Part shown: piece by piece, positions 1 through 55,598 of the stretch
How the letters are laid out: the number at the start of each line of letters is the position of its first letter
Position numbering within the stretch: the first letter of the stretch is position 1
Notes under the pieces: generated by a model
The model's database searches: none
What the model saw: only the letters and a program-made list of their open reading frames with translations
Told to the model about the DNA's origin: nothing
Sequence record: DRR723986_23521
Length of the DNA: 55,598 bases
Reading direction: 5' to 3' (one strand)
Program-made: the position numbers and the translations under genes

Positions 1-2604
1 TAAAGACGTCGTCGCGTTAGCTATTGGGTTGGCTAAGACTTCTAAGTTTAATACATTTAAATTAAAACAAGTTGTATTTGTGTTTTCTAAACGGATAAAA
101 ATAGTTTGGTTATTAGCTGTTGTATTTACATAACCATCCGTAATTTCAGGAGTACCTAAAGTTGCATCTGCTAAATTCTCATGAAAAGATACTGTAACAC
201 CTGTTTGGCCATTTAAAATTTCACCAATTTTCGTTGTTACGTTAAACATCATGAATCCATCTGTATCATCATCACAAGCTTGTAATGGTGAAACGGGCAC
301 AATATCTGGTAATGCATTAACAACCAAATTAAAACTAGTGGTACCAAAACAATCAGGATTTGCTGGATCTTCAACTCTAACGAAGACTGGTTCTAAATTA
401 GGTAGAACATTAGTATAAATGATTGGCAATGGCATTGCATTGTTATCTGCATCTATCTGACTGGAATGAAATGACACATTAAATGTCGCCGGATCTTGGC
501 CTCCTAATATATCTGGAATCTGAGTACCTAAATTGAAAGTTTCAAAACCATCATTACTTGGGTCATCACAAACCACCATATCCATCGGTTGATTTGCGAT
601 TGCTCTATTATTAACAATTAAATTGAATTCTGCTACTGCCGAAGCATTATAACAAGCAGAATTAGTAACACTCTCAATTCTCACATAAATTTCTTCTGGA
701 TTGCTAATGGTATTTGGATAAGGGCTCGTCAAAGAATTTATGCCCATATCAGCATCACTCGCACTTAAATGATAGGTTACGTTAAAGTCGGCAATGGCCT
801 GCGGCCCCAAAATACCGATAGTTTGTGATTCTAGATTGAATAACTCTATACCATCATTTAAGCCGTCATCACACACTTCAATATCTGCAACAGGGTTAAT
901 TGTTGGTTGTGCAGAAAAATTTAAGGTGATTGTACTTGTTGAAAAACAATTAGTACCGTCCGCTTCTACTCTAACATAAATAATTTCACCATTAGCACCA
1001 TTGTAAGCATTTGTTCCGATTAATGGAGCAGTATCATTTTCAGCATCATTTAAACTCGGGTGAAACGAAACCGTGTAATCCATTGGATCTAGTGAATTAA
1101 GAATATTTGGTATTTCTCCATCCAAATCAAATTCTGCAGTAACTGCTGCACTACATTCTGTTAAAGTAATATCATTTAAAGCAAATGTATCTGCAATACC
1201 TATAACAATTTCATCTTCAGCACTACATGGATCACCAAAAACAGCATCAAAGCCTTCTGCTAAAAGTGTATATGTTCCTGATTGTGTTGCTGTTAATGTT
1301 GGTCCGATCTCACCTGGTATAGTTACACCATCAAGTTGCCATTCAAACGTATTGAAAGCTCCATTGAAATTTGGATCTATTAGATAACTATCACCATCAC
1401 ATAAATCTTGATCTTCACCTAGATCGACCTGACAAATTATATCACAGTTTGTAGTAGCTGTAGAATTAGCATTAAGCACTAAATTAATAAACCCTGCATT
1501 ACCACTAAAATTAGTGATAAGTAATACATAGAATGAGTTAGCTGGTGCATTAAAAATATCTATTTGTTCTGTAGCCGATGCTGAATAACTACAATCGACT
1601 TGAGTAGTAGAATTTAAATCATCAGATCCACATTCAGGTTGTAAAAACGGTCCCCAAATAATAAAATCTACGTCGTTAGTAGCGGGGCCATCAGGTACTG
1701 AAGATTGTGTTAATGTAAAGCTTAAATTACCCGCAGTATCACCTGTTTGAAGAAAATACCATCTGGGATTAGGTTGAGAACCTAAACAATCATAATCTAT
1801 TCCACCTTCGGCGCTACCAATACCCACTGGCGAAGGCACATTACTAATACCTGAACAAATAGGTAATGCTCCCGCACATGTGTCATTATCTAAAACATCT
1901 ACCTGAATTGAATTATCAGATCCCGAACAACCTAAAGGATTAGTATCTGTAACTGTTAAGGTAACAGTATATGTTCCAGGGTTTGGATATGCATAATTGA
2001 CATTTTGGCCATTTAACGTATCGCCATTACCAAAATCCCATGTGTAAATTGCTCCGGTTCCATCAACCGAAAAGGTTGAACTTCCTTCAAAATTAATTAT
2101 TTCACCAGGATCAACATCAATTGTACCTGCAACAGCAGCTGGTGTTGTATTATCTATTGACGGCGTTATCGTCTGACAAGGAGTAAAACATGTAATATCT
2201 GCAGCCCATCCATCTGATATACCAGATCCATTAGAAATAAATTCTATTGTTAAACACCCTGTAGCATTTGTATTTGATGCACTAATTGTGAATGGACCAA
2301 CAGGTCCTTGAAAAGAACCTAATAATGTTGCAGTAACGTCGTCACCATCATAGATATTCATAACATCCGCATTAACACCTGTTTGTGTTACAAACTGAGT
2401 AAAATCTAATTCAATAAAGTCACCTACCACATCAGGGCAAATTGTAGTTACTAAATTTTCGTCTAGACTATAAGGTCCAAATTCACCACCTGAATCATAA
2501 AACACATCAGAACATTGGTTGAATGTCCCGTTAGACATTATTATATCTTGAGAGAATCCTAAGCTTGCAGCAAAAAGCGTTAGTAAGAGTAATATTTTTT
2601 TCAT
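1..2604 (-). CDS. Large secreted adhesin-like protein (CUB-like, PKD and repeated Cys-containing modules; probable T9SS cargo), 3' end outside window
   Basis: Not in the ORF track because it runs off the edge. Manual translation from ATG 2604: MKKILLLLTLFAASLGFSQDIIMSNGTFNQCSDVFYDSGG (signal peptide, CUB-like start), YTWDFGNG...YPNPGTYTVTLTVTD (PKD), then ~95-aa repeats CDD..NDG...FNL...IYVR. The segments I translated are in frame to position 1. The sorting domain itself is not visible. Confidence 0.85.
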   Translation of the reverse strand, partial: MKKILLLLTLFAASLGFSQDIIMSNGTFNQCSDVFYDSGGEFGPYSLDENLVTTICPDVVGDFIELDFTQFVTQTGVNADVMNIYDGDDVTATLLGSFQGPVGPFTISASNTNATGCLTIEFISNGSGISDGWAADITCFTPCQTITPSIDNTTPAAVAGTIDVDPGEIINFEGSSTFSVDGTGAIYTWDFGNGDTLNGQNVNYAYPNPGTYTVTLTVTDTNPLGCSGSDNSIQVDVLDNDTCAGALPICSGISNVPSPVGIGSAEGGIDYDCLGSQPNPRWYFLQTGDTAGNLSFTLTQSSVPDGPATNDVDFIIWGPFLQPECGSDDLNSTTQVDCSYSASATEQIDIFNAPANSFYVLLITNFSGNAGFINLVLNANSTATTNCDIICQVDLGEDQDLCDGDSYLIDPNFNGAFNTFEWQLDGVTIPGEIGPTLTATQSGTYTLLAEGFDAVFGDPCSAEDEIVIGIADTFALNDITLTECSAAVTAEFDLDGEIPNILNSLDPMDYTVSFHPSLNDAENDTAPLIGTNAYNGANGEIIYVRVEADGTNCFSTSTITLNFSAQPTINPVADIEVCDDGLNDGIELFNLESQTIGILGPQAIADFNVTYHLSASDADMGINSLTSPYPNTISNPEEIYVRIESVTNSACYNASAVAEFNLIVNNRAIANQPMDMVVCDDPSNDGFETFNLGTQIPDILGGQDPATFNVSFHSSQIDADNNAMPLPIIYTNVLPNLEPVFVRVEDPANPDCFGTTSFNLVVNALPDIVPVSPLQACDDDTDGFMMFNVTTKIGEILNGQTGVTVSFHENLADATLGTPEITDGYVNTTANNQTIFIRLENTNTTCFNLNVLNLEVLANPIANATTSL

Positions 2605-2626
2605 TATACTGATTTATCAGTTAGTG

Positions 2627-3091
2627 TTAACTTTTTGTTCTTCTATATTGAGAAGTGATTTGAATAAAATAATTGGTACCATCTACACGGTAGACGTAAG
2701 TTCCTTTTGAGAAAAAGTCTAATTTATATTTCAACGGATTAAAATTGTTAAGATCAAATTTTGTATCTCTTTGTAAATCAATATTGTAATCATTAAATAA
2801 AGGAACCTCAGATAGTAATTTTGTAAATTTTTGTGTTTTTGGATTGGTATCCTTGTAAATAGTTATTCTATTTCTAAGTAAGTGCTTCAAATCTTTTAAC
2901 AAATCTGAGTTTTGATAAACTAATTCATTGGCTTTAGACTGATAAACTTCGTTTATCATGGCCTTTTCCTTTTTAGTTAAAGGTGCTTCAACATTATCAG
3001 GAAAACTTATTGGTGTACTTTTTGCTTCTTGACTGAAGATGGTAAAACTGAGAAATAATATTGGTAAAACAATGAATAATTTAGTTTTCAT
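2627..3091 (-). CDS. Hypothetical secreted protein
   Basis: 154 aa, Sec signal peptide ending FSQ; stop lies 22 nt before the start of the large secreted gene. Confidence 0.75.
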   Translation of the reverse strand: MKTKLFIVLPILFLSFTIFSQEAKSTPISFPDNVEAPLTKKEKAMINEVYQSKANELVYQNSDLLKDLKHLLRNRITIYKDTNPKTQKFTKLLSEVPLFNDYNIDLQRDTKFDLNNFNPLKYKLDFFSKGTYVYRVDGTNYFIQITSQYRRTKS

Positions 3092-3184
3092 TTTTAATGA
3101 TTTTGTTGAAACTCGAAAATTAATAAAATTTTAGGATAACGAAGGTTAATTCGTCAATGATATTGGCATTTTTACGGTTTTACT

Positions 3185-3217
3185 TATATAACAACTATGA
3201 TAAAAAAATTCCTACCC
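3185..3217 (-). promoter_or_regulatory. Candidate ECF sigma promoter, copy 1
   Basis: Minus strand GGGTAGG-AATTTTTTTATCATAG-TTGTTATATA; same motif and 16-nt spacer as 34894-34925 and 35503-35534. Confidence 0.6.
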
Positions 3218-3239
3218 TAATGATACTATTTTTATTGCG

Positions 3240-3247
3240 TATCTTTG
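3240..3247 (+). promoter_or_regulatory. Bacteroidota housekeeping promoter -7 element for folE
   Basis: TATCTTTG matches TAnnTTTG, 33 nt before ATG. Confidence 0.6.
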
Positions 3248-3280
3248 CAATCTTATTTCTAACAGTAAAGAACAGTTACA

Positions 3281-3958
3281 ATGAAAATCGATGGCGATTT
3301 TAACGATATTGATGCTTTAGGTGATGACCACGTTGGCTCATCGAGCGAAACTCCGTTAAGAGACGATGCTTTTAACTTGTCTAATGATGAGAAAATAGAA
3401 ATCATCAAAGATGATGTTAGGCATATTATGGAAACCCTAGGATTAGACCTCACCGATGATAGTCTAAATGGTACTCCTAATAGAGTCGCAAAAATGTTTG
3501 TAAACGAAATTTTTGGTGGTTTAAACCCTAACAAAAAGCCTCGTGCCTCTACTTTTGATAACAAGTATAAGTATGGTGAAATGTTAGTTGAGAAAAACAT
3601 AACTGTTTATTCTACTTGTGAGCACCACTTATTACCTATTGTTGGAAAAGCTCATGTAGCTTATATCTCCAACGGAACTGTGGTTGGCTTATCAAAGATG
3701 AATAGAATTGTAGATTACTTTGCTAAACGTCCACAGGTACAAGAAAGACTTACTATACAAGTTGTGAAAGAACTTCAGAAAGTATTAAACACAGATGACG
3801 TTGCATGCGTTATTGACGCAAAACATTTATGTGTAAATTCTAGAGGAATTAGAGATATAGAAAGTAGTACTGTAACCTCTGAATTTGGCGGAAAATTTAA
3901 AGAAAAAGATACACGTAGAGAGTTTTTAGACTACATTAACTTAGATACTCAATTTTAG
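3281..3958 (+). CDS. folE: GTP cyclohydrolase I
   Basis: TPNRVAKM, STCEHHLLP, GLSKMNRIV, RPQVQERLT, HLCVNSRG motifs. Confidence 0.97.
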   Translation: MKIDGDFNDIDALGDDHVGSSSETPLRDDAFNLSNDEKIEIIKDDVRHIMETLGLDLTDDSLNGTPNRVAKMFVNEIFGGLNPNKKPRASTFDNKYKYGEMLVEKNITVYSTCEHHLLPIVGKAHVAYISNGTVVGLSKMNRIVDYFAKRPQVQERLTIQVVKELQKVLNTDDVACVIDAKHLCVNSRGIRDIESSTVTSEFGGKFKEKDTRREFLDYINLDTQF

Positions 3959-4015
3959 TTTGCTTTGTCACATCTAGTTATTTAGTTTTGTTGACATATT
4001 ATACAATCTTGCATC

Positions 4016-5497
4016 ATGACTTTATACGATAACCAGACCATAAAAATTTACAATTCACTTACAGGTGAAAAGGAAGTCTTTAAGCCTATAAACGAAGGTT
4101 ATGTAGGCATGTATGTATGCGGACCAACAGTATACAGTAATGTTCACCTTGGAAATGTAAGAACTTTTATGTCCTTTGATGTTATCTACAGATACTTAAA
4201 ACATCTGGATTACAAAGTAAGATTTGTTAGAAATATTACAGATGCTGGTCATTTAGAAAATGATGCTGATGAGGGTGAAGATAGAATTGCTAAAAAAGCA
4301 AGATTAGAAGCTATTGAACCTATGGAAGTTGTACAGCGCTACACTGTAGATTTTCATAATATCTTAAATAAATTCAATTTTTTACCACCGAGTATAGAGC
4401 CAACAGCAACTGGCCATATTATTGAACAAATCGAAATCATTAAAAGTATTATTGATAATGGTTTTGCCTATGAAGTTAACGGATCCGTATATTTTGATGT
4501 TCATAAATATAATGAGAGTAAAAGTTATGGAATTTTAAGTAAGCGAAAACTCGAAGATCTTATACATAACACCAGGCAGCTAGATGGGCAGTCTGACAAA
4601 AAGAACCCTCAGGATTTTGCACTTTGGAAAAAAGCTGAACCACAACATATTATGCGTTGGCCATCACCTTGGAGTGACGGTTTTCCTGGTTGGCACTTAG
4701 AATGTACCGCAATGAGCACTAAATATCTTGGTGAAAAATTTGATATTCATGGTGGCGGTATGGATTTAAAATTCCCTCATCACGAATGTGAAATAGCTCA
4801 AGCAGAAGCATGTAACAATGAAGCTCCTGTAAATTACTGGATGCATGCCAATATGCTCATTATGAATGGTAAGAAAATGGCGAAATCTACCGGAAATTTT
4901 ATACTTCCAAATGAAATTTTTTCTGGAGATAATCCACACATCACAAAAGCCTTTTCACCAAGTGTAGCTCGTTTCTTTATGTTACAAGCACATTACAGAA
5001 GTATATTAGACTTTACTAATAATGGCTTATTAGCTAGTGAAAAAGGATTTCATAGATTAATGGATGCAATAAATCTTATGGATGATTTAAAAGTTGGTAA
5101 TTCATCAACTTTTGACGTAGCCGCTTGGAAGCAAAAATGCTACGACGCCATGAATGATGATTTTAATACACCTATTTTAATTGCCACTCTTTTTGATGCT
5201 GTTAAATTCATTAATCAAGTTAAAGATGGAAGTGCAAGTATTTCAAAAGATGATTTAGAATTACTAAAGAAGACCATGGAGGCTTTCACTTTTGAGATAT
5301 TGGGATTAATAAATGTTTCTAAGGACAATTCCGGTACAGATAAATTATCTGGTGCTGTTGAAATATTAATCAACCTTAGAAAAGAAGCCAGATTAAATAA
5401 AGATTTTGCTTTATCTGATAAAATAAGAGATGAATTGGCTGAAGTTGGTATTCAGCTAAACGATAGTAGAGAAGGTACTACGTTTACGACAAATTAA
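4016..5497 (+). CDS. cysS: Cysteine--tRNA ligase
   Basis: [41 protein letters not shown]. Confidence 0.98.
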
Positions 5498-5499
5498 AT

Positions 5500-5733
5500 G
5501 TGAAAAAGATTCTCACATACCCATTTTTATTGCTCATTAAAGTATATCAAACTCTGATATCACCATTTACTCCTGCAACATGCAGATATCAACCAACCTG
5601 CTCACATTACGCAAAGGAAGCCTTAGAAGTTCATGGCTTTTTTAAAGGTGGTAAATTAGCACTAAAACGTATTTTTAGTTGTCATCCTTGGGGAGGAAAA
5701 GGTTTTGATCCTGTACCACCAAAAGAGCATTAA
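5500..5733 (+). CDS. yidD: Membrane protein insertion efficiency factor
   Basis: YQTLISP...[11 protein letters not shown]...CHPWG..GFDPVP; GTG start. Confidence 0.95.
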
Positions 5734-5798
5734 TATTACGTTAATCTCATTTTCAATCGCTTTCAAAATATTATATTTACTGCATAAACAGAATATCT

Positions 5799-6623
5799 AT
5801 GTATTTATTGCAAATTGAATGGGATCCTATTAAATCATTGGATTTAGGTTTTTTTGAGCTTCACTTCTATAGTGTAATGTGGATAGTTGCCTTTATATTA
5901 GGCTTTTATATCACTAAACGCATATACAAAAATGAAGGACAATCTGAAGAATCATTAGATTCGTTATTCATTTATTCTGTTTTAGGTATTATGTTAGGAG
6001 CAAGATTAGGTCATGTCATTTTCTACCAACCTGAACTAATTTCTGAGGACTTCTTTAGTATATTCTTACCCTTTAGCTTTAAAGATGGTATAAGATTCAC
6101 TGGGTTTCAAGGTTTAGCGAGTCATGGAGCTGCAATTGCAATGATAATTTCCATGTACCTCTACAACAAAAAGGTTTTAAAGAAAACGGTTCTTTGGATA
6201 TTAGACCGTGTAGTTATACCGGTGGCTCTAGGTGCAGTTTTTGTTAGAATAGGAAATTTTATAAATTCTGAAATTATCGGTATGAAAACTGATTCTGTCT
6301 TTGGAGTTGTATTTAAACAATTAGGTGAAACAGAGGCCAGACATCCAGCTCAATTGTATGAGGCTTTCTTTTACATTTTTGTCTTCTTAATTCTGTTTTA
6401 TTTCTATTGGAAAACCAAAAAATCTGAGCAACAAGGATTCTTATTTGGTTTATTCTTAGTGTTACTTTGGACAGTTAGATTCTTTGTAGAATTTGTAAAA
6501 GAAGCACAAGTTGATGAGCGAGCAGATTGGTTTTTAAACACAGGGCAGCTATTAAGTATTCCTTTTATTTTAATAGGTCTTTATTTTATGTTTGTGCACA
6601 AACCAAAAACTAAATTAAGTTAA
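5799..6623 (+). CDS. lgt: Prolipoprotein diacylglyceryl transferase
   Basis: GARLGHV, GLASHG, RIGNFINSE, RHPAQLYE, RFFVEF. Confidence 0.97.
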   Translation: MYLLQIEWDPIKSLDLGFFELHFYSVMWIVAFILGFYITKRIYKNEGQSEESLDSLFIYSVLGIMLGARLGHVIFYQPELISEDFFSIFLPFSFKDGIRFTGFQGLASHGAAIAMIISMYLYNKKVLKKTVLWILDRVVIPVALGAVFVRIGNFINSEIIGMKTDSVFGVVFKQLGETEARHPAQLYEAFFYIFVFLILFYFYWKTKKSEQQGFLFGLFLVLLWTVRFFVEFVKEAQVDERADWFLNTGQLLSIPFILIGLYFMFVHKPKTKLS

Positions 6624-6628
6624 CTCTT

Positions 6629-7123
6629 TTGAAACGTTTATTTAAACATACTGCTCTGGCATTAACATTATTAATTGCTTATAACTGCAAAGAAGATGCA
6701 CCTAAAAAAAGCAGTGATAAAGTTATTGTGAGATTTAAAAAAGAGGGTGAATTGACTCTTAAAAAATCGGACACAGATTCTATAATTAAAACCTTAAATA
6801 TTGAAATTGCAGATAATGAATATGAGACACAGACTGGTTTAATGTATCGAACTAAGTTAGAGACCAATCATGCCATGTTGTTTATTTTCCCAGACGAAGA
6901 CTTCAGGAGTTTCTACATGAAGAACACTAAAATTCCCTTAGACATAATTTACATCAACCAAAATAGAGAAATTGTTAGCATTCAAAAAAATGCTAAACCA
7001 TTTGATGAAACGTCGTTGCCTTCAGAAGCACCTGCTAAATATGTATTAGAAATTAATGGTGGTTTATCTGATGAGTGGCAACTTGGAGTTGGTGATAAGA
7101 TTGAATTTGAAATATTAGAATAA
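6629..7123 (+). CDS. DUF192 family lipoprotein
   Basis: EIAD...GLMYR, MLFIF, FYMKNTKIPLDIIYI, YVLEING; lipobox-like Cys; TTG start. Confidence 0.9.
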   Translation: MKRLFKHTALALTLLIAYNCKEDAPKKSSDKVIVRFKKEGELTLKKSDTDSIIKTLNIEIADNEYETQTGLMYRTKLETNHAMLFIFPDEDFRSFYMKNTKIPLDIIYINQNREIVSIQKNAKPFDETSLPSEAPAKYVLEINGGLSDEWQLGVGDKIEFEILE

Positions 7124-7135
7124 ATAATTCAAATA

Positions 7136-7537
7136 ATGAAACTTCTAAAGCAATTCTTTTTACCAAATTTAAATGAGAAAAGATGGTTTAGAATTTTGAT
7201 TTGGTGGGAATTAAGACGCATTCCCTACAATGTATTTCTTCTACTATTTCTTTCTATTTCCTTTTATTTTTTATCCCTGATTCCTAATGACGGCTTTATT
7301 AGAATCTTACCAGGTCCAGGTTTAATTGTAGGCTTTTATATTACGTTATTACTATTTTTTATCGGTGCAAATATACTCTTTACAACAGGCTCTATATTTC
7401 AGATTATAACTCGAAACTATAACCACAAGTTAATATATTGGGTACGTAAATTTTCGTTGCTCATAGGCATTATAGTTTCATTTATAGTAACACTCTGTCC
7501 AATTATAATTGCTCTAATCAAGCAGTTATTACAATAA
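7136..7537 (+). CDS. Hypothetical membrane protein
   Basis: 133 aa, three hydrophobic segments, WWELRRIPYN motif. Confidence 0.65.
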   Translation: MKLLKQFFLPNLNEKRWFRILIWWELRRIPYNVFLLLFLSISFYFLSLIPNDGFIRILPGPGLIVGFYITLLLFFIGANILFTTGSIFQIITRNYNHKLIYWVRKFSLLIGIIVSFIVTLCPIIIALIKQLLQ

Positions 7538-7567
7538 AAAATGCCTTTCAGAAATGAAAGGCATTTT
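7538..7567. terminator. Bidirectional intrinsic terminator
   Basis: AAAATGCCTTTCA-gaaa-TGAAAGGCATTTT between convergent genes. Confidence 0.85.
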
Positions 7568-7589
7568 AAAATTATAGATTTTGAAGGGT

Positions 7590-10500
7590 TTATTCTTCGT
7601 CTTCTTCTTTTACTTTTTTCTTTAGAGATTCTGCAGCATCTCCTTTTTTAGCTGTATCATACATTAAAGGTGTTGCAATAAACATAGATGAGTATGTACC
7701 CACAATAACACCCACGATTAATGCAAATAATAATCCTCTTAAAGAATCTGCACCAAAGATGAACATTGCTAATAAAACCACTAATGTTGTCACAGACGTA
7801 TTTAATGTTCTGCTTAATGTACTATTTAAAGATGCATTAATTGTTTTACCAAATTCCCAAGACGTATGCTCATTTAAGAACTCTCTAATTCTATCAAATA
7901 CTACCACGGTATCATTTAAGGAATAACCAATTACCGTTAATATCGCTGCTATAAATGCTTGGTCAATTTCCATACTAAATGGCATAAACTTCCATGTTAA
8001 TGAGAAAATTCCCAATACAATTAATACATCATGGAAAACAGCTGCAACGGCACCAAGTGAGAATTGCCATTTCTTAAATCTAAATAATATATATAAGAAT
8101 ACTACAACTAAAGAACCTAATACAGCCCAGAATGATGATTTCTTAATATCATCTGCAATTGTTGGACTAACTTTACTAGATAACATCTTACCAATTTTAG
8201 CATCACCAGAACCATCCAAAAACTCTTGATAAGTCATTCCTGGTGGTAAATATTTTTGTAATGCACCAAATAATTTAGATTGCACCTCTTCATCTGCCTC
8301 CGTTGAGTTATCTTCTACTTTATATTTAGTAGATATCTTTAACTGATTAGCACCACCAATAGTTTTTACTTCAGCACTATTAAATACATCATTAAGATCA
8401 CCTTTTACTTCTTCTACACTTACTTCCTGATCAAAACGTACTTGGTATGTTCTACCTCCGACAAAATCAATACCTTGATCTAAACCAGTTGTAAATAATG
8501 ACCCTAAACTTGCTAATAATAACACACTAGAAATTACGTATGCTATCTTTCGTTTTTTCAAGAAATTAATATTTACATTCTTAAATAATCCTTTAGTCAT
8601 TCTTGTTGAGAAATCTAATTCTCCACCTCTATTAGCATACCAGTCTATTAATAAACGTGTAATAAAGATTGCTGTAAATAAAGATGTCAAAATACCAATG
8701 ATTAAGGTAGTTGCGAATCCTTTAATAGGACCTGTACCAAATACAAATAAGATTAAAGCTGTTAACCCTGTAGTGATATTCGCATCTAAAATTGAAGATA
8801 ATGCATTTGCAAAACCATCTTTAATAGATTCTTTCTGAGATTTTCCTTTTGCTATTTCTTCTCGAATACGCTCAAAGATAAGTACGTTAGCATCAACCGA
8901 TATACCTATTGTTAATACAATACCCGCAATACCAGGCAATGTTAACACTGCACCTAAACTCGCCAACACACCAAATATTAATAAGATGTTTAGTAATAAT
9001 GCGATATCTGCAAATCCACCTGCTTTACCATAATAGAAAATCATCCAAAGTAAAACGAAAATCAAAGCAATACCAAAAGACTTAATTCCACTATCAATAG
9101 CTTCTTGCCCAAGCGAAGGACCAACCTCATCAGCTTGTACAATCTCAGCAGAAGCTGGTAATTTACCTGCTCTTAAAACATTTGCTAAATCTACTGCTTC
9201 TGTTAACGAGAAAGCACCTGATATTTGAGATCTTCCGCCTGCAATAGGTCCAGTTGTAACACTTGGCGCAGAATAAACAATATCATCTAGTACAATAGCT
9301 ATGTAACCTTGAGTTTCATAGGCTTTGGTCGTCATTTCTTCCCAAATTTTAGATCCTTTGGCATTCATTTGCATACTAACCGCAGGTCTACTAATTTGAT
9401 CATAATCTTGTCTAGCATCAGTAATCACAGCGCCACTTAATTGTGGAACTCCTTCCCTATTACTTTTAATAGCATATAATTCTGAGAACTCAGAATCTTT
9501 TTGTTGGATGCCCCAAACAAATTTTACATTACGCATTTCTGCAGGTAATAAAGATCTGTTTTTAGCTTTGTTTAACTCTGCAATAACATTATCCTTGTCC
9601 TTTGCCAAGAATACACCAACAACAGGTCCTCCATTTCCATAACTCTGAATTCCTAAAGGATTTACATCTGCTACATTTGTTGAGTCACTTTCAATTTGTC
9701 CGGTTAAATCATCAATAGCACTAGACGTTGTATCCTGAACTTCTCCAGCCTCTGCAATCTCATCTTTAGGTTCTGCTTCTTTATTTGCTTCGACTAAAGC
9801 TTGATTTACTTGCAATATATAAGGTAAAACCTCTTGAGTTTTGTACGTTTCCCAAAATTGTAATTGAGCCGTTTTTGTAATAATATCTACAACACGTTTC
9901 TTGTCTTTGGCTCCAGGTAATTCAATTAAAATACGACCAGAGTTACCTAAACGTTGAATGTTTGGAGAGGATACACCAAAACCATCAATACGATTTCTTA
10001 ATACTTCAAAAGCAGAAACTATAGATTCATCTATTTTTCTTTCAATGATACCTTTAACCTCATCGTCTGACATATTGAATTTAATCTCATCACTTAAATC
10101 ACGATTTGCAAAAATATCTGGAGAAGCCAATTTTGTATCTCCCTTAATAGCATCAAACGCTCTAAAGAAGGATTCTAAATAAGATTCCTGAGCATCTTTT
10201 TGTAATTCCTCAGCATCATCTAACGCCTGATTGAAAATAGGATCTTTACTATTATTTGCCAATCCTTTTAAAATATCCTTTACAGATATTTGAATGATGG
10301 CATTAATACCACCCTTTAGGTCTAAACCTAATTTCATAGCATTTTTCTCTACCTCAGCATAGGTATATTCAGAAACACCTATGTCGTATACCTTTATTGA
10401 TTCAAAGTTATCTCCAACTTTATTTTTTGAAGTTTTTAAAGAATCGAGATAGCGAATCTCAGCTACGCTTCTTAAGTCTTGATAATTTGCCACTGATTCG

Positions 10501-10631
10501 TCATACTGAGCCACAGCAGCAGCTTTCGCCTCATCTTCTATTTGATTTGCCTTAAATGTAAATGATAGTTGGTATATACTTACCAAACCAAACAAAATAG
10601 CAAAAAGCTTAATTATTCCTTTGTTTTGCAT
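7590..10631 (-). CDS. secDF: Protein translocase subunit SecDF (fused)
   Basis: LGLDLKGG, VGPSLG, GISVDANVLIFERIREE, GIDFVGG, GYSLNDTVVVFDRIRE. Confidence 0.98.
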   Translation of the reverse strand: MQNKGIIKLFAILFGLVSIYQLSFTFKANQIEDEAKAAAVAQYDESVANYQDLRSVAEIRYLDSLKTSKNKVGDNFESIKVYDIGVSEYTYAEVEKNAMKLGLDLKGGINAIIQISVKDILKGLANNSKDPIFNQALDDAEELQKDAQESYLESFFRAFDAIKGDTKLASPDIFANRDLSDEIKFNMSDDEVKGIIERKIDESIVSAFEVLRNRIDGFGVSSPNIQRLGNSGRILIELPGAKDKKRVVDIITKTAQLQFWETYKTQEVLPYILQVNQALVEANKEAEPKDEIAEAGEVQDTTSSAIDDLTGQIESDSTNVADVNPLGIQSYGNGGPVVGVFLAKDKDNVIAELNKAKNRSLLPAEMRNVKFVWGIQQKDSEFSELYAIKSNREGVPQLSGAVITDARQDYDQISRPAVSMQMNAKGSKIWEEMTTKAYETQGYIAIVLDDIVYSAPSVTTGPIAGGRSQISGAFSLTEAVDLANVLRAGKLPASAEIVQADEVGPSLGQEAIDSGIKSFGIALIFVLLWMIFYYGKAGGFADIALLLNILLIFGVLASLGAVLTLPGIAGIVLTIGISVDANVLIFERIREEIAKGKSQKESIKDGFANALSSILDANITTGLTALILFVFGTGPIKGFATTLIIGILTSLFTAIFITRLLIDWYANRGGELDFSTRMTKGLFKNVNINFLKKRKIAYVISSVLLLASLGSLFTTGLDQGIDFVGGRTYQVRFDQEVSVEEVKGDLNDVFNSAEVKTIGGANQLKISTKYKVEDNSTEADEEVQSKLFGALQKYLPPGMTYQEFLDGSGDAKIGKMLSSKVSPTIADDIKKSSFWAVLGSLVVVFLYILFRFKKWQFSLGAVAAVFHDVLIVLGIFSLTWKFMPFSMEIDQAFIAAILTVIGYSLNDTVVVFDRIREFLNEHTSWEFGKTINASLNSTLSRTLNTSVTTLVVLLAMFIFGADSLRGLLFALIVGVIVGTYSSMFIATPLMYDTAKKGDAAESLKKKVKEEDEE

Positions 10632-10776
10632 TGTTGTAGTTATTTAATGTCGATTTTTTTGAACGCGAAAATATAAAGTTTACGGTCTAATACGACAAGT
10701 GTTTTTTAATGTTATAAATGAGTTATAGCTTTTTGATTGAATTATAAAAGCTAAATGGGAAGTTTTGGGAATTATT

Positions 10777-11397
10777 TTAGATTATAAATTCCCTTTTTGA
10801 AGGTCCTGCTCTAACTTCAGGGATGATATAAGATATATTATCAATTGCCAAAGCAACAGTACCATTTACTTGGATAGCAACCTTGGCTTTAACATTATAA
10901 TTTCCTAAGCTACGATTTTCACCAGAAAGCTTATCGGTTGGATTATTGAAGCGATCAGTTTTCTGATTGAGTTCGGTGACTTGAATGCCGTCAAAATCCC
11001 AGTTTGTATCTCCTCCATTTTGAATTTCTGAAATGTTAAGTTCGTAATCATTCCTATTCTCTGGTAAATCACTTGAATTATTTTGATTCGTTTGATACGC
11101 AAACTTAAAACCATCTTCTTGAGAAAGTATATTCTGAATAAGGTTTACATCAGTATCACTGTAATAGGTGATTCTCAGTTTCCCATCTTCATGTTGCTCA
11201 ATATTAATATGACAAACACCAATATTCTGAAGTTGTTTTTTTACTGCTTCTATAGTATTTTTAGCATCTTCAGAAGAAATATTCGTATCAGAAAACTGTA
11301 TTACAATTTGTTGGTTAGGCACAATTGTTTGCTCTACATACGTTCCTAAAAACACAAAGAGCATTACAATAATTCCTAATTGTAATTTAATTTTCAT
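10777..11397 (-). CDS. Exported protein with C-terminal RAGP motif; candidate translation-arrest (secretion monitor) peptide upstream of secDF
   Basis: N-terminal hydrophobic signal/anchor; ends ISYIIPEVRAGPSKREFII; RAGP codons at 10801-10812; same strand, 145 nt upstream of secDF. Confidence 0.7.
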   Translation of the reverse strand: MKIKLQLGIIVMLFVFLGTYVEQTIVPNQQIVIQFSDTNISSEDAKNTIEAVKKQLQNIGVCHINIEQHEDGKLRITYYSDTDVNLIQNILSQEDGFKFAYQTNQNNSSDLPENRNDYELNISEIQNGGDTNWDFDGIQVTELNQKTDRFNNPTDKLSGENRSLGNYNVKAKVAIQVNGTVALAIDNISYIIPEVRAGPSKREFII

Positions 11398-11443
11398 GCG
11401 GTAAATATAGAAAAAATATAGGATTTCTCTACAGATTTACGAA

Positions 11444-12580
11444 TTACGTATGTCTATACTCCCTATTTTGAATAACAGGTATTGAAGATTTATTATCTTT
11501 TGGAGTATTCTTAGGTTTTTTACCATAACCGATAAGCATAAAGGAATGGTTAGGAAGGAGTTTATTGGCAGCAATAGCGATAAGCATACTTACTCCCACT
11601 AAAAGGGCAATTATGATTGCATAAGACAATAACGCATAATTTGATAAATCTAAATTAAAGTAATCTGTTATAACAAAAATCAGCTTTAAAACATAGACAT
11701 GCAAAAAGTAGATTGCAAAACTCGTGTTAGCTAGATTATTAATAAAGTTGCTTTTTATATGCTCAAATCGGTGTAACCAAATCATAAAAAATAAGCAAAC
11801 AAAAACCATTTTAAAAATTAAAGTATCTACACCATCATAAGTTAAAAATTCATTCTTATACAATCCTACATCTCCCATATTAGTCTGTAAAACAACAAAT
11901 AAAACAATTATTAACAGCAAGTATATTTCTTTACCTTTTAATAATTTGTAAATCCTGTCTTTATGTATCGCACAGATAATTCCCATCAGATATAAAGGAG
12001 TAAAATAAACTACAGATTGTATAGCCTGAAATAGAAATAGGCGTTCATAGGGTCTTTGAACACATGAAGCTATAATTAAAAGCATACTAAATATAATAAG
12101 CTGTTGCTTTAATTTTAGTTTAATAAATGCCACATGCAATGGTGACATTATTGCCATTATTAATACAAAAGGAATATACCAATACGCTGTAATGTGAGCG
12201 CCAGATATCAGGTATTTAAATGTAGATACTAACTGCCAAGGCAATCCATTATTAGCAACCAAATCAGAATTATCCCAATAGCTTGGAATTGTAATTAAAC
12301 AAACCAGTATTGGTAATATAGATAAGAATAAATACGGTTTTAAAAAACGATCTACTCTTGCCTTTAAAAAATCTGAATAATTATATCTCTTATATAAAAC
12401 AATATAAAAGAGAAAGCCAGAAATAAAAGAAAAGTTTAATGTCGAACCGCTAATAGCGTTGAATAGAAATTTGCTTGTGTAAGTATCTAATTGTACATCC
12501 GAAACAAATCTTGCATGCACAGCAACTATAAATATAATCGCTAATGCTCTGTAGTGATTAAGAGAATTTAAATACTTCAT
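11444..12580 (-). CDS. Acyltransferase family 3 (OafA-like) membrane protein
   Basis: RALAIIFIVAVH, FSFISGFL, YWYIP, SFAIYFLH; many TM segments; ATG 12580 preferred to TTG 12595. Confidence 0.88.
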   Translation of the reverse strand: MKYLNSLNHYRALAIIFIVAVHARFVSDVQLDTYTSKFLFNAISGSTLNFSFISGFLFYIVLYKRYNYSDFLKARVDRFLKPYLFLSILPILVCLITIPSYWDNSDLVANNGLPWQLVSTFKYLISGAHITAYWYIPFVLIMAIMSPLHVAFIKLKLKQQLIIFSMLLIIASCVQRPYERLFLFQAIQSVVYFTPLYLMGIICAIHKDRIYKLLKGKEIYLLLIIVLFVVLQTNMGDVGLYKNEFLTYDGVDTLIFKMVFVCLFFMIWLHRFEHIKSNFINNLANTSFAIYFLHVYVLKLIFVITDYFNLDLSNYALLSYAIIIALLVGVSMLIAIAANKLLPNHSFMLIGYGKKPKNTPKDNKSSIPVIQNREYRHT

Positions 12581-12790
12581 ATTTGGTGCATTCAAAGTAT
12601 AAATCGTTTATCTCATCTAATAGGTGTTAATAAGATTAACCATACTTTAATTGTTCCAAATGTATGTTTGGGATGCGTTCATACCATAAAAAATAGATGA
12701 AATCATTAAAATCACCTATAAGAAGGCATTTTACAAGCTAATAATGAGCTTTATAAGGCAATTACAGTACATATTCTACTATCATAGAAT

Positions 12791-12820
12791 AAAAAAGAGG
12801 CCTGAAAAAGTCAGGCCTCT
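12791..12820 (-). terminator. Intrinsic terminator after mdh
   Basis: AGAGGCCTGA-aaaag-TCAGGCCTCT with a T tract on the minus strand. Confidence 0.85.
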
Positions 12821-12844
12821 ACTATTTTCAAAACGCTTATTTTA

Positions 12845-13771
12845 CTATAAATCTAATAAGCCATTTGTTTTCTTAACACCTACAGCACTTTCTATCATGT
12901 GTGCTTTTTCAGCAGCGCTTAATGGTACATCTACAATTTTTTCAATTCCATTTCTACCTAATACTACAGGCACTCCAATACAAAGATCACTTAAACCATA
13001 TTCACCATCTAATAATGTAGAACATGGGAATATTTTCTTTTGATCACATGCAATTGCCTGAACCAATCCACTTACTGCAGCACCTGGTGCATACCAAGCA
13101 GATGTTCCTAGTAACTTAGTTAAAGTTGCACCACCAACCTTAGTATCAGCTGCAACTTGGTTTAAACGTTCTTCTGAAATAAATTCAGATACATTAATAC
13201 TATTTCTTGTCGCATGGGATATTAATGGCACCATACCTTTATCACTGTGACCACCAATTACCATACCATCTATATCACTAATTGGCGCATCTAAAGCTTC
13301 TGCCAACCTGTATTTAAAACGAGCAGAATCTAAAGCTCCTCCCATACCAATGATTCTGTGTTTTGGAAGATCAGTTGTTTGGTGTACTAAATAGGTCATA
13401 GTATCCATAGGATTACTTACAACAATAAGGATAGTATTTGGCGAGTGTTCTACTAAACTAGCAGAAACTGATTTTACAATACCTGCATTAATACCAATTA
13501 GTTCTTCTCTTGTCATTCCTGGCTTACGCGGAATACCAGATGTTATCACACAAATATCACTATTTGCAGTTTTAGTATAATCACTTGTACTTCCTGTAAT
13601 TTTAGTATCGAATCCGTTTAAAGAAGCGCACTGCATTAAATCCATTGCTTTACCTTCGGCATAGCCTTCTTTAATGTCTAAGATTACAACTTCTGAAGCA
13701 AAATTTTTAATTGCAATATATTCTGCACAACTCGCTCCTACGGCACCTGCACCAACTACTGTTACTTTCAT
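12845..13771 (-). CDS. mdh: Malate dehydrogenase
   Basis: GAGAVG, PRKPGMTREELIGINA, VSNPMD, LDSARF, GGHSD. Confidence 0.96.
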   Translation of the reverse strand: MKVTVVGAGAVGASCAEYIAIKNFASEVVILDIKEGYAEGKAMDLMQCASLNGFDTKITGSTSDYTKTANSDICVITSGIPRKPGMTREELIGINAGIVKSVSASLVEHSPNTILIVVSNPMDTMTYLVHQTTDLPKHRIIGMGGALDSARFKYRLAEALDAPISDIDGMVIGGHSDKGMVPLISHATRNSINVSEFISEERLNQVAADTKVGGATLTKLLGTSAWYAPGAAVSGLVQAIACDQKKIFPCSTLLDGEYGLSDLCIGVPVVLGRNGIEKIVDVPLSAAEKAHMIESAVGVKKTNGLLDL

Positions 13772-13815
13772 GTTTTATAATTTTTTAATGTGAAACAACT
13801 CGTTTTAAACGACTG

Positions 13816-13823
13816 CAAAATTA
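13816..13823 (-). promoter_or_regulatory. -7 promoter element for mdh
   Basis: TAATTTTG on the minus strand. Confidence 0.55.
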
Positions 13824-13843
13824 CGAATAAAATCGCTTTAAAT

Positions 13844-13874
13844 AAAGAAAGCACAAGAGTAAATCTTGCGCTTT
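13844..13874 (-). terminator. Probable intrinsic terminator
   Basis: AAAGCACAAGA/TCTTGCGCTTT stem with one G-U pair, downstream of the 13902 gene. Confidence 0.6.
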
Positions 13875-13901
13875 GATATTATTGATTTGTAATAATTTAA
13901 T

Positions 13902-14918
13902 TTATCTAAAACCGAAGTTTACACCAACTGAAAATGTATCGAATTCTGAAATATTATATTCAGCATTTAATCTAAAAAAACCTAGTTTTAATTTAGCACC
14001 TAACGTACCTCTTAAGGCCGAAATGTCAGATGAAACTGAAATTGGATCAACTATTGTTTCTGAGGTCAGTAGTCCATCTGTAACTCTATAACTTCCTGTA
14101 AGATCTGATTCTGATGTACCGCTTATTAATCCTAAACCACCATAAAAATTAATAACTGGCAATTTTGTTGATGCAATCAACTGAAACAGCCATGTATTGG
14201 TACTATTTTTTAACTTCTGATTTTCACCTTCTATTCCTGAAGACTCTGTAATATCGTAAGACCCGTTTACATGATTATAAGCTACGAAGCCAGATAAAGA
14301 CACTGGCCATATCTTTTCTGCTGGTAACCATTTTGTAAACTCTAGTTGAAGACCAGCACCATACATACCTAAACTGATATTATCCGTATCAATTTCTGGT
14401 ATATAGCGTACCTTTATTTCTAGACCACTCCCTATACCAACTGCGCCTTGTAATGTCGCAGTAGGCAGTAAATTAGAACTTGCATCGCCAATGCCTTGTG
14501 GCAATTCTAACTGCACGGTTTGTGAGCCAAAGATGGGATCATCATATTCTACTTCTACAAAAATAGATGGATTATTCTCACCAAGCACTGAGGGAACCGA
14601 CTGAGAACTTGGACCTTGAACAAATTGTACATTGCTATAATCTGCTGTATTCATTGTAAATGACTGATCCTCATCTTTTATTAGGGCTGCATTTGTAATA
14701 ATTGAAATTTCGAAACCTCCTAAAGGTTTAACCTTTGCTGTATTAAACCAATTAGCATTCATGCTATGCATTAATCCATTGGCTCCAGGAGCTAAAAAAT
14801 CGTTTGCAAAGCGCTCTGCATCTTCAACACCTGCGGTTAATAATACATCTATATCATTCTGGGCTCTACCATAAAATGTAGTCAAAAGAAATACTATTAA
14901 TACACTAATTCTTTTCAT
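13902..14918 (-). CDS. DUF6588-like outer membrane protein
   Basis: ATG 14918 gives signal peptide MKRISVLIVFLLTTFYGRAQ; TATATTTG at 14942-14949 supports this start over 14993; beta-barrel-like C terminus VGVNFGFR. Confidence 0.75.
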   Translation of the reverse strand: MKRISVLIVFLLTTFYGRAQNDIDVLLTAGVEDAERFANDFLAPGANGLMHSMNANWFNTAKVKPLGGFEISIITNAALIKDEDQSFTMNTADYSNVQFVQGPSSQSVPSVLGENNPSIFVEVEYDDPIFGSQTVQLELPQGIGDASSNLLPTATLQGAVGIGSGLEIKVRYIPEIDTDNISLGMYGAGLQLEFTKWLPAEKIWPVSLSGFVAYNHVNGSYDITESSGIEGENQKLKNSTNTWLFQLIASTKLPVINFYGGLGLISGTSESDLTGSYRVTDGLLTSETIVDPISVSSDISALRGTLGAKLKLGFFRLNAEYNISEFDTFSVGVNFGFR

Positions 14919-15049
14919 ATCAGTTAAGTTTAATCTTGTTACAAATATATCAAAATATACACCTAAAACGCATTTTATCGTTCTTAATTGCATTTTATCG
15001 TGTTTTTAAATATATTTTAGTTGTAAAAGTCCGTTACTTTAAGGCACAA

Positions 15050-15075
15050 AAAAATACCCAATTATGGGTATTTTT
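15050..15075 (-). terminator. Intrinsic terminator after gyrB
   Basis: AAAAATACCCA-atta-TGGGTATTTTT. Confidence 0.8.
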
Positions 15076-15101
15076 AAGTTTTTATAATTTAGAATTATTA
15101 C

Positions 15102-17042
<1,941 letters not shown>

Positions 17043-17116
17043 TTATTATTTATTGCTATTTATTATTCTTTTATTGCATAAAAAAAGACGCCTTCTGCGC
17101 CTCCCTTGAGTACAAG

Positions 17117-17124
17117 CAAATATA
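17117..17124 (-). promoter_or_regulatory. -7 promoter element for gyrB
   Basis: TATATTTG on the minus strand. Confidence 0.55.
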
Positions 17125-17447
17125 CGAAATAAAGACGCATTTTAAAAGCCATTTAGGGACTTAATTACATAATTATTAACAATTGTTAAAAACCCAAAAG
17201 CGCCTTAAAACAGCTAAAAAGTGTCTTAAATTAAATTTGAGTAATTTTTTTCCCGTTCATATAATAGGAAATAAATAAAATTGATTAGAAGTCTTAATTT
17301 TTGTTTTTTTATTGAATTTCAAACCCATTATACTGCCTTTGGAAAGGTCTTAAAAAGTGTAAAATCCCAAAAGTGTTTTTAATTCGTTACAAAACTCAAA
17401 CATTACTCATTATAAGATTAAAGGTAGGTACAGATTATATCTTAATA

Positions 17448-17681
17448 TTAAGCAATCATTGTATTAAAAATCTCTGCGAAATTAATGTAATCATCCTGGT
17501 TTCCATCTCCACCAATATCTTGAGATAAATGGGTTTCTCAGGCAATTAGTGTTTTTTTAAGTAATGCTTTTGTGTTAGATAACTCATTTTCTAACTGGTT
17601 GACGCGTTCCTCTACGCTGTTGGCTTGTTCTTGTTGTTTTTCTAATTCATCTTGTTGTAATAAATCCCAGAAGATTCCCAT
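17448..17681 (-). pseudogene. Small coiled-coil protein gene interrupted by in-frame TGA
   Basis: MGIFWDLLQQDELEKQQEQANSVEERVNQLENELSNTKALLKKTLIA*(TGA 17538-17540)ETHLSQDIGGDGNQDDYINFAEIFNTMIA*. Confidence 0.6.
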
Positions 17682-17717
17682 GATTATATATTTTTTAGTT
17701 TAGTAAATTAAACTCTT

Positions 17718-18452
17718 TTAATTTATACGTTGCTTAATTTCATTTTCAATATTGACAATTAAATCATTTATTTTTAAACCAATACGTTTTCCTTCTCGCA
17801 CACCCTTGGATCTTGTAAACAATAGCAATGAGATAATATTTGCAAACTCCTCATTGTCTTTAAGTGCTTCAAAATCGTTAGGTCTAGCATATTTTAAATT
17901 CAGAGAATCTCTTAAAAAATGTTTTGTATAAAATGGCATACTTATGGTTTGATTAATGTTCCACTCCCATTTATCCCAATCACCAATTAAGTAAGCATAT
18001 TCATTATCGTAGATATCTACTATCTGCATTTTTAAAGAATCGTTTTGCACTAAATCAATTCCTTTTGTTTTTAAGGTTTCATAAGCAGAATAGTATAAAT
18101 ATGGTGTATACCATGTTGGTATTGATCCAAATGTTTTATCAAGCTTTTCCGTTTCTGGTAAATCTTCTTTTATGTAATACAATAGTTTTCTATACATCTC
18201 TGTCTGCTTATAATTATCAACTACCATAGTATCTATAGACTTTTTGGATTCTACTAAATCTGATTGTATGTTTTGCAGCAATTCTAACTCAACTAACCTC
18301 ATTTTTCGATTTTCATTCCAATTATTAATCTGTAGTGCTATTAAGATTCCAACAACTACGAGAAGAATTTCACCAATAGCGTATTTAAAGTATTTTCCCA
18401 TATTGTTTTCTTGGATTATTGAACGACGGATATGGCGGAAGAATTTAATCAT
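17718..18452 (-). CDS. DUF6090 family protein
   Basis: MIKFFRHIR...YFKYAIGEILLVVVGILIALQINNWNE signature. Confidence 0.85.
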   Translation of the reverse strand: MIKFFRHIRRSIIQENNMGKYFKYAIGEILLVVVGILIALQINNWNENRKMRLVELELLQNIQSDLVESKKSIDTMVVDNYKQTEMYRKLLYYIKEDLPETEKLDKTFGSIPTWYTPYLYYSAYETLKTKGIDLVQNDSLKMQIVDIYDNEYAYLIGDWDKWEWNINQTISMPFYTKHFLRDSLNLKYARPNDFEALKDNEEFANIISLLLFTRSKGVREGKRIGLKINDLIVNIENEIKQRIN

Positions 18453-19194
18453 TCTTTAGTACCATATTAATTAATGTCTTAATAGTGTCTATTTCTTTTT
18501 TCATTACTTGAAAGCTTGCCATGGAGGTTTCTTCGGATATACTTTTCCACCGATGTACGCCTTCGTAAACTAAAATTAACTCTTTCAAATTTCTACCAAT
18601 GTTAAAAAATTCCTTCATTTCAGGTTGATAAGCCAATCGTTTAGGTAGGGTTGTAGAGCCTAGTAATGGATTTAATCGCTGAATAATTCCATTCTTACCT
18701 TCGTCAGTATAGTTAGCTTTCTTGATGGTCAATTCTTGTTGCCGTTTTAAATCGATTAATCGATTTCGTATTTCTGATGGAATTAAACTAATATCGCCAC
18801 TATTCTGAAGTGATTCTATAGTACTAGAATTAAATGTAAACGAGGTTGATAATACTGGAAGTTTTGCGATTTTCTCATAAACTTCTACCGGAGTAAGCGT
18901 CTCTTCACTATAGTAGGAGTTTTCATAACCTTCAAGATCTTTTAAGTAGTTTTCAAACTTATTTATAGTTTGATCTGCAAAAATGACGTCCTTATTTAAA
19001 TCTTCTAATAATTGCACATAGTACTCTTGTGTTTTAGCTTCTAATTTTGATCTTTCATTCCAATTATTAATTTGTAACGCAATAAGAATCCCGATAACAA
19101 CAAGTAGTATTTCGCCTATGGCGTATTTGAAGTATTCACCCATTTGATTTTGTTCGAGTAAAGATTTACGAATATGTCTAAAAAATTTAATCAT
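18445..19194 (-). CDS. DUF6090 family protein
   Basis: Same N-terminal signature; overlaps the next gene by 8 nt. Confidence 0.85.
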   Translation of the reverse strand: MIKFFRHIRKSLLEQNQMGEYFKYAIGEILLVVIGILIALQINNWNERSKLEAKTQEYYVQLLEDLNKDVIFADQTINKFENYLKDLEGYENSYYSEETLTPVEVYEKIAKLPVLSTSFTFNSSTIESLQNSGDISLIPSEIRNRLIDLKRQQELTIKKANYTDEGKNGIIQRLNPLLGSTTLPKRLAYQPEMKEFFNIGRNLKELILVYEGVHRWKSISEETSMASFQVMKKEIDTIKTLINMVLKND

Positions 19195-19303
19195 TGCTTA
19201 CAGGATTCTGCAAGCAGGTAATTAAAGTAGAGTTGGATGGTTAATATCTATATGTTTATAAATGTAAGAAAAGGTTACAAGACATAGGCTTATCTCTATA
19301 TAT

Positions 19304-19331
19304 AAAAAGGCGAACCACACGGTTCGCCTTT
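19304..19331 (-). terminator. Intrinsic terminator after asnB
   Basis: AAAGGCGAACC-acac-GGTTCGCCTTT. Confidence 0.85.
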
Positions 19332-19403
19332 AAATTGAAGCACATATTGTATTAGTAAGTTGAACAGATTCTCAAAGCTACATTCTAAGAATCCATAAGT
19401 TGA

Positions 19404-21065
19404 TTAATATGCATCTTCATGCACTTTTGCTACTGCTCTACCAGATGGATCGTTCATATTTTTAAACGCTTCATCCCACTCTAGTGCAATTTTAGTACTA
19501 CAAGCCACACTTGGTTCTTGTGGCACACTTAAGGCAGCTGCATCGCTAGGAAAATGACCTTCAAAAATTGTTCTGTAGTAATACTCTTCTTTATTCTGTG
19601 GTGTTTGTATTGGATATCGGAAATGTGCATTTGCTAGTTGCTCATCACTTACCTCTGCTTCTACAATTTCCTTTAAGGTATCAATCCAACTATACCCTAC
19701 ACCATCACTAAATTGTTCTTTTTGTCTCCAAGCTACACTCTCAGGTAACATGTCTTCAAAGGCTTTACGAACTACCCATTTTTCCATACGCTCTCCATTA
19801 ATCATTTTATCTTGTGGGTTGATACGCATTGCCACATCCATAAATACTTTATCTAAAAATGGAACTCGTCCTTCAATTCCCCAAGCTGCTAAACTTTTGT
19901 TAGCGCGCAAGCAATCGTACATGTGCAACTTGCTTAATTTACGCACAGTTTCTTCATGAAATTCTTGTGCATTTGGTGCCTTGTGAAAATATAAATAGCC
20001 ACCAAATAACTCATCTGCACCTTCACCAGATAATACCATTTTAATACCCATAGACTTAATAACTCTTGCCATTAAGTACATTGGCGTACTAGCTCTTATG
20101 GTAGTTATATCATATGTTTCAAGCTGATAAATAACATCTTTAATTGCGTCTAACCCTTCTTGAATGGTAAATTTTATTTCATGGTGTACTGTACCAATAT
20201 GATCTGCTACTTTTTGCGCCGCAGCTAAATCTGGCGACCCTTCTAGTCCAACTGAAAAACTGTGTAATTGTGGCCACCACGCTTTTTCTTTGTCATCTGC
20301 CTCAATTCTGCGCTCTGAGTATTTCTTTGCTATTGCAGAAGTTACTGAAGAATCTAATCCACCAGATAACAAAACTCCGTAAGGCACATCACTCATTAAC
20401 TGTCTGTGCACAGCGTCTTCTAAGGCTTGTCTTACCTCAGCAATACTAGTTTCATTATCTTTTATAGCTTCATAATCTTCCCAATCACGTTTATACCATT
20501 GTACTAATTCACCGTCTTTACTACTCATGTAATGTCCTGGTGGGAATAATTCAATTTTTGTACAAACACCCTCTAAAGCTTTTAACTCAGACGCAACGTA
20601 AAAAGTACCATGCTTGTCCCAGCCCATATATAATGGAATAATTCCCATATGGTCTCTAGCAATGAAATACTCATCTTTATCAACATCATAAATAGCAAAA
20701 CCAAAAATGCCATTCATTTCATCTACAAAATCAACACCTTTTTCCTTGTACAGTGCTAATATTACTTCACAATCACTTTCTGTCTGAAACTTGTAATCTG
20801 GAAATTGAGCACGTAAATCTCTATGATTATATATTTCGCCATTTGCTGCTAAAATCAATTTCTTATCTTCACTAAATAGAGGCTGCTTACCAGAAGCAGG
20901 ATCTACGATTGCCAAACGCTCATGAGCCATAATAACTTTATCATCACTGTAAATACCACTCCAATCTGGCCCTCTATGTCTAATGGTTTTTGCCATTTCT
21001 AAAACCTGAGGTCTTAATTTCTCACTCTTTTGTTTTATATCAAACGCACATACAATACCGCACAT
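19404..21065 (-). CDS. asnB: Asparagine synthase B (glutamine-hydrolysing)
   Basis: MCGI N terminus, HRGPD, NGEIYNH, LSGGLDSS, SGEGADELFGGY. Confidence 0.97.
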   Translation of the reverse strand: MCGIVCAFDIKQKSEKLRPQVLEMAKTIRHRGPDWSGIYSDDKVIMAHERLAIVDPASGKQPLFSEDKKLILAANGEIYNHRDLRAQFPDYKFQTESDCEVILALYKEKGVDFVDEMNGIFGFAIYDVDKDEYFIARDHMGIIPLYMGWDKHGTFYVASELKALEGVCTKIELFPPGHYMSSKDGELVQWYKRDWEDYEAIKDNETSIAEVRQALEDAVHRQLMSDVPYGVLLSGGLDSSVTSAIAKKYSERRIEADDKEKAWWPQLHSFSVGLEGSPDLAAAQKVADHIGTVHHEIKFTIQEGLDAIKDVIYQLETYDITTIRASTPMYLMARVIKSMGIKMVLSGEGADELFGGYLYFHKAPNAQEFHEETVRKLSKLHMYDCLRANKSLAAWGIEGRVPFLDKVFMDVAMRINPQDKMINGERMEKWVVRKAFEDMLPESVAWRQKEQFSDGVGYSWIDTLKEIVEAEVSDEQLANAHFRYPIQTPQNKEEYYYRTIFEGHFPSDAAALSVPQEPSVACSTKIALEWDEAFKNMNDPSGRAVAKVHEDAY

Positions 21066-21304
21066 AATTTTTTCTTTTATTATTAATTATGACACAAATA
21101 TGAGCCTAAACTTTAATATTATAAACATATAAGCAATTATTGGTTTCAATATAAAATCAAAATATACTATTAAATATAATTATGTTATATAAAACATAGT
21201 AAATGACTCATTATACTACTAATTTGTAAATTTTAATACTTCTTTACCATTATCTAGATTGATTAAACTCTAATTTTGACAAAACCAATTTTTTAAAAAT
21301 TATT

Positions 21305-21844
21305 ATGAAAACTACACGACTAATTACAACCGTTGCCTTTGCATTTATGATGCTATTATCATTTAACGCTGAAGCGCAAAATTTTAGAGGCTTAGACAAA
21401 AGCCCTATGGATGCAACATCTTTAGGTAGAGGAAGCAAACAATTGGCTAAAGTCTATTATAGTAGACCACAACTAAAAGGTAGAACTGTTGGGAAAGAAA
21501 TTGCCACATTTGGTAAGGTTTGGAGAACTGGTGCTAATGAGGCTACTCAATTAGTTCTTAACGTTGATATGAAACTGAATGGCACGACGATTAAAGCTGG
21601 AACGTATTCTATTTTTACTATTCCTGGAGAAAAAGAATGGAAAGTAATGATTAGCTCTGACATTAATAATTGGGGAGCTGGTGGATATAGTGAAGATAAC
21701 ATTGTAGCCAGTATTACTGTACCTGTTACTGAAGGAAAAGAATCTTTAGAAGCATTCTCAATGGCTTTTGAAGCCACTGATGATGGTGCTCATCTTCATA
21801 TGGGCTGGGACAAAGTAAGAATTGCTGTTCCTTTTACAAAATAA
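21305..21844 (+). CDS. DUF2911 family secreted protein
   Basis: Signal peptide; YSRP..KGR, VWRTGANEAT, GTYSIFTIP; TAATTTTG at 21271-21278. Confidence 0.9.
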   Translation: MKTTRLITTVAFAFMMLLSFNAEAQNFRGLDKSPMDATSLGRGSKQLAKVYYSRPQLKGRTVGKEIATFGKVWRTGANEATQLVLNVDMKLNGTTIKAGTYSIFTIPGEKEWKVMISSDINNWGAGGYSEDNIVASITVPVTEGKESLEAFSMAFEATDDGAHLHMGWDKVRIAVPFTK

Positions 21845-21861
21845 ACTAAATTACAGATTAC

Positions 21862-21896
21862 AAAAAGCGCCTTGAAAATTCAAGGCGCTTTTTTTT
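21862..21896. terminator. Bidirectional intrinsic terminator
   Basis: AAAAAGCGCCTTGAA/TTCAAGGCGCTTTTT between convergent genes. Confidence 0.88.
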
Positions 21897-22528
21897 TATG
21901 GTATACTTAAATATTTATGGGTTTGTAGAGACACTTTCCACTTAGGATTCGCCATAACATAATCTACAATCTGTGGCATCATTTTATCACGTTTGCTCCA
22001 CTCTGGTTGTAAATAAAGTATACAATCTTTATTAACCTTAGTCGCTTGCTCCTCAGCAAACTTGAAATCGTTTTTATTGTACACAATACATTTTAGCTCA
22101 TGTGCCTTAGCATATATTTCTTCAGTTGGTAATTTCATTTTTTTTGGTGATAAACAAATCCAATCCCACTGCCCAGTCAATTTATAAGCACCAGAAGTTT
22201 CAATGTGTGTCTGTACACCCTTTGCTTTAAGCTGTTCTGTTAAAGGACCCATATCCCAAGTCAATGGTTCGCCTCCAGTAACTACAATGGTATCACTATA
22301 TTTCACCGCATTTTCAACAATCTTGCTTGTTTCTGTAGGAGGATGTAATTCTGCTAACCAACTTTCTTTTACATCACACCAATGACAACCAACATCACAA
22401 CCACCAATTCTAACAAAATAAGCAGCAGTTCCTTTATGATAACCCTCGCCTTGAATGGTATAAAACTCTTCCATTAAGGGCAATAACAATCCCTTATCAA
22501 TTAACTCTTGTCGTTCTCTTCTTGTCAT
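21896..22528 (-). CDS. queE: 7-carboxy-7-deazaguanine synthase (radical SAM)
   Basis: EFYTIQGEG, CDVGCHWCD, TGGEP, IETSG, SPK, SLQTHK; ATG 22528 lies 6 nt after TATCTTTG. Confidence 0.93.
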   Translation of the reverse strand: MTRRERQELIDKGLLLPLMEEFYTIQGEGYHKGTAAYFVRIGGCDVGCHWCDVKESWLAELHPPTETSKIVENAVKYSDTIVVTGGEPLTWDMGPLTEQLKAKGVQTHIETSGAYKLTGQWDWICLSPKKMKLPTEEIYAKAHELKCIVYNKNDFKFAEEQATKVNKDCILYLQPEWSKRDKMMPQIVDYVMANPKWKVSLQTHKYLSIP

Positions 22529-22565
22529 AGTTCGCAAAGATAATCTATTAGTTGAAAGATTAAAT

Positions 22566-23012
22566 TTATTTTGCTGCAATCACATCTATTTCAATACTTG
22601 CACCACCTGCAAGACCAGAAGCCGCAAATGTTGTACGTGCTGGTTTATTAGTGAAATAAGTAGTATAAACTGAATTAAACGTTTTAAAGTCATTGATATC
22701 TTTTAGAATTACTGTGCATTTAACTACATTATCTAAGGCTAAATCATGATACTCAAGAACATCAATAATATTCTGTATAACTTGTTTAGTTTCAGCCTCT
22801 ATACCACCAGTAACTAGTGATCCACTTTTATGGTCTTTACCTATTTGTCCGGTTAGAAATAATAAATCATCGGTTTCCACTGCATCACTAAAGGGAACAT
22901 TTGCTCTGCTTGGTTCATGAGATTTGTAAAAAATAATTACTGAATTAGAGTCATTACAAGATTGCAACAACAATAAAACTAAAAGACAGCAAACTGAAAA
23001 AATAGACTTCAT
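22566..23012 (-). CDS. RidA/YjgF family protein with lipoprotein signal
   Basis: PFSDAV, LTGQIG, VVKCTV, FNSVY, PARTT, IEIDVIA; N-terminal LLLLQSC. Confidence 0.88.
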   Translation of the reverse strand: MKSIFSVCCLLVLLLLQSCNDSNSVIIFYKSHEPSRANVPFSDAVETDDLLFLTGQIGKDHKSGSLVTGGIEAETKQVIQNIIDVLEYHDLALDNVVKCTVILKDINDFKTFNSVYTTYFTNKPARTTFAASGLAGGASIEIDVIAAK

Positions 23013-23070
23013 TCTAATAGGTTTTAAACTTGACTAAAATTACGTTATTTTTATGCAAATTTTCTGACCT

Positions 23071-24609
23071 ATGAAGAATAGAGATACTTTTTTTAAAGAC
23101 ATCACTGAGGGTAATACTTTTAAAGGCGATTATATCACCTTAGGAGCTGGTATGTTAGATGGTGAAACCATAACAAACGCCTTCGTAAACGTACCATTAA
23201 AAACCATGAATCGTCATGGTTTAATCGCTGGTGCTACCGGAACCGGAAAAACAAAAACATTACAAGTTTTAGCAGAGAACCTTTCAGAAAAAGGTGTACC
23301 TGTATTACTAATGGATATTAAAGGTGATTTAAGTGGTTTGGCAAAACCAAGCCCTGGTCATCCTAAAATTGATGAACGTCACGAAAAAATAGGATTACCA
23401 TTTGAACCAAAACCTTTTCCAGTAGAAATACTAACACTGTCAGAACAAGATGGTGTAAGATTACGGGCAACCATTAGTGAATTTGGACCTGTCTTAATAT
23501 CTCGAATATTAGATGTTACCGAGACTCAGGCTGGTATCATTTCTGTAATCTTTAAATACTGCGATGATAATAAGCTACCATTATTAGATTTAAAGGATTT
23601 TAAAAAGATTCTTCAGTATGCAACAGGTGAAGGAAAGAAAGAATTTGAGGAGTCATATGGCAGAATTTCAACTGCCTCAACCGGAGCTATATTAAGAAAA
23701 TTAATAGAAATTGAACAACAAGGTGGTGATTTATTCTTTGGAGAAACCTCTTTTGATACTCAAGATTTATTGCGCTTAGATGAAAATGGTAGAGGCTACA
23801 TCAACATAATTAGATTAACAGATATACAAGATAAGCCAAAGTTATTCTCAACTTTTATGCTGAGCTTATTGGCTGAAATTTATTCAACTTTTCCTGAGCA
23901 AGGAGATAGTGGCAGGCCTGAACTAATACTATTTATTGATGAAGCCCACTTAATTTTTAACGAAGCATCAGATGCGCTATTAGATCAGATTGAAAGTATT
24001 GTGAAGTTAATAAGAAGTAAAGGTGTTGGTTTATACTTTGTAACTCAAAACCCTACAGATGTTCCAGAAGCTGTATTAGGGCAATTAGGATTAAAAGTAC
24101 AACACGCTTTAAGGGCATTTACTGCCAAAGATCGTAAAGTTATTAAATTAACCGCTCAGAATTATCCTGATACAGACTACTATGACACAGCTGAAACGTT
24201 AACCTCATTAGGTATAGGTGAAGCATTAGTTTCTGCTTTAGATGAGAAAGGAAAACCTACACCATTAGCCGCCACAATGATGCGTGCACCAATGAGTAGA
24301 ATGGATATTTTAACGGAGGCTGAATTAGGAAGCTTATTAGCAGAATCGAAACTCGCCAGAAAATATAATAAAGAAATTGATAGAGATAGTGCTTATGAAA
24401 TGCTTAATGAAAAGATAAAACAAGCAGAAGCAGAAGAAGCAAAGCGTAAAGCACAAGAAGAGAAAGAGGCATTGAAAAAGGCCGAAAGCAAAAGAAGAAC
24501 TTCATCTTCTCGCAGAAGAAGCACGAGACAAAATCCTATTGTTAAGGTACTGTCGAGTCCTACTGTAATTCGTAGTGTTTTAGGGATATTAACTAAAATG
24601 CTAAAATAA
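23071..24609 (+). CDS. DUF853/YjgR HerA-like ATPase
   Basis: NRHGLIAGATGTGKTKTLQ, DIKGDLSG, FIDEAHL, IRSKGVG, TQNP. Confidence 0.92.
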   Translation: MKNRDTFFKDITEGNTFKGDYITLGAGMLDGETITNAFVNVPLKTMNRHGLIAGATGTGKTKTLQVLAENLSEKGVPVLLMDIKGDLSGLAKPSPGHPKIDERHEKIGLPFEPKPFPVEILTLSEQDGVRLRATISEFGPVLISRILDVTETQAGIISVIFKYCDDNKLPLLDLKDFKKILQYATGEGKKEFEESYGRISTASTGAILRKLIEIEQQGGDLFFGETSFDTQDLLRLDENGRGYINIIRLTDIQDKPKLFSTFMLSLLAEIYSTFPEQGDSGRPELILFIDEAHLIFNEASDALLDQIESIVKLIRSKGVGLYFVTQNPTDVPEAVLGQLGLKVQHALRAFTAKDRKVIKLTAQNYPDTDYYDTAETLTSLGIGEALVSALDEKGKPTPLAATMMRAPMSRMDILTEAELGSLLAESKLARKYNKEIDRDSAYEMLNEKIKQAEAEEAKRKAQEEKEALKKAESKRRTSSSRRRSTRQNPIVKVLSSPTVIRSVLGILTKMLK

Positions 24610-24629
24610 TTTTAACCTAAATCTTAAAA

Positions 24630-25187
24630 ATGAAAAACGCATTGTTTGTTGCACTTATTTGTGCAATACTTATTACTAGTTGTGCAAAGACGAGTGCACC
24701 AGATCCTTTTTTAATTCAGAAAGACAGTATTGGATTACTTACGGATTCTACTATGGTTAAAGAATTGAATGACGTGTTTATTAATGAATCTGTAGTAAGA
24801 TATATAGCTGGAGATGAATTTACAGGATCAGTAAATACTATCGAAGTGTTCGAAAAATCGGGAAAGAAACTTCTAGATCTTTCACCAAAAGAAGCACTAG
24901 ATTCAACTTCTGTAATTTCTACCGTAAGGATTATTGATGATCGTTATAAAACGGAAAAAAACATATCTACCTTAAGCACATTTAAGGATATAAAGGAAGC
25001 TTACAAAATTTCAAGAATTGATAATCTTATAAATGCAGTTGTCGTTTCAGTAAAGGAAATTAATGCATCTTTTACTATAGACAAAAAAGAATTACCTGGT
25101 AGTATGCGCTTTGACATGGATATGTTAATTGACCCTTTACAGATTCCGGAAAAAGCAAAAATCAAATACTTTATGATCCACTGGTAA
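24630..25187 (+). CDS. Hypothetical lipoprotein
   Basis: Lipobox ITSC; 185 aa. Confidence 0.75.
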   Translation: MKNALFVALICAILITSCAKTSAPDPFLIQKDSIGLLTDSTMVKELNDVFINESVVRYIAGDEFTGSVNTIEVFEKSGKKLLDLSPKEALDSTSVISTVRIIDDRYKTEKNISTLSTFKDIKEAYKISRIDNLINAVVVSVKEINASFTIDKKELPGSMRFDMDMLIDPLQIPEKAKIKYFMIHW

Positions 25188-25206
25188 TTAAAGAATTTAA
25201 AGTGCT

Positions 25207-25575
25207 ATGAAAAAGACTTATACCATTCAATCGTCACCATTTGTTGTACCAACAGATGATGGTAAGATTATAAAAGAACATTTTGGTTTAGCTAGTGATG
25301 GAAACTCTAATGTTAGCATTGCACATATGGTAGCTCCTCCAGGATGGAGTGAACCATTCCAAACACCAGAATTTGATGAATATACTTTTATTATTAAAGG
25401 CAAAAAGCAGTTCATCATTGAAGATGAAACAGTAATTTTAGAAGCGGGCCAGTCAATTAAAGTCGCGAAAAATACAAGATTGCAATACTCCAATCCTTTT
25501 GATGAACCTTGTGAGTATATCGCTATTTGCCTACCAGCATTTTCTATAGATTCAGTAAATCGTGAAGCAGAATAA
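25207..25575 (+). CDS. Cupin domain protein
   Basis: APPGWSEPFQTPEFDEYT..IKG, LEAGQS, YSNP. Confidence 0.88.
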   Translation: MKKTYTIQSSPFVVPTDDGKIIKEHFGLASDGNSNVSIAHMVAPPGWSEPFQTPEFDEYTFIIKGKKQFIIEDETVILEAGQSIKVAKNTRLQYSNPFDEPCEYIAICLPAFSIDSVNREAE

Positions 25576-25577
25576 GC

Positions 25578-26405
25578 ATGAGTAGTTTTGTAATTAAAAC
25601 AATTGGTAACGCGCTGAATGCCACAAGTCTCATTTCGGCAAAATATGCATCAAAAAAGGCACTCAATTTATTTGCGTCTCCACGAAAAGGTCGATACACA
25701 GAAGACCAGCGTAAAATCATAAATACTGCTCTACAGGAAGAATTAAAATATGACAATCTAAATATCGCAACCTATCGATGGAATGGTAACGGCAAAACTG
25801 TATTATTGGCACATGGTTGGGAAAGTAATGCTTCTAGATGGAGCTATATTCTAAAAGAACTTAGAGCTCAAGATTATAACATTATCGCCCTAGATGGACC
25901 AGCTCACGGAAGATCTGATGGTCAACAGTTTAATGCCGTGCTTTATTCAGAATTTATTAATGTTGTGGCACAAAAATTTCAACCAGATGTACTTATAGGC
26001 CATTCCGTTGGCGGTATGGCAAGTGTATTTTGTATGCATAATCACAACATACCTTCGGTGAATAAATTGGTGTTGCTAGGTGCACCTGCACATTTTACAG
26101 GTGTATTTGCGCGATACAAAACTATGATGGGTTATAATAATAAGATATCTAATGGTTTAGATAAAATCGTACTTGAGCGTTTTGGACAACCTGTAGATTA
26201 TTTCTCTGCAGCAAACTTCACTAAATCCCTTGAAGCTAGAGGCTTAATTATACACGACAAAAAGGATAGAATTATTCCAATTGAAGATGCATTATTGTTT
26301 GCAAATCGTTACAAAAATTCTGAATTGATAGAGACAGAAGGTTTTGGGCACAGCCTAAAAGACAAGTCATTGACACCTATAATTGTTAGTTTTATTAATA
26401 AATAA
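25578..26405 (+). CDS. Alpha/beta hydrolase
   Basis: HGWES, DGPAHGRS, GHSVGG nucleophile elbow, HDKKD, GFGH. Confidence 0.92.
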   Translation: MSSFVIKTIGNALNATSLISAKYASKKALNLFASPRKGRYTEDQRKIINTALQEELKYDNLNIATYRWNGNGKTVLLAHGWESNASRWSYILKELRAQDYNIIALDGPAHGRSDGQQFNAVLYSEFINVVAQKFQPDVLIGHSVGGMASVFCMHNHNIPSVNKLVLLGAPAHFTGVFARYKTMMGYNNKISNGLDKIVLERFGQPVDYFSAANFTKSLEARGLIIHDKKDRIIPIEDALLFANRYKNSELIETEGFGHSLKDKSLTPIIVSFINK

Positions 26406-26413
26406 TAATATTT

Positions 26414-27139
26414 ATGAATAATACCAAAGGATTATTATTTCTGGGTTTACTGTTTTTTCTCAGTTGTGATTTAGTAGTAAAGGATAGCTCATCTGAAAAA
26501 ACATATCCTGATGTTATTAGTGTAGCAGCAATGAAAGATGTGATGTGGAAAGGGGAATTACAAGGTAAAATTAGTCTAGACTCTATTAAAAATAAAAAGG
26601 GACTTTACGGTTTAGGACCTAATGGCTTTTTAAAAGGTGAAATAATCATTAACAATGGACAGACTTATTTATCTCAGGTAACATCGGATAGTACTATGGT
26701 TGTTAAAAATGATACTAATATTCAAGCACCATTTTTTGTATACACTAACGTAAATTCATGGTATAAGATTCAACTTCCTGATAATATTAAATCAATAAAC
26801 GATTTAGAATTATTTATAGATTCTAAAACCAAAGACAAGAAACGACCACTTGCATTTAAGTTAAGCGGCACCATAGATCGTGCTCTTATACATATTCAAA
26901 ATTTACCAGATGGCAGCAAAGTAACTTCACCGAAAGAAGCACATCAAGGCCAAGTCGATTATAGTTTAAAAAATGAAGAGGTTGAAATTATCGGTTTTTT
27001 TTCAACAGAACATCAAGGGATTTTTACACATCATGATTCTTATATGCACATGCATTTAATTACGGAAGACAAAAAGCAAATGGGTCATTTAGACGACGTA
27101 AGTTTTAAAAATATGACTTTATTTTTACCAAAGTCTTAA
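26414..27139 (+). CDS. Alpha-acetolactate decarboxylase-like lipoprotein
   Basis: GLG...LKGEIII, APFF, IIGFFS, HMHLI...MGHLD Zn-binding His motif; lipobox FLSC. Confidence 0.8.
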   Translation: MNNTKGLLFLGLLFFLSCDLVVKDSSSEKTYPDVISVAAMKDVMWKGELQGKISLDSIKNKKGLYGLGPNGFLKGEIIINNGQTYLSQVTSDSTMVVKNDTNIQAPFFVYTNVNSWYKIQLPDNIKSINDLELFIDSKTKDKKRPLAFKLSGTIDRALIHIQNLPDGSKVTSPKEAHQGQVDYSLKNEEVEIIGFFSTEHQGIFTHHDSYMHMHLITEDKKQMGHLDDVSFKNMTLFLPKS

Positions 27140-27167
27140 TTAAATGAGTTTGTAGTATTTTTGCCAT

Positions 27168-27935
27168 ATGTCTGAAAACCTTACAAGACTTAACAAATAC
27201 CTCAGCGAAGCCGGCTACTGTTCTCGCCGTGAGGCAGATCGGTTAATAGATGCTGGCCGTGTAACTATCAATGACGTTGTACCAGAAATGGGAACCAAGG
27301 TCGCCTCTGGTGATGTGGTTAAAGTTGATGGTGAAATAATTGGAGAACGAAAAAAAGATTTTGTTTACCTCGCATTTAACAAACCTGTTGGGATTGTTTG
27401 TACTACAGATACACGTGTAGAAAAGGACAATATCATAGATTACATTAATTATCCAAAACGTATTTTTCCTATTGGTAGATTAGACAAGCCTAGTGAAGGC
27501 CTAATTCTACTTACTGATGACGGTGATATTGTAAATAAAATACTTAGAGCGAGCAATAACCATGAAAAAGAATATGTAGTGACTGTAGATAAACCAATTT
27601 CTCAAACGTTTATTGAACGTATGGCTGGTGGTATTTACATAGAAGAATTAGGAAAGCGCACAAAAAAATGTAAAGTTAAAAAGCTGGATAAGTATACTTT
27701 TAGCATTATTCTTACACAAGGATTAAATCGCCAGATACGTCGAATGTGTGATTATCTCAACTATGATGTTAAAACATTAAAGCGTGTGCGTATAATGAAT
27801 ATATGGTTAGATACACCATTAGGCAAGTACCGTGAATTAACAAAAAAAGAGTTTGATACACTATCGGAGCTCATAAGTGATTCAAAGAAAACTTTTGATC
27901 CAAAACAACATCATCATCGTAAAAATAGACGTTAA
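27168..27935 (+). CDS. rluF: 23S rRNA pseudouridine synthase (RluF-like, RsuA family)
   Basis: S4 domain RLNKYLSEAGYCSRREAD, NKPVG, GRLDKPSEGL, QGLNRQIRRM. Confidence 0.9.
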   Translation: MSENLTRLNKYLSEAGYCSRREADRLIDAGRVTINDVVPEMGTKVASGDVVKVDGEIIGERKKDFVYLAFNKPVGIVCTTDTRVEKDNIIDYINYPKRIFPIGRLDKPSEGLILLTDDGDIVNKILRASNNHEKEYVVTVDKPISQTFIERMAGGIYIEELGKRTKKCKVKKLDKYTFSIILTQGLNRQIRRMCDYLNYDVKTLKRVRIMNIWLDTPLGKYRELTKKEFDTLSELISDSKKTFDPKQHHHRKNRR

Positions 27936-28011
27936 TTATATCCTAATTAACAAACACCTTTAATGTAATAGGTTTTAACTTTAAGTGAACTAATTCAATC
28001 ATCTTAAAGAA

Positions 28012-28962
28012 ATGAAACCAATATTATTTTGCTTTCTGTTTATATCATTTATTAGTTTTTCTCAAAATGAATATTCAGTTTCAGACACACACCCTTACGG
28101 ATTACCAAATCCAAAAGCACCAGAACAAGTCAAGGATTTTCAACCATTAATTGGTAAATGTAATTGTGAATCTACCCTTAGGAATCCTGATGGAACATGG
28201 GCTAAAACCCAAACGATAACATGGGAATGGAAGTATATAATGAATGGCATGGCTGTACAAGATGAAACCATAAAACCAGACGGCAAACATTCTGGTAGTA
28301 TTCGACAATTTATTGCAGACAGTAGCAAGTGGTATGTACATTATTATTCAACAAATTTTCCAACTCCCACTTTACCTGCTTGGGAAGGTAACAAGGTTAG
28401 TAAAGACAGTATTGTATTATATAGACCACAAAAAGCGCCTAATGGCATGGATGGCAAATACAGAATTAGCTTTTATAACATGAGTGACAAGGGCTATGAC
28501 TGGATCGGCGAATGGGTTGATCTAACGGAAAAAGTTGTTTATCCTACGTGGAAAATAAGCTGCAAAAGAGACCTTAATGAAACGAGTGATTTAGAAGCTA
28601 TAAAACAAAACATATCTACTTTTTCAAAGGCATATATGGATGGTGATATTACTGGCTTGGTAGATATGTATACTATAAATGGTAAAATATTTCCTAATAA
28701 CAGAAAAATTCTGGCTGGTAAGGAAGCACTAGCTGCTTACTGGACATTAGCCGAAGGGGTAAAAATATTACATCATAAAGTTATTTCCACAGATATTATT
28801 ATTGAGGGAGAAACGGCTTATGACTATGGATATTATGAAGGTAAAATATTAACTAAAGACGGTAATGAAGTTACATGGCAAGGTAAGTATGTTATTATCT
28901 GGAAAAAAGTTAATAATCAATGGAAAATTGAACTGGATATTTGGAATAATGTAGCCGAGTAA
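28012..28962 (+). CDS. Secreted two-domain protein with C-terminal DUF4440/NTF2-like domain
   Basis: Signal peptide; C-terminal AYDYGYY...GKYVIIWKK...WKI..DIWN. Confidence 0.75.
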   Translation: MKPILFCFLFISFISFSQNEYSVSDTHPYGLPNPKAPEQVKDFQPLIGKCNCESTLRNPDGTWAKTQTITWEWKYIMNGMAVQDETIKPDGKHSGSIRQFIADSSKWYVHYYSTNFPTPTLPAWEGNKVSKDSIVLYRPQKAPNGMDGKYRISFYNMSDKGYDWIGEWVDLTEKVVYPTWKISCKRDLNETSDLEAIKQNISTFSKAYMDGDITGLVDMYTINGKIFPNNRKILAGKEALAAYWTLAEGVKILHHKVISTDIIIEGETAYDYGYYEGKILTKDGNEVTWQGKYVIIWKKVNNQWKIELDIWNNVAE

Positions 28963-28998
28963 TTGTTATTTTTATTGAACAATCTACAACATTAAACT

Positions 28999-29421
28999 AT
29001 GTCAAAACTTTCACCTTTTCATCTTGCAATTCCTGTTCATAACCTAGCAGAATGTAGAGACTTTTATACTAATATTTTAAATTTTGAAGAAGGACGAAGT
29101 AGCAACCATTGGGTTGATTATAATTTCTTTGGACATCAACTCGTAATACATTTTAAACCAAAATCTGAAGACAATTTACACACAAATACAGTAGATGGAA
29201 AAGATATACCTGTACCTCATTTTGGTGTAGTATTAGATTGGGAAATTTTTCAAGATTTCGCTCAGTTACTAAAATCTAAAGGCATAGTATTTATAATAGA
29301 ACCCTATATACGTTTTGAAGGCGAAGTTGGTGAACAAGCCACCATGTTTTTTAAAGACCCTTCTGACAATGCTCTAGAGTTCAAGGCATTTAAAGATAAA
29401 TCTCAATTATTTGCCAAGTGA
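28999..29421 (+). CDS. VOC/glyoxalase family protein
   Basis: [35 protein letters not shown]. Confidence 0.92.
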
Positions 29422-30135
29422 TCTTTGTTTTCGATCAGAAAGATAAAATGGTAAGTATATAATTAAAAACAATGGTATTACTACTAATTGCGCTATCCAA
29501 ATGTAGTTAGGCCATTCTCCAAAATAATCGAGTAATGATGCTGATTTTGGTTTTTCTTTAAGATAAAAATAATTTGCTTCTAAAAAGTAATTTAAAATCA
29601 TCATAAGTAAAACATAAACCTGTAATGATAGAAATGAAATGAAGACACTTTCTAATTTAGGTTTGTACTTAAACACAAAAATAAAGTAGAAAATTATAGT
29701 TAGTAACCCTAAATGTACAACCCAATATCTATAATAGTCAAAACTAGGACACCCAGCCGGAATATCAGGCGTAATAACACCTTGAATAGTACCACCAATT
29801 ATCCAAAATACTAGCACCTCAAACATCCAGTATTTACGATAATGGGTAAATATTGGTATAATAATAGCCATTAAACTGCATAGATATAATGGTAGGTCAG
29901 TTTTAAAATTATAGTTTTCAAAGAAAACCCTGTAGACATGATACGAAACAACCGTTATGGATACCAACCAAGCAAAGGCATGTATAACTCTTTGTTTTTC
30001 GGATATTCTTAGAAATTTATTGGCGTATCGTATTAATCCAATTGCAATTACAAATCCAATTAAAATGGGCAAAACATGCTGTACACTACCTACTAAAACA
30101 GGATCTTGAGTGATTTGAAGAAACACCAAAAACAT
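29407..30135 (-). CDS. YwaF/TIGR02206 family membrane protein
   Basis: [30 protein letters not shown]. Confidence 0.85.
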
Positions 30136-30144
30136 AGAGTTAAG

Positions 30145-31029
30145 CTATCTATTATGTTTTCTATGCTGCTCTCTGGCTAATAGGGTGTTCTTTAATAACA
30201 TTGCAATAGTCATTGGCCCTACTCCACCAGGAACAGGTGTTATGAAACTTGCTTTTTTACTAACATTTTCAAAGTCAACATCGCCTGTTATGTGGTATCC
30301 TTTTTCAGAATCATCTGGCACTCGCGTAATACCTACATCAATAACAACAACATCATCTTTTACCATTTCTGCCTTTAAAAAATTTGGAATACCTAATGCT
30401 GAAATGATAATATCTGCTTGTGATGTAATTTGTGTAATATTTTTGGTATGACTGTGCGTTAATGTTACAGTAGAATTTCCAGGAAATCCTTTACGCCCCA
30501 TTAAGATACTCATTGGTCTACCCACAATATGCGAACGCCCAATAATTACTGTATGCTTTCCATCTGTCTCAACACCATAACGATCAATCAATTCTAATAT
30601 ACCAAATGGAGTAGCTGGAATAAAGGTTGACATATCTAATGCCATTTTACCAAAATTAGTTGGATGAAATCCATCTACATCTTTATTTGGATCAATAGCC
30701 ATTAATACTTTTTGTGTATTAATCTGTCGTGGTAATGGCAACTGTATTATAAACCCATCAATATCATCATTGTTATTAAGATCCTGTATCGTATCAAGTA
30801 ACTCAATTTCACTTGTTGTATTAGATAAACGCACCATTGTAGACTCAAAACCAACTCGCTCGCAAGCTCTAACTTTACTACCCACATAGGTTAGACTTGC
30901 TCCATCGTTACCAACAATTACAGCAGCTAAATGCGGTACTTTTTCACCATTAGCCTTCATCTTATCAACTTCGGCTTTTATTTCATCCTTAATATCTCTA
31001 CTGGTCTTTCTACCGTCTAAAATTGTCAT
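30145..31029 (-). CDS. folD: Methylenetetrahydrofolate dehydrogenase/cyclohydrolase
   Basis: IQLPLP, KDVDGFHP, GRSHIVGRP, TPVPGGVGPMT. Confidence 0.97.
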   Translation of the reverse strand: MTILDGRKTSRDIKDEIKAEVDKMKANGEKVPHLAAVIVGNDGASLTYVGSKVRACERVGFESTMVRLSNTTSEIELLDTIQDLNNNDDIDGFIIQLPLPRQINTQKVLMAIDPNKDVDGFHPTNFGKMALDMSTFIPATPFGILELIDRYGVETDGKHTVIIGRSHIVGRPMSILMGRKGFPGNSTVTLTHSHTKNITQITSQADIIISALGIPNFLKAEMVKDDVVVIDVGITRVPDDSEKGYHITGDVDFENVSKKASFITPVPGGVGPMTIAMLLKNTLLAREQHRKHNR

Positions 31030-31064
31030 ATTGTTGGTTGTATTTATAGTTTCTTCGTACAGTA

Positions 31065-32396
31065 TTAACGCGGCATATTTTTCATGGCCTGCATCATACG
31101 TTTTCCGCCACCACCTTGCATCATTTTCATCATTTTACTCATTTGAGTAAATTGCTTAAGCAATTGGTTTACCTCTTGAACTGATGTACCAGAACCTTTA
31201 CCTATACGCTTCTTTCTACTTGCGTTTATTAGAGAAGGATTAGAACGTTCTGCCGGTGTCATTGAGTGAATAATAGCTTCAATCCCTTTGAAGGCATCAT
31301 CATCAATGTCAATATCTTTCATCATTTTACCAGCTCCAGGAATCATTCCGATTAAATCCTTCATGTTACCCATTTTCTTAATCTGCTGAATCTGTTTTAA
31401 GAAATCATCAAACCCAAACTGGTTTTTAGCAATCTTCTTCTGAAGTTTTCTAGCTTCCTCTTCATCAAACTGCTCTTGTGCACGTTCAACAAGCGAAACA
31501 ACATCACCCATTCCAAGGATACGATCGGCCATACGAGATGGATAGAAAACATCAATCGCTTCCATCTTTTCACCAGTACCAATAAATTTAATTGGTTTAT
31601 TAACTACCGATTTAATAGAAATTGCGGCACCACCTCTGGTATCACCATCTAATTTAGTAAGGATAACACCATCGAAATTTAAGATATCATTAAAGGCTTT
31701 TGCTGTATTTACAGCATCTTGACCTGTCATAGAATCTACGACAAAAAGGGTCTCCTGTGGCTGGATAGCTTTATGAATATTAGATATCTCAGTCATCATG
31801 GCTTCGTCTACTGCCAAACGACCAGCAGTATCAATGATTACTACATTATGACCATTGGCCTTTGCATGTGCTATACCTGCTTGTGCGATAGCAACTGGAT
31901 CATTATTACCCTTATCACTAAAAACCTCAACACCTATTTGATCACCAACAACGTGCAACTGATCTATAGCTGCAGGACGATACACATCACATGCAACTAA
32001 TAATGGCTTTTTAGTTTTCTTATTCTTTAAGTAGTTGGCCAGTTTACCTGAAAATGTAGTTTTACCAGAACCCTGTAAACCAGACATTAAAATTATACTT
32101 GGAGTACCAGAAAGATTAATACCTTCTGCATCACCTCCCATAAGTTCGGTTAATTCGTCTTTTACGATTTTAACCATTAACTGTCCTGGCTGTAATGTTG
32201 TTAATACATTCTGACCAAGTGCTTTCTCCTTAACTCTATTGGTAAATTCTTTAGCGATTTTAAAGTTAACATCGGCATCTAAAAGCGCACGTCTCACTTC
32301 TTTCAATGTCTCAGCAACATTAACCTCTGTTATACTGCCATGTCCTTTTAATACATGTAACGCTTTATCTAACTTATCACTTAAATTATTAAACAT
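31065..32396 (-). CDS. ffh: Signal recognition particle protein
   Basis: GLQGSGKTT, DTAGR, TKLDGDTRGG, Met-rich M domain; TAAATTTG at 32422-32429. Confidence 0.98.
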   Translation of the reverse strand: MFNNLSDKLDKALHVLKGHGSITEVNVAETLKEVRRALLDADVNFKIAKEFTNRVKEKALGQNVLTTLQPGQLMVKIVKDELTELMGGDAEGINLSGTPSIILMSGLQGSGKTTFSGKLANYLKNKKTKKPLLVACDVYRPAAIDQLHVVGDQIGVEVFSDKGNNDPVAIAQAGIAHAKANGHNVVIIDTAGRLAVDEAMMTEISNIHKAIQPQETLFVVDSMTGQDAVNTAKAFNDILNFDGVILTKLDGDTRGGAAISIKSVVNKPIKFIGTGEKMEAIDVFYPSRMADRILGMGDVVSLVERAQEQFDEEEARKLQKKIAKNQFGFDDFLKQIQQIKKMGNMKDLIGMIPGAGKMMKDIDIDDDAFKGIEAIIHSMTPAERSNPSLINASRKKRIGKGSGTSVQEVNQLLKQFTQMSKMMKMMQGGGGKRMMQAMKNMPR

Positions 32397-32495
32397 ATGC
32401 TTTATTCTTATTTACAAGTTGCAAATTTAAGAATTTACAAGCGATTATCGAATGGTAAAACTATAATTATAAAGGTATATAATTGAATACTTTAT

Positions 32496-32527
32496 AAAAG
32501 AAAAGAGCTACTCGCATTGAGTAACTC
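32496..32527 (-). terminator. Probable intrinsic terminator after the lipoprotein gene
   Basis: Minus strand GAGTTACTC-aatgc-GAGTAGCTC followed by TTTTCTTTT. Confidence 0.6.
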
Positions 32528-32582
32528 CTTTCATCAACTTAAACTTACTAAAAAATACTAACTTGGGTAAGCGGTTCTGCTA

Positions 32583-34868
32583 TCAATCACAGTTTTGCTC
32601 TAAAACTAATACTGTATTTGGATTATGTAATTCTAATCGGTCACTTTCACACTCAACAACTAGCCAACTTCCAGATATAGCTTGTATGTCTGGACCTGCA
32701 ACATTAGAAAATTCTATTATAACTCCATCTGCTGATTGTGATGTACTATAGGTTGCTGTAACAGTTGTTTCTCCATTAGACATAACAACTACTTGGCTAT
32801 TAGCCTCAAAATTTAAATTCCAGTTTATAAGATTATCATCGCCATTATAGCTTACTGGTATCCATGTACATTCAGCCAAATACGCATCAACTTCTTGCTC
32901 TGTGCAACCAGATGGATTACAATCTTCCAGAAAAAGTCCCATTTCTAAGATTTGATAAATATTTGGGTTTGAGAAAAGCTCTATTCTCACATAAATTGTC
33001 TGAGGATTGGTTATGTTGGTAAAAGATGTTACTTCTGCTAATGGATTAGTACTGCTTTCTGCATCTGCCATGGTTAAATAATAATTTATAGAAACTGTAT
33101 CATTAATTTCGCAGTCTTCTATTTCATTTAATCCTTCATATAGATTAAAAACTTCATACCCATCGTTATTTTCATCGCATAAAACGATATCTGTTGTTTC
33201 AAGACATCCTAAATCATCGGTACAGTCTTCTACATTTAAATAAATAGTGAAAATTTCAAAATTTCCGTTGTCCGCTTCAATTCTCAAATAAACCTCACCT
33301 GCAGCTGACCAATATGATTCTGTATTAGAAATAGCATTTATGTTATTGCTGGCATCAACTTCATTGTTATGGAAAGAAGGCGTAAAATTATATTGACAAT
33401 CTATTAAACCTATTGTATCTGCACTTAAATTAAATTCTGCTTCATTATTCGGACCATTGCATTCTACCAATTCAAAATCACCGAAACAATCAAATACCTC
33501 ATTACCTTGATTATAATCACAGTCTTGCTCTAATTCAATATAATTATTGTCTTTAATGAGATAAATATTTCCGTCTTCACATTCTACTATTTTCCATAGG
33601 CCGTTTACATCTTCAAAACCATTTTCTAGATTAAACTCAATGTATAGTTGAGAACTTACAATCGTAACATCATAAGAGCCAATTACAGTCTCCGTATTGT
33701 CTTGATTAGCTTCTAAAACCTGTCCGTTTTGAGTGAAATAAACATATATAGGAAATACAGAATCAATTAAATCAGTTTCTAATAACCATGCACATTCTAA
33801 AAGGTTGACATTAACTTGAGGTGCTGTACAGTCTAAATCATCTTCACAATCCTGCTCTAGCACAATGGTAAAATCACCACGTTCTATAACTAATTCATCA
33901 TTGTCACATTCTGCAATTAACCAATCACCGCCAAGATGGTCTTGAAAAGCTGTTAAGTCTGATATTGTTAAAACTATACCTTCATCTGAAACACCAAGAT
34001 TCCATGCGCCTCCAATAGCATTAGTTGTATCTCCTTCTGTTATGGCAAGTGTACCATCTTCATAAAATACGAATTGATACATTTCAAAATCATTAAACTC
34101 ATCATTTATATCCCAAGGACACTCAATAAGTAATTCAGTGATGTCTTCCTCGTCGCAATCATTTTCTTCATCAGAATCATCACAATCTTCTTCAGCTATT
34201 TCAATAGCCTCAACTAATTCTTGGTTTGAATTAACTTCTAATGTTTCTCCATTGGCATACTCCAATGTTACAGGATAGTTTAAACTAACTATTAAAACAT
34301 TATCGTCGTCTTCTAATTCATCTAAGAAAACATACAATTGCTGATCATTTTCAATTACAACAGTATCAATAAAATCAAATTCATTATTAAAAACAGAAAA
34401 TGAAATAGGGTATACAAAATCTACACACTCTATTACATCATCATCTTCATCGCATTGTTCTATAAAATCTTCTAACTCATCTTCGTTTTCTATAATAATT
34501 TCTGAATAGTCACTAAAGATTATTGTTATTGGAAAGACAAAATCTAAAAACTCTTCGTCATCATCTAACTCATCAAAAAAATCCTCAAGTTGTTCAAGGT
34601 CTGATTCTATCTCAATAACGATAGTAATATCGCTAACAACAATAGTTACTGGTAATTCTACAGAAAAACAACTAGACTCGTCTAAGATATTATCTGCAGC
34701 TCCAAAATTTGCAGTAGCTCTACTCATTAAATCTGCCAATGCAGAAGTTGGTTCTAAAGTTTCTTGACTGTCTGTATTATCAACTTCAGATGTTTCATCT
34801 TGACAGGCTGTTAAACTGAAAAGGGCAAAAAGGAATAAGAAAAATGTGTGTCTAAATTTGATAGTCAT
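32583..34868 (-). CDS. Large acidic, Cys-rich repeat lipoprotein
   Basis: Lipobox LTAC; very Asp/Glu rich; repeated LxECxW domains and CDENNDG...IYVRIE modules. Confidence 0.85.
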   Translation of the reverse strand: MTIKFRHTFFLFLFALFSLTACQDETSEVDNTDSQETLEPTSALADLMSRATANFGAADNILDESSCFSVELPVTIVVSDITIVIEIESDLEQLEDFFDELDDDEEFLDFVFPITIIFSDYSEIIIENEDELEDFIEQCDEDDDVIECVDFVYPISFSVFNNEFDFIDTVVIENDQQLYVFLDELEDDDNVLIVSLNYPVTLEYANGETLEVNSNQELVEAIEIAEEDCDDSDEENDCDEEDITELLIECPWDINDEFNDFEMYQFVFYEDGTLAITEGDTTNAIGGAWNLGVSDEGIVLTISDLTAFQDHLGGDWLIAECDNDELVIERGDFTIVLEQDCEDDLDCTAPQVNVNLLECAWLLETDLIDSVFPIYVYFTQNGQVLEANQDNTETVIGSYDVTIVSSQLYIEFNLENGFEDVNGLWKIVECEDGNIYLIKDNNYIELEQDCDYNQGNEVFDCFGDFELVECNGPNNEAEFNLSADTIGLIDCQYNFTPSFHNNEVDASNNINAISNTESYWSAAGEVYLRIEADNGNFEIFTIYLNVEDCTDDLGCLETTDIVLCDENNDGYEVFNLYEGLNEIEDCEINDTVSINYYLTMADAESSTNPLAEVTSFTNITNPQTIYVRIELFSNPNIYQILEMGLFLEDCNPSGCTEQEVDAYLAECTWIPVSYNGDDNLINWNLNFEANSQVVVMSNGETTVTATYSTSQSADGVIIEFSNVAGPDIQAISGSWLVVECESDRLELHNPNTVLVLEQNCD

Positions 34869-34893
34869 AATGTAGGTAATTTGTCTATTTAAA

Positions 34894-34925
34894 TATATAA
34901 CAAGTATATCTTAAATACTCCTACC
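34894..34925 (-). promoter_or_regulatory. Candidate ECF sigma promoter, copy 2
   Basis: GGTAGG-AGTATTTAAGATATAC-TTGTTATATA, 25 nt before the lipoprotein ATG. Confidence 0.65.
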
Positions 34926-34970
34926 GCCAATTTTAAAAAATAATTTATAATTTGTGACCTTATCAAAATT

Positions 34971-35486
34971 ATGAGCAAACCTCTACAAGACAATATTTGT
35001 AATAATCTCTTATTTGAGCGGTGTTATAAAAAACATGCTAAAAATCTTCATGCCTTTTTATACTATAAATTCGGAGATCATTTAAACCCTGAAGATAAAG
35101 TACAAGAGGCGTTTATAAAACTTTGGCAAAATTGCGCAAAAGTTTCTCCTGATAAAGCAAAGAGCTTTTTGTTTACCACAGCAAATAATCTGATGCTCAA
35201 TGCAGTTGCACACCAAAAAGTGGTATTAAAATATAAAGCCATACCTAAAAAGACTGCAACCAATGAATCACCGGAATTTCTACTCCAAGAGAAAGAATAT
35301 CATGTTAAATTACAGAAAGCTATTTCTAATTTAACTGAAGCCCAACGTATTGCATTTTTGCTTAATAGAGTTGAAGGAAAGCGCTTTAAGGAAATTGCAG
35401 CATTACTCGACATTTCTACGAAAGCAGTAGAAAAACGAATTTATGGTGCATTGAAAAAACTAAGAGAAGATATTCAAGAATTATGA
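34971..35486 (+). CDS. ECF RNA polymerase sigma-70 factor
   Basis: EDKVQEAFIKLW (region 2), FLLNRVEGKRFKEIAALLDISTKAVEKRI (region 4 HTH). Confidence 0.95.
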   Translation: MSKPLQDNICNNLLFERCYKKHAKNLHAFLYYKFGDHLNPEDKVQEAFIKLWQNCAKVSPDKAKSFLFTTANNLMLNAVAHQKVVLKYKAIPKKTATNESPEFLLQEKEYHVKLQKAISNLTEAQRIAFLLNRVEGKRFKEIAALLDISTKAVEKRIYGALKKLREDIQEL

Positions 35487-35502
35487 ATGATATAAGATAG
35501 AG

Positions 35503-35534
35503 GGTAGGAAAAAATAAACTCAGACTGTTATATT
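35503..35534 (+). promoter_or_regulatory. Candidate ECF sigma promoter, copy 3
   Basis: GGTAGG-AAAAAATAAACTCAGA-CTGTTATATT, 14 nt before the FecR-family ATG. Confidence 0.65.
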
Positions 35535-35548
35535 GATGAATACATATT

Positions 35549-36445
35549 ATGAACAGAGAAGATTTAATAAAAAAATGGTTAGATAATAATCTAAATTCTG
35601 AAGAGCAACTAGCTTTTGAGAACTTAGAAGATTATGACAATCTTATTAAGATGAACAATGCGGTACAAAATTTTAAGGCACCTCATTTTGATTCTGATAC
35701 CGCTTACAATACTTTAAATTCTCAAATAGAAACTTATCTTACTGCTAAAAGACAATGGTTTAAACCATTACTTAAAATAGCCGCTATTTTAGCTATAGGA
35801 TTTAGTTTTTACTATTACACCACCACTTTAGACACTAATTTTAACACACAAATTGCTGAGCAAATTACCGTTGAATTACCAGACGAATCTGTGGTAAAAT
35901 TAAATTCTAGTTCTCATTTAGTATTTAATGAAAAAAGTTGGAGCAAAAGCAGACAAGTAAAACTACAAGGTGAAGCATTTTTTAAAGTTGCTAAAGGCCA
36001 AAAATTTGATGTGTTAACTGACGACGGTATAGTTAGCGTTTTAGGCACACAATTTAATGTGAAACAGCGCAAAAATTATTTTGAAGTTACATGTTACGAG
36101 GGATTAGTAGCCGTGAGTTATAAGGATAAGAAACAACAACTTAAACCAGGAAACAATTTTAAAGTTATTGATGGGAAATATATTGCGAATGAAAAAGAAA
36201 TTATTACACAATCATCTTGGCTAAAGGGAGAAAGTCATTTTAAGGCTACTCCTTTAAAATACGTTATTTCTGAATTACAAAATCAGTATAATGTAAAAGT
36301 TAATTCTAAGCAGATTGACACATCACGCCTCTTTACCGGTACTTTTATTCATAATAATCTTGATTTAGCGTTGCAGTCTATAACAATACCTTTAAATTTA
36401 ACCTTTAGTAAATTAGATAATACCATAATTCTAAAGCGTGAATAA
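35549..36445 (+). CDS. FecR family anti-sigma factor
   Basis: One TM segment; LPDESVVKLNSSS, LQGEAFFKV, VLGTQFNV, FTGTF. Confidence 0.93.
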   Translation: MNREDLIKKWLDNNLNSEEQLAFENLEDYDNLIKMNNAVQNFKAPHFDSDTAYNTLNSQIETYLTAKRQWFKPLLKIAAILAIGFSFYYYTTTLDTNFNTQIAEQITVELPDESVVKLNSSSHLVFNEKSWSKSRQVKLQGEAFFKVAKGQKFDVLTDDGIVSVLGTQFNVKQRKNYFEVTCYEGLVAVSYKDKKQQLKPGNNFKVIDGKYIANEKEIITQSSWLKGESHFKATPLKYVISELQNQYNVKVNSKQIDTSRLFTGTFIHNNLDLALQSITIPLNLTFSKLDNTIILKRE

Positions 36446-38741
36446 ACTATTACAGCGAATAGTTTTTTGTTTATTATTTGTTACCTCTTTTAACCTTGTC
36501 TATAGCCAGAATCAAGAGGAACCACAATCGCTCGCTATTATACTTACTCAATTAGAAAATAAATACCACGTTAAATTTTCTTTTGAACCTAAAGCAATTG
36601 AAGGCATTAAGATTTTACCTATTAAATCTGATTTAACTTTTAATGAGGCCATTGACTTACTGATTTCTCTAACTCCCTTAAAGTTTAAAATACTCAGTGA
36701 TAGATTTATAGCAATAACTATTGATCCATTAAAAAGTGTACAAGAACTAGAAGAAGTTGTTATTACCAATTTCCTAACAAAAGGTATTTCGAAAACGATT
36801 AATGGCAAAGTAAAGGTTAAAACCAATCAGTTTAATATTTTACCTGGTTTAATAGAACCAGATGTGTTGCAAATTGTACAAAACATTCCTGGTATTATCA
36901 GTGTCGATGAACGTATTTCTAATCTTAATATTAGAGGCGGAACCAACGATCAAAATCTTGTACTATATGAAGGCATACGTATGTATCAAACAGGTCATTT
37001 TTTTGGTCTAATCTCTGCTTTTAATCCTTATCTAACACAAAATGTAGAAATTTCTAAAAATGGTACCAGTTCTAAATTTGGTAACGGTGTTTCTAGCATA
37101 TTATCTATAAACAATTCAGATTACATAAATAATAACACTAAAGCAGGAATTGGTGGTAATTTATTGAGTGTAGATGGTTTTGCAAAAATAGCTCTATCAG
37201 AAAATAAAGAATTACAGTTATCCGCCAGGCGTTCTTATACAGACCTTATCGTATCTACAACTTACGACTCTTACTTTGATCGTATATTTAGAGATTCTGA
37301 GCTTAATGCTGAAAACGATATAAATACTCTGCTATCACTAGACGAACGCTTTTTATTTTATGACTTTAATGCCAAGTTTTTATATGATATCAATTCATCT
37401 TCTAATCTACGGGTAAATGTATTAAACATATACAATAAATTAGATTACGATCAAATTTTCACAAATTCTAAAAACGATTTTCAGGAAAGCAAAAGCACGA
37501 TTAATCAGGTAAGTTATGGTGCAAGTCTCACATACTCTAAAATATGGTCTAATGGCTTTCAATCTGCTATACAAGCCTACTACTCAAATTACAATCTCGA
37601 TGCAGAAAATAGAGACATTACAAATTCACAAACACTAGCTCAAGAGAATAAAGTTGAAGATTATGGCATAAGATTAGACTTTATTAAAACTATAAATAAC
37701 AATACCAAATTCAACAGTGGTTATCAACTTAATGAAGTTGGTGTTACAAATTTTGAAGATGTTACAAATCCTAACTTTACAAGCTTGGTTAAAGAAATTA
37801 TTAGAAATCATGCTATTTTTGGAGAAACAGAATACTACTCTAACTCTAGAAACACGTTTTTGAGACTAGGTGCACGGATAAGTTATTTTGAAAAGCTAAA
37901 AGAGCTTCGCTTAGAACCAAGGTTTTCATTTAATCAAAAAATATCTGACGCTTTAAGATTAGAGATTTTAAGTGAACTAAAAAGTCAATCAATTACACAG
38001 ATAATTGATTTACAGCAAGACTTTTTTGGTATAGAAAAAAGACGTTGGCAATTAGCTAATACCACAAACGTCCCTTTAATTAGAAGTCAACAGGCATCAG
38101 TTGGCCTTAGCTATAATAAAAATGAACTCTTAGTCTCTATTGAAGCTTATTATAAAAACGTAGATAATATTACGGCTCGCAGTCAAGGATTTCAAAATCA
38201 ATTTCAATTTGTAAATGATATTGGTGCATATACTGTAAAAGGGATTGATTTTTTGGTTAATAAAAAGTTCCAAAATTTTAGTTCATGGTTAAGTTATACT
38301 TATAGCACAAATGATTATCAATTTGAAAACTTAAATAGTGGTAAGGCTTTTGCAAATACATTAGACCTAAGACACGTCGCTAATGCTTCCTTAACCTATA
38401 ATTTAAAAAACTTAAAAGTAGGTTTGGGTCTTAATTGGCATTCTGGCAGACCATATACAAAACCGCTTACTAATCAGAATACAGGTAACGCTGAAATTGA
38501 TTATCAATCACCCAATAGTTCTCGTTTAGACGACTACTTTAGAACAGATATCTCAGCCATTTATGACTTTACCATATCAAGAGGAATTAAAGCACAAGTA
38601 GGAGCTTCAATATGGAATATATTTAACCAGAATAATACAATAAATCGTTATTATACTTTTAATGCTGATGATAATATCATTCAAATAGATAATAGATCAT
38701 TACGGTTTACACCAAATTTCAGTTTTAGACTCAACTTCTAA
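36438..38741 (+). CDS. TonB-dependent receptor with N-terminal STN-like signalling domain
   Basis: Signal peptide; LTQLENKYHVKFSF (STN-like), LEEVVI, PGIIS, NIRGG..DQNL plug, C-terminal Phe; GTG start overlaps the FecR-family stop. Confidence 0.9.
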   Translation: MNKLLQRIVFCLLFVTSFNLVYSQNQEEPQSLAIILTQLENKYHVKFSFEPKAIEGIKILPIKSDLTFNEAIDLLISLTPLKFKILSDRFIAITIDPLKSVQELEEVVITNFLTKGISKTINGKVKVKTNQFNILPGLIEPDVLQIVQNIPGIISVDERISNLNIRGGTNDQNLVLYEGIRMYQTGHFFGLISAFNPYLTQNVEISKNGTSSKFGNGVSSILSINNSDYINNNTKAGIGGNLLSVDGFAKIALSENKELQLSARRSYTDLIVSTTYDSYFDRIFRDSELNAENDINTLLSLDERFLFYDFNAKFLYDINSSSNLRVNVLNIYNKLDYDQIFTNSKNDFQESKSTINQVSYGASLTYSKIWSNGFQSAIQAYYSNYNLDAENRDITNSQTLAQENKVEDYGIRLDFIKTINNNTKFNSGYQLNEVGVTNFEDVTNPNFTSLVKEIIRNHAIFGETEYYSNSRNTFLRLGARISYFEKLKELRLEPRFSFNQKISDALRLEILSELKSQSITQIIDLQQDFFGIEKRRWQLANTTNVPLIRSQQASVGLSYNKNELLVSIEAYYKNVDNITARSQGFQNQFQFVNDIGAYTVKGIDFLVNKKFQNFSSWLSYTYSTNDYQFENLNSGKAFANTLDLRHVANASLTYNLKNLKVGLGLNWHSGRPYTKPLTNQNTGNAEIDYQSPNSSRLDDYFRTDISAIYDFTISRGIKAQVGASIWNIFNQNNTINRYYTFNADDNIIQIDNRSLRFTPNFSFRLNF

Positions 38742-38787
38742 TTCTGCCTATTTAATTCTTATCTCTAGACCGCTAACTAACTTAATA

Positions 38788-39333
38788 ATGACAGAAGAAG
38801 AATTATATAAGCTGAAATTTCCAACTGGTGAGTTTAATAAGCCCGACACCATAAATCCCGCTCACATAAATAAGTGGATAGAAGCCATTGAGCGCTTACC
38901 ACAATCAATCGTATCCGTTACAAAAGATCTTTCTGAAGAACAACTTAATTACAAATACCGCCCTGATGGCTGGACAATAAAGCAGGTAGTACACCATTGT
39001 GCAGATAGTCACATGAATAGTATCATTAGATTTAAATTAACACTTACTGAAGATTCACCAATCATAAGGCCTTATTTTGAAGATCGTTTTGCCAAACTAA
39101 TTGATTATAAAGAACCTATTGAAACCTCAATTTCAATATTAAACGGTGTTCATAAAAAGCTAGTAATATTATTAAATAACCTAAGTGAATCAGATTTAAA
39201 ACGCGAATATATACACCCAGAATATGGCACTTGCTACTCTATAGAAGAAGCTATAGGTGTCTATGGCTGGCACAGTAATCAACATTTAGAATATGTAAAG
39301 CAAGCTTTGAGATTTCAAGGAAAGTTCAACTAA
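38788..39333 (+). CDS. YfiT/BstA-like DinB-family thiol transferase
   Basis: YRPDGWTIKQVVHHCADSH, RFKLTLTE..P.IRPY.E, WHSNQH. Confidence 0.88.
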   Translation: MTEEELYKLKFPTGEFNKPDTINPAHINKWIEAIERLPQSIVSVTKDLSEEQLNYKYRPDGWTIKQVVHHCADSHMNSIIRFKLTLTEDSPIIRPYFEDRFAKLIDYKEPIETSISILNGVHKKLVILLNNLSESDLKREYIHPEYGTCYSIEEAIGVYGWHSNQHLEYVKQALRFQGKFN

Positions 39334-39334
39334 A

Positions 39335-39363
39335 AAAAATCCTGGACAAAATCCAGGATTTTT
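39335..39363. terminator. Bidirectional intrinsic terminator
   Basis: AAAAATCCTGGA-caaaa-TCCAGGATTTTT between convergent genes. Confidence 0.85.
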
Positions 39364-39367
39364 AAAT

Positions 39368-40666
39368 TTATGAATTGCCGTTTTTAGCTTTATTTTTCTC
39401 CTTTTCTTTTTTAATACTATTACTTATTTTTTTAATAGCACTTTCAATAGATTTATCAGGTTCTATTAAATTGTATTCTCCCCAGAAATCTGGATCTGAA
39501 AAACCTGAAATGGCATCTGTGATAATAACCGATGGTCTTAATCTATCTTTATTTTTAATTTTTTTGTCTTTTGTATTTATTTCCCAATCTGTTACTGCCA
39601 TTTCACTGGCCAATGTGTACACTTTGTTAAAAATCTGACGCTTCTTATTTACCTTAAATTTTAAGCTCAAATTAGAATAACTGTAGTACCACTTTCCTCC
39701 TCTAGCTTTATAATCTACTCTGTAATTTGCTTCTAATGGATACACAATTATATCTCTAGGTTTTTTTCTAACCAGTAAATTCTTAGTTTTACTCTTATTA
39801 CTTACATCTAAAGCGTATTGCGCACTGACTAATGCTAATGATTGTACATCAATATATAATTTGCCATTATAATTATAGTTTAGTCCACTATTTTTTGAAC
39901 TAAAATTAACCACATAAACGTTTCTGTTATTTAAAGTAGACGCATCCCCAAAAGAAAAATCGTAACTACCAATAGACTCATCGGTAAAAATATATTCAGG
40001 ATATTTCATCAAATCCAGATATATCGTCGAAAAAGGACCTCCTTGTAGTTTTACAGACACGGTATCTAAACGCTTATAATCTGTACTTTTTCTTGCCTTA
40101 CCTAATTGTATAGCATCTCGTTGAGAAGATGTGTGTGGCTGTTTTAAAATATTAACAACTGCCTCTGTTAAGGAAACATTTCTATTACGCCGTTTTATGG
40201 TCTCCCTATAAAATGCCGTCATATAAACTGACTCATCTTGTAAATTCCTATACTTATCATCAAAGACTTTCCTAACCAAACTTTCAGCGTTTTTGTAAGT
40301 AGTAATACTTACCTCAGAAAGTTCTGTCACAGCTTCGTACAATTTAATCTTATTGTTATCCTTTTTTAGTTCAGTCAATGGTATAACTCTGGTATTGTAA
40401 CCTAATAAAGCAAATACAATCTTAGAATCTACATATTTATTTGGCACCTTAAGAATAAACCCTCCCTCTGAATTAGTGATAGTATTAATGTTAGTTTTAT
40501 GAATATTTAAGCTTACAGCTTCTAGTGCCTTATTAGAACTACCATCAACTACTTTTCCTCTATACTCAGTAAAATCACTTTGTCCAATGACGGACATTGA
40601 AAAAAATAGTGCAATTAAAAGTGAAAATGCACCGTAACCCGATTTGAATATAAAACGTGCCATCAT
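39368..40666 (-). CDS. Carboxypeptidase-like regulatory domain-containing secreted protein
   Basis: GKVVD...TITNSEGGF...LGY...LSEVSI N-terminal domain; AFYRE, DPDFWGEYN. Confidence 0.85.
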   Translation of the reverse strand: MMARFIFKSGYGAFSLLIALFFSMSVIGQSDFTEYRGKVVDGSSNKALEAVSLNIHKTNINTITNSEGGFILKVPNKYVDSKIVFALLGYNTRVIPLTELKKDNNKIKLYEAVTELSEVSITTYKNAESLVRKVFDDKYRNLQDESVYMTAFYRETIKRRNRNVSLTEAVVNILKQPHTSSQRDAIQLGKARKSTDYKRLDTVSVKLQGGPFSTIYLDLMKYPEYIFTDESIGSYDFSFGDASTLNNRNVYVVNFSSKNSGLNYNYNGKLYIDVQSLALVSAQYALDVSNKSKTKNLLVRKKPRDIIVYPLEANYRVDYKARGGKWYYSYSNLSLKFKVNKKRQIFNKVYTLASEMAVTDWEINTKDKKIKNKDRLRPSVIITDAISGFSDPDFWGEYNLIEPDKSIESAIKKISNSIKKEKEKNKAKNGNS

Positions 40667-40788
40667 TTTAAGTTTTAATTAATGTGAAGAAGTAAAAACC
40701 ACTTCTAGTAAAGATACGGATAAACGCTTAGTTTCTCAACTAAATTAACGTTAAAAAAGGACCTTGTAAGAGAAGTATTATAGCTTTA

Positions 40789-42561
40789 TTACATGCGCTC
40801 TGGTACGTCAATACCTAAGACTTTAAATCCATTTTTAATAGTAACTCCAACTGAATTGGATAATGCCACTCTAAAACGTTTTTCTTCTTCCTTATCTGCT
40901 CCTAGAATAGATACATTTTGGTAGAATGAGTTAAAATCTTTAACCAAGTCATATATATAATTTGCTATAAGTGCCGGACTGTGCTGATCCGCTGCATTTT
41001 GTATAACCTCAGGAAATAGTTCGAGTTGTTTTAATAGCTGTTTCTCTTTATTGTGTAGTGCTATTTGTGACACTTCTAAGTCATTTCCGTTCGATTTTCT
41101 TAATATTGATTGAATACGTGCATACGTGTATTGTATAAACGGCCCTGTATTTCCTTGAAAATCTATAGATTCTTTTGGGTCAAATAATATTCTTTTTTTA
41201 GGATCAACCTTTAGGATATAATACTTTAACGCACCTAAACCGATAGTCTTATATAATGCTTTCTTTTCAGCTTCAGAATATTCATCAAGCTTACCCAACT
41301 CCTTAGAGATTTCTTCTGCAGTATCTGCCATTTCTTGAATTAAATCATCAGCATCTACAACAGTTCCTTCTCTACTTTTCATTTTTCCGCTTGGCAAATC
41401 AACCATACCATAACTTAGATGATACAAGTTTTTAGCCCAATCAAATCCAAGTTTTTTAAGAATTAAGAATAAAACCTTAAAATGATAATCTTGTTCATTA
41501 CCTACGGTATAAACCATACCACCAACATCAGGGTAATCCTTAAGTCGCTGAATTGCTGTTCCTATATCTTGGGTCATATAAACGGCAGTACCATCGCTCC
41601 TAAGAACTATTTTTTCATCTAAACCGTCTTCAGTTAAATCACACCAAACAGAACCATCTTCCTTTTTAAAGAAAACACCTGTTTTTAAACCTTCAGAAAT
41701 AAATTCTTTACCTAACAAATACGTCTGACTTTCATAATAATACTTATCAAAATCAACACCGATCGCTTTGTAGGTTTGTTCAAATCCTTCATAAACCCAA
41801 CCATTCATTTTCTTCCAAAGTGCAACTACATCTTCATCTCCTGCCTCCCATTTTCTTAGCATTTCTTGTGCTTCTAATAAAATAGGCGCATTTTTCTTAG
41901 CTTCTGCTTCCTCTGAACCATTAGCAATTAAATCTGAAATCTCAGCTTTATAAGCTCTGTCAAATTTCACATAGTAATTACCTACCAATTTATCACCTTT
42001 TAAACCAGTCGATTGTGGAGTTTCACCATTACCAAAACGCTGCCACGCTAACATACTTTTGCAAATATGAATCCCTCTATCATTTATAATTTGAGTTTTA
42101 TAAACTTTTTTCCCTGAAGCCTTTAATATTTCCGCTACACTATAACCCAATAAAACATTTCTAACATGTCCTAAGTGCAATGGCTTATTGGTGTTTGGCG
42201 AAGAATACTCAACCATTACAGCTTTATCATCGGTTATATCTAAAAAACCATAATCAGCTTCGTTTTTAATACTTTTGAAAAAATCAACGTAGTAAGAATC
42301 ATCTATTTCAATATTCAAGAAACCTTTAACTACATTAAAACCTTTAACTAAATCTACATTATCTTGTAAGTACTGACCAACTTGCTCTCCAATTATTGCT
42401 GGATTTCCTTTAACCACACGTAACATTGGAAACACAACGACTGTAATATCACCAGCAAACTCTTTTCTAGTAGCCTGAAATTCTACAGTTTCTAACTCGG
42501 CCTTAAATAAGGATTTTACTGCTGACTTTACGTGTAAATCTAATGTCTCTTGAAGCTTCAT
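40789..42561 (-). CDS. argS: Arginine--tRNA ligase
   Basis: VEYSSPNTNKPLHLGH, KMKSREG, GNTGPFIQYTYAR, PERM end; TATCTTTG at 42594-42601. Confidence 0.98.
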   Translation of the reverse strand: MKLQETLDLHVKSAVKSLFKAELETVEFQATRKEFAGDITVVVFPMLRVVKGNPAIIGEQVGQYLQDNVDLVKGFNVVKGFLNIEIDDSYYVDFFKSIKNEADYGFLDITDDKAVMVEYSSPNTNKPLHLGHVRNVLLGYSVAEILKASGKKVYKTQIINDRGIHICKSMLAWQRFGNGETPQSTGLKGDKLVGNYYVKFDRAYKAEISDLIANGSEEAEAKKNAPILLEAQEMLRKWEAGDEDVVALWKKMNGWVYEGFEQTYKAIGVDFDKYYYESQTYLLGKEFISEGLKTGVFFKKEDGSVWCDLTEDGLDEKIVLRSDGTAVYMTQDIGTAIQRLKDYPDVGGMVYTVGNEQDYHFKVLFLILKKLGFDWAKNLYHLSYGMVDLPSGKMKSREGTVVDADDLIQEMADTAEEISKELGKLDEYSEAEKKALYKTIGLGALKYYILKVDPKKRILFDPKESIDFQGNTGPFIQYTYARIQSILRKSNGNDLEVSQIALHNKEKQLLKQLELFPEVIQNAADQHSPALIANYIYDLVKDFNSFYQNVSILGADKEEEKRFRVALSNSVGVTIKNGFKVLGIDVPERM

Positions 42562-42650
42562 TTGCTTTTGTTCTTAGCGTTTGTAAACGGCAGCAAAGAT
42601 AGCAGTTTTATTATTTTAATTATGATTAAATTTGAACAAGATCTATTTGA

Positions 42651-43778
42651 ATGAAACTCTTTAAATATTCTTTATTTACTATTCTATTAATGCTCCTGTC
42701 ATGCTCAAAAAGTGATGATTCAAGTAATGTAAGAAGTAATTCTGATATTTTTTATAAAGGCATGGACTTGTCATTTCAAAGTGAATTAGAAGATTATAAC
42801 CTAGACTACAAAGACACCAATGGTAATTCGGTACAACTCCTCGATTTTATAAAGTCTAAAGGCACTAATCTTGTACGCTTAAAACTTTGGCATACATCAC
42901 AAAATGGTGAAAATGGATTAGACGATGTAAAAGCATATGCGCAAAAAATTAAGGCAAAAAACATGGCTTTTTTACTTAACTTTCATTACAGTGATTATTG
43001 GGCAGATCCTGGTATACAAAATCCACCCATCGCATGGCAGACTATGAGTTTAAGCGAAATAAAAATTGCGATATATCAATACACTAAAAATGTTGTACAA
43101 GAATTAAAAGATCAAGGTACACTGCCAGATATCATTCAAATAGGCAATGAAACAGATAGTGGTTTTCTTTGGAATTATGGCAAGCTGTGGAATGAGTTCA
43201 ATGACAACTGGGTAAATTATGCTGGTTTAGTTTCTGAAGGAATTAGGGCAATACGAGAAATTGACACAAATAATGACACACAAATAATGCTTCATATTGC
43301 TGGTATACAAACGGCTACACCATTTTTTAATCAGTTACAACCTTATAATCTAGATTTTGATATTATTGGTTTATCCTACTATCCTCAGTTTCAGACAAAA
43401 GATTTAGAATTAGTAAAAACCACCTTGAATAATATAGCCTTGAATTTTAATAAGCCTATTTTAATGGTTGAAGTTGCCTATCCATTTACACTGCAATGGA
43501 ATGACAATCAAACTAATTATATTGGTAGTATAAATCAAACCATACCAGAATTCGCTCCTACACCGCAAGGTCAAAAAGCTTATTTTGAATGGTTAATCCA
43601 AACCATAAATGAAATACCCAATAATTTAGGACTTGGATTCTGTTATTGGGCGCCAGATTGGGTGGCATTTGAAGGTAATGAAAATACATCTACAAATGGT
43701 ACATCTTGGGAGAATCAATGTTTATTTGATTTTGAGCTAAAAGCACTTCCAGCTATTGACCTCTTTATCAGTAACTAA
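42651..43778 (+). CDS. GH53 endo-1,4-beta-galactanase-like lipoprotein
   Basis: KGMDLS, NFHYSDYWADPG, QIGNE, GLSYYP, VEVAYP, SWENQCLFD; lipobox LLSC; TAAATTTG at 42627-42634. Confidence 0.92.
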   Translation: MKLFKYSLFTILLMLLSCSKSDDSSNVRSNSDIFYKGMDLSFQSELEDYNLDYKDTNGNSVQLLDFIKSKGTNLVRLKLWHTSQNGENGLDDVKAYAQKIKAKNMAFLLNFHYSDYWADPGIQNPPIAWQTMSLSEIKIAIYQYTKNVVQELKDQGTLPDIIQIGNETDSGFLWNYGKLWNEFNDNWVNYAGLVSEGIRAIREIDTNNDTQIMLHIAGIQTATPFFNQLQPYNLDFDIIGLSYYPQFQTKDLELVKTTLNNIALNFNKPILMVEVAYPFTLQWNDNQTNYIGSINQTIPEFAPTPQGQKAYFEWLIQTINEIPNNLGLGFCYWAPDWVAFEGNENTSTNGTSWENQCLFDFELKALPAIDLFISN

Positions 43779-44108
43779 CTGATATAAAGTATATTAAGCA
43801 AAATGTGCATTTCGTCGACAAATAGGTAGTTTTTCTATGTTTTCTGCCGTTAATCGGAACTAGCAATTTTTCAATTTTTTAGTTCTGTCACTTCATCTAA
43901 TTTATTGGCATTAAATCCCAATAATTAGTGTATTTAACCTCATTATGTCATTTTTGGAAGGCTATTAATCAATGTCCCAAACGTTAATGAGGCTTAATTA
44001 TCAAACATTAACCCAGTTGTTACTGTTAAGTGTTCGCTTACTTTTCTCATCCCTCTGTAAAAGTTACACGCACCCATACATCGCAATTCGTATTAACGCT
44101 ACAAAGAG

Positions 44109-46169
44109 ATGAAACAGTTTATAACATTAGCTGCTTTTCTTGTATCGTTGTTTATCTATTCACAAAACGAAAAGATAGACGATCTTACGGTACAGTTAGC
44201 ATACCAACAACAAGACTCTACCAAGGTGGACTTGTCGCTAGTGCTTATAGACGAACTTTACAAAGTAAAAGACTTCAAAAAAGCGCTTTCATATTTAAAC
44301 AATACTACTAAGCTTGCGGAAAGTTTAAACTATACAGAAGGCTTGGCTCAAAGTGCCTATTTTAGAGCATTAATTTTTGCTCAGCGCAATGATTACTTTA
44401 ATGCCATAGACCATTATACAAAATCTCGTAAATTCTATTTAAAATTAAGCGACACATTGGGTGTTGCCAGAGTTAGTAATAGTATTGGATTATTAGAGAT
44501 TAAGCGTGGTAACTATAAAGTGGGTCTTCAAAACTCATTATCTGCTATAGATATCTTTGAAAAACAAGATCTCAAAGAAGAGTTAGGTGCAGCTTATAAT
44601 AATCTCGCAGAAGCTTATTATAAAACCAACCAGATAGATAAGGCGATTGACTTTAATTTTAAGGCTCTAGAAGTAAGAAAATTAATTAATGATAGAGAAG
44701 GAATAATTACATCTACTAAAAATATCGCTGAACTGTATTCTATTAGAAAAGAACATAGAAGAGCTATTGATTATTATGAAAAAGTACTTGATCTATTAAA
44801 CCCTAAGACAGATAAGGATCTAAGAGGTGAAATACTACCAAAATTAGGTAGTGAGTACCTTAGATTTAAAGAGTATGAAAAAGCGGCTGATTATTTAGTT
44901 GAAGGATTAAAATACAATAGAAAAGAAGGTAATGACGAAGGTATTTTAAGAGCATTAAATGCCATCGGAAATCTTAATATTCAAAAATACAATTTAAAGC
45001 TCGCTGAGTTACAATTGAATGAGGCTTATTCTATAGCTCAAAAAACGGATAATAAAACTGAGTTATTAGAAAACTATAAATTACATATTGCCTTAGACTC
45101 TATTAGAGACAATTTTAAAAATGCCTTTTTCTGGCAAAACAAATATTACGACTTAAAACAAGAATTAGCTCAAGTTGATGAGCCTGTGTATCCTACAGAT
45201 ATAGATCCTATAGATTTAAATGAAATTAAAGAACCGATAATACCTATAATTACTGAAACAGAAGAGAAAGGTGTTTTAGGTTTCTTAAAAAAATGGTTAA
45301 ATAACCCTTATGTTTTATACGGAACTATTGCGGCACTAGCACTACTCATAGCGCTTTTAATTATTACTTTACTAAGAATTAGAAAATTAAAAAACACAAT
45401 AGCAGAGCAAAGAGAAAAATTAAATCAAGAACAAGTTCGCAACGAGGCAATACTAGAGCAGACCCATCATTTAGAAGAAGTCAACCAAGTAAAAGACAAG
45501 TTGTTTTCAATTGTTTCTCACGATTTGAAAGATTCAATCTCATCTATAAAAGCATTTTTAGATTTACTTAAAGAAGATAGTATCTCAAAAGAAGAGTTTT
45601 ACAAATTAATCCCAGAACTGAGTGAAAATGCAAATAATGCGTCTTCACTATTATTCAATTTATTGAATTGGTCTAAATCGCAAATGCAAAACTTAGAACC
45701 GAAGCCAGAAATGTTTAATATTCAAGACGTTTTTCAATCTAAGATTGCACTGGTAGAACAAAAAGTAGAAGACAAAAATATTGTTCTTATTGATGAGTCT
45801 CAACGCGACTTTATCTATGCAGACCGCAGTATGATAGAAATTGTAATTCAAAACCTAATTACTAATGCCGTGAAGTTTAGCAGAACTGGTGATGTTATTA
45901 CCATTAGCAATCAAGATTTACATGGTAAAGCACTTATCTGTGTAGAAGATACAGGTGTTGGTATATCTAGAGAAAACCTTGATAAGTTATTTAAGGCGAA
46001 TAAAAACTTTACTACTATTGGTACTAAAAACGAAAAAGGTACTGGTCTAGGATTAACAATCGCTAAAGATTTAGTAGAATTAAATAATGGTAGAATTTGG
46101 GTAGAAAGTACTCAAGGTGTTGGAAGTAAATTCTATATTGAACTTCCTAAAATCGCACCATATTCCTAA
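44109..46169 (+). CDS. TPR-containing sensor histidine kinase
   Basis: Signal peptide, TPR helices, TM segment, SHDLK H-box, NLITNAVKF, DTGVG, GTGLGL. Confidence 0.95.
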   Translation: MKQFITLAAFLVSLFIYSQNEKIDDLTVQLAYQQQDSTKVDLSLVLIDELYKVKDFKKALSYLNNTTKLAESLNYTEGLAQSAYFRALIFAQRNDYFNAIDHYTKSRKFYLKLSDTLGVARVSNSIGLLEIKRGNYKVGLQNSLSAIDIFEKQDLKEELGAAYNNLAEAYYKTNQIDKAIDFNFKALEVRKLINDREGIITSTKNIAELYSIRKEHRRAIDYYEKVLDLLNPKTDKDLRGEILPKLGSEYLRFKEYEKAADYLVEGLKYNRKEGNDEGILRALNAIGNLNIQKYNLKLAELQLNEAYSIAQKTDNKTELLENYKLHIALDSIRDNFKNAFFWQNKYYDLKQELAQVDEPVYPTDIDPIDLNEIKEPIIPIITETEEKGVLGFLKKWLNNPYVLYGTIAALALLIALLIITLLRIRKLKNTIAEQREKLNQEQVRNEAILEQTHHLEEVNQVKDKLFSIVSHDLKDSISSIKAFLDLLKEDSISKEEFYKLIPELSENANNASSLLFNLLNWSKSQMQNLEPKPEMFNIQDVFQSKIALVEQKVEDKNIVLIDESQRDFIYADRSMIEIVIQNLITNAVKFSRTGDVITISNQDLHGKALICVEDTGVGISRENLDKLFKANKNFTTIGTKNEKGTGLGLTIAKDLVELNNGRIWVESTQGVGSKFYIELPKIAPYS

Positions 46170-46207
46170 TTAAAATTATCTATATTTAACTTAATTCATA
46201 TAGATAT

Positions 46208-46834
46208 ATGAAACGATTACTTCCTTTATTTGCCTTGATATTATGCACTTTTAGTTGTAAAAATGAAAAAAGTGTACCTCCTAAAGAAGACGCAGAACTA
46301 AAAGAATTATTCTCATTAATGCAAGGGTCTTTTAATTCAGAAATACAATCGCAAGTAGATTCTTCATATTATAATATTTCATTGCATATGTACCCAATTT
46401 GGGAAGAAAAAGGAAATTTTCTTTATGTAGAACAAGCCTTAAGTAGTATGCAAGACAAACCTTACCGTCAACGTATTTATGAGGTTACTAAAGCATCAGA
46501 CAGCACATTTAGTTCTGCAGTATACACTCTTAAAGCAGATTCAATATGGGTTGGCAAATGGAAAAACCTTAAAGTCTTTGATTCTATTTCAATGGAAGAT
46601 ATTGCCATTAAAGAAGGCTGTGAAGTAATTTTAAAAAGTGTTAATCGCAATCATTTTATAGGCAAAACAGGAGATACTACTTGCGTGAGCACCATGCGAG
46701 GTGCATCGTTTGCTCGTAGCGAAGTAGAAATATTAGAAGACAAGATTATTTCTTGGGATCGCGGATTTGATGCTAACGGCAATTATGTCTGGGGCGCAGA
46801 AAAAAGTGGTTATATTTTTAATAAGCTAGATTAA
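46208..46834 (+). CDS. CpcT/CpeT chromophore lyase-like lipoprotein
   Basis: GSFNS..Q, LYVEQA, PYRQRIY, GC, RGA, SWDRGFD...VWG; lipobox TFSC. Confidence 0.85.
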   Translation: MKRLLPLFALILCTFSCKNEKSVPPKEDAELKELFSLMQGSFNSEIQSQVDSSYYNISLHMYPIWEEKGNFLYVEQALSSMQDKPYRQRIYEVTKASDSTFSSAVYTLKADSIWVGKWKNLKVFDSISMEDIAIKEGCEVILKSVNRNHFIGKTGDTTCVSTMRGASFARSEVEILEDKIISWDRGFDANGNYVWGAEKSGYIFNKLD

Positions 46835-47763
46835 GCTCTTGGTAGAAATACTTCTGCCATCATACAACGAGCACTACCTCCACCACAAGTTTCAATAGTC
46901 CCTAAAGAACTAGATAGTATAGGACAATGCTTTTCAATTTTTTTAATTTGATCTTTGGTTAAGCTATTATGTGCAGCCTCACTCATTATCAGGTAACGTT
47001 GATTATTAGTTCCTTTTAATTGCAACATATTTCCTGCAAATTGATGCATTTGTGCTTCGGTAATGGATATAATTTCTTTACCATCTTGTTTTAAATACTT
47101 AACCACATTTTTACGCTCCTTTTTGTCATCAATGGTATCTAAACATATCACAGCAAAGTTTTCAGCCAAACACATCATAACATTGGTGTGATAAATCGGT
47201 AACCGTTCTCCATCAACTGTCTGATTAGCAGTGAAAATTACTGGTGTATATTCAAAATCCTCACAAAATTCTATGAATAGATCTTCATCCGCTCTTGCGG
47301 AAAGTGCACAATAGGCTTTTCGGTTTACCCTATCCATTAGAATACTTCCTGTACCTTCTAAAAAAACTCCTTCGTGCTCAGCAGAAGTATAGTCTATTAT
47401 ATTTTCAATTTTAAAGCCTTCCGCTTCTAATCTTATAAATACTTCATCTCTACGTTCTCGCCTACGATTTTCGGCAAACATAGGATATTTAGCAACATCA
47501 CCATTACTATGAAAACTCACCCAGTTATTAGGAAAAATTGAATCTGGTGTATCCATTAGTTCATCATCACTTTCAACTATAACATGTATACCAACAGATC
47601 GCAATTTTTCAACAAAGGCATCAAATTCTTGCTGTGCTTTACTATTTATTTCAGCATTTTTTTGGTCTAAGTCCTCTTGAAAATAATTATTCACCGCAGT
47701 CTGTTCATTCATCCTAAAATTAACAGGACGAATCATTAAAATTGTATCTGTTGTTTGTTGCAT
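46831..47763 (-). CDS. Amidinotransferase family / citrulline utilisation hydrolase CtlX-like
   Basis: MIRPVNF, TPDSIFPNNW, LEGTGS, YHTNVMM, GGGSARCM. Confidence 0.9.
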   Translation of the reverse strand: MQQTTDTILMIRPVNFRMNEQTAVNNYFQEDLDQKNAEINSKAQQEFDAFVEKLRSVGIHVIVESDDELMDTPDSIFPNNWVSFHSNGDVAKYPMFAENRRRERRDEVFIRLEAEGFKIENIIDYTSAEHEGVFLEGTGSILMDRVNRKAYCALSARADEDLFIEFCEDFEYTPVIFTANQTVDGERLPIYHTNVMMCLAENFAVICLDTIDDKKERKNVVKYLKQDGKEIISITEAQMHQFAGNMLQLKGTNNQRYLIMSEAAHNSLTKDQIKKIEKHCPILSSSLGTIETCGGGSARCMMAEVFLPRA

Positions 47764-47875
47764 TTTTTAATTTTTGAGCGTGTTGCAAAATTAGTCTTTT
47801 TTCAATTTCAAAAATATCTTGTAACAAGAATTTGTAAGTTAAAATCTGTAAGTTTGATTTTTAAATAATATCTCC

Positions 47876-49624
47876 ATGAAAAAAATTCTTTTAATATTTC
47901 TATTCATATACTCTTGTTCCAATAATTCAAAGTCAAGTTCCATTAATTCCAATTATGATTTCACCACAGTTTTTGAAAAAAGCAAAGGATTGGAAACTGC
48001 TACATATGGAGAAACTATCGAATATTATACTGAATTAGCTAATACTTATAATGAAATCTTAATTAAAGCCATAGGAGAAACAGATTCTGGGAGACCATTA
48101 CATATAGTGACATTAAACATGAATGGTAATGGTGATAATTTTGAAGAACTAAGAGATAAAAACCGAATTATCTTAATTAATAATGGTATTCATCCTGGTG
48201 AATCTGATGGCATAGACGCAACAATGATGCTCTATAGAGATTTAGCTGAAGGTAAAATTAAAGCTCCTAAAAACACGGTTTTAGTAACTATTCCAATTTA
48301 TAATGTTGGCGGAAGTTTAAATAGAAATTCTGGTACACGTACTAACCAAAATGGACCTAAAGAATATGGCTTTAGAGGAAATGCACGCAACTATGATTTA
48401 AATAGAGATTTTATAAAATCTGATACTAAAAATGCCCGAACTTTTGCTAAGATATTCCATCTGGTGCAGCCAGATGTATTTATTGATAATCATGTAAGTA
48501 ATGGAGCCGATTATCAGTATACTTTAACACATTTATTTACACAACATAATAAAATGGGTGGTGTACTAGGTAGTTATATTCATGAAACCATAATGCCACA
48601 GCTAGAGACTAAACTTGCAGATAAGTCGTGGCATATTACACCTTATGTCAATGTGTTTAATAGAACACCAGATAGTGGATTCAGTCAGTTTATGGACTAT
48701 CCTCGTTATTCTACTGGATATACAACGCTTTTTAATACTATTGGTATGATGGTAGAAACTCACATGTTAAAACCATATAAACAACGTGTTGAAGGTACTT
48801 ACGAACTGATGAAAATTTTGCTTGAAATAACTGAAGCTAAAGGTGAAAAAATAACGGAACTCAGAAAATCACAGGCTACTACATGGAGTGCTGGAAATTC
48901 CTATCCTATTGCTTGGACAATTGACACAACACAATCTTCAATTCTGAATTTTAAAGGATATGAAGGCGAGATGATTCCAAGTGAGTTAACTGGTGCCCAA
49001 CGCTTAAAATATGATAGAGCTAAACCATTCACAAAAGATATAAAATATCAAAATTATTTTAAGTCTACCGACTCCATAAATATACCTATTGCCTATATCA
49101 TTCCACAAGGTTGGTACAACATTGTGGACTTACTAAAATTAAATAATGTAGAGTTAAACCAATTTGAAAAAGACACAATACTTACGGTAGAATCATATAA
49201 AATTGATGATTATAAAACTAGGCGAAATGCTTATGAAGGTCACTACGCACATTACAATACCAAAGTAAAAAGTAGAGAAGAAAAGGTTAAGTTTCAAAAA
49301 GGTGATTATTGGGTGAGTACAAATCAGAACTCCATTAGATACTTATTAGAAACTCTAGAACCTGCTGCAACAGATTCTTTTTTTAATTGGAATTTCTTTG
49401 ATACCATTCTTCAACAAAAAGAAGGTTTCTCTCCCTATGTATGGGAAGATAGAGCCCAAATGCTATTACGAGCTAATCCAAGTCTACAGATTGAATACAA
49501 TGTTAAAATCAGTTACGATGAGGACTTTGCAAATAATTGGTATGCGCAGTTAGACTGGTTACATAAAAAGAGTAACAATTACGAAAAAGCTCATTTACAA
49601 TATCCCATATACAGATTAAAATAA
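47876..49624 (+). CDS. M14 family zinc carboxypeptidase lipoprotein
   Basis: GIHPGE (HxxE), DLNRDF, IDNH; lipobox YSC; TAAGTTTG at 47849-47856. Confidence 0.9.
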   Translation: MKKILLIFLFIYSCSNNSKSSSINSNYDFTTVFEKSKGLETATYGETIEYYTELANTYNEILIKAIGETDSGRPLHIVTLNMNGNGDNFEELRDKNRIILINNGIHPGESDGIDATMMLYRDLAEGKIKAPKNTVLVTIPIYNVGGSLNRNSGTRTNQNGPKEYGFRGNARNYDLNRDFIKSDTKNARTFAKIFHLVQPDVFIDNHVSNGADYQYTLTHLFTQHNKMGGVLGSYIHETIMPQLETKLADKSWHITPYVNVFNRTPDSGFSQFMDYPRYSTGYTTLFNTIGMMVETHMLKPYKQRVEGTYELMKILLEITEAKGEKITELRKSQATTWSAGNSYPIAWTIDTTQSSILNFKGYEGEMIPSELTGAQRLKYDRAKPFTKDIKYQNYFKSTDSINIPIAYIIPQGWYNIVDLLKLNNVELNQFEKDTILTVESYKIDDYKTRRNAYEGHYAHYNTKVKSREEKVKFQKGDYWVSTNQNSIRYLLETLEPAATDSFFNWNFFDTILQQKEGFSPYVWEDRAQMLLRANPSLQIEYNVKISYDEDFANNWYAQLDWLHKKSNNYEKAHLQYPIYRLK

Positions 49625-49629
49625 ACTAA

Positions 49630-49655
49630 AAAGCCACCATAATTATGGTGGCTTT
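49630..49655. terminator. Bidirectional terminator (perfect 26-bp palindrome)
   Basis: AAAGCCACCATAATTATGGTGGCTTT between convergent genes. Confidence 0.8.
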
Positions 49656-49679
49656 AAAGCTTCAGTTTTTGTACTTCGG

Positions 49680-51597
49680 TTATTGCAGTACTTGAACTTT
49701 AGTGGTGAAGTTTCTAAATTCTGAGCTTAGTTGAACAATATAGGTCCCATTACTTAGATTACTCATTTCTATCTGATGTCTATCAGTAGATAATGTTGTA
49801 ATAACTCCACGTTTTAATAATCTACCTTGCATATCTACAATGGTGTAGCTTACGATTTCATCTTCCACCAATATTGTATTAATATTTAATGTTGTTTTAA
49901 CTGGATTCGGATAAACGACTGTTTTTGTAAATTCTGCTAACATAGCATCTTCAAAACTTTGATAATCGTCATACTGATTCACCCAATCATTAACTGCATC
50001 TCCTTCTGAATTTCTTCCAAACCCAAAATAGAAGTTAAATATATCACAGAACCATCCTGGTAATACCAAATTTACAGCACCTTGAACATCTAATGAAGCA
50101 CAAATATCTCCTCCGCCTTGTTGAATTAAAGGAAGTACATCAAAAGCTGTTGTCTGACCAAATTGTAGGATACTTAAATCTAAAGTACTTGGATCATAAA
50201 CGAGACTGTGAATTCTGTAGAAACCAACATTATCTATTTCAAATTCTGGTGTTACAGATACATCTAAAATGGTAAAACTAAAGGCGTTGGTTAATACAAA
50301 TAATTGTTGGTAACCATTTGGAATTACAGGTGCTTGTACTTCCTCAGCATAAATTGTAGCTACACCATTATCTAAACATTGAATTGGCTGATACGAATAT
50401 AAAGTTCCAGCGAACGCAATACACTCATCACTTGCTTCTTCAACATTAATTGGTGCTCCTGCCACATCTAATGAGGCACATAACGATCCACCACCTTGTA
50501 CTAATAAACTATTTACATCAAATCCTGTCGTTACATCTGGCACCACAACACTTAAGTCTGTACCTGTTGGGAATACTAACGTATGGATTGTATAGTTCCC
50601 TGCTGACATTACTGTAAATTCTGGTGTTGCTTCTACCTGACGAATCACTAATTCTGCTCCTTCGGTTAATACAAATAATGTACTATAACCATTCGGTACA
50701 TTAGCATCTCCATTTGGTGTCGCTGAGATCATCGCTGAGCCTCCTGATAAAGTTACATTCGTCTCTGTCGCTGTTAAGGTCCCTGCATCTGGATTAGTAA
50801 TCGTGATTGGTGCTCCAGCTACATCTAACGAGACACATAACTCTCCGCCTCCTTGTATCAGTAAACCATTAACATCAAAACCTGTAGTAACTCCTGGTAC
50901 GACTACACTTAAATCTAAATCACTTGGATATACAAAACTGTGGATCGTATATAAGCCTCCACCTACTACGGTAAAGTCTGGTGTACCATTGACTTGCTCG
51001 ATAACTAAACCTTCACCACTAGTTAATACATATAAGGTACTGTAACCCTCCGGTACAAAGGCATCTCCATTAGCCGTAGCACTAATCATAACCTCTCCTG
51101 TACTACATACCTCTGACATCACTGCACTCACAGTGCCTGCATCTGCCAAGCATGGCTCTTGATCTCCTAAAGTAAAGGTGATGGTTTCAGAATCACACTG
51201 AAACCCTTGAGCATTATCTAGAAAATAAACAGTGGCAGTTACTTCAAACGTACCTAAACCAATATCCCAATCTCCATTTCCTGCTGGAAATGTGTAAGGA
51301 ACAATATTTTCTATAATTTCATAAGTTTGGTTAGTATCAAGATTAGTTACCTGATATCTAACACTTTGAACAAATCCATGAATATTTACTTGAACATAAA
51401 AATGTCCAGGCAAATCATCAAAGACGTAAAATTCATCGTCTTGAATTTGTACGGATTCATGACCATTGGTAAACTCAAAATTCTCAATATCACCACAAAT
51501 AGGAGAATTTGACTGACCAAATCCGAACAAAAAAAGACTAAAAAACAAATAGGTTGACTTTCAGATTTGGGGTCTGAGGAAGTAATTTGTTTTTCAT
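49680..51597 (-). CDS. T9SS type A sorting domain protein with three ~120-aa repeats; 5' end disrupted (possible pseudogene)
   Basis: C-terminal VYPNPVKTTLNI...IVDMQGR...LSNGTYIV; ATG 51597 is out of frame with the main ORF (49680-51548). Confidence 0.8.
50071..51150 (-). repeat. Three intragenic tandem repeats, spacing 354 and 375 nt
   Basis: AGT...P.GY..L.VLT...P.F....G.Y.IH..V...DLS......TT.FDV..L..QGGG..C.SLDV.GA, three times. Confidence 0.9.
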
Positions 51598-51723
51598 TGC
51601 TTTTTGTTTAATGTTTATTAGATAAAGTTAAACAAAAAAGAATTTTAAAATATCTTACTAACTAAAAATTAGAATTTTTTTAACACCTAACAAGATTAAC
51701 GCAATGTTTTATGGACTAAATGT

Positions 51724-52305
51724 TCAAACGAGAATTTTAATATTAGCATAGCTATTTTCAAGTGCTTTTTTAGAGTCATTTTCGTCCAACCACTCTACTT
51801 TTGTGATACCTTCACTCTGTTCGGGATATAACTTCCCATTAAATTCAGTTATCATTTCAAACCAATAAGTTACTTTAATTTTATGCTTACCATTTCTTTT
51901 AAAAATATGATAAGTTGTGGGTAGTGCTTTAGTAATTGACAAACCCTTAACCCCTGTTTCTTCCTCTACCTCTCTTACAGCAGATTCCTCAATAGATTCC
52001 TTAGGTTCTTGTTTGCCTTTTGGTAAATCCCATTTATTATTTCTATATATAAACAGAATCTCATTATTAGAATTATAGGCTTTTCCTCCTCCAGCAACAA
52101 CATTAGGTAGTAGCTTTAGAAACAATTTCAATAATTTCTCTTTATTACTATGCACTAAATGGACTCCTTTTAAATTGGTAGTGTTGAGCAACTTTATCAC
52201 TTTGCCAATATTCACAGACTTTAAAAGAAAAGACTTAAAATCCGTTTCTTTTTCAATTTGAGTAGTCAATATTATAGGTTTGTTACCAACAAAAATAGTG
52301 TACAT
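51724..52305 (-). CDS. NUDIX hydrolase
   Basis: WDLPKGKQEPKESIEESAVREVEEETGV Nudix box. Confidence 0.93.
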   Translation of the reverse strand: MYTIFVGNKPIILTTQIEKETDFKSFLLKSVNIGKVIKLLNTTNLKGVHLVHSNKEKLLKLFLKLLPNVVAGGGKAYNSNNEILFIYRNNKWDLPKGKQEPKESIEESAVREVEEETGVKGLSITKALPTTYHIFKRNGKHKIKVTYWFEMITEFNGKLYPEQSEGITKVEWLDENDSKKALENSYANIKILV

Positions 52306-52424
52306 GTAATCGCTTATTATCTATCTTACTGTGTAAAAGTATTATTTTTTATTAGAAATCATTTTATCAAAAAATTATTTTGTTTTAAAATAATTAAGCC
52401 TTTAAAATTGATTAATTTTGCAAC

Positions 52425-53069
52425 ATGATTTTTAATAAAGAAACCGCCAAAAAAACCGCAGAAGTTTTATTACAAATTAATGCTATTAAACTTCAGCCTG
52501 ACCAGCCATTCACATGGGCATCTGGATGGAAATCACCTATTTATTGCGACAATAGAATTGTACTATCCTACCCTTTAATTAGAAACTACATTAGAGAAAC
52601 GATGGCAAAACATATTGAAGATAAATATGGCAAGCCAGATGTTATAGCAGGAGTAGCAACAGGCGCTATAGGAATTGGTGCCTTAGTTGCAGAGTATTTA
52701 AATCTTCCTTTTGTATATGTAAGACCAGAAGCAAAGAAACATGGACGTCAAAACCAAGTGGAAGGTCATATTGAAAAAGGGCAAACAGTAGTTGTTGTAG
52801 AAGATTTAATAAGTACCGGAAAAAGTAGCCTTAATGCCGTTAAAGCCTTAAATGATGCAGAGGTTAATGTAAAGGGTATGGTTTCCATATTCTCTTATGG
52901 GTTTGAAGTAGCTCATAAGAATTTTAAAGCAGCACAGGTAGAATTAAATACCTTAAGCAATTACGAAAATTTATTAGAACAAGCATTAGACACAAACTAT
53001 ATCACTGAAATGCAACAAGACATTTTGACTAAATGGAATGCCAATCCTAGTGAATGGAACGCTATTTGA
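52425..53069 (+). CDS. pyrE: Orotate phosphoribosyltransferase
   Basis: FTWASGWKSPIYCDNR, KKHG, VVVEDLISTGKS. Confidence 0.97.
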   Translation: MIFNKETAKKTAEVLLQINAIKLQPDQPFTWASGWKSPIYCDNRIVLSYPLIRNYIRETMAKHIEDKYGKPDVIAGVATGAIGIGALVAEYLNLPFVYVRPEAKKHGRQNQVEGHIEKGQTVVVVEDLISTGKSSLNAVKALNDAEVNVKGMVSIFSYGFEVAHKNFKAAQVELNTLSNYENLLEQALDTNYITEMQQDILTKWNANPSEWNAI

Positions 53070-53092
53070 TATTCATACCATAAATATTAATT

Positions 53093-53488
53093 ATGAATTT
53101 AGAATCACCTAAAGTAACTATAGATAAATCTCCAGAAGACACTTTTAAATTTTTATCTGACGTAGAGAATTTTGAATGCTTAATGCCTGAAAACATTAGT
53201 AAATTTGAAGTTTTAGAAAATGATAAATTTTTATTTGCCCTTAAAGGTATGCCAGAAATAATTCTTAAAAAGAAAGAAGAGGTGCCTTTTAATAAAATTG
53301 TATTGGGTGCCGCTGGTGGTAAATTAGACTTTTCTTTAACTGCGGATATAATGAGAGTTCAAGAGAATAAAAGCGATGTTCAACTGAGCTTTCAAGGTGA
53401 ATTTAATGCAATGATGGCTATGATGATTAAAGGCCCTATTAGTAAGTTTATAGAAACTTTGGCAACAAATATGACTACTGCCATTTAA
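53093..53488 (+). CDS. SRPBCC/CoxG-like protein
   Basis: 131 aa; FLSDVENFECLMP, NAMMAMMIKGP; follows pyrE. Confidence 0.75.
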   Translation: MNLESPKVTIDKSPEDTFKFLSDVENFECLMPENISKFEVLENDKFLFALKGMPEIILKKKEEVPFNKIVLGAAGGKLDFSLTADIMRVQENKSDVQLSFQGEFNAMMAMMIKGPISKFIETLATNMTTAI

Positions 53489-54216
53489 TATAATAATGTT
53501 ACTTCTTTAAAATCAAAAGTTTTAATAATATCATCTTCTGTCCAAACTCTTAGCTGACCTTGGTCAGTTATACCTTTAATTATACCCGAAAACGTTTCAT
53601 TAGATAAGTATTTAAACGTTGAAGGTTTATCCTTTCTAAACAATAGGCACTCATATTGAGTTTTTATAAATGTATATTCTTTATCTTCTAATAACTTAAA
53701 ATTAGACTTTAAGTTATCTAGTATTTTGGTTAACACCTCATCTTTATCATAAGAAATACCGGTGATCTTGCTTAAGGATGATGCCTGTGGTAGATCCTTA
53801 AAGTTTTTTTGATTTACATTTAAGCCAAACCCAATAACAGATCCATGAAGTGAATTATTCTTTATGACATTTTCTATCAAAATACCACACAACTTTTTGT
53901 TTGCTGACAAAATGTCGTTAGGCCATTTTATGTGTAATTGTGGAATATTTAGCGCTTTTAAAGCGTCATAAATAGCTAATGATACTACCATACTGATATA
54001 AAACCGTTGCTCAATTTTAACAAAGGAGACCTTCTTAAACACACTAACTGTAAGGTTTTTACCATTATCAGCTTTCCAAACTGTACCCATTTGACCTCTA
54101 CCCTGTGTCTGTGATTCTGTCACAACTACTGTGTAATCCTTTGGTAATTGAGCCGCTGTCAATGCCTTTAAATAGGAATTTGTTGAGTCAATGGCATCAA
54201 GTTTGATTATATACAT
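53485..54216 (-). CDS. birA: Biotin--[acetyl-CoA carboxylase] ligase (no N-terminal HTH)
   Basis: IDSTN, QTQGRGQ, IKWPND, KLCGILIE, GFGLNVN. Confidence 0.93.
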   Translation of the reverse strand: MYIIKLDAIDSTNSYLKALTAAQLPKDYTVVVTESQTQGRGQMGTVWKADNGKNLTVSVFKKVSFVKIEQRFYISMVVSLAIYDALKALNIPQLHIKWPNDILSANKKLCGILIENVIKNNSLHGSVIGFGLNVNQKNFKDLPQASSLSKITGISYDKDEVLTKILDNLKSNFKLLEDKEYTFIKTQYECLLFRKDKPSTFKYLSNETFSGIIKGITDQGQLRVWTEDDIIKTFDFKEVTLLY

Positions 54217-54308
54217 GCGGTATAGTTTTATTTTATAGTTTTCTTATGACTATAACAGCCTACAAGAACTAAAAAAATAATAACTTTGCATAAAATTAAT
54301 TCAATTTA

Positions 54309-54680
54309 ATGACGAAAGAAAATACGAGCGCAGACCAACTCATTACAACAATAATTGGAGGTATTGAAGAGGTTAAAGGAAAAGAAATTACAATATTAGA
54401 CTTAAGAGAAATAGAAAATACGGTTTGCGATTATTTTATTATTTGTGAAGGTACTTCTAATACACAAGTAAATGCTATCGTTAATTCAATTCAAAAGCAA
54501 GTTAGTAAAACCACAAAAGACAAGCCTTGGCATATAGAAGGTACTGATAATGCTGAATGGGTTCTAATGGATTATGTTAATGTTGTTGTACACGTGTTCC
54601 AAAAACATATTAGAGAGTACTATGATATTGAGAGTCTTTGGGGAGACGCTAAAACTACCCAAATAGAAACTAGTTACTAA
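54309..54680 (+). CDS. rsfS: Ribosome silencing factor
   Basis: DYFIICEG, WVLMDY...VHVF...REYYDIESLW; TAACTTTG at 54281-54288. Confidence 0.95.
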   Translation: MTKENTSADQLITTIIGGIEEVKGKEITILDLREIENTVCDYFIICEGTSNTQVNAIVNSIQKQVSKTTKDKPWHIEGTDNAEWVLMDYVNVVVHVFQKHIREYYDIESLWGDAKTTQIETSY

Positions 54681-54698
54681 AAAAGAGAAAAGCTACTA

Positions 54699-55598
54699 AT
54701 GGCAAAAGACAATAAAAATTTAAATAAAAAACCAAAAATGAATCCGTATTGGATATACGGAGTCATCATAGCTGTATTTTTATCAATTCAACTATTTTCA
54801 GGTGGATTTAGTGGAAGTACAGGCACTCAAACAACACCTGCTCAATTTTTAGATTACCTAAGCAAAGGCGATATAGAACGTGTAGTTATTGTTAATAAAA
54901 GAGAGGCTAGAGTATATCTAACTAAGGAAGCACAACAACAAGAGATACATAAAAAATCTAAACCGCAAACGATCTTTCCATCGGTTTCGGCTGTACCAAA
55001 TTATAAATTTGAATTTGGTGATCTTCAAAATTTTGAAAAAGATATCAGTCAAATTAAAGAAGAAAACAATTTAACAACCGAAGTTGAATATGATACAGAA
55101 CAAAATGTTTGGGGTGACTTTCTTTTAACCTTATTACCATTTGTATTAATTATTGGTGTTTGGATTTTTATAATGCGTCGCATGTCCTCTGGAGGAGGTG
55201 GCGGTGCTGGTGGCCAAATATTTAATATTGGTAAATCTAAGGCTAAGCTGTTTGATGAAAAGACTGATACTAAAACTTCTTTTAAAGATGTAGCTGGTTT
55301 AGAAGGCGCAAAAGAAGAAGTTCAGGAAATTGTAGATTTCTTAAAATTTCCGGAAAAATATACTGCTTTGGGAGGTAAAATACCAAAAGGAGCCTTACTT
55401 GTAGGACCTCCTGGAACTGGTAAAACATTATTAGCAAAAGCAGTTGCTGGTGAAGCTAAAGTACCTTTCTTTTCATTATCAGGCTCGGATTTTGTGGAAA
55501 TGTTTGTAGGTGTGGGTGCATCTCGAGTAAGAGATTTGTTTAAACAAGCCAAAGAGAAATCACCATCAATCATTTTTATTGATGAAATTGATGCAATT
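54699..55598 (+). CDS. ftsH: ATP-dependent zinc metalloprotease FtsH, 3' end outside window
   Basis: Manual translation [13 protein letters not shown]..., two TM segments, [35 protein letters not shown]. Confidence 0.96.

Follow-up and report, generated by a model that had tools for sequence, protein, structure and literature searches.

The closest described relatives of the peptide considered here come from the survey of Fujiwara et al. (2024; Nat Commun 15:2711, PMC10987492), in which more than 30,000 genomes were screened for small ORFs located upstream of secA, secDF or yidC, with a localisation signal, conservation at the C terminus and a spacer exceeding 30 residues. According to the text of that paper, ORFs ending in a RAPP-like motif constitute the RQH family, which is grouped per bacterial order, with no overall similarity among the groups. 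In all RQH members the stalled ribosome holds the third residue of the motif in its P site, and replacement of R or P by alanine abolishes or weakens the arrest "in most cases". A representative of the uDF_RQH_Flavobacteriales group was assayed in PURE systems and with in vivo reporters; it arrests B. subtilis ribosomes efficiently and E. coli ribosomes less so. Release by export accompanied by raised expression of the downstream gene is described in the text as demonstrated only for uDF_RQH_Enterobacterales.

The window, i.e. the whole stretch of DNA that was analysed (55,598 nt, record DRR723986_23521), contains a small unannotated ORF (uORF) followed on the same strand by secDF. The two genes and the parts of the uORF product are:

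7590..10631, minus strand: secDF, 1013 aa, the presumed regulated gene (NCBIfam NF009585, Pfam)
10777..11397, minus strand: uORF, 206 aa, ATG start; candidate arrest peptide, uDF_RQH_Flavobacteriales member by its homologues and shared core
11335..11385, minus strand: N-terminal hydrophobic segment, about residues 5-21; putative export signal or signal-anchor (sequence and AlphaFold helix)
11023..11316, minus strand: conserved ferredoxin-like domain (beta-alpha-beta-beta-alpha-beta), residues 28-125, collinear with the N-terminal part of SecD P1
10801..11040, minus strand: P1-head-like segment, residues 120-199, ending at the putative arrest motif (hhalign and hmmsearch against SecDF)
10801..10824, minus strand: putative arrest core I192-P193-E194-V195-R196-A197-G198-P199 (conservation)
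10777..10800, minus strand: variable 7-residue tail and TAA (column entropy, length variation)

The uORF product begins with MKIKLQLGIIVMLFVFLG and terminates with ...ISYIIPEVRAGPSKREFII. Its charged N terminus, MKIK, is followed by the hydrophobic LQLGIIVMLFVFLG (14 hydrophobic residues); residues 3-21 are helical in the AlphaFold (AF2) model with a pLDDT of about 93, and inspection by eye found no clear AXA cleavage site in the N terminus. RAGP occupies residues 196-199 (codons 10801-10812) and is followed by seven residues, SKREFII, and by TAA at 10777-10779. The last two codons of the motif, Gly198 and Pro199, correspond to 10801-10806, where the original prediction had proposed to look for a ribosome-profiling peak. 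The secDF product scores 1357 bits against the NCBIfam SecDF equivalog NF009585 (cutoff 1037), and Pfam places SecD_1st at residues 207-261, P1_head (SecDF_P1_head) at 396-493 and SecD_SecF_C in it. The prediction had described a 206-aa ORF with a hydrophobic N terminus and RAGP followed by seven residues, with secDF as a same-strand neighbour 145 nt downstream. The first part is borne out by the ORF call and the AF2 helix, the second by the NF009585 match at 7590..10631; secDF is the next gene downstream. In the stop-to-stop frames of at least 60 aa in the window (24,331 residues over six frames), RAGP occurs once, while 0.093 occurrences are expected from composition. This tetrapeptide is described as under-represented across bacterial proteomes (PMC12992588).

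Judged by its sequence, the uORF is a member of the published uDF_RQH_Flavobacteriales group, and as an arrest peptide it is nothing new. Like the ORFs collected in the survey, it is small, unannotated, located directly upstream of secDF on the same strand and equipped with an N-terminal signal; about 175 residues separate residue 21, the end of this signal, from residue 198 (more than 30 were demanded in the screen), and the RAPP-like motif near its C terminus is conserved among uORFs of the same order. Names of homologues include Flavobacteriales genera such as Winogradskyella and Aquimarina. Pfam and NCBIfam searches with the uORF product brought no family to its cutoff, the sub-threshold matches including SecD models at E of about 0.01.

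The representative tested by Fujiwara et al. is a synthetic gene, 'Aequo_subli', used as a construct of residues 19-204 with the mutants R199A and GP201AA (PMC10987492). These mutant names and the end at residue 204 put RAGP at 199-202 with a 2-residue tail. Primers KFpr_27, 28 and 15 encode ...SYKIPEVRAGPLT, i.e. ITSYKIPEV(R->A)AGPLT, and VSLEQST at residue 19; the window peptide reads ...ISYIIPEVRAGP and GTYVEQTI at the matching places. The comparison thus covers the ends of the tested peptide as encoded by the primers, and the orthology link rests on these primers and the construct numbering. Within this scope the 8-residue core IPEVRAGP is identical, and both peptides are encoded upstream of secDF, are about 205 aa long (206 in the window versus 204) and have an N-terminal localisation signal. 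RAGP is located at 196-199 in the window peptide and at 199-202 in 'Aequo_subli', 2-7 residues from the end in both. The differences are the tail (two residues versus seven in the window), Y-K-I-P versus Y-I-I-P in the window and the species of origin. In a set of 130 family members taken from genomic loci, the length is 204 aa in 24, and position 199 is occupied by R in 25. The string 'EVRAGP' had no match in nine supplementary files of the paper. R- and GP-dependent stalling is in print for an orthologue only. The original prediction had read the ORF as a RAGP-type SecM-like arrest peptide and had suspected it to be a homologue of a described one; the core shared with the tested orthologue supports the former, and the latter holds, the described group being uDF_RQH_Flavobacteriales. 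It can also be noted that the arrest data in the paper come from ribosomes of B. subtilis and E. coli and from a Y-K-I-P peptide, while the window peptide has Y-I-I-P and belongs to Bacteroidota.

A database search with the uORF product returned 171 homologues at E<=1e-3, most of them 203-208 aa long, the named ones being mostly from Winogradskyella. RAGP is found at the same place in 118 of the 120 homologues listed; the two exceptions have MAGP (P0033) and RAAP (P0082). In a scan of one genome per species, 401 stretches encoding a relative were found, and the best 80 belong to Winogradskyella and more than 12 other genera of Flavobacteriaceae. All of these 80 have RAGP, a count biased for the motif by one of the two scan patterns, which contained RAGP. 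In all 80, moreover, secDF follows in the same orientation after 129-271 nt (median 156.5). A motif-free query consisting of the first 150 residues matched in 154 of 401 genomes of the same family, so the group is common. Every one of the 50 inspected motif-free matches (the 30 best and the 20 weakest listed among the 154) has RAGP near the C terminus, even at N-domain identities of 22-30%, and secDF is located downstream in 49 of them, the remaining locus being cut by a contig end. Names found among ten distant members are Nonlabens, Pontimicrobium, Gilvibacter, Patiriisocius, Kordia and Mesoflavibacter.

The column profile (104 sequences) shows each of positions 192-199 to be at least 90% conserved, with P193, R196, A197, G198 and P199 invariant. 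Residues 155-188 are highly variable, and directly after P199 the entropy exceeds 3 bits per column. The tail is 2-10 residues long, being two residues in 87 of 131 members of a set collected by requiring RAGP. The conservation expected by the original prediction, an invariant motif in a diverging peptide upstream of secDF, was thus found for residues 155-188 and the tail, which are free to vary. The exported part is conserved as well (N28, Q29, F35, L56, Y78 and S80 are invariant or nearly so), unlike in classical monitors. The anatomy of the uORF, its orthology to a tested peptide, the invariance of the core and the synteny with secDF are established here.

E. coli SecM resembles the window peptide in its C-terminal RAGP, with Gly and Pro expected in the P and A sites, respectively, in being exported and thought to be released by pulling force, and in its location upstream of a Sec component. 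The component is different, SecM being followed by secA and the window peptide by secDF. The upstream element F....WI....GI of SecM is also absent, RAGP being preceded by SY(K/I)IPEV (SYIIPEV in the window), and the spacer between SecM and its regulated gene is much shorter than that between the uORF and secDF, for which no unmasking is predicted (see below). A Pfam search of the window ORF at E<=1 matched no family, SecM included; by gene context, arrest sequence and family match, the peptide is not assigned to the SecM type. ApdA/ApdP (RAPP, upstream of secDF) and Vibrio VemP (upstream of secD2F2) share the gene context and the presumed logic with the uORF. ApdA/ApdP additionally have the R-A-x-P core in common with it, as well as the mechanism that cryo-EM has solved (PMC10951233); compared by description, they differ in having RAPP and belonging to other phyla. 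VemP, likewise compared by description, has an unrelated motif and mechanism (PMC10951233).

The part of the peptide preceding the motif turned out to be related to SecDF itself. In a BLASTP comparison with the SecDF of the window, residues 135-199 align to SecDF 398-462 (...AIDNISYIIPEVRAGP versus ...VLDDIVYSAPSVTTGP). A profile comparison with SecDF using 35 sequences was weak (16%). When 104 peptides were compared with 32 SecDF N-terminal halves, hhalign gave a probability of 92.3% and E of 5.5e-7 for the alignment of peptide 120-206 to SecDF 383-471; the real alignments scored 54.7, whereas none of the controls (reversed alignments, 30 column shuffles) exceeded a score of 21.2 or a probability of 1.1%. 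The last 23 or so residues supply most of this signal, and without them the best match is between peptide 46-99 and SecDF 205-259 (score 25.6). An hhalign run with the N-terminal half agrees with the latter match, aligning residues 30-104 to SecDF 182-264 with a probability of 7.6%.

Scanning of 1274 ORFs (open frames of at least 80 aa in the loci and the window) by hmmsearch with the family HMM returned 131 self matches followed by SecDF, found at E<1e-3 in 60 of the 79 SecDF frames long enough to contain the P1 head (best E 6.8e-9). In some loci the gene directly upstream of that for the peptide encodes a protein of about 300 aa, which the same search also picked up; phmmer with one of these proteins found a counterpart in 12 loci. 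All six scanned proteins of this kind match Pfam SecDF_P1_head (PF22599) above cutoff (E 1e-15 to 1e-19), and they start with lipoprotein-like signals, as read by eye. One of these lipoproteins used as a phmmer query matched SecDFs at E from 1e-37 to 1e-24 and, directly, five peptides at E from 3e-7 to 6e-6. With hhalign, the peptide family aligns to ten lipoproteins over 201 columns (peptide 1-205 to lipoprotein 20-294) with a probability of 97.1% and E of 7.8e-11, the lipoprotein consensus ...VYSAPGVSAGPI.. being aligned with ...SYKIPEVRAGP of the peptides. RAGP thus occupies the site of (S/T)(A/T)GP in the SecDF P1 head and the P1 lipoprotein, the head motif being Y-S-A-P-x-V-(S/T)-(A/T)-G-P in SecDF and the lipoprotein versus Y-K-I-P-E-V-R-A-G-P in the peptide. 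The likeness to SecD P1 (PF21760 SecD_1st and PF22599 SecDF_P1_head) and to the P1-type lipoprotein is collinear over the whole peptide. What the peptide does not have, compared to both, is a middle part of about 70-90 residues and everything past the ...GP of the head; its N terminus is plain hydrophobic, with no lipobox.

Direct Pfam searches do not show the similarity: PF22599 and PF21760 at E<=1 matched neither the window ORF nor any of 35 family members, and hmmsearch of the family profile against PDB sequences returned no SecDF chain. Structure comparison covered the N-terminal domain, the confident part of the better AF2 model (mean pLDDT 70; about 90 for residues 1-99, a helix and a ferredoxin-like domain, and below 50 for residues 137-165); a first model built from 35 sequences had a mean pLDDT of 50 and was not used. 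VIA-align matched this domain to generic ferredoxin-like folds with Z of 8-10 and to SecDF P1 (3aqo_A) with Z of 7.3, rmsd of 2.7 over 77 residues and rank 38, and Foldseek against PDB gave generic ferredoxin-like rows, none at E<=1e-3. At the level of sequence profiles, the uORF peptide is homologous to SecD P1 domains.

The position of RAGP at the site of (S/T)(A/T)GP, together with the full-length homology, suggests that the peptide is a truncated duplicate of the gene it would regulate. We lean, with some reserve, towards an origin from the first transmembrane segment and P1 of SecD, cut about three quarters through the P1 head, with one or two substitutions turning the conserved head motif into RAGP and with the P1 lipoprotein, encoded upstream of the peptide gene in some genomes, as a surviving intermediate. 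Neither the P1 homology nor the duplicate origin appears to be in print: words for duplication or a SecD-like origin occur 0 times in the main text of PMC10987492, and a further literature search did not find them either. In their Discussion, the authors left open whether RAPP-like arrest peptides had a single or repeated origin (PMC10987492), and the link to SecD P1 provides a testable example of an independent birth from a neighbouring gene. If true, this would give a first concrete account of how a Sec-monitoring arrest peptide came into being. The exported part might then mimic a SecD domain for a reason, e.g., to render release dependent on SecDF itself.

Homology to P1 also invites a reading without any arrest, in which the uORF product is an ordinary exported or membrane-anchored SecD-P1-like protein and RAGP is a structural leftover of the P1 head with no role in stalling. 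Conservation of the whole protein beyond its C terminus (N28, Q29 and the other residues named above) would fit such a protein, and so would (S/T)(A/T)GP kept at the same place by the homologous P1 proteins. However, the ORF stops 2-10 residues past the motif, about three quarters through the P1 head, which therefore cannot be complete; the invariant R and A are present in the peptide family only, and the tail varies freely in both sequence and length. We regard this reading as improbable. Still, part of the motif conservation could be inherited rather than driven by arrest, because Y..P.V..GP is also kept, presumably for structural reasons, in SecDF and the P1 lipoprotein. That a chance ORF happens to end in a chance motif is practically negligible as an explanation: nothing was found in its favour, and it is refuted by conservation, given the 171 homologues at E<=1e-3, the motif-free matches in 154 of 401 genomes, the fixed synteny with secDF and the expectation of 0.093 RAGP in the window.

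The reading that we prefer, and hold to be probable, is that the ORF product monitors secretion as an arrest peptide of the uDF_RQH_Flavobacteriales group; it would control secDF. The N-terminal hydrophobic segment would target the nascent chain to the Sec translocon. Once ...IPEVRAG has been made and Pro-tRNA has entered the A site, peptide-bond formation would be blocked by the RAPP/RAGP 'pre-attack' mechanism, as solved for ApdA, ApdP and SecM. At the predicted stall, the P site would contain Gly198 (10804-10806) and the A site Pro199 (10801-10803), a position based on the toeprints of RQH members reported in PMC10987492. Pulling on the exported part of about 175 residues would release the stall, so the ribosome dwell time at codons 198/199 would report export capacity, and when export is poor, secDF expression is expected to go up. 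Both the force-driven release and the control of secDF are steps that we infer.

Since the regulated gene starts beyond a rather long spacer, we looked for elements that may couple the two. The following were read from an alignment of 40 spacers or found in front of the uORF:

11402..11409, minus strand: promoter-like -7 box 4 nt ahead of the uORF start codon; TATATTTA in the window, TAnnTTTG in relatives (125/131 loci)
10767..10793, minus strand: hairpin 1 (GGGAATT/AATTCCC) with the uORF stop codon in its loop (RNAalifold)
10727..10752, minus strand: hairpin 2 (AGCTTTT/AAAAGCT); 78.2% of cells pair, with both-side changes in 3/7 pairs
10648..10698, minus strand: long-range helix, 5' arm TGTCG in 10691-10698 and 3' arm CGACA in 10648-10654 (covariation)
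10668..10675, minus strand: promoter-like -7 box in the spacer; TATATTTT in the window, TAnnTTTG in relatives (105/127 loci)

Hairpin 1 starts about 13 nt past the first base of the P-site codon, and the stop codon is located in or beside its loop across the alignment; four of its pairs show compensatory changes (RNAalifold), and 60.8% of cells pair in the manual register. The long-range helix comprises seven pairs with 93.6% of cells paired, and about 17 nt separate the end of its 3' arm from the secDF ATG. One of its pairs is GC in 24 sequences, UA in 10, AU in one and GU in one, and the neighbouring pair is AU in 15, GU in 15 and GC in 6. That G-U pairs recur speaks for a helix in the sense-strand RNA. 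Downstream of the stall site, local folds reach a mean z of -1.1 versus shuffles; the 231-nt spacer of the window itself does not fold more stably than shuffles (z -0.88). Two other pairings were considered and dropped: that between the P-E-V codons (GAAGT) and an ACTTC past hairpin 1, where 49.5% of cells pair, and that between secDF codons 5-10 and the 3' arms of both hairpins, seen in the minimum-energy fold of the window and absent, by eye, in relatives with a different hairpin 2.

The helix brackets a strongly conserved spacer block, ...GTAAAYTCTATATTTGCGCG. The -7 promoter motif of Bacteroidota is TAnnTTTG, and we take the block to fit it. The same string is found in 105 of 127 spacers, in most cases 32-38 nt upstream of the secDF start codon, and within 40 nt upstream of the peptide ATG in 125 of 131 loci, where it ends 4 nt (110 loci) or 5 nt (11 loci) before the ATG. 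The window carries one-base variants of both boxes. A promoter box 4-5 nt before the ATG would make the peptide mRNA nearly leaderless, and secDF may also be transcribed on its own from the promoter-like box in the spacer. Metatranscriptome contigs from four runs bridge the uORF, the spacer and secDF (e.g., X14, covering 9870-11152 with one mismatch). The contigs stop at 11369-11375 without reaching the next gene upstream, and 11433-11716 is uncovered in all four runs. Such coverage fits one RNA that begins at the peptide gene and falls short of proving a single transcript or its start. No intrinsic terminator was predicted between 10400 and 11700.

The stall-dependent opening of the secDF start was modelled by partition-function folding of 81 loci, with a 32-nt footprint at the stall site forced unpaired and accessibility read in the region -20..+15 of the secDF start. 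It was unchanged, 0.629 for the free RNA versus 0.623 for the stalled one, with 8 loci up and 19 down; control footprints gave 0.626 (45 nt upstream) and 0.629 (terminating ribosome). SecM-type unmasking of the secDF start was therefore set aside as a candidate, the predicted openness having failed to rise. With neither an opening nor a terminator predicted, classical unmasking is unsupported by computation, and the coupling step stays one that we infer. Neither this folding outcome nor the conserved box within the covarying helix appears to be in print.

It is possible, though we think it the less probable case, that the peptide does arrest ribosomes and the output is something other than SecM-style unmasking. 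The stalled ribosome might stabilise or reshape a two-gene transcript initiated at the uORF promoter, with the spacer promoter providing basal secDF expression, or the stall might serve the targeting or turnover of the peptide itself. The unchanged accessibility in the folds speaks for such an output, as do the distance of about 170 nt between the stall site and the secDF ATG, the frequency and position of TAnnTTTG in the spacers and the failure to find an intrinsic terminator. The covarying helix adds to this: its 5' arm is located upstream of the spacer box, so it can be formed only by read-through RNA. On the other hand, kinetics and proteins do not enter into thermodynamic folds, the boxes are taken for putative promoters by their match to the Bacteroidota consensus, and the characterised Sec and YidC monitors, as described in PMC10951233 and PMC13183943, all act via mRNA structure near the downstream start.

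For control of secDF by the arrest peptide, the reading we favour, the locus offers defined and conserved RNA and promoter elements with which coupling of a stall to a gene can be tested in Bacteroidota. Shine-Dalgarno pairing is rarely used in this phylum, which bears on the way in which a stalled ribosome might turn on the gene behind it.

A promoter-like box of the TAnnTTTG type (the Bacteroidota -7 consensus, with one base changed in the window) ends 4-5 nt upstream of the arrest-peptide ATG. It lies at 11402-11409 in the window, and an equivalent site is found in 125 of the 131 loci. This position suggests, from sequence, that the monitor mRNA is leaderless or nearly so.

A second promoter-like box, also a one-base variant, is located just 5' of secDF (10668-10675), inside a covarying long-range RNA helix with its arms within 10648-10698. 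The helix could form only in read-through RNA from the peptide gene. Several relatives, e.g., the loci L011, L018, and L024, have an extra hairpin inserted within it. In the alignment, secDF codons 1-11 (10599-10631) form a 33 nt stretch that is almost invariant in DNA across genera, third codon positions included, and contains a small invariant hairpin, GCAAA...TTTGC. Such a near-invariant start may reflect a constraint on initiation.

The first 150 residues of the peptide, which exclude the motif, had no match in 247 of the 401 sampled genomes of the family. Another uORF type, uDF_NAP-stop, is described in Bacteroidota (PMC10987492). Two metagenome-derived homologues out of 120 listed have RAGP replaced, by MAGP (P0033) and RAAP (P0082); the changes may stem from errors in sequencing, or the two may be natural variants defective in arrest.

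In 12 of the relatives' loci (phmmer count), a gene for a protein of about 300 aa is located immediately 5' of the arrest-peptide gene. All six products scanned contain Pfam SecDF_P1_head in full, and their N termini, read by eye, resemble lipoprotein signals. Judging from sequence, this protein is a stand-alone SecD P1 paralogue. The P1-type lipoprotein genes, in locus coordinates, are:

L045, 3056-3964
L067, 3056-3958
L065, 3050-3964
L006, 3066-3959
L075, 3004-3906
L073, 3044-3958
Further loci: L046, L068, L083, L088, L106, L110

The L106 gene is broken across two frames. The corresponding place in the window is occupied by an acyltransferase gene (11444-12595).
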